A stretch of DNA of 64,000 nt from positions 149,330 to 213,329 of the forward strand of contig JAUQWO010000075.1 of assembly GCA_030835135.1 (NCBI GenBank). Direction: 5' to 3'. Below, piece after piece: positions 1 through 64,000 of the stretch (its first letter is position 1; each line of letters begins with the position of its first letter). The stretch comes from Bacteroidota bacterium (lineage in GTDB: Bacteria > Bacteroidota > Ignavibacteria > UBA10030 > UBA6906). The position numbers were made by a program, and so were the translations under genes. The notes beneath the pieces are model-generated. The model had not been told where the DNA came from, did not search any database, and saw only the letters and a list, made by a program, of their open reading frames with translations.

Positions 1-134
1 ACGGCAAGAAGGTTGCCCCCGAAGTAAAGGTTGGCGACAAGGTTCTCTACGGCAAGTACTCGGGCACGGAAGTGACCGTGGAAGGCGAAGAGTACCTGAT
101 CATGCGCGAAGCGGATATCTTTGCGATCGTGTAG
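1..134 (+). CDS. groES: Co-chaperonin GroES, C-terminal fragment (5' end outside window)
   Basis: Frame-3 translation [43 protein letters not shown] is a classic GroES C-terminus; stop TAG at 132-134; lies 46 bp upstream of groEL. Confidence 0.9.
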
Positions 135-156
135 TCACCCGGACATCAGAATCTGA

Positions 157-1827
<1,671 letters not shown>

Positions 1828-1857
1828 GCCCCGGCGCACTCTGCAGTACGCAACACG

Positions 1858-1905
1858 CACACCCCCGGTCCCGCAAAGCGGGATCGGGGGTGTTGCATTT
1901 CTGTG
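1858..1905 (+). terminator. Intrinsic terminator-like hairpin after groEL
   Basis: ~16-bp imperfect stem (CACACCCCCGGTCCCGC / GCGGGATCGGGGGTGT) with loop AAA, followed by TGCATTTCTGTG, 30 bp after the groEL stop. Confidence 0.5.
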
Positions 1906-2086
1906 CCACCCGCGCGTGGCGTGACCGCGCACGGCATGCGCACGTGTGCAGTGGTTCCGGAGGCACAGGATTCTCCGCATGCGCCCGCCAGCGGTAGGTT
2001 CGGTGACCGCGGACGTGTCAGCGAGCGCACGCGGGGAACGGTCGCATCGCCCTGCGTGTTGTCATAGCACCACGTCTGGAGTCCGG

Positions 2087-2602
2087 ATGCCCCTCTCGAT
2101 TCACGAGTATCTTGCCACCGATCACGACCGCCTCGAACGTCTCCTGGATGAGGCGACCGCGGGGAACGCGATCGCGCTGGAACCGTATGAGCAGTTCCGA
2201 CGCGGCATCCTGCGGCACATCGGGATCGAGGAACGCATCCTGATCCCGGCCATCCTCCAGGCGCAGGGCAGCACCCCTTCACCCGATGCAGAGCGTCTCC
2301 GTCTGGATCACGGCGCGATCGTGGCACTCCTGGTACCCCCACCCAACGCCGCCATCATCAGAACCCTGCGGCATATCCTCGGTCCGCATAATATTCTCGA
2401 GGAAGGCGAGAAGGGGATCTACCGCGTCCTGGACACCCTGGACGGCCCCAACACCGCGGCATTGGTTGCGAAAATGAAAGCCGCGGGCGAGGTGCCGGTG
2501 ATGCCCTTCAACACAAAACCCGATGTGCTCGAGGTGACGAAGCGGGCCCTTGCACGGGCAGGCTACGTGTTGCTCGAAGAAGGGCACGCAGATTTCACTT
2601 GA
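2087..2602 (+). CDS. Hemerythrin-like (HHE cation-binding domain) protein
   Basis: 172 aa starting at MPLSIHEY with GGAG 5 nt upstream. Repeated H-x3-E motifs (DHDRLERLL, RHIGIEERIL, LDHGAIV, GPHNILEEGE). The ORF-track start at 1946 has no RBS and adds an Arg-rich leader. Confidence 0.55.
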   Translation: MPLSIHEYLATDHDRLERLLDEATAGNAIALEPYEQFRRGILRHIGIEERILIPAILQAQGSTPSPDAERLRLDHGAIVALLVPPPNAAIIRTLRHILGPHNILEEGEKGIYRVLDTLDGPNTAALVAKMKAAGEVPVMPFNTKPDVLEVTKRALARAGYVLLEEGHADFT

Positions 2603-2627
2603 CATGGACAATGAGAATCTGTATATT
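2599..2627 (+). promoter_or_regulatory. Sigma-70-type promoter TTGACA-N17-TATATT for the tetR-efflux operon
   Basis: -35 TTGACA at 2599-2604 (overlaps the hemerythrin stop), exact 17-nt spacer, -10 TATATT at 2622-2627, directly abutting operator site 1. Confidence 0.5.
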
Positions 2628-2655
2628 GGAAACCAGAGAAACGAAGTGAGTTTCC
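2628..2655 (+). promoter_or_regulatory. Operator-like inverted repeat GGAAAC-N16-GTTTCC (site 1)
   Basis: GGAAACCAGAGAAACGAAGTGAGTTTCC immediately downstream of the -10 element. Near-identical copy 65 bp downstream. Typical TetR-family palindromic operator geometry. Confidence 0.5.
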
Positions 2656-2692
2656 CGCGGCCTTCTGCATGCGGGATTTTGTTTGGTTTCGT

Positions 2693-2720
2693 GGAAACCA
2701 AAGAAACGTGAGGAGTTTCC
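2693..2720 (+). promoter_or_regulatory. Operator-like inverted repeat GGAAAC-N16-GTTTCC (site 2, overlaps tetR RBS)
   Basis: GGAAACCAAAGAAACGTGAGGAGTTTCC; contains the GAGGAG Shine-Dalgarno sequence 7 nt upstream of the GTG start at 2724. Confidence 0.5.
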
Positions 2721-2723
2721 GTA

Positions 2724-3356
2724 GTGACGCCTATCGAAGAAGAAACCTCCGCCAAGAACAGGATCATGGATCACGCAATGGTCCAGTTCCACCAGGCCGG
2801 CTTCGCCCGCGTGTCCGTTGAAGAGATCACGTCGGCACTCGGAATGAGCAAGAAGACCTTCTACAAGTATTTCGAAAGTAAAGAGGACCTCGTGCACCAG
2901 ATCGTCCTCCGGATCACCGGCGACATCACCGTCCAGATCGACTCGGTCATCACGGCCGACCGACCGTTCGTCCTCAAACTGAATGGATTGATCTCCGTCC
3001 TGCACGCACGCTTCACCAGGCTCAGCACTCCGCTCCTGCGCGACCTCCAGATCCACACACCCGCCATCTGGTCGTACATCCAGGAGTTCCGACGGACCAA
3101 GATCATCGCGGTGTGGAGCCGCCTCATCGTCCAGGGCCAACAGGAGGGCTTCATCCGCCCCGAGATCAACCCGCGCCTCCTCCTCCTGTCCATCATCGGT
3201 GTCGTCGATTCCGTCGTCAACCCGCATACCCTCGCCGAAGAGTCGTTCTCCACCGAGGAAGCCATGCGGGGGATCATCGACATGCTCTTCCGCGGCATCC
3301 TCACACCGGATGCCGTCCGTGATATTGAAGTTCTCCATGTGACACAACACTCATAG
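2724..3356 (+). CDS. TetR/AcrR family transcriptional regulator
   Basis: 210 aa (GTG start; alternative ATG at 2766). N-terminal HTH region RIMDHAMVQFHQAGFARVSVEEITSALGMSKKTFYKYFESKEDLV typical of the TetR family. First gene of the efflux operon. Confidence 0.85.
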   Translation: MTPIEEETSAKNRIMDHAMVQFHQAGFARVSVEEITSALGMSKKTFYKYFESKEDLVHQIVLRITGDITVQIDSVITADRPFVLKLNGLISVLHARFTRLSTPLLRDLQIHTPAIWSYIQEFRRTKIIAVWSRLIVQGQQEGFIRPEINPRLLLLSIIGVVDSVVNPHTLAEESFSTEEAMRGIIDMLFRGILTPDAVRDIEVLHVTQHS

Positions 3357-3364
3357 GACCAGTC

Positions 3365-4303
3365 ATGCGCTCACTCTTCCTGCTTCCCGTTACCGTTGCC
3401 ATCGCACTCCTGGCGGCCGGCTGTTCGAACAACGGCACCGGGACCATCGAGGCCTCGGGCACGATCGAAGGGACCGAGATCAATGTCGCCGCCGAGGTCG
3501 CCGGTCGCATCCTTGCCGTTCCCCGCGACGAAGGCACCCGCGTCCGGCCCGGCGACACCCTCGCGGTCATCAATGATGAAGAATACCGTCTCCAGCTTCG
3601 GCAGGCCGAGGCGAATCTCGCCTCAATGGAAGCGGCGTACCGCCTTGCGCTCGAAGGCTCGCGCAAGGAAGACCTCATTCAGGCCGAAGCTGCCTACGCC
3701 ACCGCGCGCACGGACCATCAGCGCATGAAGGACCTTCTGGCCTCGGCCACGATCACCCAGAAGCAATATGACGATGCCTATGCACGCTTCGTGGCGGCAG
3801 AACAGAATTATCGCAAAGCGAAGACCGGGCTCCGTCCGGAAGAGATCAGCGGTGCACGCGCGCGACGCGATGGCGCGGCGGCGCAGGTGGACCTGCTCCA
3901 CAAGCGCATCCGTGATTGTGCCGTGCGTGCGCCGGCACCCGGTACCCTCACGCTCCGCGCCGTGGAACCCGGCGAGCTCGTCGGCATGGGGAGCAATATC
4001 GCACGCCTGACCTTCCTGGACCGCGTGAAGCTGACGATCTATGTGAACGAGGCCGATCTGGGGCGCGTGGCGCTCGGTCAATCAGCCGACGTGACGATCG
4101 ATACGTTCCCCGGCAAGCCGTTCACCGGTCGTGTGGTGTACATCTCGCCGAACGCAGAGTTCACACCGAAGAACGTGCAAACCAAAGAAGAACGGACGAA
4201 GCTTGTGTTCGCCGTGAAGATCGAGATCGACAATCCCGATGGCGGATTGAAACCCGGCCTGCCGGCCGATGCGGTCCTCCACACCGCGGCGAAGGCGCAG
4301 TGA
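3365..4303 (+). CDS. HlyD-family membrane fusion/periplasmic adaptor lipoprotein
   Basis: 312 aa; signal peptide with lipobox LAAGC; coiled-coil region; C-terminal beta-barrel-like segment (DVTIDTFPGKPFTGRVVYISPNAEFTPKNVQT) typical of HlyD/YbhG-like adaptors. Confidence 0.8.
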   Translation: MRSLFLLPVTVAIALLAAGCSNNGTGTIEASGTIEGTEINVAAEVAGRILAVPRDEGTRVRPGDTLAVINDEEYRLQLRQAEANLASMEAAYRLALEGSRKEDLIQAEAAYATARTDHQRMKDLLASATITQKQYDDAYARFVAAEQNYRKAKTGLRPEEISGARARRDGAAAQVDLLHKRIRDCAVRAPAPGTLTLRAVEPGELVGMGSNIARLTFLDRVKLTIYVNEADLGRVALGQSADVTIDTFPGKPFTGRVVYISPNAEFTPKNVQTKEERTKLVFAVKIEIDNPDGGLKPGLPADAVLHTAAKAQ

Positions 4304-5229
4304 TGAACGCCGCGATCGACACGAACGCACTCTCACGGTCGTTTGGCCCGCTCCCGGCGGTCCGCAACGTGGACCTGACCGTTCATGAAGGAGAGATGTT
4401 CGGCATCGTCGGGCCGGACGGGGCAGGGAAGACCACGCTGATCCGCCTGTTGTGCGGCATCCTCGCTCCCACGTCGGGCACAGCCCGGGTGCTCGGCAAG
4501 GATATCCTCACGGAGTCCGATGCCGTGAAACGCGAGATCGGCTATCTCTCCCAGCGCTTCTCGTTGTACGGCGACCTGACGATCGACGAGAATATCGAGT
4601 TCTTCGCCGAGATCAACGGCGTCTACGATTTCAAGCAGCGCAGGGAAGAGCTGCTCGCCTTCACGCGGCTGACCCCGTTCCGCACGCGCCTTGCGGAACG
4701 CTTGTCCGGCGGTATGAAGCAGAAGCTCGCGCTCGCATGCACGCTCATTCACACGCCGCGCATGATCTTTCTGGATGAACCCACCACGGGCGTGGACCCG
4801 GTGTCGCGCCGCGACTTCTGGAAGATCCTGCAAAGCCTGCTCGGCCAGGGGATCACGATCGTGATGAGTACCCCGTATCTGGACGAAGCCGAGCGCTGTT
4901 CCCGTGTTGCGCTCATGAATTCGGGTGGACTCATGCGCGTGGCCGCACCTGCGGAACTCAAGGCCGCCATGACCGGAACGGTGGTGGAGATCGCCTGCGA
5001 CCGCGTGCGTGATGCGTTCCGGATCCTGAAGGAACAGCGTCCTGCCATCGAGGTCCAGGCATTCGGCGACAGGATCCATGTGGTGCTGCAGGACGCCGCG
5101 ACCGAATTGCCGGACGTCGAACGGTTGCTCGCGGCCGCCGGGGTCGTCGCGTCCTCGCGCCGCACGATCGCGCCATCCCTTGAAAATGTCTTCATCTCCC
5201 TTTTGACACATACCGAAGGTGCTGCATGA
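4304..5229 (+). CDS. ABC transporter ATP-binding protein (single NBD)
   Basis: Start ATG overlaps the upstream stop (TGATG). Walker A GPDGAGKTT; ABC signature LSGGMKQK; Walker B IFLDEPTTGVD. The ORF-track N-terminal extension (from 3916) is in-frame antisense/overlap noise. Confidence 0.85.
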
Positions 5230-6545
5230 AACGCGCTCTCCTGTTCCTCCTGTTCGTCCCGGCGCTGACCCTTGCCGGGCAAGGCTCCGGCCTCACGCTG
5301 GACGATGCCGTTGCGACCGGTCTTGCGCAAAGCCGCACACTTCGCGCCTCGGCAGCGCGCGCCGCGGCGGCGGAGGCCCGTGCCGGTGAAGCGCGCACTG
5401 CCAGCCTGCCCGTGGTGAAGGGCGAGGCCAGCTACCGTCGCCTGAGCGAGGTGGATCCGTTCCAGATCCAGCTCCCCGGCTCACCCAAGCCCATCGTGAT
5501 CTCTCCGGTGGTCCTGGACAACACCGCGTTCCGCGTCAGTCTGCAGCAGCCGCTCTTCACCGGCTTCCGCATCAGCAATAGTATCGAAGGCGCCGAACGG
5601 GGGGCCGAGGCGGCGGGGCTGGACAACACGAACGACAAAGCAGACATGGTCCTTGCCATCACCTCATCGTACTGGTCGTTGTACCAGATGCGGGAGGTCG
5701 AACGCTTCGCCGGCGAGAACGTCACACGGCTCGAACGGTACCTCGCCGATGCCCGGAAACTGATGGAGGCCGGCCTCCTGACCAGGAACGATGTCCTGAA
5801 GATCGAGGTCCAGCTATCGAACGCGCGTCTCGGGCGGATCGATGCAGAGAACGACGCGCGCCTTGCCGCCATGAACCTGAATACCCTCCTCAGCCGGCCG
5901 GTCGATATGCCCGTGGAACTCCTTTCGCAACCGTCCGCGGAGACGTTGCAGACCCGCCCGGCGACGGATTCTCTCACCCGGTCGGCACTCGGGAGCAGAG
6001 CCGACCTGCAGGCGTGGCGGACCCGTGTGGAGGCGTCGCGTGCCGGTGTGCGCGCCGCACAGGCCGGGTGGTGGCCGCAGCTTGCGCTGAGCGGCAGCTA
6101 TATGTATGCGCGCCCCAACAGCCGCATCTTCCCGGTGAAAGATGAATTCAAGGGGACGTGGGATGTCGGCGTGGCGCTTACCATGGACCTCTGGAACTGG
6201 GGGCTGACCGCACGGCAGACCGAAGCCGCGGAAGCAGCCCTCCGCCAGCAGGAATACCTCGCGGCCCAGATGGAAGATGTCGTCGCTCTCGATGTGAACC
6301 GGGCATCGTTGCAGGTGGACCGTGCCGGGCAGCGTGCCGACGTTGCGGCGATCATCCTCGGACAGGCGGAAGAGCAATCGCGCACCACGGAGCAACGGTT
6401 CAAGACCGGTCTGGCAACAGCCACGGACCTTCTGGATGCGGAAGTGTCGCTGCAGCAGGCGAAGACGACCCGGAGCGGCGCCCGCGTGGAATGTGAGATC
6501 GCGCGGGCCCGCCTTACTCGTGCACTCGGAGCTGGCATGCCATGA
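5226..6545 (+). CDS. TolC-family outer membrane efflux protein
   Basis: 439 aa; signal peptide; two-repeat coiled-coil/beta OEP architecture; ATGA overlap with the upstream ATPase. Confidence 0.8.
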   Translation: MKRALLFLLFVPALTLAGQGSGLTLDDAVATGLAQSRTLRASAARAAAAEARAGEARTASLPVVKGEASYRRLSEVDPFQIQLPGSPKPIVISPVVLDNTAFRVSLQQPLFTGFRISNSIEGAERGAEAAGLDNTNDKADMVLAITSSYWSLYQMREVERFAGENVTRLERYLADARKLMEAGLLTRNDVLKIEVQLSNARLGRIDAENDARLAAMNLNTLLSRPVDMPVELLSQPSAETLQTRPATDSLTRSALGSRADLQAWRTRVEASRAGVRAAQAGWWPQLALSGSYMYARPNSRIFPVKDEFKGTWDVGVALTMDLWNWGLTARQTEAAEAALRQQEYLAAQMEDVVALDVNRASLQVDRAGQRADVAAIILGQAEEQSRTTEQRFKTGLATATDLLDAEVSLQQAKTTRSGARVECEIARARLTRALGAGMP

Positions 6546-7507
6546 ACGATCTCGCGATCGACGTCCGCGACCTCACGAAGCGCTTCGGCGCCTTCACGGC
6601 GGTGGACCGGGTTTCGTTCTCCGTGAAGCGTGGCGAGATCTTCGGCTTCCTCGGCGCCAACGGCGCCGGGAAGTCCACCACGATCCGCATGCTGTGCGGA
6701 CTCCTGCAGCCGACCTCCGGTTCCGCCACGGTGGGCGGGTTCGATCTGCTGACGGAGACCGACCGGGTGAAACAGACGATCGGGTATATGTCGCAGCGTT
6801 TTTCCCTCTACGATGACCTCACCGTCGAACAGAACATCCGTTTCTTCGGCGGCGTCTACGGCCTGGAAGGCGAGCGGCTGCGCGCACGCATGGACTGGGT
6901 CCTTGGGATGGCGGACCTCCGGGGGCGCGAGGGGAGTCTCACCCGGACTCTCTCCGGCGGCTGGAAGCAGCGCCTTGCGCTGGGTTGTGCGATCCTCCAT
7001 GAGCCACAGATCGTCTTCCTCGATGAACCGACCGGCGGCGTGGACCCCATCTCCCGCCGCAATTTCTGGGAGCTCATCAATCAGTTGTCGGCCAATGGCG
7101 TGACCGTCCTCGTGACGACGCATTTCCTTGACGAGGCCGAATACTGCAATGATATCATCCTCATCAATGCCGGGGCGCTCATTGCCTCGGGGAGCCCCAC
7201 CGAGCTGAAGACCGAGCACATCCGCACACCGTTGCTGGAGGTGACGTTGGGCGACGGCGAGATCGTGGACGCGCTCGAAAGGATCAGAGTGGAACCCTGG
7301 GCCATCGAAACATCCGTGTTCGGCACACAGCTCCATGTGATGGTGGCCGATGAGGAACGCGGCAGGGCCGACATCCTCCGGGTCCTCGGCGCCCGCACCA
7401 TGCGTGTCGCCGGGATCGAGCGCATCACCCCGTCACTGGAGGATGTCTTCCTGTACCTCCTCGATCACGATGCGGGCCGGCAGTCAACTGAAACCAAGGC
7501 AGGATAG
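6542..7507 (+). CDS. ABC transporter ATP-binding protein (second NBD subunit)
   Basis: Walker A GANGAGKSTT; LSGGWKQR; FLDEPTGGVD; ATGA overlap with TolC. Confidence 0.88.
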   Translation: MNDLAIDVRDLTKRFGAFTAVDRVSFSVKRGEIFGFLGANGAGKSTTIRMLCGLLQPTSGSATVGGFDLLTETDRVKQTIGYMSQRFSLYDDLTVEQNIRFFGGVYGLEGERLRARMDWVLGMADLRGREGSLTRTLSGGWKQRLALGCAILHEPQIVFLDEPTGGVDPISRRNFWELINQLSANGVTVLVTTHFLDEAEYCNDIILINAGALIASGSPTELKTEHIRTPLLEVTLGDGEIVDALERIRVEPWAIETSVFGTQLHVMVADEERGRADILRVLGARTMRVAGIERITPSLEDVFLYLLDHDAGRQSTETKAG

Positions 7508-7510
7508 CCC

Positions 7511-8644
7511 ATGTCTCTCGTACGCAGACTCAAGCCGGTGATCGTCAAAGAGTTCCGGCAGATACGGCGGGACCCGACGTCGCTCGGGATGCTTCTCGTG
7601 CTTCCGGCCGCGATGATCGTCCTCGTCGGTTACGCGCTGAACTTCGATGTGAAACACGTGCCCCTGCTGGTGATGGATCAGAGCAAGACCCCGGAGAGCC
7701 GGGAGTATCTTGCGATGTTCCAGCATTCCGAGCACTTTGCGCTCACCGGCACCCCCTCGACGTATGGAGAGATCGAAGAGGCCTTCCTGCACGGGCAGGC
7801 GAAGATCGCCCTGGTGCTTCCTGTGGATTTCGGGCGCGATCTGTTGGCGGGCCGTGAGGCCACGGTCCAGATGCTGGTCGACGGCGCGGATGCGAATACC
7901 GCCGGCCAGGCGATGGGAAATGCGGTCCGGATGACGATGGATCACTCGAACAGGATCCTGCTCCAGGCGCTCCAGCGTGCCGGACGGAGTGCCTATGTGC
8001 CGGTGGACCTCCAGTCGCGGATCTGGTACAACCCCGACCTGGTCAGCTCGCGATTCCTCGTCCCCGGTTTGATCGGGTTCATCATCATGCTCACGGGCGT
8101 GATCGCGACCTCCATGACCGTCGTCCGTGAGAAGGAACGGGGGACGATGGAGCAGATCATGGTCTCCCCGCTGCAGCCGATCGAGGTCATCCTCGGCAAG
8201 ACCCTGCCGTACATGGCGATCTCCCTGGTGTCCGCGACATTGATCCTCCTCCTCGGCTACGTGCTGTTCGCCATCGAGATAAAAGGGGGACTGCTGCTCC
8301 TGTATGCCGGCATCACGATGATCATCCTCGGCGCGCTCGGACAGGGTCTGCTCATCTCCACGATCACCGACTCCCAGCAGGTGGCCTTCATCATCTCTGT
8401 CTTCTCATCGCTCCTCCCCTCGTTCCTGCTGTCGGGGTTCGTGTTCCCGGTGGCGAGCATGCCCGTGGTCCTGCAGGTGGTCTCCAACATCTCCGTGACC
8501 AAGTTCTTCCTGGTCGTTGTCCGGGGAGTGATGCTGAAGGGCGTGGGGTTCGATGCGGTGTGGGAACAATTCGTCTACATGGCGATCTTCGCGCTCATCA
8601 CACTCGGCATCAGTGTGAAGCGCCTTCAGAAACGCACGCTGTGA
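7511..8644 (+). CDS. ABC-2 type transporter permease
   Basis: 377 aa; N-terminal TM, large periplasmic loop, five C-terminal TM helices; YbhS/YbhR-like. Confidence 0.8.
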   Translation: MSLVRRLKPVIVKEFRQIRRDPTSLGMLLVLPAAMIVLVGYALNFDVKHVPLLVMDQSKTPESREYLAMFQHSEHFALTGTPSTYGEIEEAFLHGQAKIALVLPVDFGRDLLAGREATVQMLVDGADANTAGQAMGNAVRMTMDHSNRILLQALQRAGRSAYVPVDLQSRIWYNPDLVSSRFLVPGLIGFIIMLTGVIATSMTVVREKERGTMEQIMVSPLQPIEVILGKTLPYMAISLVSATLILLLGYVLFAIEIKGGLLLLYAGITMIILGALGQGLLISTITDSQQVAFIISVFSSLLPSFLLSGFVFPVASMPVVLQVVSNISVTKFFLVVVRGVMLKGVGFDAVWEQFVYMAIFALITLGISVKRLQKRTL

Positions 8645-8672
8645 ACGGTCCATCAGTACGGAAGCGCACCCT

Positions 8673-9815
8673 ATGAACGTCAAACGCAGCCTTGCCGTCA
8701 TCCTCGAGATCGTCCGGAAGGAATTCTATCAGATCCGGCAGGACAAGCGCATGCTCGGCCTTTCGATCATGGCCCCCGTGGTCCAGGTGATCCTCCTCGG
8801 GTATGCGGCCACGACGGATATCAAGAACACGACCATGGTGGTCTGCGACCAGGACCGGACCGCCGAGAGCAGGGCCTTTATTGCGACCTTCACATCGTCG
8901 GGCTACTTCGTCCATGGCTACGATGTGGCCACGCCGGACGAGGTGGACCGGTACATCGAGAATGCACGGGCGTCGATGGCACTGGTGATCCCGCGGGGGT
9001 TCGCCGGGGACCTGCTGACCCGGAGGACCTCCACGGTCCAGATCGTGCTGGATGGCACCGATGCCAACACGTCGAACGTGCTTCTCAATTACGCCACCCA
9101 GATCGTCGGCACATTCTCGCAGCGGATCCTGCTCGAGAATGCCATCGCGATCCAGGGTCGATCGGCTGCACGGGTCATTCCGGAACCACGTGTGTGGTTC
9201 AATCCGGATCTGAAGAGCACGAACTTCATGGTCCCCGGCGTGGTGGGGCTGGTCCTGATGATCATCACCATGACGCTGACGGCCCTCGGGATCGTGAAGG
9301 AAAAGGAGATCGGCACCATGGAGCAGTTGCTCGTCACCCCGATCAAGCCGTACCAGCTGATCCTCGGGAAACTCATCCCGTTCACGATCATCGGGTTCCT
9401 GGATGTCCTGATCGTCCTTGCCCTGGCGCACTACTGGTTCGCGGTGCCGCTGCTCGGGAGTCTGCCGCTGCTGTTCGCTCTCAGCGGGTTGTTCATTCTG
9501 ACGACCCTCGGACTGGGACTGTTCGTGTCCACCATCGCGAGGACGCAGCAGCAGGCGATGCTGATCGCGCAGTTCTTCTTCTTCATGCCGTTCATGTTCC
9601 TTTCCGGTTTCACGTTCCCGATCGCCAACATGCCGGACAGCATCCAGGTGTTCACGTACATCATCCCGCTCCGCTATTTCCTCGACATCGTGCGCGGGAT
9701 CTTCCTGAAGGGCACCGGCCTCGGCGAACTGTGGCCGCAGGCGCTGGCGCTGTTCGCGCTGGGTGTGGTGATCTTCTCCTTGAGCGTTGCGCGCTTCCAG
9801 AAGAAGCTGGAATAA
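8673..9815 (+). CDS. ABC-2 type transporter permease (paralog)
   Basis: 380 aa; same architecture as and clearly homologous to the preceding permease. Confidence 0.8.
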   Translation: MNVKRSLAVILEIVRKEFYQIRQDKRMLGLSIMAPVVQVILLGYAATTDIKNTTMVVCDQDRTAESRAFIATFTSSGYFVHGYDVATPDEVDRYIENARASMALVIPRGFAGDLLTRRTSTVQIVLDGTDANTSNVLLNYATQIVGTFSQRILLENAIAIQGRSAARVIPEPRVWFNPDLKSTNFMVPGVVGLVLMIITMTLTALGIVKEKEIGTMEQLLVTPIKPYQLILGKLIPFTIIGFLDVLIVLALAHYWFAVPLLGSLPLLFALSGLFILTTLGLGLFVSTIARTQQQAMLIAQFFFFMPFMFLSGFTFPIANMPDSIQVFTYIIPLRYFLDIVRGIFLKGTGLGELWPQALALFALGVVIFSLSVARFQKKLE

Positions 9816-9866
9816 TTCCCGGGAAATGCCGATGTTGGAGCTTCACGCCACATCACCGGAGTTCCG

Positions 9867-10577
9867 ATGTCCCCGCATCCGTTGGAAGACCTGCTGTACC
9901 CTCCGTTCGCCGGCTTTCCGCCCGAGGCCCTGTCCTTTCTGCGGCGCCTGAAACGGAACAATAGCCGTCCGTGGTTCCAGAAGCACAAGGACGAGTATGA
10001 GGAGAACGTCCGTTTCCCGATGCAGTGCCTGATCGCGAGTCTCGGCCCGCGGATGGCGGATGTGGCCGCGGACTTCGACTTCGATCCGAAGAAATCCATC
10101 TTCCGAATCTACCGCGACACGCGCTTCAGCAACAACAAGACTCCCTACAAGACCAACATCGCTGCCTATTTCCAGGCACGCGGGAAGAAGAGTCCCGCGG
10201 AGCGGCCCGGATTGTACGTGGGCATCGAACCCGGCGAGATCTTCGTCGGCGGCGGGCTCTACATGCCCTCCGGGGAACAGCTCAAGAGCATCCGGAAGTC
10301 GATCGCGGAGAAACCCGACGAGTATCTTTCGGTGATCGAGGACCCGGCATTCACACGGATGTTCGGCGAGGTGATGGGCGACAGGCTGGTGAAGGCGCCG
10401 CTCGGATATCCGAAGGACCACCCCATGATCGCGCACCTGCGGCTGAAGCAGTTCTTCGTGGGGAAGGAGTTCGGTGAGGAGGAGTGCCTCAAGCCGCGGT
10501 TCGTGGATACGGTGGCGAAGTACAGCGCAGGGGCGATGCCGATGATCCGATGGCTGGAACGTGCAGTGAAGGGTTGA
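9867..10577 (+). CDS. DUF2461 (TIGR02453) family conserved hypothetical protein
   Basis: 236 aa; characteristic motifs NNSRPWFQKHKDEYE ... FRIYRDTRFSNNKTPYKTNIAAYF. Confidence 0.7.
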   Translation: MSPHPLEDLLYPPFAGFPPEALSFLRRLKRNNSRPWFQKHKDEYEENVRFPMQCLIASLGPRMADVAADFDFDPKKSIFRIYRDTRFSNNKTPYKTNIAAYFQARGKKSPAERPGLYVGIEPGEIFVGGGLYMPSGEQLKSIRKSIAEKPDEYLSVIEDPAFTRMFGEVMGDRLVKAPLGYPKDHPMIAHLRLKQFFVGKEFGEEECLKPRFVDTVAKYSAGAMPMIRWLERAVKG

Positions 10578-10673
10578 CCTGGGGAGGGCAGAAGGTCCGG
10601 GGTGCGAAGGGGAAGACGGTAGGTGCGGGAGCGGCCAGGGGGATGTGTCTGGAGCATGATCGCAAACGAATCA

Positions 10674-10710
10674 GGCGTCGGAGGTGTTCCGGCGCCTGTT
10701 TCGTTCCTCT
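10674..10710 (+). terminator. Terminator-like hairpin after the DUF2461 gene
   Basis: Stem GGCGTCGG / CCGGCGCC (8 bp, one G-U pair), 7-nt loop, then TGTTTCGTTCCTCT. Confidence 0.4.
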
Positions 10711-10748
10711 GGCGTCTGTGCTGTGGTCCCGGTGGGGACCTGAACAGG

Positions 10749-11918
10749 CTACGCGGACCGCAGTGCTGCCAGGATATTGAGCCTCGAGGCTCTCACCGCC
10801 GGCAGGAACCCGCCCACGACCCCCATCACCACCGCAAAGATGAGCGTCGACACGATGATGTCCGGTGCGAGGGCGAACCCGAACGCCAGTTCAGAGAACG
10901 TGCCGAAGTTCGTGGTCGAGATCTTCACAAGCGACATGAACGAGGCCAGCGCCACGCCGAACGTCCCCCCGATCAGTGACAGCAGGATCGACTCGATGAG
11001 GAACGCGCCGAGGACGCTTCGCCGGCGGAAACCGAGCGCCCGGAGTGTCCCGATCTCCCGTGTGCGGTTCGCGACCGCGGCGTACATCGTGATCATGGCG
11101 CCGATCATCGCACCGATGCTGAAGATGATCGTCACGACCAACCCGAGTCCCTTGATGAAACCCGAGAGTGCCTGCGACTGCTCGCGGTAGAACACCTGTT
11201 CGCGTTTTACCTCGGTGTACGACGTGCGCGGGTCCTGCTCGATCCGGAGTTTCAGCGCATCGAATTCCTCCGCGGACCGGAGGCGGATCAGGACGATGGA
11301 ATAGACCGGGCGGTTGAACGCGGCCATGATCTGGTTCGCATCGCCCCACACCTCGGAATCGAACGCGCTCCCCTGTCCATCCACCACCCCGACGATCGTC
11401 CAGAACGTCCCGCCGAATGCGATGCGGTCGCCGATGGACGCATTCTGGAACTGCTCATTGATGCTCGTGCCGATGACGATCTCCTGGGTCCCGAATGTGA
11501 ACCAGCGCCCCTCCTTCAGCGATACCTGCGGACGGAGTTCCATTGCTTCGGGGGAGACGCCGCGGACGGAGATATTGCCCATGTCGTTGGAGCCCTTCTT
11601 GCGCATGTTGATGACCACGAAGGTCTCGGTGGACGCGAACGGCTTGCCATCCGGCAGGAGGGCGACCTCCGGGAAGGTCTTCATGATGTTGGCATGGTCG
11701 CGGTCGATCTGGCTCACCAGTTCCGACGTCGCTGACTTTCGCAGGATGATGGCGTTGTCCGGAGAACCGGTCTCGATCATCGTGTTCTCCACGCCGCGGG
11801 AGAGCATGAGGACGGCCGCGAAGACGAATGCCACGAGTGTCAGGCCGGTCAGCGTCAGTGCTGTCGTCAGCCGGCGTGCCCAGAGGCTCCGCCATGTATA
11901 GGAAAAGGGTATCTTCAT
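10749..11918 (-). CDS. ABC transporter permease, FtsX/MacB family
   Basis: 389 aa; N-terminal TM, MacB-like periplasmic domain, three C-terminal TM helices. Confidence 0.8.
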   Translation of the reverse strand: MKIPFSYTWRSLWARRLTTALTLTGLTLVAFVFAAVLMLSRGVENTMIETGSPDNAIILRKSATSELVSQIDRDHANIMKTFPEVALLPDGKPFASTETFVVINMRKKGSNDMGNISVRGVSPEAMELRPQVSLKEGRWFTFGTQEIVIGTSINEQFQNASIGDRIAFGGTFWTIVGVVDGQGSAFDSEVWGDANQIMAAFNRPVYSIVLIRLRSAEEFDALKLRIEQDPRTSYTEVKREQVFYREQSQALSGFIKGLGLVVTIIFSIGAMIGAMITMYAAVANRTREIGTLRALGFRRRSVLGAFLIESILLSLIGGTFGVALASFMSLVKISTTNFGTFSELAFGFALAPDIIVSTLIFAVVMGVVGGFLPAVRASRLNILAALRSA

Positions 11919-11921
11919 GGC

Positions 11922-13088
11922 TTATCCGATGGCACGCAACCCCTCGGCGATGCTGGTCCGGAGGGCGCGAATGGTGGGGAAGAGTGCGGCGACGACGCCC
12001 GCGACGGCGGCGACCGTGGCTGCAAGGATGATCGTGACGGTCTCCACGTTGAACACCGGGAAGAACGTGGGGAACATCTGGGCGAAGGCTCCGGCAAGCG
12101 GGAACGTGAGCACCAGGCCGAGCGCACCACCGAGAGCGGCGATCAGCAGGGATTCCCCGCCGATCAATCCGATGATGTGCCCCGGGGAAAACCCGATGGT
12201 CTTGAGGACCGCATATTCCGTCGTCCGCTCGCGCGAGGCCATCACGATCGTGTTGGCCAGCACGAGGAGGATGATGCCGATGATGATGAAGGAGACGATC
12301 TCGAGCGAACGGATGATGGCGCTGGACATCGACACGAATCCCTGCTGGAATTCCCGTTCGGATTCCGTCTTCGTGCCGGCCCGGCTGTTCACGTATTGCT
12401 CATCCACGGTCTGGGCGATGGCAGGCATCTTCGATGCGTCGGTGGCCAGGAAGACGTACCACCCGATCTGTCCATCGCGGCCCGGCTGGAGCTCGCGGAT
12501 GCGCTCATCGAGGTACTTCCAGTGGAAGAACATCTGGGTCTCATCCGTGCTCTTGTCGCGCCCGGTGTAGATCGCCCGGACCACGAAATCCCACCGCCCG
12601 GGATAGATGTCCCCCTCCACGGTGATCACGTCGCCGATCTTGAATCCGTGCTGGTCGGCGATCTTCTTCCCGACGATGCAGGCGTTCCGTTCCTGCGCGA
12701 AGACCTTCATCTGGTCAGGCGGGACGATCAGTTCCGGATAGACCAGGAAATAGGTCTCGGGGTCGATGGCCATGCGGGGGAAGAAATTCTTGAAATCCGC
12801 CGGGTCTTTGTACGCGCCGCCGAACCAGTTCGCCCAGGTGATCTGGGAAATGCCGGGGATCCTGGCGATCTGATCGCGGTAGGAATACGGCAGCGGAAAG
12901 ATGAACGACACCGCATTGCGGGTGATCATGCGGTTGGCGGCGGATGCCTCCACACCATACGACCAGGCGGTGACGACGGTGCGGAGGAAGCCGAACGACA
13001 TGACGGCCACCGCGATCCCGGTGATGGTCAGGAGCGTCCGCAGCTTGTGCCGCAAGGCGTTCTTGATGACGAGTTTGAGGACGAACAT
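11922..13088 (-). CDS. ABC transporter permease, FtsX/MacB family (second)
   Basis: 388 aa; same architecture, distinct sequence (LolC/LolE-like split permease pair). Confidence 0.8.
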   Translation of the reverse strand: MFVLKLVIKNALRHKLRTLLTITGIAVAVMSFGFLRTVVTAWSYGVEASAANRMITRNAVSFIFPLPYSYRDQIARIPGISQITWANWFGGAYKDPADFKNFFPRMAIDPETYFLVYPELIVPPDQMKVFAQERNACIVGKKIADQHGFKIGDVITVEGDIYPGRWDFVVRAIYTGRDKSTDETQMFFHWKYLDERIRELQPGRDGQIGWYVFLATDASKMPAIAQTVDEQYVNSRAGTKTESEREFQQGFVSMSSAIIRSLEIVSFIIIGIILLVLANTIVMASRERTTEYAVLKTIGFSPGHIIGLIGGESLLIAALGGALGLVLTFPLAGAFAQMFPTFFPVFNVETVTIILAATVAAVAGVVAALFPTIRALRTSIAEGLRAIG

Positions 13089-13099
13089 GGGTGCGCTCC

Positions 13100-13762
13100 T
13101 TAGGTCAACTCGCCTTTATCGAGATGCATGACCTTGTGCGCCTTCTCGGCGGCGCGCGGGTCGTGCGTGACCATCACGATGGTCTTCTTGAATTCCTTGT
13201 TCAACCGGTCGAGCAGCGTCATCACCTCTCCCGCCGACACGCGGTCGAGGTCGCCCGTCGGTTCGTCGGCCACGAGCACGGTCGGGTCGGTCACGAGCGC
13301 ACGCGCGATGGCCACGCGCTGCTCCTGTCCGCCGGACAGCTGCTTCGGGTAATGCCCCATGCGGTCCGCCAGCCCCACGAGCGTCAACGCCGCTTCCACG
13401 TGCTCGCGCCGCTTCTTCTTCGGCAGATTCGTGAGCAGGAGGGGGAGTTCCACATTCTCGAACGCCGTAAGGACGGGGAGGAGATTGTAGAACTGGAAGA
13501 TGAACCCGACGTTGTTCGCGCGCCACTGCGCAAGGGCCGATTCGCTCAGGGCGGCGACGTTCGTGCCGTTGACCTCGATCGACCCGTCGTCCGGCCTGTC
13601 GATGCCGGCGATCAGGTTCAACAGGGTCGTCTTGCCCGAGCCGGAGGGGCCCATGAGGGCAAGGAACTCGCCGTCGGGGACGGAGATCGTGATATTGTTG
13701 AGCACCGGAACGCGCAGGGAATCGCGCCGGTAGGATTTGGAGACGTTACGGACTTCGATCAT
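13100..13762 (-). CDS. ABC transporter ATP-binding protein (MacB/LolD-type)
   Basis: 220 aa; Walker A GPSGSGKTT; LSGGQEQR; LVADEPTGDLD. Confidence 0.9.
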   Translation of the reverse strand: MIEVRNVSKSYRRDSLRVPVLNNITISVPDGEFLALMGPSGSGKTTLLNLIAGIDRPDDGSIEVNGTNVAALSESALAQWRANNVGFIFQFYNLLPVLTAFENVELPLLLTNLPKKKRREHVEAALTLVGLADRMGHYPKQLSGGQEQRVAIARALVTDPTVLVADEPTGDLDRVSAGEVMTLLDRLNKEFKKTIVMVTHDPRAAEKAHKVMHLDKGELT

Positions 13763-13794
13763 GCGGACTCCAGATACCCGTATGGTGAGGTGAC

Positions 13795-14985
13795 TTACTT
13801 CTTGGGGGTAACGCGAACGCCTGCAACGAGCGAGGGGTCGGGCCGGGCAACGATCCTGTCGCCGGCGGACAATCCTTCGCGTACCGTGATGCGATCGGCC
13901 AGCGGCGCACCGAGGACGACCGGTGTCTCGACGATGGCATCGTCGGCGACCGTCAGGACGACCTGCTTCCCGTTGCGCTCCACGACCGAAGAAAGCGGGA
14001 TGGTGAGCACCGGAATGTTGGCGCTCTCCTTGACCCGGGGTTCTTCGGAGAGGAAGAGCACCTTTGCGCTCATCTCCGGCAACACGCGTTCGTCGCGCGA
14101 CCGGAAGGCGATCTTCGTCAGCACCGTGGCCTTGGCGCGGTCGGCGGTGGGGACGATCTTATGGACGACGCCGGGATACCGCTGGTCCGGGTAGGCATCC
14201 AGCACGATCTCACACGGCTGTCCGGGGTGGACCCGGATGATATTGGATTCGGAGACATCGGCCTCCACCTGGAGCGAGCTCATGTCGGCCATGGTGACCA
14301 CGGCGCCGCGTGAGCTTGCCGCCGATGCGAAGGGGGCAACGACCTCCCCGACGTCAGCATTCTTGGTCAAGACCGTGCCATCGAACGGCGCACGGATACG
14401 GGTGTTCTCCAGCGCGACCTCGGCGGCCTTCATTGCGGCGGCCGCGGACTTGATCGTCGCTTCGACGCGCGCGTAGCGGGCCTTGGCGCCATCCAGTTCT
14501 GCATCCGATGCGAGGCCGGACCCATGGAGGCGTGTCACCCGCTCGAGGGTGAGCCGGGCATCTTCCCGCTCCGCTTCGGCCACGCCCACGTTCGCCTCAG
14601 CCTGATGCAGGGCCGCCATCATGTCCTGGTCTTCGAGGCGCGCGATGATCGTCCCCTTCTTCACTTTGTCGCCCTCTTCCACGCCGAGGAACTCGAGCCG
14701 CCCGGTGCCTTTCGAGGCGACCGCGGCCTTGACCTGCGCGACGACATAGCCGCTCGCGTTCAGCACTGCGTTGGCCTGTGCGGGGGACGAGAGGGTGGCA
14801 CTCGTGAATTCCACTTCCTTGACGCTCGCGAAGAGCGGCTTGATCAGAAGCCAGCCGGCGAGGCCGAGGACCACGACGGCGGATGGAATGATGATCTTCC
14901 ACGGAAGCCGGGAAGTGTCTTTATAGTCGTCCTGGTCGCGACGGATGCGCAGGCCGGAGAGGTCAGCGTTCTGGGTAGTGTTCAT
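13795..14985 (-). CDS. Efflux periplasmic adaptor (HlyD/MacA family)
   Basis: 396 aa; N-terminal TM anchor, coiled-coil region, beta-barrel/MP domains; heads the ATPase-permease-permease array. Confidence 0.8.
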   Translation of the reverse strand: MNTTQNADLSGLRIRRDQDDYKDTSRLPWKIIIPSAVVVLGLAGWLLIKPLFASVKEVEFTSATLSSPAQANAVLNASGYVVAQVKAAVASKGTGRLEFLGVEEGDKVKKGTIIARLEDQDMMAALHQAEANVGVAEAEREDARLTLERVTRLHGSGLASDAELDGAKARYARVEATIKSAAAAMKAAEVALENTRIRAPFDGTVLTKNADVGEVVAPFASAASSRGAVVTMADMSSLQVEADVSESNIIRVHPGQPCEIVLDAYPDQRYPGVVHKIVPTADRAKATVLTKIAFRSRDERVLPEMSAKVLFLSEEPRVKESANIPVLTIPLSSVVERNGKQVVLTVADDAIVETPVVLGAPLADRITVREGLSAGDRIVARPDPSLVAGVRVTPKK

Positions 14986-15012
14986 GGTTGGTCGATTGTA
15001 TAACGACCGTTC

Positions 15013-15360
15013 TCACGGTAAAGTTTCGGGTTCGAGTGATTTCTTGTACGCCCATTCGATATATGGAAGTTCCACGATCGTCCGCTTTTCGACGGGTTTT
15101 GGCCTGATGGATCCCGAGGAGAAGCCCAGCCCCACCGATTTCTCTCTGGGAGGCGGTGGGGGAATCACCCGGTCGGGCGAGTTGAACATCGGCTCCCGCT
15201 CTGCCCGCTCCACGAGCAGTGTTGTCCCCTGGGGGTGCCTGGTGGACGGCGGGTAGCTGTACACGGAATACAAGCCCGACCAGAGGGCGAACGACACCCA
15301 GAGACCGACCCCGATCGCGACGATCAGGATCAGACCGAACAGCCGCTTGATCCACCGCAT
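15013..15360 (-). CDS. Hypothetical small membrane protein (single N-terminal TM, Pro-rich)
   Basis: 115 aa; N-terminal TM segment followed by a PPPPP-containing hydrophilic tail; sits between the OPT transporter and the efflux adaptor on the same strand. Confidence 0.4.
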   Translation of the reverse strand: MRWIKRLFGLILIVAIGVGLWVSFALWSGLYSVYSYPPSTRHPQGTTLLVERAEREPMFNSPDRVIPPPPPREKSVGLGFSSGSIRPKPVEKRTIVELPYIEWAYKKSLEPETLP

Positions 15361-15443
15361 GGAAGACCTCCTGTCAGTTCATGGAAATCAGGACCGCACC
15401 TCCGACCGGCGGCAGACCTCTCCGTCTGGCATCACGCTGCCCC

Positions 15444-17423
15444 TCAATTCTCCACCCTGGCCCGCATCGTGTCCCACACCGTATACGCGAAGAGCAGGAT
15501 GAATGCGCCCAATCCGATGACCTCGCCCGTCGATGTTTCCGCCCACGTGCCGACCATCAGGTCCAGGTCGCCGAATCTGAGGAACGCACTCAGGACCCCG
15601 AAGAGTGATCCGCCGGCGATGAAGCCCGAAGCGATGAGCGTACCGCGCGAGATCCGGGCGGCGTTGAGTTTCTCATCCTTGCTCCGCGTGGAGACCCACC
15701 ATGCCACGAGTCCACCGGCGACGAGAGGAATGTTCAATTCCTGGGGGATGTACATGCCGAGGGCGAATGCCAGCGGCGGCACCTTCAGCACGACGAGGAG
15801 CAGGGCGATCGCCGCGCCGATGATGTACAGGATCCACGGCGCCGGGGCATCGGACATCAGCGGCTGGATCACGGCGGCCATCGCGTTCGCCTGCGGTGCG
15901 GCGAGAGCATTCGCTCCCTTGAAGCCATAGGTCTCATTGAGCACGATCATCACGCCACCCACTGTGGCAGCGGACAGGATCACGCCGACGAACTTCCACG
16001 ACTCCTGATTCCTGGGCGTCGATCCGAGCCAGTAGCCGACCTTGAGGTCCGTGATGAACCCTCCCGCCACCGACAACGCCGTGCACACCACGCCGCCGAT
16101 GATCAGTGCGCTCACCATGCCGGCCGTGCCCGTGAGCCCGATCTGCACGAGGATGAAGGAGGACAGGATCAGGGTCATAAGCGTCATGCCGGACACCGGG
16201 TTGCTGCCGACGATGGCGGTCGCATTCGCCGCAACGGTGGTGAAGAGGAACGCGATGACGATGACGATCAGCACGCCGACCAGCGCATGCGCAAGGTTGA
16301 ACACGACACCACTGTAGAAGAAGATGAAGATCAGGATGGCCGTGAGCAGGATCAGCTGGATATTGAACAGCATCCGGATGTCGGTCTGTGTGCGCACCGG
16401 CTGCTCTCCCGTTGCTTCCCCGCGCCGGAAGATCTCGCGATAGGCAAGGGAGAATGCACCGGCGATGATCTTCGACGACCGTATGATGCCGATGATCCCT
16501 GCCATGGCGATACCGCCGATGCCGATCTGACGGACATAGCCGCGGAAGATCTCCTCGGCGGACATGGCCGCAATGAGCTTCGACCCCGCGGCCACCGTGA
16601 TCCCGAGGGAGTCGGCCATGAACGGGAACAACGGAACCATGACGAACCACGACAGGAGCGAGCCGGCGGCGATGATGGACGAATAGCGCAGTCCGATGAT
16701 GTACCCGAGGCCGAAGATCATGGCGGACACATTGAAGCGCGCCACGATCTTCACCTTGTCCGCAAGCACCTCTCCCAGGGAGATCATCCTGGAGGTGATG
16801 ACCTCGGACCAGAGTCCGAGCGCGCTGAACATGAAGTCGAAGAGTCCACCCACGAGTCCGCTCACCACAAGGACCAGTGCCTGGGCGCCGCCCTTCTCGC
16901 CGGCGACCAGGATCTCGGTCGTTGCCGTGGCCTCGGGGAACGGAAGCTTGCCATGCATGTCCTTCACGAAGTACTTCCGGAAGGGGACCAGGAACAGGAT
17001 GCCCAGGAACCCGCCGCATGCGGCGGCGAAGAAGACCTGGTAGAAGCTTGCGGAGAGCTCGAGGATGTAGAGGGCCGGGATCGTGAAGATCGCCCCGGCA
17101 ACGATCACGCCGGAGGCCGCGCCGATCGACTGGATGATGACGTTCTGTCCGAGGGCGTTCTTCTTCTTCAGCAGGGTGGACGTGCCCACCGCGAGGATCG
17201 CGATGGGGATCGCCGCCTCAAAGACCTGTCCGATCTTCAATCCGGAGTACGCTGCCGCCGCGGAGAACAGAATGGCCATCAGCATGCCGGTGATGACGGA
17301 ATACGGCGTCACCTCCTGCGGCCGTGCCGCGGGATCCATGATCGGATGATACTCTTCGCCGGTCTTGAGTTCCTTGTAGGCGTTCTCGGGAAGCCCCTTG
17401 CCGGAGGATTGTTGATGGTCCAT
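15444..17423 (-). CDS. OPT family oligopeptide transporter
   Basis: 659 aa polytopic membrane protein; N-terminus resembles OPT-superfamily transporters. Confidence 0.8.
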   Translation of the reverse strand: MDHQQSSGKGLPENAYKELKTGEEYHPIMDPAARPQEVTPYSVITGMLMAILFSAAAAYSGLKIGQVFEAAIPIAILAVGTSTLLKKKNALGQNVIIQSIGAASGVIVAGAIFTIPALYILELSASFYQVFFAAACGGFLGILFLVPFRKYFVKDMHGKLPFPEATATTEILVAGEKGGAQALVLVVSGLVGGLFDFMFSALGLWSEVITSRMISLGEVLADKVKIVARFNVSAMIFGLGYIIGLRYSSIIAAGSLLSWFVMVPLFPFMADSLGITVAAGSKLIAAMSAEEIFRGYVRQIGIGGIAMAGIIGIIRSSKIIAGAFSLAYREIFRRGEATGEQPVRTQTDIRMLFNIQLILLTAILIFIFFYSGVVFNLAHALVGVLIVIVIAFLFTTVAANATAIVGSNPVSGMTLMTLILSSFILVQIGLTGTAGMVSALIIGGVVCTALSVAGGFITDLKVGYWLGSTPRNQESWKFVGVILSAATVGGVMIVLNETYGFKGANALAAPQANAMAAVIQPLMSDAPAPWILYIIGAAIALLLVVLKVPPLAFALGMYIPQELNIPLVAGGLVAWWVSTRSKDEKLNAARISRGTLIASGFIAGGSLFGVLSAFLRFGDLDLMVGTWAETSTGEVIGLGAFILLFAYTVWDTMRARVEN

Positions 17424-17441
17424 ACTGCTGTCTCCTGATGA

Positions 17442-18695
17442 TCAGGCGTGAGATTTCTCGACCCAGACCTGGGCGAGGTGGACGACCGTTCTGACCGACT
17501 GTTCCATGCCATCCACGGAGAGCCATTCGGTGAGGCCGTGATAGTTCTGTCCCCCCGTGAAGATGTTCGGTGTCGGCAGACCCTTCTCGGTGAGCCGCGA
17601 GCCATCCGTGCCGCCACGGATCGGGACCCACTGTGGCTCCAGCCCCGCCCGCTTCGTGGCTTCCCACAAACACTCCGTGACCCGCGGGTCCTTCTGGAGC
17701 CCATCGTACATGTTCCTGTACGATTCGCGGATCTCCAGTTCGATCCGTGCCCTGGGATGCAGTGGCTGCACCTCGGCGATGATCCGCCGGAGGATCTGCT
17801 CCTGCACCTTCAGGCCCGACGCGTCGAAGTCGCGCAGCAGCATGCGCAACGTGGCGAGCGCTTCCTCGCCCGAGCAGATGTGCGGATGGATGTAGGGTTC
17901 ATATCCTTCCGTGGTCTCCGGTGCCATGTCCTTCGGGAGGCGGACAATGATATCGGCGATGACCCGGAGCGCGTTCACCATGATGCCCTTCGCGGACCCG
18001 GGATGGATGTTCCGGCCGTGCACCGTGATGATCGCGGAATCGGCGCTGAAGGTCTCTTTGTTGAGTTCGCCCGGCGTGTCGCCGTCCACCGTGTACGCCA
18101 CCGCGGCCCCGAAGGCCTGGATGTTGAAGAACTTCGTGCCGGCACCCACCTCTTCGTCCGGCGTGAACCCGATGCGGATGTCGCCATGGAGCTCCTTCGG
18201 GTCAGCCAGCAATTCCTGCACCGCGGTCATGATGATCGCGATGCCCGCCTTGTCGTCCGCCCCGAGCAGGGTGGTGCCATCGGTGGTGACGACCTTCCTT
18301 CCGACGTTCATTGCCAGGGCGGGGTTCTCGGAGGCGCGGATCACGACCGCGGTATCTCCGGGGAGCGTGATATCGCCGCCGGCATACGTGATGACCTGGG
18401 GCTTCACATTCTCTCCGCTCGCGGATGGAGACGTGTCCACGTGGGCGATGAGGCCCACGACAGGTACCTTGCCGGCCGCCGCATGTCCCCCGGGAAGATT
18501 CGAAGGGAGGGTCGCGGTGACATAGCCATAGTGGTCGATGGCGGCGTCCTTCAATCCCAGCGCGGTGAGCTCGTTGACGAGCAGGTTCAGCAGCACGAGC
18601 TGCTTCGGCGTGCTCGGATAGGTCTCGGAATCCTCCTTCGACTGCGTGTCGATCTTCGCATACCGGAGGAAGCGGTCGAGTGCTGTCTCAGCCAT
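17442..18695 (-). CDS. pepT: Peptidase T (tripeptide aminopeptidase)
   Basis: 417 aa; M20B motifs HVDTSP and GADDKAG; tail IRGGTDGSRL ... FTGGQNYHG. Confidence 0.88.
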   Translation of the reverse strand: MAETALDRFLRYAKIDTQSKEDSETYPSTPKQLVLLNLLVNELTALGLKDAAIDHYGYVTATLPSNLPGGHAAAGKVPVVGLIAHVDTSPSASGENVKPQVITYAGGDITLPGDTAVVIRASENPALAMNVGRKVVTTDGTTLLGADDKAGIAIIMTAVQELLADPKELHGDIRIGFTPDEEVGAGTKFFNIQAFGAAVAYTVDGDTPGELNKETFSADSAIITVHGRNIHPGSAKGIMVNALRVIADIIVRLPKDMAPETTEGYEPYIHPHICSGEEALATLRMLLRDFDASGLKVQEQILRRIIAEVQPLHPRARIELEIRESYRNMYDGLQKDPRVTECLWEATKRAGLEPQWVPIRGGTDGSRLTEKGLPTPNIFTGGQNYHGLTEWLSVDGMEQSVRTVVHLAQVWVEKSHA

Positions 18696-18710
18696 GATGT
18701 GTCCTTGTTG

Positions 18711-21080
18711 TCATTCGACGATGATCTCATCCGCGAACAGCCATGTGGGTTGTGATGCGCGCTTGTGCCACGCCGGTGCCGGACCCACGCCCGTTGCCGT
18801 GATGCGGATGTACCGTGCACGCACGCCTTCCATGACCGCTGTGCAGGTCATGACATCCGGCCGGGGCTGCTTCGCCGGCGACCCGGTCTTCATGACCGCG
18901 GTGCTGGAGAATGTCGTGCCATCGGTGGAAGCGCTGACCTCCACCTGCGACGGCGGGAACACGAGGCGGACAGTCTCATGGAAGAACCCGGCGGTGACGC
19001 TCTTCACCGGGGCTTCCTTGCCGAGGTCAATGGTGATCGTGGCATCGGTGCCCTGCCACCGGCACCATGCCGGATCGTCCGTCCAATACCCCGCCCGGTG
19101 CTGATCCACCAGCGCCGTCGCGCGTGCGCCCTCCTGTGCGGGGGCGGGAGATGCAGTGACGACGACGTTCTTGAACGGACTCACACACACGGTGTGGACG
19201 GTGGTCGTGCCGAGCGGCCGCGCATCCTTGAATGCGGCAGCCCGCAGTGTGGTGGTCGCAGTGATGGAGAGCGGTTTCGTGTACAGAAGCGACTTCGGTC
19301 CCGGGTCCGTCCCGTCGGTCGTGTACCGGATCTCTCCCTGACCCACCTGCGTGGCAAGCGTTACGATGTGCCGCCAGGATGGGACATCGAACGAGTCCGC
19401 AACGGTCACGGTGTGGATCGTCCGGGAGACGTTGATCCCCTGACTCTCATAGCGTGCGAATTGCTTCTCCAACCGCTGCAGGAAGGAAGGCCATGAACGC
19501 TTCTCCTTCGCCGTCCACCCGAGTTCCGCGATGGCCGCGATGCGGGGGAAGGTCATGTATTCCGCCTGTGCCGGATCCGCGACGTATTCGGCCCACAGAT
19601 TCCCCTGGACGCCAAGGATATGTTTCGCTTCCGCTGCTGTCAGGGTGTCGGGCGTCGGCTCGAACGCATAGACCTTCTCGAGGGGCAGGAACCCGCCGAT
19701 GCCAAGCGGTTCGTGCTCAGGCACGCCCTGGTAGTAATCCAGATAGCAGTTGGACGTGGGCGTCATCACGACGTCGTGGCCGGTGCGTGCCGCATGGATG
19801 CCTCCGTCGATGCCGCGCCACGACATCACCGTCGCACGGGGCGGGAGGCCGCCTTCGATGATCTCATCCCATCCGATCACGCGCTTGCCCATCCGCGTGA
19901 GCACCGCTTCGATGCGCTTGATGAAGTAGCTCTGCAATTCCGCTTCGTCCTTCAGTCCCTCGGCGGTGATGCGGGCCTGGCACTTCGGGCACCGGGCCCA
20001 CTCGGTCTTGTTGGCCTCGTCGCCGCCGATATGAATGATGGCGGAGGGGAAGAGGGGAACGACCTCGTTGAACACGTCCTCGAGGAACGTGAATACCGTG
20101 TCATTGCCCGCGCAGAGGATGTCCTTGATCGGCCACAGGCCTCCCGGGACCACGGTGAACGGGCCACCGGTGCACGAGAGGTTCGGGAATGCCGCCAGGA
20201 TCGCCGTGGCATGTCCTGGGAGTTCGATCTCTGGCACGACGGTGATATAGCGCTCTTCGGCATACCGGACGACCTCGCGGATATCGTCCTGCGTGTAGAA
20301 GCCGCCGTAACGGGCGTCCTCACCCGGCTGCTGCGGAGGACGGCTGTTCCAGTGGATGTCCTCATGATCAACACGCCATGCGGAGGTCGTGGTGAGCTGG
20401 GGATACTTCTTGATCTCGACGCGCCATCCCTGGTCGTCGGTGAGGTGCCAGTGGAAGGTGTTCATCTTGTGCATCGCGAGGTAATCGATGTACCGCTTGA
20501 GGAACTCCTTGCTCTGAAAATGGCGGGAGACGTCGAGCATCATGCCACGCCAGCGGTAGCGCGGGGTGTCCACCACGGTCACGCAGGGCATGGTCCACGC
20601 ACCGGTATGGGCGGGCGTGGAGGCGAACACATCGGGGGGGAGCAATTGCAGCAGCGTCTGTGCCGCATAGAAGAATCCGGGATCGTTGTTCGCCTCCAGG
20701 TAGATGCGGTCCGGTTTCACTTCCACCCGGTATCCTTCCTGGTCCAGCGATTCCTCGCGTATATAATTGAGGAAGATGTAGTCCTTCTTCGGCATATCGC
20801 CGGTCGCATCCACGATCTTCAGCGGGAGTCCGGTACCGGCCCGGAGCCTCTCCGCCAGATACATCACCGATTTCTGCATCTCGGCGTTGGCAGTGTGATA
20901 CACCAGCACCGTCGAGGGCCCGAGGGTGAATGTCCCTTTGCCCATGACGATCGATGTTGGCTGCGGGATGATCGCCGGCGGGGCGGCCTTCGCCGGTTTT
21001 TGCTTGCCGGCAGGCGGGGTCAAGGCAAAGACAAGCGCAGGGATGGTAAGAAGGCAGAGCGCTGCGAAAAGGCGCGTCAT
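18711..21080 (-). CDS. Beta-N-acetylhexosaminidase (GH20), secreted
   Basis: Start at MTRLFAALCLL (signal peptide, GGAGGA RBS). GH20 catalytic motif HIGGDE. C-terminal beta-sandwich/discoidin-like region. The ORF-track start at 21119 adds 13 aa. Confidence 0.85.
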   Translation of the reverse strand: MTRLFAALCLLTIPALVFALTPPAGKQKPAKAAPPAIIPQPTSIVMGKGTFTLGPSTVLVYHTANAEMQKSVMYLAERLRAGTGLPLKIVDATGDMPKKDYIFLNYIREESLDQEGYRVEVKPDRIYLEANNDPGFFYAAQTLLQLLPPDVFASTPAHTGAWTMPCVTVVDTPRYRWRGMMLDVSRHFQSKEFLKRYIDYLAMHKMNTFHWHLTDDQGWRVEIKKYPQLTTTSAWRVDHEDIHWNSRPPQQPGEDARYGGFYTQDDIREVVRYAEERYITVVPEIELPGHATAILAAFPNLSCTGGPFTVVPGGLWPIKDILCAGNDTVFTFLEDVFNEVVPLFPSAIIHIGGDEANKTEWARCPKCQARITAEGLKDEAELQSYFIKRIEAVLTRMGKRVIGWDEIIEGGLPPRATVMSWRGIDGGIHAARTGHDVVMTPTSNCYLDYYQGVPEHEPLGIGGFLPLEKVYAFEPTPDTLTAAEAKHILGVQGNLWAEYVADPAQAEYMTFPRIAAIAELGWTAKEKRSWPSFLQRLEKQFARYESQGINVSRTIHTVTVADSFDVPSWRHIVTLATQVGQGEIRYTTDGTDPGPKSLLYTKPLSITATTTLRAAAFKDARPLGTTTVHTVCVSPFKNVVVTASPAPAQEGARATALVDQHRAGYWTDDPAWCRWQGTDATITIDLGKEAPVKSVTAGFFHETVRLVFPPSQVEVSASTDGTTFSSTAVMKTGSPAKQPRPDVMTCTAVMEGVRARYIRITATGVGPAPAWHKRASQPTWLFADEIIVE

Positions 21081-21128
21081 GAAGGATCCTCCGGGAGAGT
21101 TGCGAAAGACGAACAGCACGACCGCGGC

Positions 21129-22244
21129 TCAGGCCGCGATCATGCCTGCGACGTAACGGGCGATCGCGGGTGATGCTGTCAGGCCGGGCGATTCCATGCC
21201 CACCAGATTGATCAGGCCGGGCAGGCTCCGGGCGGTCTCGTGCGTGATCGCAAAGTCGCGCACGGGGGCCCCTTGTGCCTGCGTCTTGGGCCGGATGCCG
21301 CTCATATCAGGGGTCAGGTCCTCATCCTTCACCATCGGCAGAATGCGCCGGACGGACTCTGCGAAGACGGCGCGTTTGGATGGATCGACGGTGTAGTTCT
21401 GGACCCGGTCCGGCAGATACTCCACGTCCGGCCCGAACTTCAACCGTCCACCGAGGTCCAGCACCGCATGCACGCCGAGCGAATGCCTGGTCGGCACCGG
21501 ATAGACGAGGCGTTTCACAATGCCGTTCATCGACGCAGGCAGGGCGAAGTACGACCCTTTGCAGTAGTGTATCCGGTAGCCCGCCGCATCCACATCGATG
21601 CCGGCGAGCGCGGCAATGGTATCGGCCTCCAGGCCGGCGGCGTTCACCACCCACTCGGACGTGAACGAGCTCACCTCTTCGCCCTCGCGGATGCTCACGC
21701 GGTACCCATCGGACACGCGGTCGAGACCGACGACCGTGCAATGCATCTGCACCTCGCCGCCGCGCTCGCGGATCGCATGATGGAAGTAGTCCATGAGTCC
21801 GTGTGCGCTGATGATGCCCGTGGAGGGCGACAGCAGTCCGCCGACGGTGGTGATGCCCGGTTCCATGGAACTCACCTGTGCGGCCGTGAGCCGTTCGATG
21901 GGCGCGCCGTTCGCCGTTGCCGCGGCGAACAACCGTTCCAGTTCGCCCTCTTCCTCGGTCTTGGTTGCGGTGATCACCTTCGTGATGCGCTGATGGGGCA
22001 CGCCGTTCTTTTCGCAGAGGGCGTAGAGCAGTTCGCGTCCCTCCACGCACAACCGCGCCTTCAGCGAGCCCTGCGGATAGTAGATGCCCGCATGGATGAC
22101 CTCGCTGTTGCGGGCGGAGGTCTCCTGGCCGTAGCGCGGATTGCGCTCCAGCAGAAAGACGGGGCTGTATCGCTGCGTGAGTTCGGCCGCGATCGCGAGT
22201 CCGATGACCCCGCCGCCGATGACCGTTATGGCTGCATCTGCCAT
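21129..22244 (-). CDS. FAD-dependent oxidoreductase (L-2-hydroxyglutarate oxidase/dehydrogenase-like)
   Basis: 371 aa; N-terminal Rossmann motif VIGGGVIGLAIA; SEVIHAGIYYP motif typical of the LhgO/L2HGDH family. Confidence 0.75.
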   Translation of the reverse strand: MADAAITVIGGGVIGLAIAAELTQRYSPVFLLERNPRYGQETSARNSEVIHAGIYYPQGSLKARLCVEGRELLYALCEKNGVPHQRITKVITATKTEEEGELERLFAAATANGAPIERLTAAQVSSMEPGITTVGGLLSPSTGIISAHGLMDYFHHAIRERGGEVQMHCTVVGLDRVSDGYRVSIREGEEVSSFTSEWVVNAAGLEADTIAALAGIDVDAAGYRIHYCKGSYFALPASMNGIVKRLVYPVPTRHSLGVHAVLDLGGRLKFGPDVEYLPDRVQNYTVDPSKRAVFAESVRRILPMVKDEDLTPDMSGIRPKTQAQGAPVRDFAITHETARSLPGLINLVGMESPGLTASPAIARYVAGMIAA

Positions 22245-22256
22245 CGTTCCATTCGC

Positions 22257-23165
22257 TCAGTTGGTGTGAAGGACCGTGGGTTCGTCGATGATGATCCACC
22301 GGTCATCCGGCGGTGCGCCGACGGCCGTGAAGAAATCCTCTGCGCTCCGGTGGCGCGAGTTGATCCAGACCCGCGTGGTGGTGGCATACAGGAGCAGGGG
22401 GATATCGTTCCGCGAATCGCTCGCCGCGAACAGCGGGATGCGCGGTTCCAGGACCTTCAGGGCATCGATCTTCTCCGCGCGGATGGGGATCGGGTGGATC
22501 GGCTCGCCGGAGAGTATCCCGTTCTGATCTTTGATGGTGATGCCGATGACCTGGTCCTCCGGAACGCCGAAGGCCGTGAAGACCGGTTCCACGGTCCATT
22601 TGCAGCTCCCGGACACGGCCCAGATGTCGAAGCCGTTCTGCTGGAGCGCGTGGATCAGATCGGTGGCCTCGCTCAGGAAGCGTACGCCGGAATGGACCAT
22701 CCGCCGTCCGAGCCGCTTCTCGCCAAGCGGCGCTTTCAATTCGCGCGCCAGGGTGTCGCGGGAAAATTGCCGCACCTCGTCCAGCGAAAATCCCGCGAAC
22801 GTGCGGACCACATCGGCACATCCCTTGTGTACCGCGTTCGCGGCAAGCTGGTCGTAGTACCACGCGAGCATGTACTCCGCGAAGTCCTCGAACGCCGGAT
22901 GCTTGCGCCGTGTGGCGGGGTCGGCTGCAGCCAGCGAGCGGTACAGGCCGTCGAGCGCCTTCCGGTCGGGATGGTCAGGCCAGATCTCAGCGGGGGAGAC
23001 ACGGAAAAAGAACTCTTCGATCTGGCGGAAGTATACGGCCTCGCCGATATCGCCCTTGATCACGGTCCCGTCGCAATCGAAGACAGCCAGCGGCCGCGGC
23101 CCACCATTGGTGGCGCGGGACTGGCGAAACAGGCGGTGGAGGGCAGGGTGTTCGGCAATGCTCAT
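22257..23165 (-). CDS. HAD-superfamily hydrolase
   Basis: 302 aa; HAD motif I FDCDGTV; C-terminal motifs consistent with the HAD fold. Confidence 0.7.
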   Translation of the reverse strand: MSIAEHPALHRLFRQSRATNGGPRPLAVFDCDGTVIKGDIGEAVYFRQIEEFFFRVSPAEIWPDHPDRKALDGLYRSLAAADPATRRKHPAFEDFAEYMLAWYYDQLAANAVHKGCADVVRTFAGFSLDEVRQFSRDTLARELKAPLGEKRLGRRMVHSGVRFLSEATDLIHALQQNGFDIWAVSGSCKWTVEPVFTAFGVPEDQVIGITIKDQNGILSGEPIHPIPIRAEKIDALKVLEPRIPLFAASDSRNDIPLLLYATTTRVWINSRHRSAEDFFTAVGAPPDDRWIIIDEPTVLHTN

Positions 23166-23233
23166 ACGTCAACAGTCCGTGCAAGTTCTGGATATCATTT
23201 AAGATACGAACATGACGCGGGATGCGCAAGGCA

Positions 23234-23262
23234 TTGCAACTTCAGCCTCAAAGTGGTATATT
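23234..23262 (+). promoter_or_regulatory. Sigma-70-type promoter TTGCAA-N17-TATATT upstream of lepA
   Basis: -35 at 23234-23239, 17-nt spacer, -10 TATATT at 23257-23262 (same -10 hexamer as the tetR and hrcA promoters). Confidence 0.45.
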
Positions 23263-23293
23263 TGATAACATTTTCACCCGTCCACCGGACCAG

Positions 23294-23330
23294 TCCGTCC
23301 CGTTCCCCTGGACGGATTTTCTGTTCTATA
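23294..23330 (+). promoter_or_regulatory. Leader hairpin plus T-tract (attenuator/terminator-like) in the lepA 5' UTR
   Basis: TCCGTCC-N10-GGACGGA followed by TTTTCTGTTCTATA, between the promoter and the lepA ATG. Confidence 0.35.
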
Positions 23331-23338
23331 GAGCATGT

Positions 23339-25138
23339 ATGGATCATATCCGCAATTTCTGCATCATTGCCCACATCGACCACGGCAAGTCCACGATCGC
23401 TGACCGCCTGCTGGAACGCACCGGTACGATCACTGCCCGGGAAATGAAGTTCAATCAGGTCCTGGACGATATGGACCTGGAGCAGGAACGGGGCATTACG
23501 ATCAAGCTGCACGCGATCCAGATGCAGTACCGCGCGAAGAATTCCGAGATGTACACCCTCAATCTCATCGATACGCCGGGGCATGTCGACTTCTCGTATG
23601 AGGTCTCCCGTTCCCTGGCGGCCTGTGAGGGTGCTCTCCTGGTGGTGGATGCCTCCCAGGGCGTTGAAGCCCAGACGATCAGCAATCTGTACCTCGCGAT
23701 CGATGCCGGACTGGAGATCATCCCGGTCATCAACAAGATCGACCTGCCCAGCGCGATGGTCGAGAGCGTGAAGCACCAGATCAAGGACCTGATCGGCTGC
23801 AAGGACGAGGATATCCTCCTCGCGAGCGCGAAGGCCGATCTCGGGATCGAGGATATCCTCGAGGCGGTCGTCAAGCGCATTCACCCTCCGCAGGGTGATC
23901 CCGAAGCACCGCTCCGGGCACTCATCTTCGATTCCGTATTCGACGTGTACCGCGGATCGATCGTCTACCTGCGTGTCGTCGATGGTACCCTCCGCGAGGG
24001 GGACAAGATCATGTTCTTCCATCACGGACGCAGCTTCGAAGCAGAAGAGGTGGGATGCCTGGAGATGAAGCGCACCCGCACCGGCTCGATCACTGCCGGG
24101 GGCGTCGGCTACCTCATTGCCGGCATCAAGGATGTGCACGACACCAAGGTCGGCGATACCATCACGTCCGCCGTCCGGCCGGCACCGGCACCGCTCCCGG
24201 GCTACAAGGATGTGAAGCCGATGGTGTTCAGCGGCATGTACCCTACGAACGCCGAGGATTTTGAGGACCTGCGTGCCTCCATCGAGAAGCTGCAACTGAA
24301 CGACTCGTCCCTCATCTATGAGCCGGAGACCTCGACCGCGCTCGGGTTCGGATTCCGGTGCGGGTTCCTCGGTCTTCTCCATATGGAGATCGTGCAGGAA
24401 CGTCTGGAACGGGAATACAATCAGAACATCATCAATACCGTCCCGAACGTCGAGTACCGCGTCACCAAGACGAACGGCGAGGTGGTGCTGGTGGACAACC
24501 CGTCGTACATGCCCCAGCTCGGGGTCATCGAGAAGGTGGAAGAACCGTTCATCCGCGCGCAGATCATCGTCCCGACCGAGTATGTCGGGAACATCATGAA
24601 GCTGTGCACGGAGCGGCGCGGCGTGTACAAGAACACGACGTATCTGGATCCGACGCGCGTCGACCTGCACTATGAGATGCCGCTGTCGGAGATCATCTTC
24701 GATTTCTACGACAAGCTGAAGTCCACGTCGCGCGGATACGCGTCGTTCGACTACGAGTTCCTGGATTTCCGGGAATCGGATCTGGTGAAGCTGGACATCC
24801 TGCTGAACGGGGAATCGGTGGATGCGTTCTCGACGATCGTGCACCGCGACAAGGCGCACGAATGGGGGAAGAAGCTCTGCGTGAAACTCCGGAAGCTCAT
24901 CCCGCGCCAGATGTTCGAAGTGGCCATCCAGGCGGCCATCGGCTCCAAGATCGTGGCCCGGGAGACCATCTCCGCCATGCGGAAGAACGTGCTCGCAAAA
25001 TGTTACGGCGGCGATATTTCCCGCAAACGCAAGCTCCTCGAGAAACAGAAAGAGGGGAAAAAACGTATGAAACAGGTGGGACGGGTCGAGATCCCGCAGG
25101 AAGCGTTCCTGGCTGTGCTCTCCATGGAAGATGAATAG
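23339..25138 (+). CDS. lepA: Elongation factor 4 (LepA)
   Basis: 600 aa; [21 protein letters not shown]1 motif; DTPGHVDF; conserved C-terminal LepA domain. The track's upstream 39 aa lack homology. Confidence 0.95.
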
Positions 25139-25146
25139 GAGCCCCG

Positions 25147-26025
25147 ATGGCAAAAGCAGAGAAGTTCGTCAAGAAGGAACCGGTCAAGGATTTTTTCAAG
25201 GACGTGGTCTTCGTCCTGGTCGCCTTCTTCTTTCTGAATAGTTTTGTCCTTGCGTCCTTTGAAGTCCCGACCGGATCGATGGAGAATGAGATCATGGCCG
25301 GCGACTTCCTGTTCGTGAACAAGTTCCTGTATGGCGGGACGACGCCGCGGAACATCCCGTTCACGAACATCCGCCTTCCGTGGTTCCGTGTGCCGGCCAT
25401 CCGGAGCGTGGAGCGCGGTGATGTGATCGTGTTCGAATTCCCGGGTCAGCGTGAAGAGACCCAATCCCCGGAATTCATGTTCTACCTGAAACGCGCCGTC
25501 GCGCTGTCCGGCGATACCGTGCAGATCGTGGACCGGGCACTCTATGTGAACGGCAAGCCGGCACCGCTCCCGCGACACATGAAGTTCAACAGCTACGCCA
25601 TCAAGCCCCACGGCCAGGCGGAGTACAACATCTTCCCCCCGGGTGCTCCCTTCAACGAGGACAACTGGGGTCCGATCGTCGTTCCCCGCAAGGGCGATGT
25701 GATCCCGATGATGCCCGCGACCTTTGACCAGTGGCGCGTGTTCATCGGTCGCGAGGGGCATACGGCACTCCTCGACATGCAGGGCCGCATCCTGATCGAT
25801 GGGAAGCCTGCCGATGCCTACACCGTCGAGCGGGACTACATCTTCGGGATGGGTGACAACCGCGACAACAGTCTGGACAGCCGCTTCTGGGGCTTCATTC
25901 CCGAAGAGAACATCGTCGGCACCCCGATGATCGTGTACTGGTCGTGGGCACCCGACAAATCGTTGCTCGATCCGGGCAAGTTTGGTTCGATCCGGTTCGG
26001 GCGCCTCGGCACGTTGATCAAGTAG
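25147..26025 (+). CDS. lepB: Signal peptidase I
   Basis: 292 aa; N-terminal TM; catalytic Ser region TGSMENEI; box E GDNRDNSLDSRFWGFIPEENIVG. Confidence 0.9.
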   Translation: MAKAEKFVKKEPVKDFFKDVVFVLVAFFFLNSFVLASFEVPTGSMENEIMAGDFLFVNKFLYGGTTPRNIPFTNIRLPWFRVPAIRSVERGDVIVFEFPGQREETQSPEFMFYLKRAVALSGDTVQIVDRALYVNGKPAPLPRHMKFNSYAIKPHGQAEYNIFPPGAPFNEDNWGPIVVPRKGDVIPMMPATFDQWRVFIGREGHTALLDMQGRILIDGKPADAYTVERDYIFGMGDNRDNSLDSRFWGFIPEENIVGTPMIVYWSWAPDKSLLDPGKFGSIRFGRLGTLIK

Positions 26026-26032
26026 GCTGCGG

Positions 26033-26722
26033 ATGCTGAACGATGCGGCAGCGCACCGCCGGCTCGTGCGTGAATGGCTCGTTGCCGGCACTCTGGGGAT
26101 CGCCATCGCAGTTGTGGCAGGAACGGCCCTGAGGACATTCGTCCTCGGGGCCGTTGTCGTTCCATCACGCTCGATGTGTGACACAGTGATCCCCGGCGAC
26201 CGTCTCCTGGTGAGCAAGCTCGTCGTGCCCCGGCGCGTGGATGTCGGCATCCCGTTCACCGGCGTCCGCTGTCAATTCACGGTGCCACCGCTGCGTCCGC
26301 TGCGCGTCGGCGATGTGCTTGTTGTCCGCCCGCCCGGCGGGTGGATCGAGGATCCGATGGACAGGACCGCCTATCTGGTGAAGCGGTGCGCCGGGATGCC
26401 GGGCGATACCCTGGTCTTCGATCATGATGTCCTCATGGTGAATGGGTTCGTGCTCCGGCTTCCCCCCGATGCCGTGCAACGATCGCATCCGCGGGTGTAT
26501 CATGACGATGGAACACCCGACACGGTCATCGTGCCGGCGGAGGAATATTTTCTGCTGGGCGACAACCCGGGCGAGAGCCTGGATAGCCGGGTGCACGGCA
26601 CCGTGCCGGCATCATCGGTGGTGGGCGTTGCGGCGCTGGTGTACTGGTCCGTGGGACCTGCGGTGCATGAGGTGGGAGAGCGAGGGGTGCGATGGAGCCG
26701 GATCGGACGGGTGGTACGATGA
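26033..26722 (+). CDS. lepB: Signal peptidase I (second paralog)
   Basis: 229 aa; SRSMCDTVIPGD (catalytic Ser) and GDNPGESLDSRVHG box E. Confidence 0.85.
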   Translation: MLNDAAAHRRLVREWLVAGTLGIAIAVVAGTALRTFVLGAVVVPSRSMCDTVIPGDRLLVSKLVVPRRVDVGIPFTGVRCQFTVPPLRPLRVGDVLVVRPPGGWIEDPMDRTAYLVKRCAGMPGDTLVFDHDVLMVNGFVLRLPPDAVQRSHPRVYHDDGTPDTVIVPAEEYFLLGDNPGESLDSRVHGTVPASSVVGVAALVYWSVGPAVHEVGERGVRWSRIGRVVR

Positions 26723-27891
26723 AGAAACTCGCGGGTGCCGATGGGCCGGTCGGTCTCTACGTCCATGTGCCTTTCTGTGAGAGGAAGTGCGCCTACTGTG
26801 ATTTCTATTCGCTGGAGAATCATGGCGGCATCGATGCATTCCCGGACCTGATCACGCGGGAGATCGCTCTGTACGCAGACGACCGTGATCCTGCCCGTGT
26901 CCGGACGCTCTACTATGGTGGCGGAACTCCCTCGGTCCTCTCGGTCGATCAGTTGCGGGTGCTGCAGGACGCGTTCCGGCACTCGTTCCGCATCGAACCC
27001 GATGCGGAGATCACGATCGAGGTGAACCCGGGCACGGTCGATCCCGCATCGCTTGCCGCGTACCGGTCGCTCGGCTTCAACCGCCTGAGCATCGGTGTAC
27101 AGTCTTTCGATCCCGGTGCGCTCGCATTCCTCGGACGTATCCATTCGGCCGATGATGCGCGCCGGTGTATCCGTGATGCGCGCGATGCGGGGTTTGCCAA
27201 CCTCAGCATCGATCTCATCTATGCGGTCCCCGGTCAGACCGACGCGAGCTGGTATGCAACGCTCGACGAAGCGATCGCGCTGCGCCCGGAGCATATCTCC
27301 GCGTACAGTCTCATCGTTGAAGAGGACACCCCACTGTACGTCCAGGTCCGGGAGGGGAACGTGACGCCGCATACCGATCCCCGCGAGGCGGCACTGTATG
27401 AGGGAACGATGGCACGGTTGTCGGCCGCCGGGTACGACCACTATGAAGTCTCGAACTATGCCCGGCCGGGGTGCCGCAGCCGGCACAACAGCTCGTACTG
27501 GGACCATGCACCGTATCTTGGATTCGGGCCGTCGGCACACTCGTTCGTTGCGTCGTCGGCGGAGGGGCCGGCCCTGCGCTGGTCCAATGTCCGGAGCCTG
27601 CAGGGGTGGTCCGGCATGATCGAGAAGGGCGAGCGCCCGGTGAGCCAGGAAGAGGTGCTCTCCGGTCAGGAGGTGTTCGACGAGGGGATATTCCTCGGTC
27701 TGCGTGCCAACGGCCTGGATCGTGCGCGTGTCGAACGTCTGAGCGGCATCCGGTTCACGGGCCGGCAGCATCAGACCCTGGCGGACCTGGTGGGAGCGGG
27801 TCTTGCGGTGGAGGAGGAGGGGCGGTTCCGGCTCACGCCCGCGGGGTTCGTCATCTGTGACGAGATCTGCGCCCGCCTGCTGGTTCCTTGA
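26719..27891 (+). CDS. hemW: Radical SAM heme chaperone HemW / coproporphyrinogen III oxidase-like
   Basis: Start MKKLAG with ATGA overlap onto lepB2; radical SAM CxxxCxxC (CERKCAYCDF); HemN C-terminal domain. Confidence 0.85.
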   Translation: MKKLAGADGPVGLYVHVPFCERKCAYCDFYSLENHGGIDAFPDLITREIALYADDRDPARVRTLYYGGGTPSVLSVDQLRVLQDAFRHSFRIEPDAEITIEVNPGTVDPASLAAYRSLGFNRLSIGVQSFDPGALAFLGRIHSADDARRCIRDARDAGFANLSIDLIYAVPGQTDASWYATLDEAIALRPEHISAYSLIVEEDTPLYVQVREGNVTPHTDPREAALYEGTMARLSAAGYDHYEVSNYARPGCRSRHNSSYWDHAPYLGFGPSAHSFVASSAEGPALRWSNVRSLQGWSGMIEKGERPVSQEEVLSGQEVFDEGIFLGLRANGLDRARVERLSGIRFTGRQHQTLADLVGAGLAVEEEGRFRLTPAGFVICDEICARLLVP

Positions 27892-27964
27892 ATCTCTCGG
27901 CGTTTTCGTCTATATTAGACGATAGACTTTTCATTCCCGGATGTTCCCGTAGCACACCATAAGG

Positions 27965-30673
27965 ATGTCTGAGGCTCTCATGACCAACACCACCCTCAAC
28001 CGCATCATCGCGGCCGTTGTCTTCGTTGCCTCCTTCGGCGTGTACCTCCTGACCCTCGCCCCCACGGTCGTGTTCTGGGATGTGGGCGAGTTCATCGCCG
28101 CGGCGAAAATGATGCAGGTGCCCCATCCTCCCGGTTCGCCGCTCTTCCTGCTGCTCACACGGTTCGCGATGATGATCCCGGTGGCAGCGGACCAGGCAGT
28201 GCGCGCGCACATGCTCTCGGCGCTGCTCAGTGCTCTCGCCATTCTGTTCGGGTATCTCGCGACCGTCAAGGTCGTGGAGATCTTCCGTGGTGCTCCCGCG
28301 GACCTGCTCGACCGTATCACGGTGTACGGGTCGTCGGCCATCGGCGCGCTGGCGCTGGCCTACTCGACATCCTACTGGGGGAATTCCATCGAAGCCGAAG
28401 TGTATGGCGCAAGCATGTTGTTCCTGAATGCCATCCTCTGGCTCATCCTGCGCTGGCGCGAGCGGTCCGAGTCCCGCGGGAACGAGAAATATCTGCTGCT
28501 CATCGCCTACCTGATCGGCCTCTCGCTCGGCGTGCACCTGCTGGCGCTGCTGGCGATCTTCCCGGTCCTCATGATCATCTATTTCCGGAAGTTCGAGTTC
28601 ACCGTGTCCAGCTTCCTGAAGTTCGCGCTCGTGGCATTCGGGGTGTTCATCGTGGTGTATCCGGGCATCGTCAAGTATCTCCCGGGCATGATGGACGGCG
28701 ATTTCATGGGCAAGAAGAGCGTGGTGATGGAGTATCTGCCCTGGCTCATCATCGCGGCGATCGCCTACGGGGTGTATTCCTCGTATCAGAAGAAGCAGAA
28801 ACTGCTCCACATCGGTCTGCTGGCCATGCTCCTGATCATCATCGGCTACACGACGTATGTCCAGGTGGTGATCCGGTCCAACGCCAACCCGCCGATGAAT
28901 GAGAACGAACCGAGCAACCTTGCCCGCCTCACCGCGTACCTCGGCCGCGAACAGTACGGCGACGCGCCGCTGTTCATGCCCCGCCGGTACAGTCAGGAGC
29001 CCCACCAGCAGGGGATCTACACGAAGTATAGCAGCGACTACGATTTCATGTTCCGGTACCAGCTGAACCATATGTTCTTCCGGTATCTGTTCTGGAACTT
29101 CATCGGAGCGGAGGGCGATGCGCAGGATTCCGGCGTCAGCTGGTCGTCCACGTTCGGCATCCCCTTCATCATCGGATTCCTGGGCATGTTCGCGCATTTC
29201 AAGAGGGACTGGAAGATCGCGCTCGTGCTCCTCGCCGCGTTCATCATCCTGGGCCCGGTCCTGGCGCTGTATCAGAACCAGCAGGAGCCGCAGCCGCGTG
29301 AACGCGATTACTTCTACGTCGGCGCGTTCTTCATCTTCTCCATCTGGATCACGGTCGGCATCGTGTCGCTGATCGATTGGATGCGCACCCTGACGAAGGA
29401 ACACTCCCTGCGCACAGCGTTCACCGTCGCCATTGTGGTCGTACTGCTCGCGGCGATCCCCGGCCAGCTGCTGAAGGCAAGCTGGAAGGACCATAACCGT
29501 TCGGGCAACTATGTGGCGTGGGACTATTCGTACAACATGCTGCAGTCGTGCGAGCAGGATGCGATCCTGTTCACCAACGGCGACAATGACACGTTCCCGC
29601 TCTGGTACCTCCAGGATGTGGAAGGCGTGCGCCGCGATGTGCGCATTGTGAACCTCAGCCTGGTGAACACGCCGTGGTATATCAAGCAGATGAAGGCGAC
29701 ACCGTACTACACGGAAGCCAAGGCGGTCCCCATCAGTCTGAGCGACAATCAGATCGAAAGCATCCAGCCGGTGATCTGGGAACCGCGCCAGATCGACCTG
29801 CCGGTGACGCAGGAGGCGATCGCACGCTATGGTGTCACGGACACGTCGGTCATCCGCACCGGGAAGATCACCTTCCTCATGCGGAACACGCTCGAAGTGG
29901 GTCAGACACGCGCGATCCGCATCCAGGATATCATGGTGCGGGATATCATCTATACGAACCAGTGGAAGCGTCCGATCTATTTCGCGGTGACCTGCGCACC
30001 GGACAGCAAGATCGGGCTGGACGAGTACCTGTGGTTCCACGGTCTCACGTGGCGCTTCGAGCCGCGGAAGGTGAACCGCGAGGACCTCGGGCTCGACAAG
30101 CGTATCCTGGAGGCGAACCTGAACGACGAACCGGAAGGGTTCTCCACCACGCCGCGGTACGGGTACAAATGGCGCGGGATCGCGGATACGACCGTGTACT
30201 TCGACGAGAACACCACCCGCCTGATGTTGAATTACCGCTCGGCCTTCATCCGTCTTGCCATGTATTACATGAACGTGGAAGGCAACCCGGTGAAGGGGAT
30301 CGAGACGCTCGACCGGATGGAGAAGCTCATGCCGCGCGAGAAGATCCCGATGGGCTGGGAGCTCATGTCGGACCTGGCGAACATCTATGACCGGTTCGGC
30401 CGCAAGGACAAGTATGAGGAACTCGCGGGCGAACTCGAGACGACGGCCCGTGCACTCATCAAGGCGGGTCAGGCGAACGTGAACAGCTATTACAATCCGT
30501 ACCGGGTTCTGCTGGACATCTATGAAGTGCGCAAGGACCACCGGAAGTCGCTGGATCTGCTGCAGGAACTGCAGGTACAGTTCCCGCAGGACCCGAACCT
30601 CCGTGCGCGCATCGAGAGCCTGAAGCTCCAGGTCGCCCACGACGATTCGGCCGCACGGGTGGCCGGAAAGTAG
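27965..30673 (+). CDS. DUF2723 family membrane protein (PMT/GT-C-like putative glycosyltransferase) with C-terminal helical/TPR-like domain
   Basis: 902 aa; about 11 predicted TM helices at the N-terminus; hallmark DUF2723 motif FWDVGEF...VPHPPGSPL. Alternative start ATG 27980 has a better-spaced GAGG RBS. Confidence 0.8.
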   Translation: MSEALMTNTTLNRIIAAVVFVASFGVYLLTLAPTVVFWDVGEFIAAAKMMQVPHPPGSPLFLLLTRFAMMIPVAADQAVRAHMLSALLSALAILFGYLATVKVVEIFRGAPADLLDRITVYGSSAIGALALAYSTSYWGNSIEAEVYGASMLFLNAILWLILRWRERSESRGNEKYLLLIAYLIGLSLGVHLLALLAIFPVLMIIYFRKFEFTVSSFLKFALVAFGVFIVVYPGIVKYLPGMMDGDFMGKKSVVMEYLPWLIIAAIAYGVYSSYQKKQKLLHIGLLAMLLIIIGYTTYVQVVIRSNANPPMNENEPSNLARLTAYLGREQYGDAPLFMPRRYSQEPHQQGIYTKYSSDYDFMFRYQLNHMFFRYLFWNFIGAEGDAQDSGVSWSSTFGIPFIIGFLGMFAHFKRDWKIALVLLAAFIILGPVLALYQNQQEPQPRERDYFYVGAFFIFSIWITVGIVSLIDWMRTLTKEHSLRTAFTVAIVVVLLAAIPGQLLKASWKDHNRSGNYVAWDYSYNMLQSCEQDAILFTNGDNDTFPLWYLQDVEGVRRDVRIVNLSLVNTPWYIKQMKATPYYTEAKAVPISLSDNQIESIQPVIWEPRQIDLPVTQEAIARYGVTDTSVIRTGKITFLMRNTLEVGQTRAIRIQDIMVRDIIYTNQWKRPIYFAVTCAPDSKIGLDEYLWFHGLTWRFEPRKVNREDLGLDKRILEANLNDEPEGFSTTPRYGYKWRGIADTTVYFDENTTRLMLNYRSAFIRLAMYYMNVEGNPVKGIETLDRMEKLMPREKIPMGWELMSDLANIYDRFGRKDKYEELAGELETTARALIKAGQANVNSYYNPYRVLLDIYEVRKDHRKSLDLLQELQVQFPQDPNLRARIESLKLQVAHDDSAARVAGK

Positions 30674-30731
30674 GCGGTACGCCGCGCCGTCGATGTCAGG
30701 ACGGTGCGCAGTACCGTCCTGCGTTGCTCGT

Positions 30732-31847
30732 ATGCGTATCCTCGTCATCAACTGGCAGGACATCACCAATCCGCTCGGCGGCGGGGCGGAAGTGCACCTG
30801 CACAGTATCTTCTCGCGCGTGGCGCGACGCGGCCATGATGTGACGCTGCTCTGCAGCGGCTATCCGGGCGCGCCCGCAACCGAGAACCGCGATGGTCTGA
30901 CGATCATCCGCCGCGGAGGGCGGTCCACATTCAACGTGACCGCCCTTCTGTCGTACCTGCGTGAGTGCCGGACCCCGCCGTTCGATGTCGTCATCGATGA
31001 TCTGAACAAGATCCCCTTCCTCACACCCCTGTTCGTCCGCCGGCCGCTCATCGGCATCGCCCATCATCTCTTCGGTACGAGCATCTACCGCGAAGTCAAC
31101 CCGGTGGTCGCTTCGTACGTGTACCTCATGGAGCGGCTGGGCCTGCTCGTCTACCGTCTGAGCGGCATGCCCTTCTTCGTCGTCTCCCCCAGCACGCAGA
31201 AGGAATTCGAGGACCTCGGGTTCGCATCGGCGCGGCTTCACCTGGTGCACAATTGCGTGGACCATGTCGTGCACCGTCCGGCACCGGATCGCCGTTCGCC
31301 GGCGCCGGTGATCGGGGTGGTGGGACGGATGAAGCGGTACAAATGCGTGGACCATGTGCTGCAGGCAATGCCGGCGGTCCTGCAGGCACGTCCGGAGACG
31401 AGGCTTCTGATCGTGGGCGAGGGGGACGACCGTCCGCGCCTCGAGGCGCAGGTGCATGCGCTGGGGATCAACGGTGCCGTGACCTTCACCGGCTACGTGA
31501 GCGATGAGCGGAAGGTGGAGCTGTTGCAGGAGATGTGGTTCAGCGTGACCACGTCATCGAAGGAAGGGTGGGGGCTGACGGTGCTGGAGGCGAATGCCTG
31601 CGGCACGCCGGTGATCGCAACGAATGTGCCCGGGTTGCGCGACGCGGTGAAGGATGGAGAGACAGGAGTGCTGGTACCGTTCGGGGATGCGCGGGCGCTG
31701 GAGCAGGAGATGCTTGCGCTGATCGGCGATGGTGCGCGGCGGGAACGTCTGACGACGGGCGCCCTTGCCTGGGCGGCGGAATTCAATTGGGATAACGCTG
31801 CGACGAAGACCATCGCGGTGCTGGAACGGCTGGTGCACGCACAATAG
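30732..31847 (+). CDS. Glycosyltransferase family 4 (GT-B)
   Basis: 371 aa from MRILVINWQD; C-terminal GT4 signature EGWGLTVLEANACGTPVIATNVPGLRDAV with E-x7-E. Confidence 0.85.
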   Translation: MRILVINWQDITNPLGGGAEVHLHSIFSRVARRGHDVTLLCSGYPGAPATENRDGLTIIRRGGRSTFNVTALLSYLRECRTPPFDVVIDDLNKIPFLTPLFVRRPLIGIAHHLFGTSIYREVNPVVASYVYLMERLGLLVYRLSGMPFFVVSPSTQKEFEDLGFASARLHLVHNCVDHVVHRPAPDRRSPAPVIGVVGRMKRYKCVDHVLQAMPAVLQARPETRLLIVGEGDDRPRLEAQVHALGINGAVTFTGYVSDERKVELLQEMWFSVTTSSKEGWGLTVLEANACGTPVIATNVPGLRDAVKDGETGVLVPFGDARALEQEMLALIGDGARRERLTTGALAWAAEFNWDNAATKTIAVLERLVHAQ

Positions 31848-32095
31848 GAAGGGGCTGGTGTGCTGTAACGAACGTGTAGGGGCGCAGCATGCTGCGCCCG
31901 CACAAAAATAGGAAGGGGCTGGAGTGCTGCGACGAGCGTGTAGGGGCGCAGCAAGCCTGCCAAACAATGTTACGTGGGTAAGGTGCGGTAACGAACGTGT
32001 AGGGGCGCAGCATGCTGCGCCCGCACAAGAATGGGAAGGGGCTGGTGTGCTGCGACGAACGTGTAGGGGCGCAGCATGCTGCGCCCGCACAGGGT
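31847..32095. repeat. Tandem array (~4 copies, 64-bp unit) carrying a 20-bp perfect palindrome GGGCGCAGCATGCTGCGCCC
   Basis: Unit GGAAGGGGCTGGTGTGCTGYRACGAACGTGTAGGGGCGCAGCATGCTGCGCCCGCACAARAATRG. Perfect palindromes at 31880-31899, 32003-32022 and 32067-32086, plus one decayed copy. Lies between the convergent GT4 and DinB-like gene ends. Confidence 0.85.
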
Positions 32096-32127
32096 CAATG
32101 CAGTACCTACGCCGTGGCAACCACGGT

Positions 32128-32607
32128 TCACTTCTTCCCCCGCTTTATCAGCTGTATCTGCCCCGCATGGTACACATCGTGACATGCCACCCCGTACACC
32201 ACCGCTTCGATGGTCACCGCACCGGTTCCCCCCGGCGCCTTCCTGGCAAGGTCCCTGTCGCGCAATGACCCCACGGTCGCGATGAGGTCGCGGTGCGTCT
32301 CTTCAAGGAGTCTCAGGTCGGCGTTCCATTCCTCCGCGGTCGGTACCCCGGGCCGGGCAAAGAAGTTGCTCCCTTTCAACGGGAATGAGCCCCGCTTCGC
32401 TCCGGTGATCCGCCGTACGACCGTATACTTCCAGTACGCGCAGTGGAGCGCGAGTTCCTGAATGCTATGGCGCCCGGGTGCCGGCCGCCATGCGGCCTGC
32501 GCCGGGGTGAGCCCTCTGAGCGATCCCCGCAGGTTCGTGCCGTGCCATGCCTTGCGGTCGTAGGCCTGATGAAGCAGCCGCAGCAGTATCGCAACGCTGT
32601 TGTCCAT
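32128..32607 (-). CDS. DinB/YfiT-like (DinB_2 superfamily) protein
   Basis: 159 aa from MDNSVAILLRLL; His-containing four-helix-bundle motifs (HCAYWKY, CHDVYHAGQ). The ORF-track start at 32808 runs through the repeat array and is an artifact. Confidence 0.6.
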   Translation of the reverse strand: MDNSVAILLRLLHQAYDRKAWHGTNLRGSLRGLTPAQAAWRPAPGRHSIQELALHCAYWKYTVVRRITGAKRGSFPLKGSNFFARPGVPTAEEWNADLRLLEETHRDLIATVGSLRDRDLARKAPGGTGAVTIEAVVYGVACHDVYHAGQIQLIKRGKK

Positions 32608-32653
32608 CTTGTCTCCAGTATAGTGCTTGGCCGGTTGGTGCATCGATCGGGTA

Positions 32654-32806
32654 GGGGCGCAGCATGCTGCGCCCCTACAAGGGTAACGGTGTGTACATGC
32701 TGCGCCCCTACAAGGGCAGCGGTGTGCACATGACGCCCGCCTACAAGGGTAACGATGTGCACGTGCTGCCCCCCTGCAAGGCGACGGTGTGTACATGCTG
32801 CGCCCC
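32654..32806. repeat. Second array: 22-bp perfect palindrome GGGGCGCAGCATGCTGCGCCCC plus four ~33-bp half-palindrome units
   Basis: Palindrome at 32654-32675 followed by degenerating units TACAAGGGTAACGGTGTGTACATGCTGCGCCCC. Lies between the DinB-like start and the TonB-dependent receptor stop. Confidence 0.8.
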
Positions 32807-32820
32807 AATCCGCCGCGTGT

Positions 32821-34875
32821 CTAGTTCAGGAACTCCCACGACACGCCGAACCTGAACCGCCGGCCCAGCGCCGGAGTGAAGGGGGTGGTGAAATACTGGA
32901 CGTCGGTGACGTTCTCCCAGAGCACATGGATATACGCATCACCGATATGCCCGATGAGGACGAGGTCGAGCGTGGACGCCGCGCCCAGCTGGGGACTGGT
33001 ATTGACGAGGGGGAAGAGGTCGCGGCTCAGTACTGTCGCACCGTAGTATCGTCCCTGCACCTGCCCGCGCACGCCGACCTGCAGTTCAAGTGCATCGTTC
33101 AGGATGCGGTTCCTGTAATAGACGCCTCCGCGTGCATACCCCCGGGGCGGTTCATCGAGGGCGATGGCCGGCATCTTCTCCCAACGCACGATCCCCGCCG
33201 TCCCCTCGATCGTGAACCAGGCGACGTGGAGTTTCACTGCGATGTCGAGACTATGGAGCCGGCACTCTTCCTCGCTCTTCTGAAGGAAGATCCATGGGCG
33301 CAGTGTATCCGCCGACAGCGGTCCTGATGTCACGAGCAGACCCGATGAGATGCCGATGAAGTTGCGGATCGTCCGGTAGCCATAGTTGATCTTCGCTGTG
33401 CCGGTATGTCCGAGGTCGAACTCCACGCCCGCTTCGAACAGCAGATGACGCTCCTTGTCGGGGAGGATCGTGGGCATGACCTTCCCCCAGAAGACCGGCT
33501 CCGTGAAGGTGGCAGAGCGTTCCATGAGCGCCGCCCCCGCGGTGAGCGTCAGCAGATCGCCCGGGCGAAAACGGATATCGCTCCCGCCGCCGAAGTACAT
33601 CTGCCTGCTGATGTTGTCCACCCTGCCGTACACCGCCCAGCGACCGCGATCACCGAACGCCAGCTCATGCGTGAACCATCCCCCGATGGTCGTGCGATGG
33701 AATGTTCCCATCGCTGAACCGCCACGCATCCTCTGGTCGTCGAGTGAGAGACCCATGGTGAATGCGTGGGACCCCCGGTCGAATCGCTGGCGGACCTGGA
33801 GGCCCGTCCGCGCGAGCCGATGATCCTCGGCCAGGAACAGGCCATTCGGTGTCGTGCGGTTCTCTTCATCCCGGTATTCGCGGACGCCCTGCGACCTGTA
33901 GGCCGACACCGAGGTGCATGCCGTCGAGTCGTCCGTAAAACTGCCCGACAGCTGGAGGGAAAGATCATGCCGCGTGTTCTTCTCGTAGGCATCCGGGTTC
34001 CGGACGATCGCCTGCTGGGTCGAGAAGGCGAGCGCGGTGCCGGTGGCGGTCAGATCGATCCCCTCGTTCAATCCCGTCTGCGTCTGCGTATACAGGTAGT
34101 GCGCGGTGAGGTCCCAGTTCTTGCCCGGGTGGTAGCGCACATCCGTGCGGAGATTCCACTGCTCGTGCCCGCTGTTATCGAACCGCCCGCCCGTGCCCTG
34201 ATACTGATACCCGGCCTGCACGCTCACGCGCTGACTGATGTCCTGCACGAACGACCCGTCGCTTGTGGCATAACTGTAGTCGGATTCTTCATACCGGATG
34301 CGGGTCATGGGGGTGACGCGCGAGATCCGGGGACGGATGATATTGATCGCGGCTCCCGTTGCCCCCGTGCCGTGCACGAATGACCGCGTGCCGGTCATCA
34401 CCTCGATCCGGTCGGCCATGCCGGCGGGGATCATGGAGAGGTTCGGTGCTCCCGCCGAGGGGTCGCTCATGGGGATACCATCCACCATCACAACCGTCCC
34501 GCGCCAGTCGATCCCGTGGACGTAGGGGCGCATGTACTGGCCGACGCTCGACGGGTCTGCCATGTATACGCCAGGAACGTTCGCGAGAATATCGTTGAGG
34601 GAAACGGGCGTCTGCCATTCCATCGCGGTCGCTGTGATGGTTTCGGTCGTATCCGCGGAGAGCATCACGGATCCCGCCCAGCGCCGGACATCGAAGTGCA
34701 TCAGCGTGTCCGGCCGCGCTTTCCGGGTCGAGTCGGGCACCGCGCTGCGCACTCCCGGAGGAGGACCTTCGGTCCGTTTCTCTTTCTCCTGGGCAACCGA
34801 GGGAGCGGATGCGTTGATCGTCAGGAGCAGGACCAGAAGGGCGGGTTGTACCCTGCGGAGGGAAGAGACGTTCAT
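32821..34875 (-). CDS. TonB-dependent outer membrane receptor
   Basis: 684 aa; signal peptide; plug-domain motifs (VSLNDILANVPGVY; IEVMTGTRSFVHGTGATGAAINI); 22-strand barrel-sized C-terminus ending WEFLN. Confidence 0.8.
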   Translation of the reverse strand: MNVSSLRRVQPALLVLLLTINASAPSVAQEKEKRTEGPPPGVRSAVPDSTRKARPDTLMHFDVRRWAGSVMLSADTTETITATAMEWQTPVSLNDILANVPGVYMADPSSVGQYMRPYVHGIDWRGTVVMVDGIPMSDPSAGAPNLSMIPAGMADRIEVMTGTRSFVHGTGATGAAINIIRPRISRVTPMTRIRYEESDYSYATSDGSFVQDISQRVSVQAGYQYQGTGGRFDNSGHEQWNLRTDVRYHPGKNWDLTAHYLYTQTQTGLNEGIDLTATGTALAFSTQQAIVRNPDAYEKNTRHDLSLQLSGSFTDDSTACTSVSAYRSQGVREYRDEENRTTPNGLFLAEDHRLARTGLQVRQRFDRGSHAFTMGLSLDDQRMRGGSAMGTFHRTTIGGWFTHELAFGDRGRWAVYGRVDNISRQMYFGGGSDIRFRPGDLLTLTAGAALMERSATFTEPVFWGKVMPTILPDKERHLLFEAGVEFDLGHTGTAKINYGYRTIRNFIGISSGLLVTSGPLSADTLRPWIFLQKSEEECRLHSLDIAVKLHVAWFTIEGTAGIVRWEKMPAIALDEPPRGYARGGVYYRNRILNDALELQVGVRGQVQGRYYGATVLSRDLFPLVNTSPQLGAASTLDLVLIGHIGDAYIHVLWENVTDVQYFTTPFTPALGRRFRFGVSWEFLN

Positions 34876-34878
34876 CGG

Positions 34879-35724
34879 TCAGGCGCCCGTGAAGTGCGGA
34901 GGCGTGACGAATGTGCGGTAGCCGGCGGCTTCGAACGGCGCCGCGCACCGGTGTGCAGCGGGTTCATCGGGGAAGAACCCATAGACCGTGGAACCGCTGC
35001 CGGACATCATCGCAAAGACGGCGCCGGCGGCAAGCATCTTCTCCTTGATCGCACGGACCTGCGGATGCGCCGCGAAGACCACCGGTTCAAAATCATTCCG
35101 GAGCTGCTCCCGTAGCAGGGCAGGGTCACGCAGGCCTTCGCGCACCACCGCGGCGAGGTCGGCCGGCTTGCCTGTCATTCCCGACGTGATCTGTCCGTAC
35201 GCCCAGCCCGTGGCGACGTGGATCCCGGGATTGCAGAGGAGGATGCTGTAGGGAATGTCGAGATCGAAATAGGTGAGCAGTTCTCCGCGGCCGGCAGCAA
35301 CGGCGGATCCGGGAGAGAGAAAGTAAGGAACGTCCGACCCGAGCTTGAGTGCCATCGTGCGCAGCATGGCGTCGGGGACCGCCCCTTTCCAGAGGCCGGG
35401 GAGTTCGCGCAGGACGCATGCCGCGTCGGCACTGCCTCCGCCGAGGCCGGCGCCGACGGGAACGTGCTTCTCGATGTGAATGTGCACGCCCTGCGTCATG
35501 CCGAGGTGCGTCTGGAGCACTGCGGCTGCCTTATAGCAGATGTTGGTCTGATCGGAGGGCGCGTCGGGCGAGGATGACGTGACGCGGATCGCGGCGGCGG
35601 GCTCGAGCCGCAGGGCATCGGCAACCGCGATACGATGGAACACGGTCTCGATGTTGTGGAAACCATCCGGGCGCCTCTCGACGACGTAGAGGCCGATATT
35701 GATCTTTGCGTAAGCCTGAAACAT
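34879..35724 (-). CDS. ispE: 4-diphosphocytidyl-2-C-methyl-D-erythritol kinase
   Basis: 281 aa; AYAKINIGLYV ... GHMP kinase motif PVGAGLGGGSADAA. Confidence 0.9.
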   Translation of the reverse strand: MFQAYAKINIGLYVVERRPDGFHNIETVFHRIAVADALRLEPAAAIRVTSSSPDAPSDQTNICYKAAAVLQTHLGMTQGVHIHIEKHVPVGAGLGGGSADAACVLRELPGLWKGAVPDAMLRTMALKLGSDVPYFLSPGSAVAAGRGELLTYFDLDIPYSILLCNPGIHVATGWAYGQITSGMTGKPADLAAVVREGLRDPALLREQLRNDFEPVVFAAHPQVRAIKEKMLAAGAVFAMMSGSGSTVYGFFPDEPAAHRCAAPFEAAGYRTFVTPPHFTGA

Positions 35725-35771
35725 AGGTGGTCGGGTTCAGAATAGCGAAAAAACCGGAGAAAATCACCTCT

Positions 35772-35800
35772 TTGATTGTCAACGTGGTTTTTCGTACAAT
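35772..35800 (+). promoter_or_regulatory. Sigma-70-type promoter TTGATT-N17-TACAAT for the symporter-kds-lpt operon
   Basis: -35 at 35772-35777, exact 17-nt spacer, -10 TACAAT at 35795-35800, 32 bp before the ATG at 35832. Confidence 0.5.
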
Positions 35801-35831
35801 GAACAACTGAGAAACAACCGGACGCTCCCGC

Positions 35832-37379
35832 ATGGCTATGCGCCTCCCCAGGCTTCAATTGCACAATAAGATCCTCCTTGCGCTCGTCCTCGGGGCCGCG
35901 TTCGGCGCGGTCTTCAATGTGAGCAAATATGAGCTCGCCATTTCCTCCCGCCTGAACGGCGAGCGGGTGACGGCAGAGGTCGCGCACTGGACTGCGGTCG
36001 AGTTCGTCGGGGCAGATGGAAAGGTGTTCGCCACGTTCGGGCCGGAGGACCAACTCCGGATCCTCCCCGCATTCTCCCGGCTGAAACCGGAGGAGAAACG
36101 CGCGACGGCAGTCCGTATCGCGACGGTTGCGCCTGATGCCGGGGGGACGGACGTCCGGACCGGGCGGACCTTCGAACACGTGACATCGATCGAGAAGGTG
36201 AAGACGATCGCGGTCATGATCAAGCCGGTCGGCACGATCTTCATCCGTCTGCTGATGTTCGTTGCCATCCCGCTCGTCATCTCATCCCTGATCGTGGGGG
36301 CGGCAAGTCTGGGTGATATCCGGAAGGTCGGACGCATCGGCGCGAAGACGCTCCTCTTCTATGCCATCACCATCGTATCGGCGATCACGATCGGTCTGAT
36401 CCTGGTGAATGCCATCCAGCCCGGAACGCGCCTTGCCCCCGAGGCGCGCGAGAAGCTGATCATGGAGTTCCAGGGCAACGGCACAGCGGCCATGACCACG
36501 GATGCTGATCTGGACCTCACGGACATGCTGGTGCGCATCGTGGCGACGAATCCGGTGGAGGCGATGGCGAAAGGCGACATGCTCCAGATCGTGTTCTTCT
36601 CGCTGATGGTCGGCGTCAGCCTCACTGCTATCGCGAAAGAGAAGGCCGCCCACGTGGTCGGGTTCTTCGACGGATTCAGCGACCTGATGATCCATATGGT
36701 CGATATGATCATGACGATCGCCCCCTATGGCGTCTTTGCCCTCATTGCCGCCACCGTCGGCGAGTTCGGGTTCGAGATCCTGACGACACTGGCATGGTAT
36801 GCGGGCACGCTGATCCTGGGGTTCGTGATCCACCAGTTCATCACCCTCGGGCTGATGGTCCGGGCCTTTGGCGGCCTCCATCCGCTGCGGTTCTTCCGCG
36901 CATTGAAGGACGTCATGCTCATCGCGTTCAGTTCGAGTTCCAGCGCCGCCACGCTGCCGCTGAACATGGAGACGTGCGAGCAGAAGCTTGGGGTACCTAA
37001 ACAGATCACCAGTTTCGTGCTCCCGCTCGGCGCAACGGTCAACATGGATGGCACATCGATGTACCAGGCGGTGGCCACGGTGTTCATTGCCCAGGTCTAT
37101 GGCATCGATCTCGGTCTGACCGCCCAGCTCACCATCCTGCTCACGGCGGTCCTTGCGTCGATCGGGACCGCACCGGTCCCGGGCGTCGGGATCGTCATGC
37201 TGATCATCGTTCTGCGTTCGGTGAACGTGCCGGAGGAAGGCATCGCGCTCATTCTCGGCGTGGACCGCATCCTGGACATGATGCGGACCGTACTCAATGT
37301 GAGCGGCGACGCGGTCGTTGCGGTCATCATGGCCAGGCAGGAAGGCGTCCTCAGGAACCCTGAAGGAGTTGCAGCATGA
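35832..37379 (+). CDS. Dicarboxylate/amino acid:cation symporter (DAACS/GltP family) with ~85-aa insertion after TM1
   Basis: 515 aa; conserved DAACS cores (GATVNMDGTSMYQAVATVFIAQ; AAILASIGTAPVPGVG-like); unusual soluble insert between TM1 and TM2. Confidence 0.85.
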   Translation: MAMRLPRLQLHNKILLALVLGAAFGAVFNVSKYELAISSRLNGERVTAEVAHWTAVEFVGADGKVFATFGPEDQLRILPAFSRLKPEEKRATAVRIATVAPDAGGTDVRTGRTFEHVTSIEKVKTIAVMIKPVGTIFIRLLMFVAIPLVISSLIVGAASLGDIRKVGRIGAKTLLFYAITIVSAITIGLILVNAIQPGTRLAPEAREKLIMEFQGNGTAAMTTDADLDLTDMLVRIVATNPVEAMAKGDMLQIVFFSLMVGVSLTAIAKEKAAHVVGFFDGFSDLMIHMVDMIMTIAPYGVFALIAATVGEFGFEILTTLAWYAGTLILGFVIHQFITLGLMVRAFGGLHPLRFFRALKDVMLIAFSSSSSAATLPLNMETCEQKLGVPKQITSFVLPLGATVNMDGTSMYQAVATVFIAQVYGIDLGLTAQLTILLTAVLASIGTAPVPGVGIVMLIIVLRSVNVPEEGIALILGVDRILDMMRTVLNVSGDAVVAVIMARQEGVLRNPEGVAA

Positions 37380-38200
37380 ATGTCACCGTCGGTCATCTCA
37401 CCATCGGCCGCGGACTCCCGCTGGTTCTCATCGCGGGTCCGTGCGTCATCGAGAACCGTGACCTCGTCATGCGCACCGCGGAAGCGGTGAAGAAGGTCTC
37501 CGATGCCCGCCACATGCCCGTCATCTTCAAGTCGTCATACAGGAAAGCCAATCGCACGAGCAAGAGCGGCTTCACCGGCCCCGGGATGGAGGAAGGGCTC
37601 AGGATCCTGGGGGAAGTGCGTGCGCAGTTCGGGATGCCCGTGCTGACCGATATCCATACAGAGGAGGAAGCCGTGACGGCCGGACTGGTCGCGGACGTGC
37701 TGCAGATCCCTGCATTCCTGTGCCGGCAATCGGAATTGCTGCATGCGGCCGGGCGCACCGGGAAAGTGGTGAACATCAAGAAGGGACAATTCCTCGCGCC
37801 GGAAGACATGCGGCATGCCGCGGATAAGGTGCGGGAGACGGGGAATCAGGCCATCATGCTGACCGAGCGTGGTGCGACGTTCGGATACCACAACCTCGTG
37901 GTGGACGTGCGGTCGTTGCCGATCATGCGCGCGACCGGATGCCCCGTGGTGCTCGATGCCACCCACGCGGTCCAGCTTCCCGGAGGCGACGCCTCGGGGG
38001 GGCGGTCCGGCGGACAGCCGGAGTTCATCTTCCCCATTGCCCGGGCGGGTGTGGCCGCGGGCGTGGATGCCCTCTTCGTCGAGGTGCACCCCGATCCGCC
38101 TGCGGCCCTCAGTGACGCTGCGAGCCAGCTCCACCTGGACCGGCTCGATGCGCTGCTCGAACAGGTCCTGCCGATCCACGAAGTCGTGAAGGGGCTCTGA
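37376..38200 (+). CDS. kdsA: 3-deoxy-8-phosphooctulonate (KDO8P) synthase
   Basis: 274 aa; LIAGPCVIE ... KSSYRKANRTS ... typical KdsA; ATGA overlap with the symporter. Confidence 0.92.
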   Translation: MNVTVGHLTIGRGLPLVLIAGPCVIENRDLVMRTAEAVKKVSDARHMPVIFKSSYRKANRTSKSGFTGPGMEEGLRILGEVRAQFGMPVLTDIHTEEEAVTAGLVADVLQIPAFLCRQSELLHAAGRTGKVVNIKKGQFLAPEDMRHAADKVRETGNQAIMLTERGATFGYHNLVVDVRSLPIMRATGCPVVLDATHAVQLPGGDASGGRSGGQPEFIFPIARAGVAAGVDALFVEVHPDPPAALSDAASQLHLDRLDALLEQVLPIHEVVKGL

Positions 38201-38203
38201 CCG

Positions 38204-38734
38204 ATGGCGAAGCGGGTTCCGGGCAGCAGACTCATGCAGATCAGGATGGTCCTTCTGGATGTGGACGGCGTGATGACCGATGGCGGATTGTACTACGGCG
38301 CCGATGGTCATGAGTTGAAGAGATTCCATGCGCACGACGGCTACGGTGTCGTCCGGGCGCGCGACCACGGACTCCGTGTCGGGATCATCAGCGGTCGCAC
38401 CACGCCGATCGTGGATGCGCGGGCACAGGTCCTGAAGATCGACGACGTGTTCCAGGGGACGATGGAGAAGGTGACGCCGATGCGGATCCTGCAGGAGAAG
38501 TACGGCCTGCAGGAGAAGGAGTTCGCGTTCATAGGAGACGAGCTGTTCGACCTTCCGTTGCTCCGGCTCGTCGGGTTCTCGGCGGCGCCGCGCAATGCGC
38601 GCGCCGAAGTGAAGCGCGAGGTGGACTATGTCACCACAGTGGACGGCGGCAACGGGGCCGTCCGCGAGGTGATCGACATGATCATCGCACAGCAGACCCG
38701 TGCAGCCCGTGGCCCGGGGCGCTCCCGCCACTGA
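38204..38734 (+). CDS. kdsC: KDO 8-phosphate phosphatase (HAD family)
   Basis: 176 aa; LLDVDGVMTDG ... IISGR ... GDE motifs. Confidence 0.85.
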   Translation: MAKRVPGSRLMQIRMVLLDVDGVMTDGGLYYGADGHELKRFHAHDGYGVVRARDHGLRVGIISGRTTPIVDARAQVLKIDDVFQGTMEKVTPMRILQEKYGLQEKEFAFIGDELFDLPLLRLVGFSAAPRNARAEVKREVDYVTTVDGGNGAVREVIDMIIAQQTRAARGPGRSRH

Positions 38735-38752
38735 TCATCGGATGAGAGCATC

Positions 38753-39742
38753 ATGAACGATACCACTGAAGCGATCGCCAAGGGAAGAGAGGTCGTCCGC
38801 ATTGAACGGGACGCCGTGAGCGCCCTCGAGGAGCGGATCGGGGAAGAGTTCGGACGCGCGGTGGACCTGCTTGCGTCGTGCAAGGGGCGCGTGATCATCA
38901 CCGGTGTCGGCAAGTCCGGCATCATCGCCCGCAAGATCGTGGCGACGATGAATTCCACCGGTACGCCGTCGGTGTTCCTCCATCCTTCGGACGCCGTTCA
39001 CGGCGACCTCGGGATCGTCCGTCAGGACGATGTGGTCATCACGCTCTCCAAGAGCGGGAACTCCAACGAACTGAACATGCTCCTGCCCATGTTCAAACGC
39101 ATCGGCGTGCCGATCGTCTCGCTCGTGGGCAGGATGAACTCCCTGCTCGCGCGGGAGTCGACTGTTGCCCTGGACGCGTCCGTGACCGAAGAAGCATGTC
39201 CGCTGGACCTCGCACCGACGTCATCGACCACCGTCTCCCTCGTCCTCGGTGACGCCCTGGCGATCGCCCTCCTGGACCGCCGGCAATTCCGCAAGGAGGA
39301 GTTCGCACTGTACCATCCCGGCGGAACGCTCGGCAAACGCCTCCTCCTGAAGGTCGATGAGCTGATGGTGAACGGCGATGCGATCCCGCGGGTCAGCGGG
39401 ACCGTGCCGCTGCGCGACGCCATCGTCGAGATCACCTCAAAGAGGCTCGGCTGCACCTGCGTGATCGCGCCGGACGGCACGCTGGCGGGGATCATCACCG
39501 ATGGTGACCTGCGGCGTCTGCTGCAGAAGACCACCGACCTCTCCGGGGTGACCGCCGCGGATGCGATGACCCGCAATCCGAAGACCGCGCGGGCCGGATC
39601 GCTCGCCGTCGTGGTCCTCCAGGAAATGGAATCCTACAAGATCACCCAGATCGTGGTCGTGGATGACGGCCATCATCCCGTCGGGGTCGTCCATCTGCAT
39701 GAACTCGTCAATGCGGGACTGGGAGGGGAGGACCGCACATGA
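38753..39742 (+). CDS. kdsD: Arabinose-5-phosphate isomerase (KpsF/GutQ/KdsD), SIS + tandem CBS
   Basis: 329 aa; SIS motif VIITGVGKSGIIARKI; two C-terminal CBS domains. Confidence 0.9.
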   Translation: MNDTTEAIAKGREVVRIERDAVSALEERIGEEFGRAVDLLASCKGRVIITGVGKSGIIARKIVATMNSTGTPSVFLHPSDAVHGDLGIVRQDDVVITLSKSGNSNELNMLLPMFKRIGVPIVSLVGRMNSLLARESTVALDASVTEEACPLDLAPTSSTTVSLVLGDALAIALLDRRQFRKEEFALYHPGGTLGKRLLLKVDELMVNGDAIPRVSGTVPLRDAIVEITSKRLGCTCVIAPDGTLAGIITDGDLRRLLQKTTDLSGVTAADAMTRNPKTARAGSLAVVVLQEMESYKITQIVVVDDGHHPVGVVHLHELVNAGLGGEDRT

Positions 39743-40272
39743 AACCCGGTATCGCCATTCTGTTGATCGCGGCGCTGGCCGTGTACGGATGCGAGGAGAA
39801 GGTCAAGCCCTCCGTGGATCCTGCCGCTGCGAAGGAACTGCCCTCACAGGAGAGCTGGAACAGTACCGTCGTCTTTTCTGATTCCGCGCATCTGAAGGCG
39901 GTCCTCTGGTCCGGTCACATTTCGTCCTATACCTCGCGCCAGGTGACGGAACTCTCGGACAGCGTGCACGTGGACTTCTTCAACGACCAGGAGCAGCACA
40001 CGTCGCTGCTTACCGCACGCCGCGGCATCGTGCATGACGCGACGCGCGACCTGGAGGCGTATGAGCGGGTCGTGGTGGTGTCGGACAGCGGGACGACGCT
40101 GCGCACCGAACGGCTGTTCTGGAACAACGCCACCCAGCGGATCTACACTGATGCCTTTGTCGACATCCAGTCGCCCACAGAGCATATCATGGGCCACGGG
40201 ATGGAAAGCGATCAATCCCTGAAGAACTACAGGATCTTCAAGGTCACCGGCCAGGCGATCTCCAATGAGTAG
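39739..40272 (+). CDS. lptC: LptC-like LPS export lipoprotein
   Basis: 177 aa; lipobox VYGC; position between kdsD and the lptA-like gene; beta-jellyroll-like sequence pattern (LFWNNATQRIYTDAFVDIQSP). Confidence 0.55.
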   Translation: MKPGIAILLIAALAVYGCEEKVKPSVDPAAAKELPSQESWNSTVVFSDSAHLKAVLWSGHISSYTSRQVTELSDSVHVDFFNDQEQHTSLLTARRGIVHDATRDLEAYERVVVVSDSGTTLRTERLFWNNATQRIYTDAFVDIQSPTEHIMGHGMESDQSLKNYRIFKVTGQAISNE

Positions 40273-41554
40273 ATGGCGCTGGCTCATTGCTGCCGGATTG
40301 CTGGTGACCCTCGCAGGGGCGTCGGGCTTCGCTCAGGGTGACGCGAAGCTGGTCGTTCTGCAGGGGGCCGATAGCCTGATCGGTCGGGTGATCAACGGCC
40401 AGGCGGCACGCGAGCTGATCGGGAATGTGCGCATCCTGCAGGGGAATGTCCGCATCCGGTGCGATCGTGCGCTGCAGATGATCGATGCGGGGAGCATCGA
40501 ATTGACCGGCAACGTGGTGGTGGAGGACGACAGCGTCACGCTCACGGCGCCCCGCGGCTTCTATTACCGCGACACGCGGCGGGCAGAGGCATTCGGTGCC
40601 GTGAAGCTCACGGATGGTGTCTCCACGCTGCAGGCTGCGTACGGGGAATATTTCATCGAACCGCGCCTGGCCTTCTTCCGGACCCGCGTCGTGGCCCATG
40701 ATGCCGCGTCCATCCTCAATGCGGATTCCGCCCGGTATGACCGGAACCGCCGTTACACCGAGGCGTGGGGAAGGGTGGTCCTCTTCCAGAAGGAGGATGC
40801 GATCACGATCAGCGGCGGGCAGTTCACCCACGATGCGGTCCGGCTGCACAGTACCATGACCGAGGGTCCGGTGTTGGTGCAACGCGACACGTCCGGCGGC
40901 GTGGTGGATACGCTGGTGGTCAGGAGCATGGTGATGGAATCGTTCCGCGACTCCACGCGCCGTCTCATCGCGCAGGACAGTGTGGAGATCGTGCGCCGGG
41001 ACCTTGCCGGTCGGGCCGGCACGGTGACGTTCCATACCGCGGGTGACAGCATCCGGATGCGGACCGCACCGGTGCTGTGGTACGACCGGACGCAGGTGAC
41101 CGGCGACTCCATCAACCTGTACATGCATGCGCGGATCCTCGACAGGATCCATGTGATGGGCAATGCGTTCGCGCTGTCGGAGAGCGACTCGGCTTTTGCG
41201 GGCCGGTACGATCAGCTCTCCGGGGAGACCCTGGGCATGCAGTTCGTCGACAAGCGGCTGAGCCGCATCGACGTGGATGTGCGGGCCACAAGCCTGTATT
41301 TCGTGTATGAGGATTCGGCCGCGAACGGCCTGAACAAGACCAGCGGCGACCGGATCGTGATGCGGTTCGCCGAGGGCAAGGTGCAGACGATCCATGTGCA
41401 CGGCGGCGTGGAGGGGCAGTACTCTCCCGAACCGCTCGTCCGGCGCAAGGTGGAGGAGTACCGCCTCCCGGGCTATCAACGCCTGGACAACCGTCCACGG
41501 ATGCGCGCGTCGGACCTCGGTCCTGCCCGCACGCTCCGGGATCTTCCCCAGTGA
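40265..41554 (+). CDS. OstA-like/LptA-like periplasmic LPS transport protein
   Basis: 429 aa; signal peptide; repeated V-x-L-x-G-N beta-jellyroll motifs (LIGNVRILQGNVRIRCD; IELTGNVVVEDD); sits between lptC and lptB. Confidence 0.55.
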   Translation: MSRWRWLIAAGLLVTLAGASGFAQGDAKLVVLQGADSLIGRVINGQAARELIGNVRILQGNVRIRCDRALQMIDAGSIELTGNVVVEDDSVTLTAPRGFYYRDTRRAEAFGAVKLTDGVSTLQAAYGEYFIEPRLAFFRTRVVAHDAASILNADSARYDRNRRYTEAWGRVVLFQKEDAITISGGQFTHDAVRLHSTMTEGPVLVQRDTSGGVVDTLVVRSMVMESFRDSTRRLIAQDSVEIVRRDLAGRAGTVTFHTAGDSIRMRTAPVLWYDRTQVTGDSINLYMHARILDRIHVMGNAFALSESDSAFAGRYDQLSGETLGMQFVDKRLSRIDVDVRATSLYFVYEDSAANGLNKTSGDRIVMRFAEGKVQTIHVHGGVEGQYSPEPLVRRKVEEYRLPGYQRLDNRPRMRASDLGPARTLRDLPQ

Positions 41555-41573
41555 GGATGACAGGGGTCAGCGT

Positions 41574-42332
41574 ATGAATGAGCGAACGACATCAGGGGTT
41601 GCGCGCGTGTTGCGTGCCGAAGGACTCGTGAAGCGGTACAAGAAACGCACGGTCGTGGGTGGGGTGAACGTGGATGTGAAGCAGGGCGAGGTCGTCGGGC
41701 TCCTCGGACCCAACGGCGCAGGCAAGACCACGAGCTTCTACATGATCGTCGGTATGGTGCGTCCAGATGACGGCCACGTGTATCTGGACCAGACCGAGAT
41801 CACGACACTGGCGATGTACAAGCGTGCCAGGATGGGGCTCGGCTATCTGCCCCAGGAGGCGTCCATCTTCCGCAAGATGAGCGTCGAGGAGAATATCCTG
41901 TCGGTGCTGCAGCTGATGCCCATGTCCTCCTCGGACAGGAAGCAGCGGTGCGAGCAATTGATGGCCGACTTCAACATCGCGCATCTTGCACGGAGCAAGG
42001 GGTACATGCTGTCGGGTGGTGAACGGCGGCGGACCGAGATCGCCCGGGCCCTGGCGACGGACCCCGGCTTCATCCTGCTGGATGAGCCATTCGCGGGGAT
42101 CGATCCGATCGCCGTGGAAGAGATCATGCGGATCGTGGCGACGCTGAAGACGAAGAATATCGGCGTGCTGGTGACGGACCACAACGTCCATGAGACGCTC
42201 TCGATCACCGATCGTGCGTACCTGTTGTTCGAGGGTCACATCCTGAAGGCGGGGACGGCCACGGACCTGGCCAGCGATCCCGAGGTACGGAAGCTGTACC
42301 TCGGGGAGAACTTCAAACTCGACCGGTACTGA
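41574..42332 (+). CDS. lptB: LPS export ABC transporter ATP-binding protein
   Basis: 252 aa from MNERTT; Walker A GPNGAGKTT; LSGGERRR; LLDEPFAGIDP. Confidence 0.9.
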   Translation: MNERTTSGVARVLRAEGLVKRYKKRTVVGGVNVDVKQGEVVGLLGPNGAGKTTSFYMIVGMVRPDDGHVYLDQTEITTLAMYKRARMGLGYLPQEASIFRKMSVEENILSVLQLMPMSSSDRKQRCEQLMADFNIAHLARSKGYMLSGGERRRTEIARALATDPGFILLDEPFAGIDPIAVEEIMRIVATLKTKNIGVLVTDHNVHETLSITDRAYLLFEGHILKAGTATDLASDPEVRKLYLGENFKLDRY

Positions 42333-42341
42333 TGACCCGGG

Positions 42342-42620
42342 TCATTTGGTGTCGGAGCTTCCGGCTGCCGGGGTGGATGGCGATGCGGGCGGATCCGGCT
42401 TCTTCGGTGTCGGTGTGGTCGCCGGTGACGACGACCCCTTCTTGTAGTCTGTCAGATAGAATCCCGATCCCTTGAAGATCAGGCCGGCGCCGGTGCCCAT
42501 GATGCGTGCGAGGGAATCCGTTTCGCATGCGGGGCAACGGACCAGCGGCGGATCGCTCATCGATTGCAGTTCTTCCAGCGTGTGACCGCACTTCTTGCAT
42601 TGATACTGATACGTCGGCAT
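42342..42620 (-). CDS. FmdB-family zinc-ribbon protein
   Basis: 92 aa; MPTYQYQCKKCGHTLE ... RCPACE CxxC pairs; Pro/Ser/Thr-rich C-terminal tail. Confidence 0.7.
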   Translation of the reverse strand: MPTYQYQCKKCGHTLEELQSMSDPPLVRCPACETDSLARIMGTGAGLIFKGSGFYLTDYKKGSSSPATTPTPKKPDPPASPSTPAAGSSDTK

Positions 42621-42626
42621 CTCCTC

Positions 42627-43145
42627 CTACGCTCCTTTTCTTGCATGCTTCTTCGGCCGTGTCCAGTGGAACTTTGCTTCCAGCCGGCGGCGTACGGTGG
42701 GGGGGACGAAATCCGCAACATCCCCGCCCAGACGTGCGATCTCCCGCACGATCGTTGAGTTCAGATAACTGTATTGCTCGCGCGGCACCAGGAAGATCGT
42801 CTCCAGGTCGCCCGACAATTTGCGGTTGGTGAGTGCCATCTGGAATTCGATCTCGAAATCCGAGACCGCGCGGAGGCCGCGGACCACCACCGAGGCCTTC
42901 CGCTTCCGTGCATAGTCCACGAGCAGACCGTTGAACCCTTCCACCTCGATGTTCCTGTGCCGGCGGAACACCTCCTTGATCATCGCGATCCGCTCCTCAT
43001 CCGAGAACAGCGGAGTTTTGGACGTGTTGTGCGCCACCAGCACGATGACACGGTCGAACAGCTGGGCGGCACGCTCCACCACATCGATATGCCCGTACGT
43101 GATCGGGTCGAAGGTGCCCGGGTAGACCGCCAGGATCGGTTTCAT
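42627..43145 (-). CDS. coaD: Phosphopantetheine adenylyltransferase
   Basis: 172 aa; AVYPGTFDPITYGHIDV ... typical CoaD. Confidence 0.92.
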   Translation of the reverse strand: MKPILAVYPGTFDPITYGHIDVVERAAQLFDRVIVLVAHNTSKTPLFSDEERIAMIKEVFRRHRNIEVEGFNGLLVDYARKRKASVVVRGLRAVSDFEIEFQMALTNRKLSGDLETIFLVPREQYSYLNSTIVREIARLGGDVADFVPPTVRRRLEAKFHWTRPKKHARKGA

Positions 43146-43696
43146 TGCTCCGTGCTCCGGGTGAAGAAGGTGACGATGGTACGGCCGAACGGCTTCACCG
43201 GCCCCACGGTGTAGAGCGGGGTGGAGGTGAAGGTGATGTCCTTGGCATGCTCGATCAGCATGTACCCCTCCGGTGACAACAACCCCCGGCTGAAGATCTG
43301 TTCCGGCAGGCCGGGCGTGCCCGCGTACGCATACGGCGGGTCCACGAAGATCAGATCGAACGGTCCGCGCGCCTGCTGCAGGAAGTGCTGCGCATCCATC
43401 TGCAGGATGGACGTCTGCTCTTCGCAGCCGAGCATCTCCACATTGGCTTCAAGCCAGCCGACAGCATCGGTCCCTGATTCTACGAAGGTCGCATGGGCCG
43501 CGCCGCGGCTCAGCGCCTCGATCCCCAGACTGCCGCTCCCGGCGAACAGGTCCAGGACCCTGCAGTCCTCCATCACCATCCGGTGCGTCAGCACATTGAA
43601 GATCGTCTGGCGGACGCGGTCGGTGGCCGGACGGACCGACAGGTCATCGACCGTCCGGAGGACACGGCCCTTGTAGATCCCCGTGGTCACGCGCAT
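43142..43696 (-). CDS. rsmD: 16S rRNA (guanine966-N2)-methyltransferase
   Basis: 184 aa; LDLFAGSGSLGIEALSRGA and DPPY motif; 4-bp overlap with coaD. Confidence 0.88.
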   Translation of the reverse strand: MRVTTGIYKGRVLRTVDDLSVRPATDRVRQTIFNVLTHRMVMEDCRVLDLFAGSGSLGIEALSRGAAHATFVESGTDAVGWLEANVEMLGCEEQTSILQMDAQHFLQQARGPFDLIFVDPPYAYAGTPGLPEQIFSRGLLSPEGYMLIEHAKDITFTSTPLYTVGPVKPFGRTIVTFFTRSTEQ

Positions 43697-43702
43697 CCGC
43701 GG

Positions 43703-44572
43703 TCACTCCTCCGCACGCAGTGCGGCGCCCGCGGCAGCGGCGAACCGATAGGGCGTGCGCATGAAATGCTCGACCAGCGGGAGGGTGGACGGCACCGCCA
43801 TCGTGGCGAACGGGTCGAGGGACTCGGCCTTCGCGGCGTGGCGCTTCTGCAGCGCGTCGATGACCGTGGGCCCGGCCTTGGGACCGTGAAGCATGATCCG
43901 GTCCACCGCACCAACCGTGGGCAGGACCGCAGCGATCGCATCCTCCGCGGGTGCGCCGTCCAGCGGGCGTGTGCCGTAGCGGACGGTGACGCGGCCCGAC
44001 AGCCGGGTCCACTCGATACGGTCGGCGCGCACCATCACGATCAGCGTTGCGGGAGGCGGACCGCCGGGCGACCGCTCGAGATAGATCGTCTCACCGCAGA
44101 AGATGTCGGCATCGATGCTGCTGACCTTCATCCCGGAGGCACCTGCTGCTGCCTCGAGCATGGCGATATCATCGCGGCGGAGCGAGACACTCAAAACCTC
44201 GACGCCGCTCCGGCCGGGCGGGGGAGGAAGTGCGATCGCGTCGGTGATGTACCCTTCGGACTGTTTCCCCGGCAGGATGCGGCTCAGTTCCCATCGCGCC
44301 GCCGCGGTCCACTGGGGGTGCGTGGTGCCGGCGTCGGCGGGGAACGTGTGCACGATGATCCGTGAGGTGCTCAGCGCGACGGAGATGCTCCCCGCCATGA
44401 TGCTGTTCGCACGCATGAACGTGTCGATATGTTCTGCAAGTGTCTGGTCCGTGAGCGGTGCTGTCACGGGCCATTCGCCGATGGCGCTGACGGTGATCTC
44501 GGGGCCTTCGCGGACGAATTCCACGATCTCCGCCATCGCGTCGCCGATACTCAAACCGAGGTGGTGGCTCAT
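43703..44572 (-). CDS. Hypothetical protein (possible ASKHA/PilM-like fold; weak)
   Basis: 289 aa; no confident motif; N-terminal LGLSIGDAMAEIVEF is vaguely PilM/FtsA-like; 4-bp overlap with comEA. Confidence 0.45.
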   Translation of the reverse strand: MSHHLGLSIGDAMAEIVEFVREGPEITVSAIGEWPVTAPLTDQTLAEHIDTFMRANSIMAGSISVALSTSRIIVHTFPADAGTTHPQWTAAARWELSRILPGKQSEGYITDAIALPPPPGRSGVEVLSVSLRRDDIAMLEAAAGASGMKVSSIDADIFCGETIYLERSPGGPPPATLIVMVRADRIEWTRLSGRVTVRYGTRPLDGAPAEDAIAAVLPTVGAVDRIMLHGPKAGPTVIDALQKRHAAKAESLDPFATMAVPSTLPLVEHFMRTPYRFAAAAGAALRAEE

Positions 44573-45060
44573 CGATGTTCAGTCGTAGTTTGGGTCATGG
44601 GAACTGATTCATGGTGCACGCCGGCACCGGTGACGCGAACAAAGGGACGCAATCGCTGCAGGGTTGCGGGGCCGATCCCCTTCACCCCGTCAAGTTCTTC
44701 CACGCTGGTGAACCGGCCATGCTCCCTCCGATAGGCGATGATCCGCGCAGCCATCGCGGGTCCAATGCCCGGCAGGGCGACCAATTCCGGTCCTGTGGCT
44801 TCATTGATGTTCACGGGACGCGGCGCCGCGTGCGTCCGGCCACTGTCCGCCCGTGTGCGCATCTCCGCCTGCCATGCGCGTGCCCCGCGCTCGAACGCGC
44901 TGTCCGTTGCCGCATACGGGAACAACCGCTGTCCCTGCGGCGTGCTCCGGAACATCCGTACCGCCGTCCCCGCGGTCAGTCCCGCGCAGAGGAGGCCGAC
45001 CACGATGATCTCGTTCCGTGTGAATCCCAAACGCTGCTGGAAGAGATCGCGGATACGCAT
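44569..45060 (-). CDS. comEA: ComEA-family helix-hairpin-helix DNA-binding protein
   Basis: From MRIRDLFQQ; C-terminal tandem HhH (VNINEATGPELVALPGIGPAMAARIIAYRREHGRFTSVEELDGVKGIGPATLQRL). The track N-terminal extension is unsupported. Confidence 0.8.
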   Translation of the reverse strand: MRIRDLFQQRLGFTRNEIIVVGLLCAGLTAGTAVRMFRSTPQGQRLFPYAATDSAFERGARAWQAEMRTRADSGRTHAAPRPVNINEATGPELVALPGIGPAMAARIIAYRREHGRFTSVEELDGVKGIGPATLQRLRPFVRVTGAGVHHESVPMTQTTTEHR

Positions 45061-45067
45061 GCCCGCC

Positions 45068-46237
45068 TCAGGACGACTTCTTGCCGCGTGACGAGTAGCT
45101 CTTCTCCGCGTTCGCGGACGTTGCACCATCGCCCGGACTCATATTCTCCGACCCGGCAAGTTGCTTGATCGCCGTCTTGTCCGCCGATGACAGGGACTTC
45201 GGGATCCACACGTTCACGCGGACGAACTGATCGCCCCTGCTGAAACTGTTGATGCGTGGAAGTCCCTTCTCCCGCATGCGCAGGATCGTGCCGGATTGCG
45301 TCCCGGGTTCGATCTTCAGGCGCGCACGGCCCGTGAGCGTGGGCACTTCGATGTCCGCTCCCAATGCCGCTTCCGGGAATGTCACGAGCAGGTCCAGGAT
45401 GATGTTGTCCCCTTCACGCGTGAAGAGCGGATGGGGTTCCTCCTCGATCATTACGATCAGGTCGCCCGCCGGACCGCCACGCCGCCCGACATTCCCTTCA
45501 CCCCGGAGGGGGATGTAATGGGTATCGGAGACGCCTGCGGGAATATTCACCTTGACCGTCGACTCGCCCTGGATGCGGCCGTCGCCCTTGCATGTCGTGC
45601 ATGGATCCTTGACGACCTTTCCTTCGCCTTCGCAGTTCTGGCATGTCGCGATGTTCACGAACTGGCCGAACACCGACCGCGAGACCTGACGGATCTCGCC
45701 GGCCCCGTTGCATGCGGGACAGGTGACGGTGGAATGGCCGCCACGCGCGCCGGTGCCGTGGCACGTTTCGCAGGGCTTCCATTTCTTCACCTTGATCTTC
45801 TTCTCCGTTCCGGTCGCCATCTCCTCCAGCGACAGCTTGAGGCGGATCTTCAGGTCGGAACCAGGCTGGTTCCCCGACCGCCGGCGCTGACGTGCCTGTC
45901 CGCCGCCGAACATCTCGTCGAAGATCGAGCCCCCGAATCCGCTGCTGCCGAAGATGTCTCCGAATTGCGAGAAGATGTCATTCACGTCGGTGAAGGGGCG
46001 GAAATCGGTGCCGCGCATCCCTTCATGGCCATACTGGTCGTAACGCTGACGTTTGGCCGGATCGCTCAGGACCTCGTATGCCTCCGCAGCTTCCTTGAAC
46101 TTGTCCTCCGCTTCCTTGTTCCCCGGATTGCGGTCGGGGTGGTACTGCAGGGCCATCTTGCGGTACGCCTTCTTGATCTCCTCCGGCGACGCGTTGCGTT
46201 CGACACCCAGGATCTGATAGAAATCACGCTTCGCCAT
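45068..46237 (-). CDS. dnaJ: Molecular chaperone DnaJ
   Basis: 389 aa; J-domain with HPD (YHPDRNPG); G/F region; four CxxCxGxG zinc-finger repeats. Confidence 0.95.
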
Positions 46238-46793
46238 GGGCGTCCTCCGGTTCCGTGGGGTGTGCCGCGACGATCACCTTCGCATGACGCAGAACCTTGT
46301 CGTGCATCACGTATCCCGGATCCACCTCCTGAACCACCGTGCCGGGCGCCACGTCCGGCCGCGGGATCTGCATGAGAGCGTCATGGAACCCGACGTCGAA
46401 GGGTTTGCCGGTGGACGGGAAGGGGACGACCCCGTGCTTCTCGAGGATCTTCAGGAATTTGGCGCGGATCATTTCGACACCCGCGAAGAATGCCTCGTGG
46501 CTCTGCTGGTCCTTGCCCGATGCGAGGGAGCGGTTCAGATCGTCCAGCACGGGGAGGAGCGACAACAAGAGCCCTTCATTGGCCGTGCGCGTGAGGGAGA
46601 GGAACTCGCCCTCCGTGCGCCGTTTGTAATTCTCGAACTCCGCTGCCTTGCGGAGCAACTGGTCGCGGAGCGTGTCAATGATCTTCGCCGATTCGTCCGG
46701 CGCGGATGCAGGCTGCGCCGGCTCCTGTGTATTCGCAGTGCGTTCCTCCGGCGTCGTGCCGGTGCCTTCCGCCATGGTATTCTCAGCCATCAA
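46224..46793 (-). CDS. grpE: Nucleotide exchange factor GrpE
   Basis: 189 aa; [18 protein letters not shown] ... typical GrpE; overlaps dnaJ and hrcA. Confidence 0.9.
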
Positions 46794-47835
46794 CTTGCTT
46801 TCCGATAGAGAGCATCCTCGTGATCGCCTGAGCGACGTGATCCACGAGAGGTATCATCTTGTTATAGTGCATGCGGGTCGGTCCGATCACGCCGACGGTC
46901 CCCGTCACCTCGCCCACCGTGTAGGTGGACGTGATGATGCTGTAGGGTTTCAATTTCTCGTCGACAGTCTCGCTGCCCACCGAGACCTGGGTGCCGCTTT
47001 GCGCGTCCTCACGCTTCTGCAGGACGTGCACGATCCATTCTTCATTGTTGATCAGCTCGATCACGCCACGATAGTCGCGTGGGTTCGTGAACTCGGGCTG
47101 CTCGATGATCCCTTCCGCTCCTCCGATGTGCACCTTCTCGGGGCGGCTGGGAAGGAACAACTTATCCACGGAATCGACGAAGAGGCGGATCAATCCGGCG
47201 TCCTCGTCGGCGGCGTCCTTCACCCGCTCGATGAACGACTCGCGCAGCTGCTGCATGGTCAGTCCGCCCAGCCGCTCGTTGAGGAACCGGGAGAGACGGT
47301 CCAGGTTGTTCCGCGAGATCTCCGATCCCACTTCCATCATGATCGTGCGCACGATCCCCGATTTGATGGAGATGACCACCAGAACGCGGCTGCTGGTGAT
47401 GGGGACGAGCTCAAGGCGCTCAAAGACACCGCTGCTGAGCTCGGGGGAGGTCACGACGCAGAGTTGCCGGGAGATCTTACCGATGAGCCGGGAAGTCTCC
47501 CGGAGCATCATCTCGAGGTCCTCTGATTCATCGAGTTTCTCACGTATGGCCTGCTGCTCCCGCGGCGATACCTCTTCACGCTGCATCAGTGAGTCAAGGT
47601 AGAATCGATACCCCATGTCCGTGGGTACGCGCCCCGCCGATGTATGCGGGTGCCCGATGTACCCCAGGTACTCCAGATCGGACATGATGTTCCGGATGGT
47701 CGCGGAACTCAGTCCGATCACGTCCTCGTGACGTTTCGAGATATACCGCGACCCGATGGGGGTAGCGGTCTCGATGAAGTCGTGGACGACGTAATGGAGG
47801 ACCGTTCTCTCTCGTTCGTTGAGTCCTTCACCCAT
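46783..47835 (-). CDS. hrcA: Heat-inducible transcription repressor HrcA
   Basis: 350 aa; LNERERTVLHYVVHDFIETATPIGSRYISK winged-helix N-terminus typical of HrcA. Confidence 0.9.
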   Translation of the reverse strand: MGEGLNERERTVLHYVVHDFIETATPIGSRYISKRHEDVIGLSSATIRNIMSDLEYLGYIGHPHTSAGRVPTDMGYRFYLDSLMQREEVSPREQQAIREKLDESEDLEMMLRETSRLIGKISRQLCVVTSPELSSGVFERLELVPITSSRVLVVISIKSGIVRTIMMEVGSEISRNNLDRLSRFLNERLGGLTMQQLRESFIERVKDAADEDAGLIRLFVDSVDKLFLPSRPEKVHIGGAEGIIEQPEFTNPRDYRGVIELINNEEWIVHVLQKREDAQSGTQVSVGSETVDEKLKPYSIITSTYTVGEVTGTVGVIGPTRMHYNKMIPLVDHVAQAITRMLSIGKQVDG

Positions 47836-47880
47836 GATCTGACCGGAAACAGGCTCCTGCTATAGTAGAGTACACATGAA

Positions 47881-47909
47881 AATATACGAATTCCGGCAAA
47901 ATTAATCAA
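47881..47909 (-). promoter_or_regulatory. Candidate sigma-70-type promoter for hrcA-grpE-dnaJ (TTGATT-N17-TATATT on minus strand)
   Basis: Reverse complement reads TTGATTaattttgccggaattcgTATATT; -10 lies ~45 bp upstream of the hrcA ATG. Confidence 0.35.
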
Positions 47910-47932
47910 GAAAGCCGAAAATCGTTCACCCT

Positions 47933-47959
47933 TTAGCCATCGCATGGAATGGCTGCTAA
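47933..47959. promoter_or_regulatory. CIRCE-like inverted repeat TTAGCCATC-N9-GGCTGCTAA upstream of hrcA
   Basis: Matches CIRCE consensus TTAGCACTC-N9-GAGTGCTAA at 7/9 + 7/9 with the exact 9-nt spacer. ~98 bp upstream of hrcA, but located upstream of the candidate -35, which is atypical. Confidence 0.3.
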
Positions 47960-47960
47960 C

Positions 47961-48003
47961 GGAAAAAACAACAAAAAGGGGGCCGGTGGTTCCACCGGCC
48001 CCC
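47961..48003 (-). terminator. Rho-independent terminator for icd
   Basis: Perfect 12-bp GC stem GGGGGCCGGTGG/CCACCGGCCCCC at 47978-48003 (tight loop), followed on the minus strand by TTTTTGTTGTTTTTTCC; 13 bp after the icd stop. Confidence 0.7.
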
Positions 48004-48015
48004 ACAGCTCAAAGA

Positions 48016-49305
48016 CTACATATTCTTGACGACGGCCTTCCCGAACTCAGAGCACTTCACTTCCGTGGCTCCTTCCATCAGGCGGGCGAAGTCGTAGGTC
48101 ACGACCTTCTGAGCTATGGTCTTTTCCAGCGAATGGATGATCAGATCAGCCGCTTCACTCCAGCCCATATAGCGGAACATCATCTCGCCGCTCAGGATCA
48201 CCGAACCGGGATTCACTTTGTCCAGCCCCGCATACTTTGGTGCGGTGCCATGGGTCGCCTCGAATACGGCGTGTCCGGTCTCATAGTTGATGTTCCCACC
48301 AGGCGCGATGCCGATCCCACCAACCTGCGCGGCGAGTGCATCCGAGATATAATCACCATTCAGGTTCAGCGTGGCGATGACGTCGTATTCCGCCGGCCGG
48401 GTCAGGATCTGCTGCAGGAATGCATCGGCAATGGCATCTTTGATCAGGAGCTTGCCTGCCGGCGGCTTGCCGCCGCAATCATCCCACGAAACCGTCTGGC
48501 CGGAGAATTCGCGCTTGGCCAGGGCGTAGCCCCAGTCCCGGAATCCGCCTTCGGTGAACTTCATGATGTTGCCTTTGTGGATCAGTGTCAGCGATTGACG
48601 CTTCTGCGCGAGCGCGTACTGGATCGCCGCGCGGACAAGACGTTCGGTGCCTTCCTGAGACACCGGCTTGACACCGATGCTCGAGGTCTCCGGGAAGCGG
48701 ATCTTGGTGACTCCCATCTCACCCTGCAACCACTTCACGACCTTCTGGGCTTCGGGCGTGCCCGCCTTCCACTCGATCCCGGCGTAGATGTCCTCCGTGT
48801 TCTCGCGGAAAATGACCATGTTCACGAGCTCGGGGCGCTTGACCGGGGAGGGGACACCGGCGAAATACTGCACGGGGCGCAGGCACACGTACAGGTCGAG
48901 CAGCTGCCTGAGCGCTACGTTGATGGAGCGAATACCGCCGCCAATGGGGGTCGTGAGCGGGCCCTTGATGCCGACCAGGTATTCACGGATCGCAACGAGG
49001 GTATCGTCGTGCAGCCAGGTATTGGGGCCATACACCACATTTGCCTTCTCACCGGCAAACACTTCGAACCACTCGATCCGGCGCTTCCCACCGTATGCCT
49101 TCTGAACCGCGGCATCCAGAACGATCTGGGATGCTTTCCAGATATCCGGGCCGGTTCCGTCCCCCTCGATGAACGGGATGATCGGGTCGTCAGGGACCTG
49201 CAAGGTGCCTTTGGACATGATGATCTTGGTACCCCGGGTGGGAGGGGTGAGTTTGGCATAGGTGGGCATGATGTACTTCTCCTGTGATATGGTCTTCTGC
49301 GTCAA
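48016..49305 (-). CDS. icd: Isocitrate dehydrogenase (NADP-dependent, homodimeric type)
   Basis: 429 aa; [22 protein letters not shown] and [10 protein letters not shown] motifs typical of Icd. Confidence 0.93.
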
Positions 49306-49630
49306 GGCAGAGTACGAAAAACGCTCAGGAAAGTCAATCTGCCCTCCGGGGGTTCCTCCGGGCGTTCCGTGGTGCCCGCGCGGGGGACGTCAACCTTGAC
49401 ATTGTGGAGTGACTTTGCGTTCTTGATAAGAAATACGGCATTATTTGGGGGGTCTCCACACTCTCGATACAACGGTGCGGCTCCCCCCATCGTCCAACCG
49501 GTCTCGATCACGGTATCGATTCGCACCAGTCCGACTCCCGGACTTCTCCCGCAGCCCAGCCTGTATGCGGGCGTATCTCTTTAGCAGTCTCTGCATCTTT
49601 TGGTGACACATCATAGAAGGATGGGACCTC

Positions 49631-50413
49631 ATGAAACAGATCCGATCACTGTTCTATTTTCTTGTCCTTGTTGCAGTTGGCGGTGCATACGCCTGGGGTG
49701 CGAGAGCATTCTATGCATCGGCCAATTCCTCCATCCCGTCCCTCGAACGGGCTGTCATGCTCATCCTTCCCTCTCTGGTGATCCTGATCTTTCTCGTCGG
49801 CTGGGCCGAGAGGTTCCTCCTGCGCAATGGTGCCATCATCAGCATCCTGGGCTCGTTGATCCTTGCGATCCACGAGAAATCGCCGATCGGACGGTCGCTG
49901 ACCAATCTGAAATTGTGGTATGCACTCAGCAAGCGCAGCACGGTTCCTGGTGACGCGACACAGGACATCCAGGCTGCCGATTATCCCCCGGGATACCTCG
50001 AGTACACCAAAGGGTTGACGCCCTCAGAGCGGACAGAGTTCCTGTCCAAGAATCCGTTCTCGCAGTGGATGGTCGCCGATGTCGTCAAACGGTACGAGAA
50101 CAATGTGAACGGGTTCGCGTACCTCGGCGCGGGCATCCTGATCTTCCTGATCGGTCTGCGCGGCCTGGGCATCATCGGGCGCGAACACCCGCTGCCCATC
50201 GTGATCTCGCTCGAGATCGAATTCACCATCATCGGCGTGCTCGGTCTCCTGTTGTTCTATAAACCCGAAGACAGCACGAAGATGTCCGTCAGTCTGGACG
50301 GCGCACTGCCGGCCGAAGAGCTGAAGGTGCTCGCGACGGAGATAAAGACCATCCGCGAGGAGATCACGGGGGACCGGACCGTCACCCTGCAGATCAGCCG
50401 GAAGAAGAACTGA
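49631..50413 (+). CDS. Multi-TM membrane protein, putative MotA/TolQ/ExbB-like ion-channel subunit
   Basis: 260 aa. 3 TM, then an ~80-aa loop, then 2 TM, then a charged tail. TM4 IGLRGLGIIG resembles the TolQ/ExbB IGLFGTVWGI motif. TM5 carries acidic/Thr residues (ISLEIEFTIIG). RBS AAGGATGGG. Confidence 0.3.
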   Translation: MKQIRSLFYFLVLVAVGGAYAWGARAFYASANSSIPSLERAVMLILPSLVILIFLVGWAERFLLRNGAIISILGSLILAIHEKSPIGRSLTNLKLWYALSKRSTVPGDATQDIQAADYPPGYLEYTKGLTPSERTEFLSKNPFSQWMVADVVKRYENNVNGFAYLGAGILIFLIGLRGLGIIGREHPLPIVISLEIEFTIIGVLGLLLFYKPEDSTKMSVSLDGALPAEELKVLATEIKTIREEITGDRTVTLQISRKKN

Positions 50414-50422
50414 GGCCCGGCC

Positions 50423-51091
50423 ATGAAGCTCTCCCTCTATTTCATCTTCTATGTCGTGATGATCCTCGAACTGCTCATCTTCATCATGGAGCGGGACGAG
50501 GCGACGGACAAACACCAGGCCGATGTGGTGGAGATGCTGACATTGTCGGACAGTCTTGCGAAGGAATTCAGCAAGGGGCTGACGATCAGTGTTCCGGAGA
50601 CCACAACGGCAGCGGTCTATGCGGGATCGCTCCGGAACGCATTGAGACGTCCCGGCGATAGTGTCCATGTGGTCCTTGTGCCTCTGGGACTCTGGTCCGA
50701 TGCCGAGCGACACGAGGTCGCATTGACGGTGTTCGATTCGACGGGGAAGGTCGTTGCCCGGGACTATCCCGGGATGAAGCGGCCGGACAAGAATGCGGAC
50801 CCGCGATTCCGGTTATCGGTGAACCGGGCGACGGGCGATGCCACCTTCAGCACGGTCTTCGATGCGGAAGGGAGTCATCGCTTCACCGCATGGTGCAGCG
50901 TGAAGCGGACCGTCCCCGGATATTATCCGTCGATGGTCAGGGACAGCGTGACGGTCAAGTTGAGGACGCTCCTCGGGGCAAAGATGGAGGTCGAAACCCC
51001 GAAGGCTGTTCCCTTTACGATCGTGGCAAAGGGGCAGGGTCAGCGTCTGCCGCCATGCGAGTACTGCGGCCAGGGTCCCTACAGACGTTAG
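50423..51091 (+). CDS. Single-pass membrane protein with intramembrane Glu (possible MotB/TolR/ExbD-like partner), periplasmic domain with C-terminal CxxC
   Basis: 222 aa; N-terminal TM LSLYFIFYVVMILELLIFIM with a mid-helix Glu; soluble C-terminal domain ending PPCEYCGQG; 9 bp after the upstream gene. Confidence 0.3.
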   Translation: MKLSLYFIFYVVMILELLIFIMERDEATDKHQADVVEMLTLSDSLAKEFSKGLTISVPETTTAAVYAGSLRNALRRPGDSVHVVLVPLGLWSDAERHEVALTVFDSTGKVVARDYPGMKRPDKNADPRFRLSVNRATGDATFSTVFDAEGSHRFTAWCSVKRTVPGYYPSMVRDSVTVKLRTLLGAKMEVETPKAVPFTIVAKGQGQRLPPCEYCGQGPYRR

Positions 51092-51127
51092 AGTGTTCCG
51101 AATCCAGGTCCATACCAGAGCAGGATC

Positions 51128-52252
51128 ATGAGAGTACCTATCGTTGTCATTGCAGTCATGCTCGTCCTGGCGGGAGTCGCGGGGACTCGCGCGCAGGATG
51201 CGGCGGCCAGACGGCTGAATATCGACTTCCCCGCGCAGAAGCTCGGCGACCGGCACATGCTGGTGGGCGAAGCGCTGATCGAGTCGACCTCGGTGGCGAC
51301 CTGGGTACGCCCCACGGTCTCCGTCGATATCTACGATCCGGCGTTCACCCGCAAACTCGCATCCGGCACGGCGGTGGTCAGCGGTCAGGGATCGCGCCGC
51401 ATCGCGGTGACGTCGATCCGTTTCGACAGCGCCGGGACGTACGCCGTCGTGCGACGGATCGATGGCGTCGGCGCGAACGACGGGCTCCGTCACCGGTACG
51501 GGTTCTACTGGCTGGTGACGGTCCGGTGGCCGGTGATCGCCAGCGAGCCCGATTCCACCTACTACTACGGCGAGAACGCGTTCTTCTCGTTCGCGGCGGG
51601 ACATGCGGATCAGCGCGGCTATGCCTTCAGCGTGCTGAAGGATGGCGAAGCCGCGATCACGGGTGAGGGGGCGGTCGTTCCTATCGAGAAGCTGTGGCGG
51701 GGAAAACTCAGCGGCCTCGGCGATTTCCAGGTCCGTGGTACCTACCACGGCGAGCCGTTCTCGTACGCCGATTCCACCGGACGCAATCCACGTCCCAGCG
51801 TGTGGAACGTCCGTATCGAGGTCCCACCCCAGCGCGAGGTCCTCACGCTCTGGTGGGATTCCACGGAATATGTGAAGAGGCAGGCCGCGGGGGTGCTTCG
51901 CCCACTCGACCTTTCCGGGCAGTCGTCGTTCCTGTCGCCGCTGCAGTTCCGCTTTGCGGCCAGTGGCCCGTTCTATGAAGGGCTGTATCTCATCCCGGCG
52001 CGGGTCAGCAGGGTGGAGATCGTCTCCTCACCGCCGGAATTCCTGCCGGCGGATATTACCCGCGGCTGGCGGACGTATGCGGAATCGCGCGGCCTCTGGC
52101 ACGTGATCGAGATCCGTCCCTCTGAACTGTTCCTGGAACGGACCCCCGCTGATGCACCGGTCGAAGTGACACTCCGGCTCACCATCACGGATGAGTTCGG
52201 ACGCATCACGCGGCGCACATACAAGTCATTGGTGTATTCCTCGCGACAATGA
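51128..52252 (+). CDS. Secreted hypothetical protein
   Basis: 374 aa; cleavable signal peptide (AGTRA-QD); beta-rich composition; AGGA RBS. Confidence 0.5.
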   Translation: MRVPIVVIAVMLVLAGVAGTRAQDAAARRLNIDFPAQKLGDRHMLVGEALIESTSVATWVRPTVSVDIYDPAFTRKLASGTAVVSGQGSRRIAVTSIRFDSAGTYAVVRRIDGVGANDGLRHRYGFYWLVTVRWPVIASEPDSTYYYGENAFFSFAAGHADQRGYAFSVLKDGEAAITGEGAVVPIEKLWRGKLSGLGDFQVRGTYHGEPFSYADSTGRNPRPSVWNVRIEVPPQREVLTLWWDSTEYVKRQAAGVLRPLDLSGQSSFLSPLQFRFAASGPFYEGLYLIPARVSRVEIVSSPPEFLPADITRGWRTYAESRGLWHVIEIRPSELFLERTPADAPVEVTLRLTITDEFGRITRRTYKSLVYSSRQ

Positions 52253-53868
52253 AGGTGAATGCAATGAAGTCCGGAATGAGGGTCTGTGCGGTCCTGTGTG
52301 TCCTGGGGGTGGGCGTCGCCAGGTCCGCAGCAGGTGGGGACGACGATGCCCGTCGCGCGTTGATCCATGAACGCCAGATGTATGCGCTCATCGAAGAGAA
52401 GGTGGAGGCGGATCGTGCGAACACGAATCTGTGGGGTACGTTCGATCTTTCCAGTCGCGATTTTGGCGCACTCAACGGCGATACGCTGGTGGGGCCCGCG
52501 GGCGGACGCATCATGATACGCGGCGACTACTCCGTGGGAGGGAAGACCGGTTCAAAATCCGTGACCTACCGGTACCGGATCCTGTATCTGCCCGACACGG
52601 AGGACATGCCGCTCCAGGTGATCCGGATCAGTGAGTTCGTGACGGAACGGACCACGTCGAGGCTGTCCTTCGAAGGAAGCGAGCGGGATTCGACCGATAC
52701 GATCGAATCGCTTCATGTCCTTGCGCTGGAAGATATCCTTGCGCTCGAACAGGCCGACCGCGGAGCACGGCCGGCGGTCAGGGTGGAACTGGAAAAGATG
52801 ATCCTGAATCTCGAGCGCAAAGGACGGACCGGTCCGTTGCGCAGAAAAGAGAGTGGGATCTTACCGGGGACCCCGGACTATATCCTTGCCGAAAGCAATC
52901 GGGACTACGCGCGGTATGCGCGTGTCAATGACCGGCATCCCTTCGCCGACCTCGACCGCGCGGAACGGCCGATCTCCATCGAAGCCACGTTTTCGAGTCT
53001 GACCGTGAGCCACAAACGGCTGTATGTCGGATCGGAGTCGATCGGTATCCATGGGTTCGGTCTCGAAGCCGGATTCGGCGACCGCGTGCTCAACCACGTG
53101 GCATTCCAATCGCCGGTCCTTACGTGGGGCTTGCGCTTCCTCGTGTTCTTCAATGATGCCCGCGGCTCCCTGATCGATTCCAGCTTCTTCCTCGATATGA
53201 AGATCCTGGGACGCACGCCCGTGAACACGGCCGGGTTCATCGACCGGTGGCGTCTCCACGTCGCCTCACCCGTGATGAGTCTGGACCGGCCGAAGTTGAA
53301 TGTGACATCGGGTGCCACCTTCGAGATCGTCACCGGCTCGCCGTACAACAGGGTACCGTATGTCACCTTCCTGTACTCCGGCGGCGCGAAGGAGTATTCG
53401 TCGCCGTCCATCCGCCGGCCGCGCGGCGACTCGAGCATGGCGTACTTCTCCACCCGTCAATGGGAGGCAAGCCTTGCCTTCCTCTGGAACGCCGACCGGG
53501 CGATGTACAACCGGTTCCGCCTGGACCTCGGCGCAGGGACCTACGATGTCCGGGAGGTCGTCTATACGGCGGCTGGCGGCGTCGCGGTGGATCTGCGCAA
53601 ACGCTCCATGAGTGAGGTCCAGCCTCTGATCCAATTGCAGTATACCCATGTCTCCAACAGAGCACGCTTTGGTGCCCGCGTCCGGTTCTTCGATAACCGG
53701 TTGACGTTCACTCCCTGGTTCAAGGTCTTTGATAGCGGTCCGCATGAGATCCGGCTCGAATCCATCCTCATGCCCAAGCCCGTCGGTCGGTCGATACGGG
53801 ATTGGGAAGTGGAACACGGGAACCTGATCCAGATCCGCTATCGCTACGGCTTTGACAAGAATTTCTGA
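52249..53868 (+). CDS. Putative outer membrane beta-barrel protein
   Basis: 539 aa; signal peptide; alternating hydrophobic beta-strand pattern; C-terminal IRYRYGFDKNF ends in Phe (OMP beta-signal); ATGA overlap with the upstream gene. Confidence 0.5.
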   Translation: MKVNAMKSGMRVCAVLCVLGVGVARSAAGGDDDARRALIHERQMYALIEEKVEADRANTNLWGTFDLSSRDFGALNGDTLVGPAGGRIMIRGDYSVGGKTGSKSVTYRYRILYLPDTEDMPLQVIRISEFVTERTTSRLSFEGSERDSTDTIESLHVLALEDILALEQADRGARPAVRVELEKMILNLERKGRTGPLRRKESGILPGTPDYILAESNRDYARYARVNDRHPFADLDRAERPISIEATFSSLTVSHKRLYVGSESIGIHGFGLEAGFGDRVLNHVAFQSPVLTWGLRFLVFFNDARGSLIDSSFFLDMKILGRTPVNTAGFIDRWRLHVASPVMSLDRPKLNVTSGATFEIVTGSPYNRVPYVTFLYSGGAKEYSSPSIRRPRGDSSMAYFSTRQWEASLAFLWNADRAMYNRFRLDLGAGTYDVREVVYTAAGGVAVDLRKRSMSEVQPLIQLQYTHVSNRARFGARVRFFDNRLTFTPWFKVFDSGPHEIRLESILMPKPVGRSIRDWEVEHGNLIQIRYRYGFDKNF

Positions 53869-53878
53869 GAGGGCTCCT

Positions 53879-55204
53879 ATGAAAGTGCTCCGCATCATTC
53901 CCTGCGTCCTTCTCGTTCTTGCTGCGGTGACCGCTTCGGCGGGTGACCGCGGTGGGAGATTGGATTCGATCTATCACCAGCTGATCAAGCACGACGCATC
54001 CATGTTCCCGCCGGAGACCTGGTCGGTGACCGATGTGCGGGTGATCCGCGAGATCCTGTACCAGGTCAGGAACAGCGAGCAGCTCTCCCATCTGGAGACC
54101 TCCGCGCTTCCCCCGCTGGCTGAACGCGTCGAGGTGATCTGTCACAAGCGTCTCGGCGACAATGAGATCGAGGAACTGCACCTGTGCTATGCCGGTGCGG
54201 CGGGCCGCGATACGCTGGTCCTCCGGGACCCTGTGTTGCTCCGGAACATCCTGGGTGACCAGCTCTACGTCGCGGTGCGGTCGCTCCGCGGGACGGGGGA
54301 GGACCGGTTCGACAGGGATCTCGCGCGCATGACGGACCTGTATCTGAACCCGCTTCGCCCGACACTCCTGCTGTGGTCCACCCAGCCCCGCAGTGCTGCA
54401 ACATACCATGCGCTCTCGGGCTTTGGCCGTCTCGGGAATGATGCATTGAACCTCCCGTTCTGGTTCCGCGGGACGATGATCGGAGGGCTCTCTCTGGCGC
54501 ACATTGACCGGCCCTCGGCGGTGCGCGATCCGGATTTTGCACACTACCGCGTCCGCGTGGGCATTGAGGAACCGATGAACTTCTCGGTCCCGCAGTCGCC
54601 CGGTCAGCAGCGCGAGAACTCGCTCTTCAAAGCGCGCCGGCTGGAAGGGTCGGGGTCGGCGGTCTACCTGAGCGGAAGCTACTCTCCCTGGACCCAGGTG
54701 CCGTTCCTCGGCATCGACACGGCGGGATTCATACGGCTGAATGCCGAACTGAGTGTGGCGATCGAGGATAAGGATGTGTTCTCTGCGAGGCTGCCGGAGA
54801 CCTTCTATTCGATCCGGAACTATGTGTCCCTGATGGCCGAGGTCCGCCGGCTGGGGATCTTCAATATTGGTGCGGGGCTCACGTGGCATGACATCCATCA
54901 TTTTTCGCGTGACCGGTATGACAATCATGCCACCAGGATCGACCCGACGCAGAACAATGTGCTGGCGGCTCTGGAATTCGGGATCGCGGAGGATGGCGGG
55001 GTGCTCCAGTACGATATCAAGACCGGGATCCATTTCAACATCGGCGATGGGTATGGATACCTCATGGTGAAGCCGGTCCTGATGATCAGCAACATTTTCG
55101 GGGTCGAAGTGACCTATTTCAAGGCGATCCGGTCGACGAAGGTGCCGGCGTGGCACTACGATTCGTACCTGTCGTTTGCCCCGGTTCTGCGGATCAACCT
55201 CTAG
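53879..55204 (+). CDS. Secreted/outer-membrane hypothetical protein
   Basis: 441 aa from MKVLRIIP; signal peptide (ASA-GD); beta-strand-like C-terminal region. Confidence 0.5.
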   Translation: MKVLRIIPCVLLVLAAVTASAGDRGGRLDSIYHQLIKHDASMFPPETWSVTDVRVIREILYQVRNSEQLSHLETSALPPLAERVEVICHKRLGDNEIEELHLCYAGAAGRDTLVLRDPVLLRNILGDQLYVAVRSLRGTGEDRFDRDLARMTDLYLNPLRPTLLLWSTQPRSAATYHALSGFGRLGNDALNLPFWFRGTMIGGLSLAHIDRPSAVRDPDFAHYRVRVGIEEPMNFSVPQSPGQQRENSLFKARRLEGSGSAVYLSGSYSPWTQVPFLGIDTAGFIRLNAELSVAIEDKDVFSARLPETFYSIRNYVSLMAEVRRLGIFNIGAGLTWHDIHHFSRDRYDNHATRIDPTQNNVLAALEFGIAEDGGVLQYDIKTGIHFNIGDGYGYLMVKPVLMISNIFGVEVTYFKAIRSTKVPAWHYDSYLSFAPVLRINL

Positions 55205-55285
55205 GCGGGTATTGTTGCTTTTTCCATGTGTTTTGCGTAAATTTCGTCTCTACTGATGATGTCCATTCTTCGCGCAGGAGCAACC

Positions 55286-56467
55286 ATGAATCGGTACCTC
55301 TCGTTTGTTGTGGCGGTTCTCGCCATGCTCTATGTCTCTACCACCGCATTCCAGTGCGGTTCTGCAGAGACCACGAGCGCCAAACTCTATATGCAGCAGA
55401 AGCAGTACGATAAGGCCGAGGCGAGCCTGATCAAGGAAGTGACCAAGAATGAGCGGAATGCGGAGGCGTGGTTCCTCCTCGGGCAGGTCCGCCTGGAAAT
55501 GAAGAAGTATCATGAGATGAACGAGGCCTATACCCGGGCACTGGCCATCGATACGGTCCACAAAGCCGACATCAGCCGCAACCGCCTGGCGGTCTGGGCC
55601 ATGATGTACAACGACGGCGTGAACCTGTACAACAAGGGCCGTGATACCGCAGCGTACTATGATCAGGCATTGCAGAAGTTCTCGACCGCGATCGAGATGC
55701 AGCCCGACAGCTCCAGCACGTACTACGTGCGGGCACTCGGCTACTATGCCAAGCAGGATATGAATGCAGCGGCTGCCGATCTGGCGATGACCCTGAAGCT
55801 GAATCCGGCGTCCGAAGATGCAGCCCGCCTCCTCGGTCAGATCCATTACAACCGGTCCATCGAGCGCCTCCAGGCGAAGGATGAAGCCGCCGCCAACGCC
55901 GAAATGGCCAAGGCCGTCCAGGCCTTCGAAGCCGCCTATGCAGCGAATCCGGGCAGCGCGGACAACATCACGAACCTGATCGACGTGTACGAGCGCACGA
56001 AGGCGTCGGACAAGGCGATGAAGCTGACCCGCACCGCGGTGGAGCAGGACCCGAAGAACAAGGTGTTCCGCTATGCCTACGGTGTGTTCCTCCTGAAGCA
56101 GGAGAAGTACGCCGAAGCGATCGCGCAGTTCGAGAAGGCTGTCGAGCTCGACCCGAACTACATCGATGCGGTGTACAACCTCGGCGTGTCGCACCTGAAC
56201 TGGGGCGTGAGCATGAAGGCCGAAGCCGACAAGAAGCTCGATGAAGAACGCGCCAAGAACAAGGGCAAGAGCAAGGAAGTGAAAGAGGACCTGTCGTACC
56301 GCGAACAGTTCAGGCTCGCCCTGCCGTACCTTGAGAAGGCCGCGATGACGCGCGACGATGATGCCGCGCTCTGGCAGCAGCTCGGAAAGCTCTACCTGAA
56401 CCTGAACATGAAGGACAAGGCCCAGGACGCATTCGCGAAGTTCGACAAGCTCACCAAGGGGAAATAA
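55286..56467 (+). CDS. TPR-repeat protein with signal peptide (possible lipoprotein)
   Basis: 393 aa from MNRYLSF (GGAG RBS); multiple TPR repeats (AEAWFLLGQVRLEMKKYHEMNEAYTRALAID etc.); Cys at the end of the h-region (AFQC). Confidence 0.7.
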   Translation: MNRYLSFVVAVLAMLYVSTTAFQCGSAETTSAKLYMQQKQYDKAEASLIKEVTKNERNAEAWFLLGQVRLEMKKYHEMNEAYTRALAIDTVHKADISRNRLAVWAMMYNDGVNLYNKGRDTAAYYDQALQKFSTAIEMQPDSSSTYYVRALGYYAKQDMNAAAADLAMTLKLNPASEDAARLLGQIHYNRSIERLQAKDEAAANAEMAKAVQAFEAAYAANPGSADNITNLIDVYERTKASDKAMKLTRTAVEQDPKNKVFRYAYGVFLLKQEKYAEAIAQFEKAVELDPNYIDAVYNLGVSHLNWGVSMKAEADKKLDEERAKNKGKSKEVKEDLSYREQFRLALPYLEKAAMTRDDDAALWQQLGKLYLNLNMKDKAQDAFAKFDKLTKGK

Positions 56468-56475
56468 GGCATCCG

Positions 56476-56802
56476 ATGAACGACCCCGCGCAGACCGGTC
56501 AACAGATCAACATCGAACTCGGCGAGAAAGAAGCCGAGGGGATCTATTCGAACCTCGCGATCATCACCCATTCGCCCGCGGAGTTCGTGATCGACTTCAC
56601 CCGCGTTCTGCCCGGGGTTCCCAAAGCCCGGGTTCATGCACGCGTGATCATGACCGCACAGCATGCCAAGCTGCTGCTGCGCGCACTTGAGGACAATATC
56701 AGCAAGTACGAACTCAAGTTCGGCGAGGTCAAGATCCATGGCGAAGGCGGGCCGGGATTGTCGTTCCAACCGATGATGCCTCCCGACGAAAAGGTACACT
56801 GA
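56476..56802 (+). CDS. DUF3467 family protein
   Basis: 108 aa; IYSNLAIITHSPAEFVIDF motif typical of DUF3467; last gene before a strong terminator. Confidence 0.6.
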   Translation: MNDPAQTGQQINIELGEKEAEGIYSNLAIITHSPAEFVIDFTRVLPGVPKARVHARVIMTAQHAKLLLRALEDNISKYELKFGEVKIHGEGGPGLSFQPMMPPDEKVH

Positions 56803-56811
56803 TCGGTGACA

Positions 56812-56850
56812 GGGGCCCCGCCGCACGCGGGGCCCCGCTGTCTTTTGTAG
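56812..56850 (+). terminator. Strong rho-independent terminator ending the 7-gene operon
   Basis: Perfect 10-bp GC stem GGGGCCCCGC / GCGGGGCCCC with 5-nt loop, followed by GCTGTCTTTTGTAG; a second T-run (CTCTTTTTTCC) follows. Confidence 0.8.
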
Positions 56851-56925
56851 AATCGCCTGCTCTTTTTTCCCTCCCGGCCATCCCGGCCAAAGTTGTAGTT
56901 CCCGTCGTGCCCTGCTAATCGCAAT

Positions 56926-56955
56926 TATCACAACGAGTTACGCGTGCCTGTGATA
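56926..56955 (+). promoter_or_regulatory. Inverted repeat TATCACA-N16-TGTGATA upstream of the sigma-54 promoter (candidate enhancer/regulator site)
   Basis: Perfect 7-bp arms at 56926-56932 and 56949-56955, ~25-50 bp upstream of the -24 element. Confidence 0.3.
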
Positions 56956-56977
56956 CCTGGCACGTATGTCTCCTCCG

Positions 56978-56993
56978 TGGCACCTGCTTTGCA
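56978..56993 (+). promoter_or_regulatory. Sigma-54 (RpoN) -24/-12 promoter TGGCAC-N5-TTGCA
   Basis: Exact consensus TGGCACctgctTTGCA; GG at 56979-80, GC at 56991-92; 55 bp upstream of the ATG at 57049. A second TGGCAC half-site lies at 56958. Confidence 0.65.
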
Positions 56994-57048
56994 CCTCACC
57001 CTCCGGTAACAGTGAACCGAACGGACAGTCGGAGGCAGGGCACCACAC

Positions 57049-59091
57049 ATGAACCACTCAACCACCCTCGTACACCTGGCGCGCATCACCGCCATCGGTC
57101 TTGCACTTGGAGCATTCCAGTGCATCAACAAACCGATGGATCCTGTGATGCCCAACTGGGACGTCGACCTTGCAGCACCGGTCGCGAACAGAACGTATAC
57201 ACTCGGCGAACTCGTGGAGAAGGACACCACAATTCTCAGCGTGAGCCCGGGCGGTACCCAATTGATGCTGAAGACCTCGGTGAAGTCCGATCCGACGCTC
57301 GTCGGCGATCGCATCTCCCTCGACGGATTCAATACGTCCTTCTCGTCGACCCTCGGCGCGTTCGCTGTCGAGGGCGGGCAGATGCGTCTCAATGTCAGCA
57401 TCCCGGGTTTCGCGTCCGGCCAGCAAACGATCATTCCGCCGATCCCGGCGACCGATATCCCGTCAGTATCCGGTGACCTCCCGTTCATCGAAAGCGTCCT
57501 CCTGGAGAGTGGCAATGTCTCGGTGCGGATCCAGAACCGCATGCCGGTGGCGATGCGCATCGAAAGCCCGATCGTCGCGCGCAACGAGGGTGGCGCCGCG
57601 ATCGCAACCTTCGACTTCGGCACATCGCTGATCGCATCAGGCGACAGCCGCACGGCGACGGCGAGCGTGGCAGGGAAGACCGTCCTGAAGAAGATCCAGC
57701 TGGAAAGCATCAGGATCTCCAGCCCGGGGAGCGGCCTCTCGGTCGTGACGATCCCGGATACGATGCTCCTCGCGGAGATCACGCCGGCATCGCTGGTGGC
57801 GACCGCCGCAACCGTGACGAACCTGTCGGCCCAGCACCTGTCCGCGACGCAGGATGTACCCCTGACCGGCGAATCGCTCGTCCGCGATGTGTGGATCAAC
57901 CGCGGCACACTCAGCATGCGCTTCGTGAGCAGTCTCGACATGCAGACCTCGTTACGCCTGCACCTGCCGGAACTGCTGCGCCCGAACGGCTCGGCGTTCG
58001 ACCAGGTACTGAACATCGCCCCCCGCGACTCGGCGCTGCTGACCATCGACCTTGGGCGGTACCGGCTGCACTCACAGACCGGCGGGTTCCTCCGCTCCCT
58101 GCGTGCTGAGTGCACGGCCGATGTCGCCCCGGCGGCCGGAACCTCTGTCACGGTGCGGTCCACCGATCAGATCTCGGCGCGCATCACCAGTACCCAGGTC
58201 GTGGCCGATAGCGCCGTGGCCGCGATCCAGCCCACGGTCATTGCGATCGACGAAACGATCGGTCTCAACCTCGGTGAGATCAGCAGGAAGTTCAGCGGCA
58301 GGATCAATATCCCCGCGGCGCAAATGGTCTTCACGCCGCGCACGTCCATTGCTGTGCCCATGGCGCTCAATCTCCGGTTCGAGGCCCGCGACACCAAGGG
58401 CGCCGTCTCTTCCCTGGATGTCCCGGTCACGAAGGGCGCCCTGGGGGCCACCCCGATCGCCTTCGCGGCGGGGGATGTCGGGGCATTCATGAGCTCCCTG
58501 ACCGGCACGCTCCCCGATTCGCTGCGCGTGGTCGGCAGCATCGTGATCAATCCTGACTATGACACCACGGTGGCCACGAGCATCGGACGCAACTGTTCGT
58601 TCGCTGCCGACGTGGACCTGGCCGTGCCGATGAGCCTGAGTCTCAGTGGCGGCGCGTTCTCCGACACGCTGGTGCTGGGGGACACGACGGGTGACGGCAA
58701 TGCGGACAAGCGGATCGACGAGAAGACGCTGGCCGACATGAATTCCGGACAGCTCCATGTGGAGATCGACAACGGCACGCCGCTGGCCCTGAAGGTGAAG
58801 TTCGGACTCATGGACCGCCTGCGGAAGACCCTGCTCCTCGTGCCGCAGACGGAAGGCGACTCGATCGCGATCAATGGTGGCGTGGTGATGAACGGCGATG
58901 TGTACGCGTCGAGCCGGTCCACGTTCACGATCAACCTGTCGAACATCGATATCCGTCAGTTCAACGTGGCGGACCTGGTCAAGGTGGACCTTGCCCTGGC
59001 GACCTCCGGCACGGGTGCCGTGAACTTCAGGACCACAGACAAAGTGCATGTCCGGGTGTGGACACAATTCTCCTACAGGGTGAACCCATGA
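57049..59091 (+). CDS. Large secreted hypothetical protein (possible lipoprotein)
   Basis: 680 aa; signal peptide ending LALGAFQC; beta-rich, repetitive Ig-like composition; GGAGG RBS. Confidence 0.5.
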   Translation: MNHSTTLVHLARITAIGLALGAFQCINKPMDPVMPNWDVDLAAPVANRTYTLGELVEKDTTILSVSPGGTQLMLKTSVKSDPTLVGDRISLDGFNTSFSSTLGAFAVEGGQMRLNVSIPGFASGQQTIIPPIPATDIPSVSGDLPFIESVLLESGNVSVRIQNRMPVAMRIESPIVARNEGGAAIATFDFGTSLIASGDSRTATASVAGKTVLKKIQLESIRISSPGSGLSVVTIPDTMLLAEITPASLVATAATVTNLSAQHLSATQDVPLTGESLVRDVWINRGTLSMRFVSSLDMQTSLRLHLPELLRPNGSAFDQVLNIAPRDSALLTIDLGRYRLHSQTGGFLRSLRAECTADVAPAAGTSVTVRSTDQISARITSTQVVADSAVAAIQPTVIAIDETIGLNLGEISRKFSGRINIPAAQMVFTPRTSIAVPMALNLRFEARDTKGAVSSLDVPVTKGALGATPIAFAAGDVGAFMSSLTGTLPDSLRVVGSIVINPDYDTTVATSIGRNCSFAADVDLAVPMSLSLSGGAFSDTLVLGDTTGDGNADKRIDEKTLADMNSGQLHVEIDNGTPLALKVKFGLMDRLRKTLLLVPQTEGDSIAINGGVVMNGDVYASSRSTFTINLSNIDIRQFNVADLVKVDLALATSGTGAVNFRTTDKVHVRVWTQFSYRVNP

Positions 59092-60491
59092 CAACCAAGG
59101 CCATCGTACTCGGTATCAGCATCGCGGCCCTCGTCGCGGGTGCCTGCACACCAGCGATCGCAGGCGGTGAGCGGACGAACATTCAGGGTGTTGGCATGGC
59201 CCGCACCTTCGTGGCCCACGCGCGCGGGCTCGATGCCGTCGGCATCAACCCGGCCAACCTGGCCGCACAGGACGGCGGTCGCGTGACGCTCGGCCTCATG
59301 CCCATCGGGGTCCACCTCGGGAGTGATTTCCTGACCTACGGTCTCTATTCGAAATACTTCACCGGGCAGGAAAGCGGCACCGGCCGGGTCAGCAAGCATC
59401 TGACCGACGCCGACAAGCAGGATATCCTCTCCTCGTTCCCTGATGGCGTGGGCCGGCTTTCGGCCCACCTGGAAGCGCGGCCCGTGGGATTGTCGGTGCG
59501 CATCACGGATCACAGCCGGATCGCCCTCACCATGACGGAGTATGTGATGGTGAATGCGATGATCCCCCACGACTATCTCGAATTCCTGTTCTATGGCAAC
59601 ACGCCGGGGTCAGTGTACGAATTCGGGAAGACCTCTGCCGAGGCGTACTGGCTCCGCGAGTATGCGCTGTCGTTCGGCACGAACCTGCCGGCGCCGTCCT
59701 TCCTGAACAGCCTCTCCGCGGGGGCTGCGGTGAAGATGGTGCATGGATTCGGATATTTCCAGGTCGACAGGTTCAATACATCCATGCTCACGGGCACCGA
59801 TGGCATCCTGCATGGCTCGGTGGATGTGCACGGCCGTGCGTCGGGTATCGATCCCCTGACGGGTGCGGAGAACGCGAACTTCCAGCCGTTCCCTGCCCCC
59901 GCGGGATCAGGACTGGCCTTCGATCTGGGCGTGGCGTCGGATGTGAACGACTACCTGTGTGTTGGGCTGAGCGTCACGGATATCGGGTCGGTGGAGTGGC
60001 GTGCGAATGTCGAGGAGCTCGTCGGGAGCGGGCAACTCGAAGTGACGGACCCGTTGAGCCAGGTGCAGCGCGATTCGATCGAGAATGCGGTGTCGGGTGA
60101 ACATCATCCCGGCACGTCATTCACGACGGCGCTCCCCACGACGTTCCGTGTCGGTGCCGCGATCGAACTCCACAAGACCCCGCTCCTGAAGAACTTCCTG
60201 TGGGGTGAGTGGACGTTCGCGTGTGACTACAATCAGGGCCTCGTGGATGGGGCCGGCATCTCGACGTCCGGGCGGTTCTCCATGGGCCTGGAATTCCGTC
60301 CGTGGGGATTCCTACCGCTCCGTACCGGTGCATCGTTCGGCGGGGTGGATCATTTCAACTTCGCGCTCGGGTTCGGCCTGCACTTCGGGGTGTTCGATCT
60401 CGACCTGGCCTCGGAACATCTGAATTTCCTGCTGCAGGAGGAGTCGCTGTCCCACGGCTCGATCGCCATGGGTATGCGTATCCGCATCTGA
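59088..60491 (+). CDS. FadL/PorV-like outer membrane beta-barrel protein
   Basis: 467 aa from MTTKAIV (ATGA overlap). Signal peptide. N-terminal motif [27 protein letters not shown] resembles the FadL/OmpP1/PorV hatch motif (G-G-A...NPA-LA). Confidence 0.45.
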
Positions 60492-61972
60492 GCAGTGTGT
60501 CCGCGGGTGTGCAGGGACGGTGGGTGGCCGTTCCTGCCTGCTGCCCGGCGACCCCGTCTGGTGGTGCAGACGGGGTCGTTTTGTTTCTCGAGGATGAACT
60601 TCGAGAGGTCGCGGTCCCGCACGATCGATGAGAGGCGGGACACGACGCGATCGTGATCGATCACGATCGTGGCTGAGGGGATCTCGTCCGGTGCCAGGTA
60701 CAGGGCATCCTCGAGGAGTGTCGTCAGGATGGTATGGAGCCGGCGCGCGCCGATGTTCTCCACCTGTTCGTTCACTTCGGTGGCGATCCGGGCGATCTCC
60801 CGGATGCCGTCCTCCCGGAACTCCAGCGTGATACCCTCCGTGGCGAGCAACGCGCTGTATTGCTTGAGCAGGGCATTCTGGGGAAGCGTCAGGATCTTGA
60901 CGAAATCGTCCTCGGTCAGGCTGTTGAGTTCCACGCGGATGGGGAAGCGGCCCTGCAATTCGGGGATCAGATCGGAGGGCTTGGCCACGTGGAACGCACC
61001 GGAGGCGATGAACAGGACATGGTCGGTCTTCACCATGCCGTACTTCGTCATCACGTTGGATCCTTCCACGATCGGGAGCAGGTCGCGCTGGACCCCTTCC
61101 CGTGATACGTCCGGTCCGCCGGCCGGCCCCTTGGACCCGGCGATCTTGTCGATCTCATCGAGAAAGACGATCCCGGAATTCTCCACCCGCTGCACGGCTT
61201 CGCGGACGGCGGCGTCCTGATCGATGAGCTTGGCGGCCTCCTCGTTCGTGAGGAGCGTGCGTGCCTCAGCAACGGACACCTTCCGGCGTTTCATCTTCTT
61301 CGGGAACATGCTGCCGAAGAGGTCCTGGATGTTCACCCCCACCTCTTCCATGTTCATCGGGCCCACGACCTGCATCATCGGACTGTCGTTCGCGGGGAGG
61401 TCGAGCTCCACCATCCGGCCATCGAGTTCGCCGGCGCGGAGCCGCTGGCGGAATTTCTCTCGCGTGGTGCCGCCATCGTCGACGGGCACCGGGGTCTGTT
61501 CTCCCTCGGGGGCAGGGGAGGGACGTTTGCGCGGAGCGGGAATGAGGATGTCCAGCACCCGTTCCTCGGCCATCTCCTTCGCTTTCTCCTCGACGCCCTT
61601 CTTGTGCTCGGCCTTCACCATCGTGACGGCAAATTCAGTCAGGTCGCGGATGATGGATTCCACATCGCGGCCAACATACCCGACCTCGGTGAATTTGGAT
61701 GCCTCCACCTTGATGAACGGCGCGTTCGCCAGCCGCGCCAGGCGGCGGGCGATCTCGGTCTTGCCCACGCCGGTCGGGCCGATCAGGATGATGTTGTTGG
61801 GCATGATCTCTTCGCGGAGACCGGGGGCCACCTGCAGGCGGCGCCAGCGGTTCCGGAGGGCGATCGCCACCGACCGCTTTGCGGCGTCCTGACCGATGAT
61901 GTATGCGTCGAGTTCCCGGACGATCTCGCGCGGCGTGAGCTCGGAACGGGGTGCAGCAGGGGATGATGTCAT
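60350..61972 (-). CDS. hslU: ATP-dependent protease ATPase subunit HslU, with anomalous ~80-codon C-terminal read-through
   Basis: Canonical HslU from [34 protein letters not shown], Walker [16 protein letters not shown], through the conserved terminus ...DLSKFIL at about 60590. No stop follows: the ORF continues Arg-rich through the terminator hairpin and 142 bp antisense into the neighbouring gene. Confidence 0.85.
60549..60590 (+). terminator. Rho-independent terminator after the sigma-54 operon
   Basis: 12-bp stem GCGACCCCGTCTG/CAGACGGGGTCG, 6-nt loop GTGGTG, then TTTTGTTTCTCG. Confidence 0.8.
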
Positions 61973-62001
61973 GTGTTCTCGGGGACGGATGTCCCGGTGC
62001 C

Positions 62002-62538
62002 CTACAACTCTTCGATGACGATGTTCGTGTTGGTATAGATGCAGATGCCCGCGGCGGTACGGAGGGACTCCTCAACGATCTCGCGCGTGGACAGTGTGGA
62101 GTGTTTGACGAGCATCCGGGCCGCGGCCAGGGCGTAACTGCCGCCGGAACCGATCGCGACGATGCCGTCGTCGGGTTCAATGACTTCGCCGGAACCGGAG
62201 ATGATGAGGGAGGACTTCCCGTCGAGGACCGCCAGCAGGGCTTCGAGCTGGCGGAGATACTTATCGGTGCGCCATTCCCGTGCGAGTTCCACCGCCGCGC
62301 GTTCGAGATTGCCGCGGTGCTTCTCCAGATGGTCCTCGAATTTGCCGAAGAGCGTGAACGCATCCGCGGCAGCACCGGCGAATCCCGCGATCACCTTGCC
62401 GTTGTACAGCCGGCGCACTTTGCGGGCGGTGTGTTTCATCACGGTCTGTCCGAGCGTGACCTGGCCGTCGGCACCGATGACGGTCACCCCGTTGTGGGTG
62501 AGGCCGAGAACGGTCGTGGCATGGATGGTGGTCGTCAC
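62002..62538 (-). CDS. hslV: ATP-dependent protease subunit HslV
   Basis: 178 aa; [12 protein letters not shown] (N-terminal Thr nucleophile), [14 protein letters not shown]. Confidence 0.93.
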
Positions 62539-62549
62539 GGGTGTGCCTG

Positions 62550-64000
62550 TCAGGTGAGCTTGCGGCGGAGACGGGCGACAGGGATGAGCATCGCCTCGCG
62601 GTACTTTGCCACCGTCCGGCGCGCGATGTTCAGCCCTTCGGTGTTGAGCATCTCCGCGAGCTTGTGGTCGCTCAGAGGATGCAGAGGGTCCTCGGCATCG
62701 ATGAGCACCTTGAGTTTCTTCTTCACTTCCTTGTTCGAGACCTCGTCACCATCGGTCGTGCTGATGGAATCGCTGAAGAAATGACGGAGGGAGAAGACCC
62801 CGTAATCGGTCTGGACATACTTGCTGTTCACGACGCGGCTGATCGTGGAGATGTCCATGCTGATCACTTCGGCGATGTCCTTGTAGATCATCGGCCGCAG
62901 GCCCTCGCCGGTGTCGAAGTATTCGTGCTGCTTCTCGACGATCGTGCGCATGACCTTGAGCATGGTCTCGCGGCGCTGGTGGATCGAACTGATGAACCAC
63001 TTCGCGGCCTCGAAACGCTGCCGGATGAAGTCCTTTGCCTCGGTGGAGACCCCGTTCTTCTTCCGCTTGGACATCAGGTCCTTGTAGGCCTTGTTGATCC
63101 GCAGCGGGGGGATGTTCCGGTCGTTGAGCGAGATGACGAAGTCCGTCTCGGTCTTCGTCACGAGGAAATCGGGGACGATGTAGTTCTCGTGCGCGCTGAA
63201 TTCGCCCTCGCCCGGCTTCGGGTTCAGGTGCTGGATGAACTCGATCACCTGCTTGAGCTCGTCGAGGGTGATCCCGAGTTTCTTGGCGAGCTCCTCGAAA
63301 TGACGCATCGTGAAGTCGTCGTAGAATTCGGTGAGGAGGCGCGTGGCCAGTGTCTTGAGTCCGGGCTCCAGCGGGGTGAGCTCCAGCTGGACCAGGAGGC
63401 ATTCCTGCAGGGAGCGGGAGCCGATCCCCACCGGGTCCATGTGCTGGATCTTCCGGAGGACCTGTTCGGCCTTCTCCACCGTGATCGCCGTGCTGTTCGT
63501 GAGGTTCACGTCCTGCACGATCGTGATCAGATCGCGGCGGAGATACCCGTCCTCGTCCACGTTCCCGATGATCTCCTGCCCGATCAGGATCTCGTCATCG
63601 TCGAGGTCGAGCAGACTGAACTGCTCCAGCAGGCGGTGGGAGAGCGAGACCGAATCCGCGATGGGGAGCTCTTCCTTCTCCTCGCCGTCGAACGGCTCCC
63701 GGGCCTTGTACCCGTGGAGGTCATCGTTCATGTAGTCTTCGATCGAGTACTTCTCGTCCTCCTCGGCGTGACTCTCTTCGACCTTCTCGGGAGGGGTCTC
63801 TTCGACGGGTTCTTCCTTTTCCGGTTCGTCCTGCTCCGTCTGCGCCTCAAGTTCCTCTTCGTATCCCTCCTCCAGGAGAGGGTTCATTTCCAGCTCGGCC
63901 TTGATCTTCTGCTCGAGGGCAAGGGTGGGGAGCTGCAGCATCTTCAGGTACTGCACCTGCTGCGGCGACAGCTTCATCATCATCTTATGCTGGAGCGAGA
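62550..64000 (-). CDS. rpoN: RNA polymerase sigma-54 factor RpoN (N-terminus probably beyond window edge)
   Basis: RpoN box [10 protein letters not shown] near the C-terminus; [23 protein letters not shown]-terminal region. The frame stays open upstream of the ATG at 63983 to the window end, and the N-terminus appears a few residues short. Confidence 0.88.

Follow-up and report, generated by a model that had tools for sequence, protein, structure and literature searches.

Genes and Repeat Arrays at the Locus

The window analysed here is a 64-kb stretch of DNA (64,000 nt) from a Bacteroidota bacterium of the Ignavibacteria lineage. Two tandem arrays of a short palindrome, assigned below to the REP type, lie on either side of a DinB-like gene that is convergent with a glycosyltransferase gene and co-directional with a TonB-dependent receptor gene:

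30693..31847, + strand: GT4 glycosyltransferase gene (Pfam Glycos_transf_1, E 1.5e-41)
31843..32091, + strand: array 1, four head-to-tail 64-nt units, each combining a REP with about 36 nt of flank
31876..31899, + strand: REP copy 1, GTAG + GGGCGCAGCATGCTGCGCCC; hairpin of -10.8 kcal/mol, with the GT4 stop codon 29 nt before it
31940..31963, + strand: REP copy 2, decayed, left arm intact and right arm lost (GGGCGCAGCAAGCCTGCC; GTAGGGGCGCAGCAAGCCTGCC)
31999..32022, + strand: REP copy 3, found by exact scan and stem-loop scan
32063..32086, + strand: REP copy 4, corresponding in position to the lone REP of relatives L148 and L121
32128..32607, - strand: DinB_2-family gene, 159 aa (Pfam DinB_2, E 2.7e-18)
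32651..32678, no strand: full REP with the tag on both sides, perfect 28-nt palindrome GTAGGGGCGCAGCATGCTGCGCCCCTAC
32663..32806, - strand: array 2, 4.4 copies of a 33-nt unit made of the REP right arm, CTAC and 17 nt of flank
32821..34875, - strand: TonB-dependent receptor gene (Pfam Plug and Porin_10), on the DinB strand and upstream of that gene

The repeat unit is a 28-nt palindrome, GTAG-GGGCGCAGCATGCTGCGCCC-CTAC, in which GTAG and CTAC enclose a G+C-rich hairpin (GGGCGCAG-CATG-CTGCGCCC). An exact scan of the 64-kb window located four copies of GGGCGCAGCATGCTGCGCCC, at 31880, 32003, 32067 and 32655, where 100 dinucleotide-preserving shuffles gave an expectation of none, and no further copy was found elsewhere in the window with up to three mismatches allowed. 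The full tally is five full and four half copies, all inside 1 kb. Tandem Repeats Finder delimited both array 1 (31843-32091, period 64, 4.0 copies, 75% matches, score 309) and array 2 (32663-32806, period 33, 4.4 copies, 80% matches, score 183), in agreement with a separate repeat search. The original prediction of a palindrome family in two tandem arrays bracketing a 159-aa DinB-like gene is borne out by the four exact copies, the periods of 64 and 33 and the Pfam match. Its description of array 1 as about four 64-bp units, each with the palindrome, holds for the number of units but not for their content; the right arm of unit 2 has decayed, so that the intact palindrome is present in only three of the four, and copy 2 has no stable hairpin (-2.6 kcal/mol versus -10.8 for the intact palindrome). 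The GTAG heads of array 1 lie on the + strand, and the right tag is mutated, with GCAC replacing CTAC.

Array 2 has the predicted makeup of one full REP followed by direct half-sites. It opens with the GTAGGGGCGCAGCATGCTGCGCCCCTAC palindrome (stem 14, loop 0; -14.7 kcal/mol, z -6.5), 43 nt upstream of the DinB start codon, and continues with right-arm half-sites, starting at 32696, 32729, 32762 and 32794, that become increasingly decayed; on the minus strand it reads as a reiterated GTAGGGGCGCAGCATG left arm. Array 1 occupies the spacer between the convergent genes (31848-32127) and array 2 that between the co-directional genes (32608-32820), and both are therefore intergenic, with the GT4 stop codon TAG (31845-31847) falling within the first 64-nt unit. 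Repeat-peptide ORFs, evidently spurious, cross the arrays in several frames of the ORF list, as had been noted. An Rfam search of the window gave no match, and the 25 commonest of the 77 Pfam families among its other genes represent ordinary cellular functions.

Dispersal of the Element and Association with RAYT Genes

At least 119 genome loci contain GGGCGCAGCATGCTGCGCCC as an exact 20-mer, and outside the tag their flanks are unrelated. According to the record titles, the loci listed represent approximately 15 phylum-level groups, including Acidobacteriota (33), Gemmatimonadota (30), Chloroflexota (24) and about 12 further groups, a tally compiled by hand from the titles of the listed matches only. 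Among 133 listed copies, positions -4 to -1 are G, T, A and G in 113, 91, 98 and 95, and positions +1 to +4 are C, T, A and C in 103, 103, 99 and 106, respectively; 115 of these copies from other genomes carry the tag on one or both sides. Outside the 28-nt palindrome the sequence is random, and conservation stops exactly there. Several other genomes hold the element at multiple loci (e.g., OY969112.1, CAIUPP01 and DATDNF01), and tandem REP-plus-flank arrays of a similar kind are found at L017, L097 and L006. Elsewhere, the enrichment of half-arm copies near full REPs is only about 3-fold (6 cases). In viral contigs, 251 matches to GTAGGGGC-N4-CATG-N4-GCCC were found; all four variable pairs are complementary in 230 of them, which span 24 distinct stems. 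The element belongs to a broad superfamily, GTAG-GGGC-N4-CATG-N4'-GCCC-CTAC, with a constant frame and a covarying inner stem. The element sequence is mentioned in none of the papers searched.

RAYT-like genes touch the exact element in three of the at least 119 loci listed. An exact REP lies on both sides of the gene at L030, 8-13 nt from the stop-to-stop ORF; at L006 one REP lies 35 nt upstream of the gene start and another inside the ORF, and at L034 one lies 14 nt downstream. The three proteins match NCBIfam REP_Tyr_transpos at E 1e-14 to 3e-21, with scores below the NCBIfam curated cutoff, and two of the three match Pfam Y1_Tnp. The sole match of their profile in the PDB is E. coli TnpA_REP (4ER8), with which they align at the HUH and WQ...Y..NP motifs. 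Across 80 metagenomic RAYT loci, the density of tagged hairpins of the superfamily is 2.5 per kb inside the gene and up to 250 nt from it, versus 0.14 per kb farther away, an enrichment of approximately 18-fold; 69 of the 80 score positive, and the exact element of the window ranks second in frequency. In most RAYT relatives the cognate REP also lies in frame within the transposase gene itself, at one constant position, a feature that may be new. The RAYT/IS200-like transposase that had been proposed as a search target is absent from the 64-kb window, as is any other transposase or integrase.

Classification of the Palindrome

Quentin et al. (2018, PMC6006769) define a REP by a hairpin with GTAG or GTGG on its 5′ side, at a distance of 0-2 nt; the basal stem is fully paired over 7-20 nt, the loop has 2-5 nt, and three or more of the first four stem bases are G/C. 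The element should also be repeated and dispersed in its host genome, and some member of the family should lie no more than 1000 nt from a RAYT (tnpA_REP) gene. GTAG directly adjoins the stem in all five window copies, in accordance with the tag rule, and the stem (GGGCGCAG / CTGCGCCC; 8 bp, or 12 bp with the paired tags) begins with GGGC and closes on a CATG loop, as the stem rule demands. REPs typically lie outside genes and downstream of them, and the extragenic location applies to both arrays. REP density in the window is low for a classical REP family, at one locus in 64 kb, and distances of at most 1000 nt between a family member and a RAYT gene are found in other genomes, at L006, L030, L034 and L324. 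The GTAG tag 5′ of a perfect G+C-rich hairpin, the dispersal among other genomes with unrelated flanks and the RAYT adjacency seen there identify the palindrome as REP-type.

The original prediction had proposed REP/BIME-like or MITE-like elements, of which only the REP part stands. BIMEs are REPs in alternating orientation with defined linker motifs, whereas the copies of array 1 are all head-to-tail and array 2 is a full REP with direct half-sites. A MITE measures 70-300 bp, is bounded by terminal inverted repeats and is flanked by target-site duplications; neither feature was found here, and conservation ends at the 28-nt palindrome in the 133 copies. REPINs, in which two inverted REPs with a short spacer fold into a single long hairpin, were also rejected, as the 64-kb window holds no inverted doublet. 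CRISPR arrays have identical repeats and unique spacers, usually with cas genes nearby; here the intervening segments are themselves repeated, as had been recognized, and no Cas protein is among the 25 commonest of the 77 Pfam families. Little supports the suggestion that the hairpins terminate transcription of the convergent GT4 and DinB-like genes. An intrinsic terminator is a G+C-rich hairpin followed by a T-run; no T-run follows any REP copy and a terminator scan found none at the arrays, so these hairpins are not canonical terminators, while other stem-loops in the window do have T-runs (47978-48003, minus strand; 60549-60578, plus strand). A REP-like role as a 3′ mRNA-stabilising hairpin is possible by analogy.

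Comparison with Relatives and Origin of the Arrays

Five DinB homologues of 76-90% identity were compared with the window through the 11 contigs read. The order TonB receptor-DinB-GT4 is kept in all 11, with compact spacers or overlapping genes, and the relatives carry at most one REP at the locus. L148 (DinB 90% identical) and L121 (82%) have a single REP in the GT4-DinB spacer and L155/L156 (84%) a decayed one, whereas none is found in this spacer in L149-L154 (84%, genes overlapping) or L122 (76%). The receptor-DinB spacer, as short as 23 nt, has no REP in any of the relatives read. Since the relatives hold one, a decayed or no REP, and none upstream of DinB, the arrays are lineage-specific amplifications of the REP and its flanking DNA. 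The conserved gene order shows that DinB is not a mobile cassette; it is an ordinary resident gene outside the repeat element. The presence/absence comparison that had been suggested for DinB thus finds the gene in the same slot throughout, and only the repeats vary. We therefore favour, with a probability of about 0.8, the reading that the arrays are local tandem amplifications of a 28-bp RAYT-type REP hairpin and that the DinB gene between them is a resident gene.

The predicted alternative, that the DinB-like gene belongs to a small mobile or recombination-prone cassette with the arrays as its inverted ends, draws on the inward-pointing GTAG heads (on the + strand for array 1 and the minus strand for array 2) and on a 41-nt inverted pair, 85% complementary, that brackets the gene (32062-32102 / 32639-32679). 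This pair is essentially the palindrome itself, however, and the homologues occupy the same slot in independent contigs, often without REPs; with no target duplication, transposase or integrase in the window and only ordinary functions among the commonest families of its other genes, a cassette is scarcely credible. An origin of the arrays as assembly artefacts, through mis-joined or over- or under-collapsed repeats, is very unlikely. Short-read assemblies of relatives do often end near the locus (L155 stops 171 nt past DinB), and look-ups of the exact DinB, GT4 and receptor proteins gave no independent contig, but collapse or chimeric joining would not give diverged units (75-80% matches, with a decay gradient in array 2), the REP at the same position in the independent assemblies L148 and L121 indicates that the element is real, and comparable arrays exist at L017, L097 and L006.

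That array 2 is coding, as the cysteine-rich repeat N-terminus of a 226-aa protein in frame with DinB and starting at TTG 32808, can be given next to no weight. The minus-strand frame 32128-32808 is open and the 33-nt period equals 11 codons, a multiple of three; the period of 64 in array 1 is not, and further repeat ORFs are read from the same DNA in different frames and from the opposite strand. The database holds the 159-aa form only (P0001, 100% identical to the window's DinB), homologues have 151-179 aa, those of them read as DNA start with Met-Asp like this form, and a Shine-Dalgarno sequence (GGAG) lies just before the ATG at 32607. It is unlikely, too, that the arrays have been selected for cis-regulation of DinB and its neighbours, which would make them more than neutral by-products of a selfish repeat; examples would be protein-binding half-sites repeated every 33 nt, or three helical turns, and hairpins acting as attenuators or stabilisers. 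In favour of this, array 2 splits cistrons that are 23 nt apart in relatives and so lies inside an ancestral operon, array 1 lies between convergent genes whose counterparts in relatives overlap, and REPs in E. coli stabilise upstream mRNA. The GTAG REP survey also describes Thauera gene clusters flanked by REP arrays (PMC3733652). Close relatives nevertheless have the same genes without arrays, the units are decaying (array 1 unit 2 and the later array 2 units), and no promoter-like or terminator-like signal was found at the arrays.

Under local amplification of a REP, the ancestor would have had one REP in the GT4-DinB spacer, where relatives retain one or a decayed copy. RAYT (TnpA_REP), an HUH-tyrosine transposase thought to copy REPs as single-stranded DNA hairpins, would recognise the GTAG tag and the hairpin foot, and may have acted in the window's genome. 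In the window lineage, the REP and approximately 36 nt of left flank would then have been amplified head-to-tail to four 64-nt units, probably by slipped-strand mispairing or unequal exchange between short direct repeats, CGCACA(A), which are found at the GT4 3′ end and the REP right edge. A second REP would have entered the TonB receptor-DinB spacer, and its right arm with 17 nt of flank may then have been reiterated four times; the unit boundary lies in the CATG loop, which would fit breakage at the hairpin tip or hairpin-stalled slippage. Both slippage and centre breakage are proposed from the sequence junctions. The likeliest effect, by analogy with E. coli REPs, would be 3′ hairpins that protect the GT4, DinB and TonB-receptor transcripts and uncouple the receptor-DinB operon.

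Comparison with Known Systems

The E. coli REP/BIME and TnpA_REP system (4ER8) shares the 5′ GTAG guide beside a hairpin and, in the REPtron, an HUH/Tyr single-strand DNA enzyme encoded beside REP copies. E. coli REPs are imperfect and bulged, about 35 nt long, and occur in BIMEs with alternating orientation and defined linkers, whereas the window REP is a perfect hairpin with a 4-nt loop in head-to-tail copies, and the RAYT-like proteins have only weak similarity to E. coli TnpA_REP (E 6e-5). Bertels and Rainey reportedly described REPINs as REP doublets in 2011, and doublets of the form GTAG-REP, ~21-23 nt, REP-CTAC are found in other genomes (L007, L045, L071, L097 and L118). Descriptions of REPIN/RAYT systems portray them as vertically inherited and specific to a lineage, while the exact 28-mer is spread over approximately 15 listed phylum-level names, beside RAYTs that are only 33-40% identical. 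CRISPR shares short palindromic repeats at regular spacing. As with Rickettsia palindromic elements (RPE) and in-frame intragenic REPs, palindromes are tolerated in frame, here in the RAYT genes of other genomes; the window copies, by contrast, are intergenic, and the in-frame case is the transposase gene itself, at one constant position.

Close counterparts are in a survey of GTAG REPs with 24 numbered families (Di Nocera, De Gregorio & Rocco 2013, PMC3733652). Its REPs likewise are short G+C-rich stem-loops with GTAG at one end, form sub-families whose stems differ by compensatory changes, occupy sites between convergent or co-directional genes and build clusters reiterating single REPs in tandem with flanking DNA; they are associated with RAYT genes, as the present element is in other genomes, and their family sizes go down to 20-100 copies. 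The hosts named there are Proteobacteria, Cyanobacteria, Chloroflexi and the PVC group, whereas the present host belongs to an uncultured lineage in the Ignavibacteria of Bacteroidota, and the nearest relatives of its GroEL bear the labels Bacteroidetes or Ignavibacteriae. The window element also differs in having the tag on both sides (GTAG...CTAC), so that all 28 nt are palindromic, and its head-to-tail and half-palindrome arrays are unusual; the survey calls head-to-tail REP dimers rare (PMC3733652). The element is a new member of a known REP type, and its array pattern is one already described for REP clusters.

Structure of the Repeat Arrays

The two arrays lie in a tightly packed chromosomal region of the Bacteroidota contig, with a G+C content of 62% across the window and genes that include those for GroEL, LepA, signal peptidases, RpoN and HrcA-GrpE-DnaJ. 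The encoded GroEL shares 95% identity with proteins labelled 'Bacteroidetes bacterium' and 89% with those labelled 'Ignavibacteriae bacterium'. No transposase is present among the Pfam families listed for the window, and whole-window Rfam (gathering thresholds) and tRNA scans were empty. The arrays and their neighbours are as follows:

30693-31847, plus strand: GT4 glycosyltransferase, followed by array 1
31843-32091: array 1 (Tandem Repeats Finder: period 64, 4.0 copies, 75% matches)
32128-32607, minus strand: DinB_2 gene, 159 aa (Pfam E 2.7e-18), between arrays 1 and 2
32663-32806: array 2 (Tandem Repeats Finder: period 33, 4.4 copies, 80% matches)
32821-34875, minus strand: TonB-dependent receptor, after array 2
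Next in order beyond the receptor: IspE-like kinase

A window search places exact copies of GGGCGCAGCATGCTGCGCCC at 31880, 32003, 32067 and 32655, where none is expected by chance (100 dinucleotide-preserving shuffles), and no match with up to three mismatches was found elsewhere in the 64 kb; a separate repeat-family search of the window recovers the same families as Tandem Repeats Finder. The original prediction of palindrome arrays around a DinB-like gene is borne out by these four copies and two arrays, but not its description of a 20-22-nt palindrome in every 64-nt unit. Only three of the four units of array 1 hold an intact palindrome, the second having lost its right arm and its folding (-2.6 vs -10.8 kcal/mol), and the natural unit exceeds 20-22 nt, the full copy at 32651-32678 being a perfect 28-nt palindrome, GTAGGGGCGCAGCATGCTGCGCCCCTAC (-14.7 kcal/mol, z = -6.5), in which GTAG and CTAC bracket the 20-nt core. 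Array 2 consists of this full copy and subsequent direct repeats of the right arm, CTAC and a further 17 nt, with the unit boundary falling within the central CATG. A perfect 22-nt palindrome, CGATCGTGATCGATCACGATCG, at 60648-60669, in or near a minus-strand gene (60350-61972), is unrelated to this family.

Probable Identification of the Palindrome as a REP Element

Published rules for REP elements describe a GTAG tag 0-2 nt 5′ of a perfect stem of 7-20 bp with a G+C-rich foot and a 2-5-nt loop (PMC6006769), and the window element has this structure. In a dispersal scan of one genome per species, the exact 20-mer occurs at no fewer than 119 genome loci; a hand tally of record titles among the matches listed gives Acidobacteriota 33, Gemmatimonadota 30, Chloroflexota 24, Planctomycetota 6 and Pseudomonadota 6 (including Serratia isolates), along with approximately ten more phylum-level groups. 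Several matches are on megabase contigs or complete chromosomes, and the spread is therefore not explicable by binning errors. Across 133 aligned copies, the conserved stretch reaches exactly four bases past the 20-mer at either end (GTAG ... CTAC) and stops there, indicating that the mobile unit is the 28-mer and not a longer element. Stem variants with compensatory changes are found together within the same loci. Scanning viral contigs with the degenerate pattern GTAGGGGC-N4-CATG-N4-GCCC yielded 251 matches with 24 different stems, all four variable pairs being complementary in 230; this compensatory variation provides strong evidence for maintenance of the hairpin itself.

The tag, the perfect hairpin, its dispersal and its association with REP-associated tyrosine transposases (RAYTs) in other genomes support the proposal of a REP-like element, and we consider it probable (roughly 80%) that the window arrays represent a tandemly amplified GTAG-tagged REP. 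The palindrome sequence was not found in the literature searched, nor is it listed in the supplements of Di Nocera. Some IMG/VR contigs classed as viral (L158, L182, L201, L209 and L163) contain 6-7 strand-specific GTAGGGGC...CATG...GCCC matches within 7-14 kb, doubly tagged copies being counted twice, and have no RAYT; such REP-rich contigs may be host fragments or phages gathering host REPs.

Association with RAYT Genes

In other genomes the REP is associated with a clade of RAYTs. Proteins of the HUH-tyrosine type touch the exact palindrome at three of the at least 119 loci: in L030 the REP flanks the RAYT-like gene on both sides, in L006 one REP lies 35 nt upstream and another within the ORF, and in L034 a single REP is located 14 nt downstream. 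All three proteins match the NCBIfam 'REP-associated tyrosine transposase' model with E-values of 1e-14 to 3e-21, under the curated cutoff; two of the three match Pfam Y1_Tnp, and their profile has E. coli TnpA_REP (4ER8) as its sole PDB match. An alignment of these proteins was used to retrieve 80 metagenomic loci encoding RAYT relatives (37-62% identity), in which the density of GT[AG]G-tagged perfect hairpins is 2.6 per kb within the gene and 2.5 per kb up to 250 nt from it, against 0.14 per kb at greater distances. A tagged hairpin is present in 69 of the 80 loci and the GTAGGGGC head in 60, and the exact element of the window is their second commonest hairpin. No RAYT was found in the window or in the related contigs L121 and L122 by an HUH...Y..NP regular expression, phmmer with the three RAYT-like proteins or a small HMM, and none is present in the 133 viral-contig loci scanned.

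A tagged REP is also found in frame within the RAYT ORF itself in 51 of 70 relatives, invariably in the variable stretch that separates the HUH motif (MPNHVHG) from the WQRNY motif, where it encodes peptides such as VGARHAVPL and GAACCAPT. Metagenomic loci L324, L266 and L292 are among those with GT[AG]G-tagged perfect hairpins in this arrangement, and internal hairpins occur likewise in L006 (4068-4095) and L034 (about 6900-7000). Where no insert is detected, HUH and WQR are mostly 40-55 aa apart; with inserts, some of which are tandemly reiterated (L292, L274 and L339), the gap reaches 103 aa. Where a locus has both an internal and an external copy, the two are identical in 14 of 28 cases and differ by 1-2 bases in several others. 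No description of an in-frame REP inside a RAYT gene was found in the literature searched, the coverage of which was incomplete.

REPs have been described as species-specific (PMC6006769). Among the matches listed, the identical 28-mer occurs in genomes with approximately 15 phylum-level labels, chiefly Acidobacteriota, Gemmatimonadota and Chloroflexota but with Serratia isolates among them, a distribution that sits oddly with the species-specific view; the RAYT-like proteins adjoining it in L006, L030 and L034 share only 33-40% identity with one another. A tentative and rather doubtful extension is that the window element belongs, as one variant, to a REP superfamily found across many phyla (GTAG-GGGC-N4-CATG-N4'-GCCC-CTAC), in which the cognate RAYT gene carries an in-frame REP. 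If so, REP sequences would not always be species-specific, and the RAYT gene might double as master copy or target of its own repeat, or the internal hairpin might autoregulate the gene. If new, the in-frame REPs and the cross-phylum 28-mer would bear on the co-evolution of REPs with RAYTs and on the way both spread.

The DinB Region in Related Genomes

The arrays had been proposed to mark a small mobile or recombination-prone cassette carrying the DinB-like gene. Homologues of DinB with 76-90% identity on independent contigs are all found in receptor-DinB-GT4 order, which refutes a mobile DinB cassette; the state of the two spacers on these contigs is listed below.

REP content of the spacers flanking DinB in relatives of the window
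L148 (DinB 90%): GT4-DinB, one REP; receptor-DinB, no REP
L121 (DinB 82%): GT4-DinB, one REP; receptor-DinB, no REP
L155 and L156 (DinB 84%): GT4-DinB, decayed REP; receptor-DinB, no REP
L149 to L154 (DinB 84%): GT4-DinB, no REP, genes overlapping by 20 nt; receptor-DinB, 23 nt, no REP
L122 (DinB 76%): GT4-DinB, none; receptor-DinB, 23 nt, no REP

In alignment, the single REP of L148 and its left flank match one of the 64-nt units in the window. Synteny thus rejects the cassette and indicates that the DinB gene is resident and that the repeats alone come and go; a fixed gene with repeats varying among relatives is what a mobile or unstable REP, and not a gene cassette, would be expected to leave. 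For annotation, the apparent 'cassette' proves to be an ordinary conserved gene neighbourhood entered by a selfish hairpin repeat, and the absent, decayed, single and tandemly arrayed REPs at one orthologous site represent stages in the growth of a REP cluster. Tandem repeats have accumulated in the GT4-DinB spacer of more than a single lineage; in L121 (about 9225-9290), an unrelated direct repeat of ~20 nt (CCGTGTCCGGTCTGCGAGA / CCATGTCCCGTCAGCGAGAT / CCGCGTCCGGTTAGCG) lies beside the single REP.

Probable Origin of the Arrays

The unit of array 1 extends from the final bases of GT4 (…CGCACAATAGGAAGGGG…) to the REP's right edge (…GCGCCCGCACAA), and a short direct repeat, CGCACA(A), stands at either end of it. 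Slippage or unequal exchange at this microhomology probably produced a tandem duplication, and more rounds would have given four units that later diverged. The repeated block of array 2 begins in the hairpin loop, which would fit breakage or polymerase stalling at the hairpin tip, followed by mis-realignment. Similar products are uncommon elsewhere: L017 and L097 have a REP repeated in tandem with its flank, and L006 and L040 have reiterated half-arms. In other genomes, six half-arm copies lie close to full REPs, approximately 3-fold over background and clearly so in L006 and L040, at best a weak hint that half-palindrome arrays are a general by-product of REPs. At L006 4092-4136, directly after the REP inside the RAYT ORF, a 15-nt unit, TCTGGTTCTGCGCCC, is present in ~3 copies encoding SGSAPSGSAPSG; it comprises the last 8 nt of the REP plus flank, and provides a second case of right-arm reiteration resembling array 2 of the window.

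Spurious Open Reading Frames

The 33-nt period of array 2 leaves a frame open into DinB, creating a 226-aa ORF with a TTG start (32128-32808, minus strand) that might misguide gene callers and is probably spurious; an in-frame N-terminal extension of DinB was ruled out by the lengths and starts of homologues and the position of the Shine-Dalgarno sequence. The repeat-peptide ORFs running through the arrays are likewise spurious, and short-read assemblies are likely to break at the arrays. Elsewhere in the window, a 972-aa open frame (27851-30769, minus strand) antisense to a TMEM260-like gene (27965-30673, plus strand) is a high-G+C artefact and not a gene; its codon-position G+C pattern ranked under that of the sense gene, which was therefore retained.

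Possible Transcriptional Roles and Comparison with Known Systems

The palindromes had also been suggested to act as hairpin terminators, a weak suggestion given that no T-run follows the REP at any copy and the terminator scan was blank at the REPs; a scan for promoter-like sites found none. Two 12-bp, G+C-rich stem-loops each followed by a T-run, at 47978-48003 (minus strand, following a gene ending at 48016) and 60549-60578 (plus strand, following a gene ending at 60491), look like ordinary intrinsic terminators, unlike the REP hairpins. The REPs of E. coli provide a precedent for hairpins that protect transcript 3′ ends, and by analogy the window REPs could protect those of the GT4, DinB and receptor transcripts, and array 2 could decouple the receptor from DinB, two genes that form a contiguous operon in relatives. 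Close relatives lack the arrays, and some of the units are visibly decaying; both points argue that the arrays are not essential.

CRISPR, MITE and BIME identities were each tested on the window arrays. The prediction that this is not a CRISPR array held, and its likening to BIME or MITE elements did not: BIMEs alternate REP orientation, whereas these arrays have no alternation, and conservation stops at the 28-mer. REPINs are inverted doublets, which the window lacks. Integron attC sites were considered and set aside, no integrase being seen in the window. The window element is most probably a cluster of GTAG-tagged REPs, an already known kind, and what is new is modest: a host lineage, with GTAG-tagged REPs now shown in an uncultured Bacteroidota/Ignavibacteriota-like lineage; a gradation of REP states at a single orthologous site; and, as part of that growth series, array 2 as a rare half-palindrome array with its unit boundary in the hairpin loop.

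Follow-up and report, generated by a model that had tools for sequence, protein, structure and literature searches.

A conserved, probable sigma-54 promoter upstream of an operon for a probable lipoprotein and a DUF5723 outer-membrane barrel in Ignavibacteriota

Genetic organization of the locus

The window, i.e. the whole stretch of 64,000 nucleotides that was analysed, harbours a two-gene unit preceded by a -24/-12 motif, bounded by terminators and followed at some distance by the gene encoding sigma-54. The main features are as follows:

56812..56845, + strand: upstream terminator ending the DUF3467 gene (hairpin 56812-56836 with a 10-bp all-GC stem and a 5-nt loop, then a T-tract)
56978-56993, + strand: candidate sigma-54 promoter of exact consensus, with -24 TGGCAC (GG at 56979-80) and -12 TTGCA (GC at 56991-92)
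57004..57048, + strand: predicted 5' UTR of about 45 nt, from sigma-54 promoter geometry, with GGAGG at 57031-57035
57049..59091, + strand: ORF1, 680-aa secreted all-beta protein and probable lipoprotein (signal peptide, then A-F-Q-C25)
59088..60491, + strand: ORF2, 467-aa DUF5723 outer-membrane beta-barrel with a predicted FadL/TodX/PorV/BamG-like fold, coupled to ORF1 by ATGA
60547..60590, + strand: operon terminator between the convergent ORF2 and hslU (hairpin 60547-60580 with a 14-pair stem, then TTTTGTTTCT)
62550..63983, - strand: rpoN, encoding sigma-54 (TIGR02395, 430 bits over residues 3-474; RpoN box ARRTVAKYR at residues 454-462)

The two GC-rich hairpins and their T-tracts were found within a few bases of where the earlier note had placed strong terminators bounding the unit, with energies of -29 kcal/mol (z -3.45) upstream and -28.3 kcal/mol (z -3.84) downstream, neither of which was reached by any of 200 shuffles; judging from its sequence, the former would insulate the operon from read-through of the DUF3467 gene. 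The pair of overlapping reading frames described in that note is likewise present, and the ATGA overlap recurs in L033, L034 and L035. More generally, all loci read, the distant L036 and that of Ca. Kryptonium (L037) among them, have an ORF1-family gene immediately 5' of one for a DUF5723 protein, and the operon has invariable upstream neighbours, namely genes for a TPR lipoprotein and a DUF3467 protein. Regarding the genes located further upstream (49631-55204), which the earlier note had regarded as a candidate envelope system tied to the operon, homologues of u260 and u222 were found in none of the loci, and u374, u539 and u450 occur in about half of them, being missing from L001, L016, L004/L005, L035 and L010, all of which keep ORF1-ORF2. 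Because their synteny is so patchy, a functional link with these genes is rejected.

The rpoN gene lies 2.06 kb from the ORF2 stop codon, as had been noticed before, and 5.6 kb from the promoter. Its adjacency to the operon is conserved in more than 20 loci and amounts to conserved synteny; it is therefore not taken as evidence of regulation. A motif scan for the signatures of bacterial enhancer-binding proteins (GAFTGA-like, GESGxGK and ESELFGH) returned none in the long reading frames of the window, in agreement with what had been claimed, nor in those of loci L001-L032.

The -24/-12 motif and its conservation

The 16-mer at 56978-56993 on the + strand reads TGGCACctgctTTGCA, that is TGGCAC, CTGCT and TTGCA, and thus corresponds over all 11 specified bases to the perfect sigma-54 consensus announced for this position. 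Ten bases separate the GG of the -24 element from the GC of the -12 element within TGGCAC-N5-TTGCW, and the motif stands 55 nt 5' of the ORF1 ATG, on the same strand and inside a 246-nt intergenic region. While 0.057 occurrences of TGGCAC-N5-TTGCW are expected per 64-kb window (both strands), one was observed, intergenic and pointing to the downstream gene, and relaxed sigma-54 patterns still returned this single match in the window. A promoter scan retrieved no sigma-70-like site on the + strand of the intergenic region, where direct reading did not reveal any Bacteroidota-type TAnnTTTG motif either. From the position of the -12 element, transcription would start near 57004-57006, giving a 5' UTR with no significant structure (z 0.13).

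Among orthologous loci for which upstream DNA is available, TGGCA(C/T)-N5-TTG(C/T) is found in 20 out of 20, at -65 to -72 from the start codon, and is kept even where ORF1 identity is as low as 35-39% (L010, L011 and L024); L034 and L035 carry the variants (C/T)GGCAT-N5-TTGAA. Mean pairwise identity reaches 0.92 within the motif but falls to 0.34 in the adjoining spacer and to 0.38 in the stretch between the proximal dyad (see below) and the -24 element. Besides, 23 of the 26 relaxed-motif matches in 389 kb (window and loci) fall at the orthologous promoter site. The C of the -12 element belongs to the best-conserved positions of sigma-54 promoters; here it gives way to T in the majority of orthologous promoters and to A in two, and the C directly 5' of TTTG is invariant. 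Conservation in 20 orthologous loci, along with an intact rpoN, makes it very probable that the motif functions as a sigma-54 promoter, as the earlier note had proposed from the window sequence. Upstream of the most divergent gene pairs, those of L036 and L037, the motif is absent, and sigma-54 control of the pair would therefore be confined to one clade.

The resulting lineage-specific consensus, cTGGCACCGGCTTTGyA, offers a high-confidence anchor for defining the Ignavibacteriota sigma-54 regulon. A full-text literature search combining sigma-54 regulon and Ignavibacteriota returned nothing relevant, and this regulon appears to be undescribed.

Conserved islands upstream of the promoter

Further upstream, short conserved blocks are separated by a stretch of fixed length and by an inverted repeat to which attention had been drawn previously:

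56845..56854, + strand: distal element TTGTAGAATC (TGTAGAA[T/A]C), located near -158 relative to the predicted start
56856..56915, + strand: spacer of fixed length and unconserved sequence (mean pairwise identity 0.34), C-rich and G-poor
56915..56919, + strand: CTAAT block, (c)TAA(c/g), with TAA invariant at -62 to -60 from TGGCAC in 15/15 clade loci
56926..56955, + strand: TATCACA-N16-TGTGATA inverted repeat (TATCACA 56926-56932, TGTGATA 56949-56955), 7/7 complementary, arms 16 nt apart
56931..56940, + strand: CAA-N4-TTA block (clade consensus tCAA-N4-TT), conserved columns, centre about -69 from the predicted start
56949..56964, + strand: proximal dyad TGTGA-TACCTG-GCACG (clade consensus tGTGa-N6-cCACa), centre about -47.5, candidate regulator site

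None of the 16 loci in the 50-84% identity group lacks the distal element, which stands 132±1 nt 5' of the T of TGGCAC, and variants TTGAAGAAAC/G occur in the distant loci L034, L024 and L010; the last T of its TAGAAT is an A in L006, L007 and L018. This TGTAGAATC element is a candidate enhancer or activator site. The spacer that follows has a pyrimidine content of 57-77% across 15 close-clade loci, the 72% of the window placing it in the top 0.3% of the window's 60-nt windows, and displays no consensus RNA structure. The TAA block then stands at about -88 from the predicted start, and the CAA-N4-TT block bears an apparent resemblance to the IHF core WATCAANNNNTTR.

As for the proximal dyad, its core GTG-N8-CAC can be recognized in some 11 of 15 clade sequences, strict 5-nt arms being complementary at just 2-4 of 5 positions; its columns are paired by RNAalifold, and stronger versions exist in L035 (CCCTGTG-N8-CACAGGG) and in Ca. 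Kryptonium L037 (TGTGA-TTTCAA-TCACT). Its centre lies some 23 bp 5' of the -24 element, classical enhancer sites being farther away. The inverted repeat, which had been put forward as a regulator site, overlaps this dyad. It is indeed perfect in the window, but its arms match at 2/7 positions in the closest relative, L015, and at 0-5/7 elsewhere, and a 7-bp inverted repeat arises in 8% of the shuffles of the 128-nt segment, so that alone it is not significant; it is therefore rejected as a conserved operator. The only conserved portion is its right arm, TGTGA, which is part of tGTGa-N6-cCACa. Similarly, the second TGGCAC reported by the earlier note does exist, at 56958-56963, but forms the right half of the dyad, and it is no duplicated -24 element because most relatives read (C/T)GCCAC instead.

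Taken as a pattern of sequence and spacing, the four rigidly spaced islands would most likely bind an activator together with architectural or modulating proteins. They provide a compact and testable case of a promoter architecture conserved in geometry and not in sequence.

The encoded proteins

ORF1 comprises several beta-sandwich domains, and the tail following the Cys is highly conserved. The lipobox of the window protein, A-F-Q-C, is atypical at position -1, and the neighbouring TPR protein also has AFQC; Cys25 is found in at least 90% of 32 close homologues, and in the wider family the Cys follows canonical lipoboxes, e.g. LAGC, LLSC, LVSC or FVGC. Retention of a Cys behind the signal peptide within the family, together with the canonical lipoboxes seen in many homologues, makes it probable that ORF1 is a lipoprotein, in line with the secreted protein or lipoprotein anticipated from the window. 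No Pfam model exists for the family, which comprises about 1,350 representatives at 50% identity; an exact-protein look-up of the window ORF1 gave no record and a profile search of a word-indexed database gave no additional distant relatives. In structural matches, its domains weakly resemble (low scores) carbohydrate-binding modules and a Bacteroides surface glycan-binding protein, and no type IX C-terminal sorting domain was detected by Pfam or NCBIfam.

ORF2 matches Pfam DUF5723 (PF18990) with 107.3 bits for a cutoff of 26.8, over profile positions 6-371 of 376. The structure predicted for it is a barrel of the FadL type whose N-terminal hatch contains NPA, and these residues, N54-P55-A56 of the N-terminal region, show no variation among homologues. 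The same motif is conserved in the hatch of FadL (PMC8407342). The expectation of an outer-membrane protein resembling FadL, PorV or DUF5723 with a FadL hatch is thus borne out at the level of fold, the structural match scores being 25.4 for PorV and 22.6 for BamG, with TodX, FadL and PorV all above BamG. The profile check proposed along with it succeeded for DUF5723 but not for the other families: there was no Pfam match to FadL/Toluene_X (PF03349) at E<=0.01, and PorV/PorQ (NF033709) gave 19.7 bits, far under the family cutoff of 90. Searched by sequence against PDB chains, including those of BamG and BamH, neither ORF1 nor ORF2 had a match at E<=10.

Proposed mechanism and alternative explanations

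We consider it likely that 56978-56993 is the RpoN-dependent promoter of an activator-gated, translationally coupled operon for a lipoprotein and a DUF5723 barrel, which probably form a complex. RNA polymerase with sigma-54 would bind the -24 GG and the -12 GC as a closed complex, awaiting an ATP-hydrolysing enhancer-binding activator presumably encoded elsewhere in the genome; from the predicted start site, a bicistronic, translationally coupled mRNA would be produced and would end at the 60547-60580 hairpin. No other promoter of the operon is apparent, since the + strand lacks a sigma-70-like site and a terminator of -29 kcal/mol stands upstream. Gene pairing and the analogy with BamG-BamH suggest that the ORF2 barrel most likely docks the ORF1 lipoprotein in an outer-membrane complex.

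A housekeeping promoter could be imagined instead, with TAGAAT (56847-56852) as its -10 element and TGGCAC...TTTG as an element of a leader RNA of about 190 nt. TGTAGAAT is indeed invariant and directly 3' of the terminator, TAGAAT agrees with TATAAT at 5/6 positions, and an RNA might in principle account for the region's constant length. A -10 box is, however, incompatible with the A found in place of the last T in three loci and with TTGAAGAAAC/G in three more; a -35 element is missing, and scanning the + strand for sigma-70 sites gave nothing, so TAGAAT was rejected in this role. The leader RNA or riboswitch was discarded as well: RNAalifold on 14 orthologous leaders gives -1.1 kcal/mol, with neither consensus structure nor any covariation, the Rfam scan yields sub-threshold noise and no credible match, and the bases held invariant in the downstream motif coincide exactly with the sigma-54 consensus. 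This explanation is therefore extremely improbable. Scarcely better placed, and very unlikely in our opinion, is the idea that the 16-mer is the site of some other DNA-binding protein, whether repressor, activator or a sigma factor of another kind, that looks sigma-54-like by coincidence. The textbook consensus would not predict a -12 C varying between C, T and A next to an invariant C before TTTG, and the motif scan of the window and L001-L032 found no activator gene for the promoter; yet the match in the window is exact, TGGCAC and TTG are kept at exact spacing (with the variants TGGCA(C/T), and (C/T)GGCAT in L034/L035), the distance to the start codon fits a sigma-54 promoter, the sigma-54 of this genome has a canonical DNA-binding RpoN box, and the intergenic region contains neither a -35/-10 nor a TAnnTTTG motif.

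A further question concerns the proteins rather than the promoter. ORF2 could be a FadL/TodX-type channel for the uptake of hydrophobic substrates and ORF1 a substrate-capturing surface lipoprotein, instead of a docking pair of the BamG-BamH or PorV kind, a possibility that we regard as rather doubtful. The NPA that is invariant in ORF2 is needed for the substrate-induced opening of FadL (PMC8407342), and the weak resemblance of ORF1 domains to carbohydrate-binding modules and a glycan-binding protein points in the same direction. The non-transporters PorV and BamG nevertheless score almost as high against ORF2, which lacks a sequence-level FadL/Toluene_X match; no catabolic genes are linked to ORF1-ORF2 in any locus, and the extremely conserved N-terminal tail of ORF1 recalls the BamH tail wedged into BamG (PMC12578637). 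Going beyond the favoured activator-gated operon, it may be speculated, as an unlikely extension, that ORF1-DUF5723 is a conditional relative of BamH-BamG in function, not in sequence, its FadL-fold barrel docking the large lipoprotein by way of the conserved N-terminal tail so as to remodel or service the outer membrane, and that in this clade it is switched on through a new sigma-54 enhancer architecture, in which an asymmetric 10-bp distal site is kept exactly 132 bp away by a C-rich spacer with no sequence constraint and is combined with a proximal CRP-like dyad older than the promoter.

Comparison with known systems

Classical enhancer-dependent sigma-54 promoters include for instance glnAp2, nifH and Pu. 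The promoter described here shares with them the -24 TGGCAC and -12 TTGC at canonical spacing, the intergenic location some 55 nt 5' of the start codon, an rpoN gene in the genome, and upstream islands extending to about -160 with an IHF-core-like block in between. It differs in that no activator gene is linked to it in the window or in L001-L032, orthologues do not conserve the -12 C, the distal element consists of one asymmetric 10-mer and not of a dyad and is held at a rigid 132±1 nt, and the sole dyad is unusually close, at about -47.

Within the same FCB superphylum, envelope stress, surface proteins of gliding motility and exported lipoproteins belong to the sigma-54 regulon in Flavobacterium psychrophilum, where -24/-12 promoters (motif SM4) drive remFG-sprCDBF, including the outer-membrane protein SprF (PMC9723704). 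Both genes and lineage are different, no DUF5723 gene is reported there, and those promoters have experimental support, whereas the present one is known from sequence.

Regarding the proteins, BamG-BamH belong to the Bacteroidota BAM complex, with BamG2-BamH2 as a putative operon in B. thetaiotaomicron (PMC12611786, PMC12578637; PDB 9n2d, 9hj3, 9hjm). BamG is placed in FadL/Toluene_X by its authors (PMC12611786, PMC12578637), unlike ORF2, a DUF5723 protein; homology with BamG-BamH is not indicated by sequence, and BamH is absent among the listed structural matches of ORF1. ORF2 also remains below the family cutoff for PorV/PorQ of type IX secretion (PDB 6h3i), no type IX genes being linked to ORF1-ORF2. 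With the FadL/TodX/OmpP1 channels (PDB 1t16, 3brz), its structural alignments show 12-14% identity and, unlike theirs, its gene is always coupled to that of a 680-aa lipoprotein. On the whole, this is very probably a sigma-54-dependent operon and a solid if rather unremarkable regulatory annotation for two unstudied proteins. Its promoter gives a regulatory handle on two large families devoid of assigned function, the ORF1 family and DUF5723, whose adjacency spans every related locus read from Ignavibacteriota MAGs to Ca. Kryptonium, and the ORF2 fold ties the pair to the recently discovered FadL-like accessory barrels of Bacteroidota, namely PorV and BamG.

A probable sigma-54 promoter ahead of an outer-membrane gene pair

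A very probable sigma-54 promoter heads a widespread, uncharacterised pair of outer-membrane genes, made of a 680-aa candidate lipoprotein (ORF1) and a 467-aa barrel of the DUF5723 family (ORF2). The 16-mer TGGCACctgctTTGCA at 56978-56993, upstream of ORF1, lies where the earlier note had read a sigma-54 motif, and it is the single match in the window, looser patterns included, against 0.057 exact matches expected per window. The ATGA overlap between the two genes, the two hairpin terminators and rpoN, all reported in the same note, are each present in the sequence; the note was right on its main points and the finding is real.

Features of the locus
49631-55204, + strand, five consecutive ORFs (260, 222, 374, 539 and 450 aa) with no Pfam or NCBIfam match
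55256-56467, + strand, TPR protein gene
56476-56802, + strand, DUF3467 protein gene
56812-56836, hairpin terminator, -29 kcal/mol (0 of 200 shuffles reach that energy)
57049-59091, + strand, ORF1
59088-60491, + strand, ORF2, with ATGA overlap with ORF1
60547-60580, hairpin terminator, -28.3 kcal/mol (0 of 200 shuffles reach that energy)
62550-63983, - strand, rpoN, with RpoN box ARRTVAKYR

The strongest evidence for the promoter is comparative, drawn from 32 related loci of genome and metagenome collections plus five retrieved by exact-protein look-up, all from metagenome-assembled genomes (MAGs) labelled Ignavibacteriota or Bacteroidota; ORF2 itself is identical or nearly identical to Ignavibacteriota MAG proteins. 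The form TGGCA(C/T)-N5-TTG(C/T) stands 65-72 nt ahead of the start codon in 20/20 loci with DNA upstream of the ORF1 orthologue, among them three where ORF1 identity is only 35-39% (L010, L011 and L024), and two further loci (L034 and L035) carry (C/T)GGCAT-N5-TTGAA at the equivalent place. The C of the -12 element is replaced by T in more than half of the orthologues and by A in two. Pairwise identity in an anchored 15-locus alignment averages 0.92 for the 16-mer, 0.34 for the upstream spacer and 0.38 for the 13 nt directly 5' of the -24 element, and 23 of the 26 occurrences of the relaxed motif in 389 kb (window plus all loci) fall at this one orthologous site. Within the intergenic region, no sigma-70-like site was found on the + strand and direct reading revealed no Bacteroidota-type TAnnTTTG. 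These sequence comparisons lead to the conclusion that the 16-mer is very probably a sigma-54 promoter kept by purifying selection; the geometry of such promoters predicts a transcription start near 57004-57006 and a 5' UTR roughly 45 nt long. Since the most distant pair of loci, L036 and L037 (Ca. Kryptonium), showed no sigma-54 motif, such control appears to be a feature of one clade.

Genomic setting and gene pairing

In every locus read, Kryptonium included, a DUF5723 gene comes next after the ORF1-family gene, and the 4-nt overlap is repeated in L033, L034 and L035. The cluster of TPR, DUF3467, ORF1 and ORF2 genes is kept even in L036, where rpoN is not nearby. In the window, whose G+C content is about 62%, hslU, hslV and rpoN lie on the - strand, convergent with ORF2; a motif scan of the window and of loci L001-L032 found no activator gene. 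Read-through from the DUF3467 gene is blocked by the strong terminator. As for the five ORFs further upstream, taken in the earlier note for a candidate envelope system, no homologue of the 260- and 222-aa proteins was found in any related locus, and the other three are patchy, recurring ahead of the TPR gene in roughly half of the loci.

The 108-aa DUF3467 protein shows 81-98% identity across loci where ORF1 identity is only 36-84%, and its gene keeps a constant position between the TPR gene and ORF1, distant L036 included; for a small protein of unassigned function, such constraint is unusual. At 60350-60610 (- strand), hslU passes its usual end without a stop codon: the C-terminus reads DLSK(F/Y)IL followed by a stop in 11/11 relatives compared, and in the window continues as FILEKQND for 79 additional codons, crossing the 60547-60580 hairpin and overlapping the ORF2 3' end on the opposite strand. 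This extension reflects either a genuine loss of the stop codon or an error of assembly.

Conserved islands upstream of the promoter

Several islands, with negative offsets counted from TGGCAC, precede the promoter.

Upstream elements
56846-56854, distal element TGTAGAA(T/A)C, directly after the DUF3467 terminator
-62, invariant TAA inside cTAAc
-47 to -38, tCAA-N4-TT block
-29 to -14, dyad tGTGa-N6-cCACa

The distal element, in which no known motif was recognised, is invariant and lies 132±1 nt 5' of TGGCAC in 16/16 close-group loci (L001-L020 range), with the variant TTGAAGAAAC/G in distant L034, L024 and L010. The tCAA-N4-TT block shows a possible resemblance to the IHF core. The second TGGCAC pointed out in the earlier note is present at 56958-56963 but is really the right half of the dyad, mostly (C/T)GCCAC in relatives. 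Similarly, the inverted repeat TATCACA (56926-56932) / TGTGATA (56949-55), 16 nt apart and proposed there as a regulator site, does exist, yet pairs 7/7 only in this genome, complementarity falling to 2/7 in the closest relative L015 (ORF1 84% identical) and 0-5/7 in other loci; chance alone yields a 7-bp repeat in 8% of shuffles, so it is not significant by itself. Near-perfect, CRP-like dyads occur upstream of distant ORF1 homologues, namely the clearer CCCTGTG-N8-CACAGGG in L035 (3828-3850) and TGTGA-TTTCAA-TCACT in Kryptonium (L037, 4923-5001). Because the latter locus has the dyad and no sigma-54 motif, the dyad may be older than the promoter, as an earlier regulatory element of the gene pair.

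For about 60 nt downstream of the distal element there is no sequence conservation. This spacer (56856-56915) is C-rich and G-poor, its 72% pyrimidine ranking in the top 0.3% of 60-nt windows of the stretch, and pyrimidine content stays at 57-77% across 15 close loci; it might represent a Rho-utilisation-like tract or a constraint on DNA geometry. RNA was rejected as the cause of the fixed spacing, RNAalifold finding neither structure nor covariation over the whole region, and there is no credible Rfam match. Nor is TAGAAT within the distal element plausible as a -10 box: three loci have A in place of its final T, it is missing from the distant variants, and no -35 accompanies it. We infer a nucleoprotein architecture, as usual at enhancer-dependent promoters, where an activator would occupy the distal site and a modulating regulator the proximal dyad.

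The encoded proteins

ORF1 has no Pfam or NCBIfam match. Its family comprises 1,349 cluster representatives in an exhaustive profile search, mostly full-length (680-700 aa), and all named members looked up bear the label "hypothetical". A signal peptide is followed by Cys, with canonical lipoboxes in many members (LAGC, LLSC, FVGC and others), and then by a strongly conserved PxxPxWD...P...T tail. The window ORF1 has the atypical box GAFQC; because the neighbouring TPR protein shares it (its signal peptide ends TAFQC), the sequences suggest that Q at -1 is tolerated by the lipoprotein machinery of this lineage.

ORF2 belongs to Pfam DUF5723 (107 bits), with N54-P55-A56 invariant in 58 homologues; its N-terminus scores a sub-threshold 19.7 bits against the PorV/PorQ family (cutoff 90), and no solved chain matches at sequence level even at E<=10. 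In Kryptonium, the DUF5723 barrel (L037, 7108-8841) begins with a CarboxypepD_reg domain, such as typically stands at the N-terminus of SusC-type TonB-dependent transporters in Bacteroidota; the gene pair has a different architecture there.

Comparison with known systems

Three things take this locus beyond routine annotation: an exceptionally clear footprint, upstream islands at rigid spacing, and a tie to two large protein families whose function is unknown. Within the FCB superphylum there is a precedent for surface and envelope proteins under sigma-54 control (PMC9723704). As regards the proteins, PorV is a FadL-fold barrel holding type IX secretion cargo at the Bacteroidota cell surface, and BamG anchors the surface lipoprotein BamH via the conserved BamH N-terminus, BamG2-BamH2 being a paralogous pair in a putative operon (PMC12611786, PMC12578637). 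ORF1-ORF2 is alike in outline, with a barrel, a lipoprotein with a conserved tail and adjacent genes, but falls short of membership in both the PorV and the BamG/BamH family and is therefore filed under neither. That ORF2 is a FadL-type uptake channel and ORF1 its capture lipoprotein is a live alternative. By analogy, the closest functional counterparts would be PorV and BamG, barrels of the FadL fold that keep a partner attached to the surface of Bacteroidota cells.
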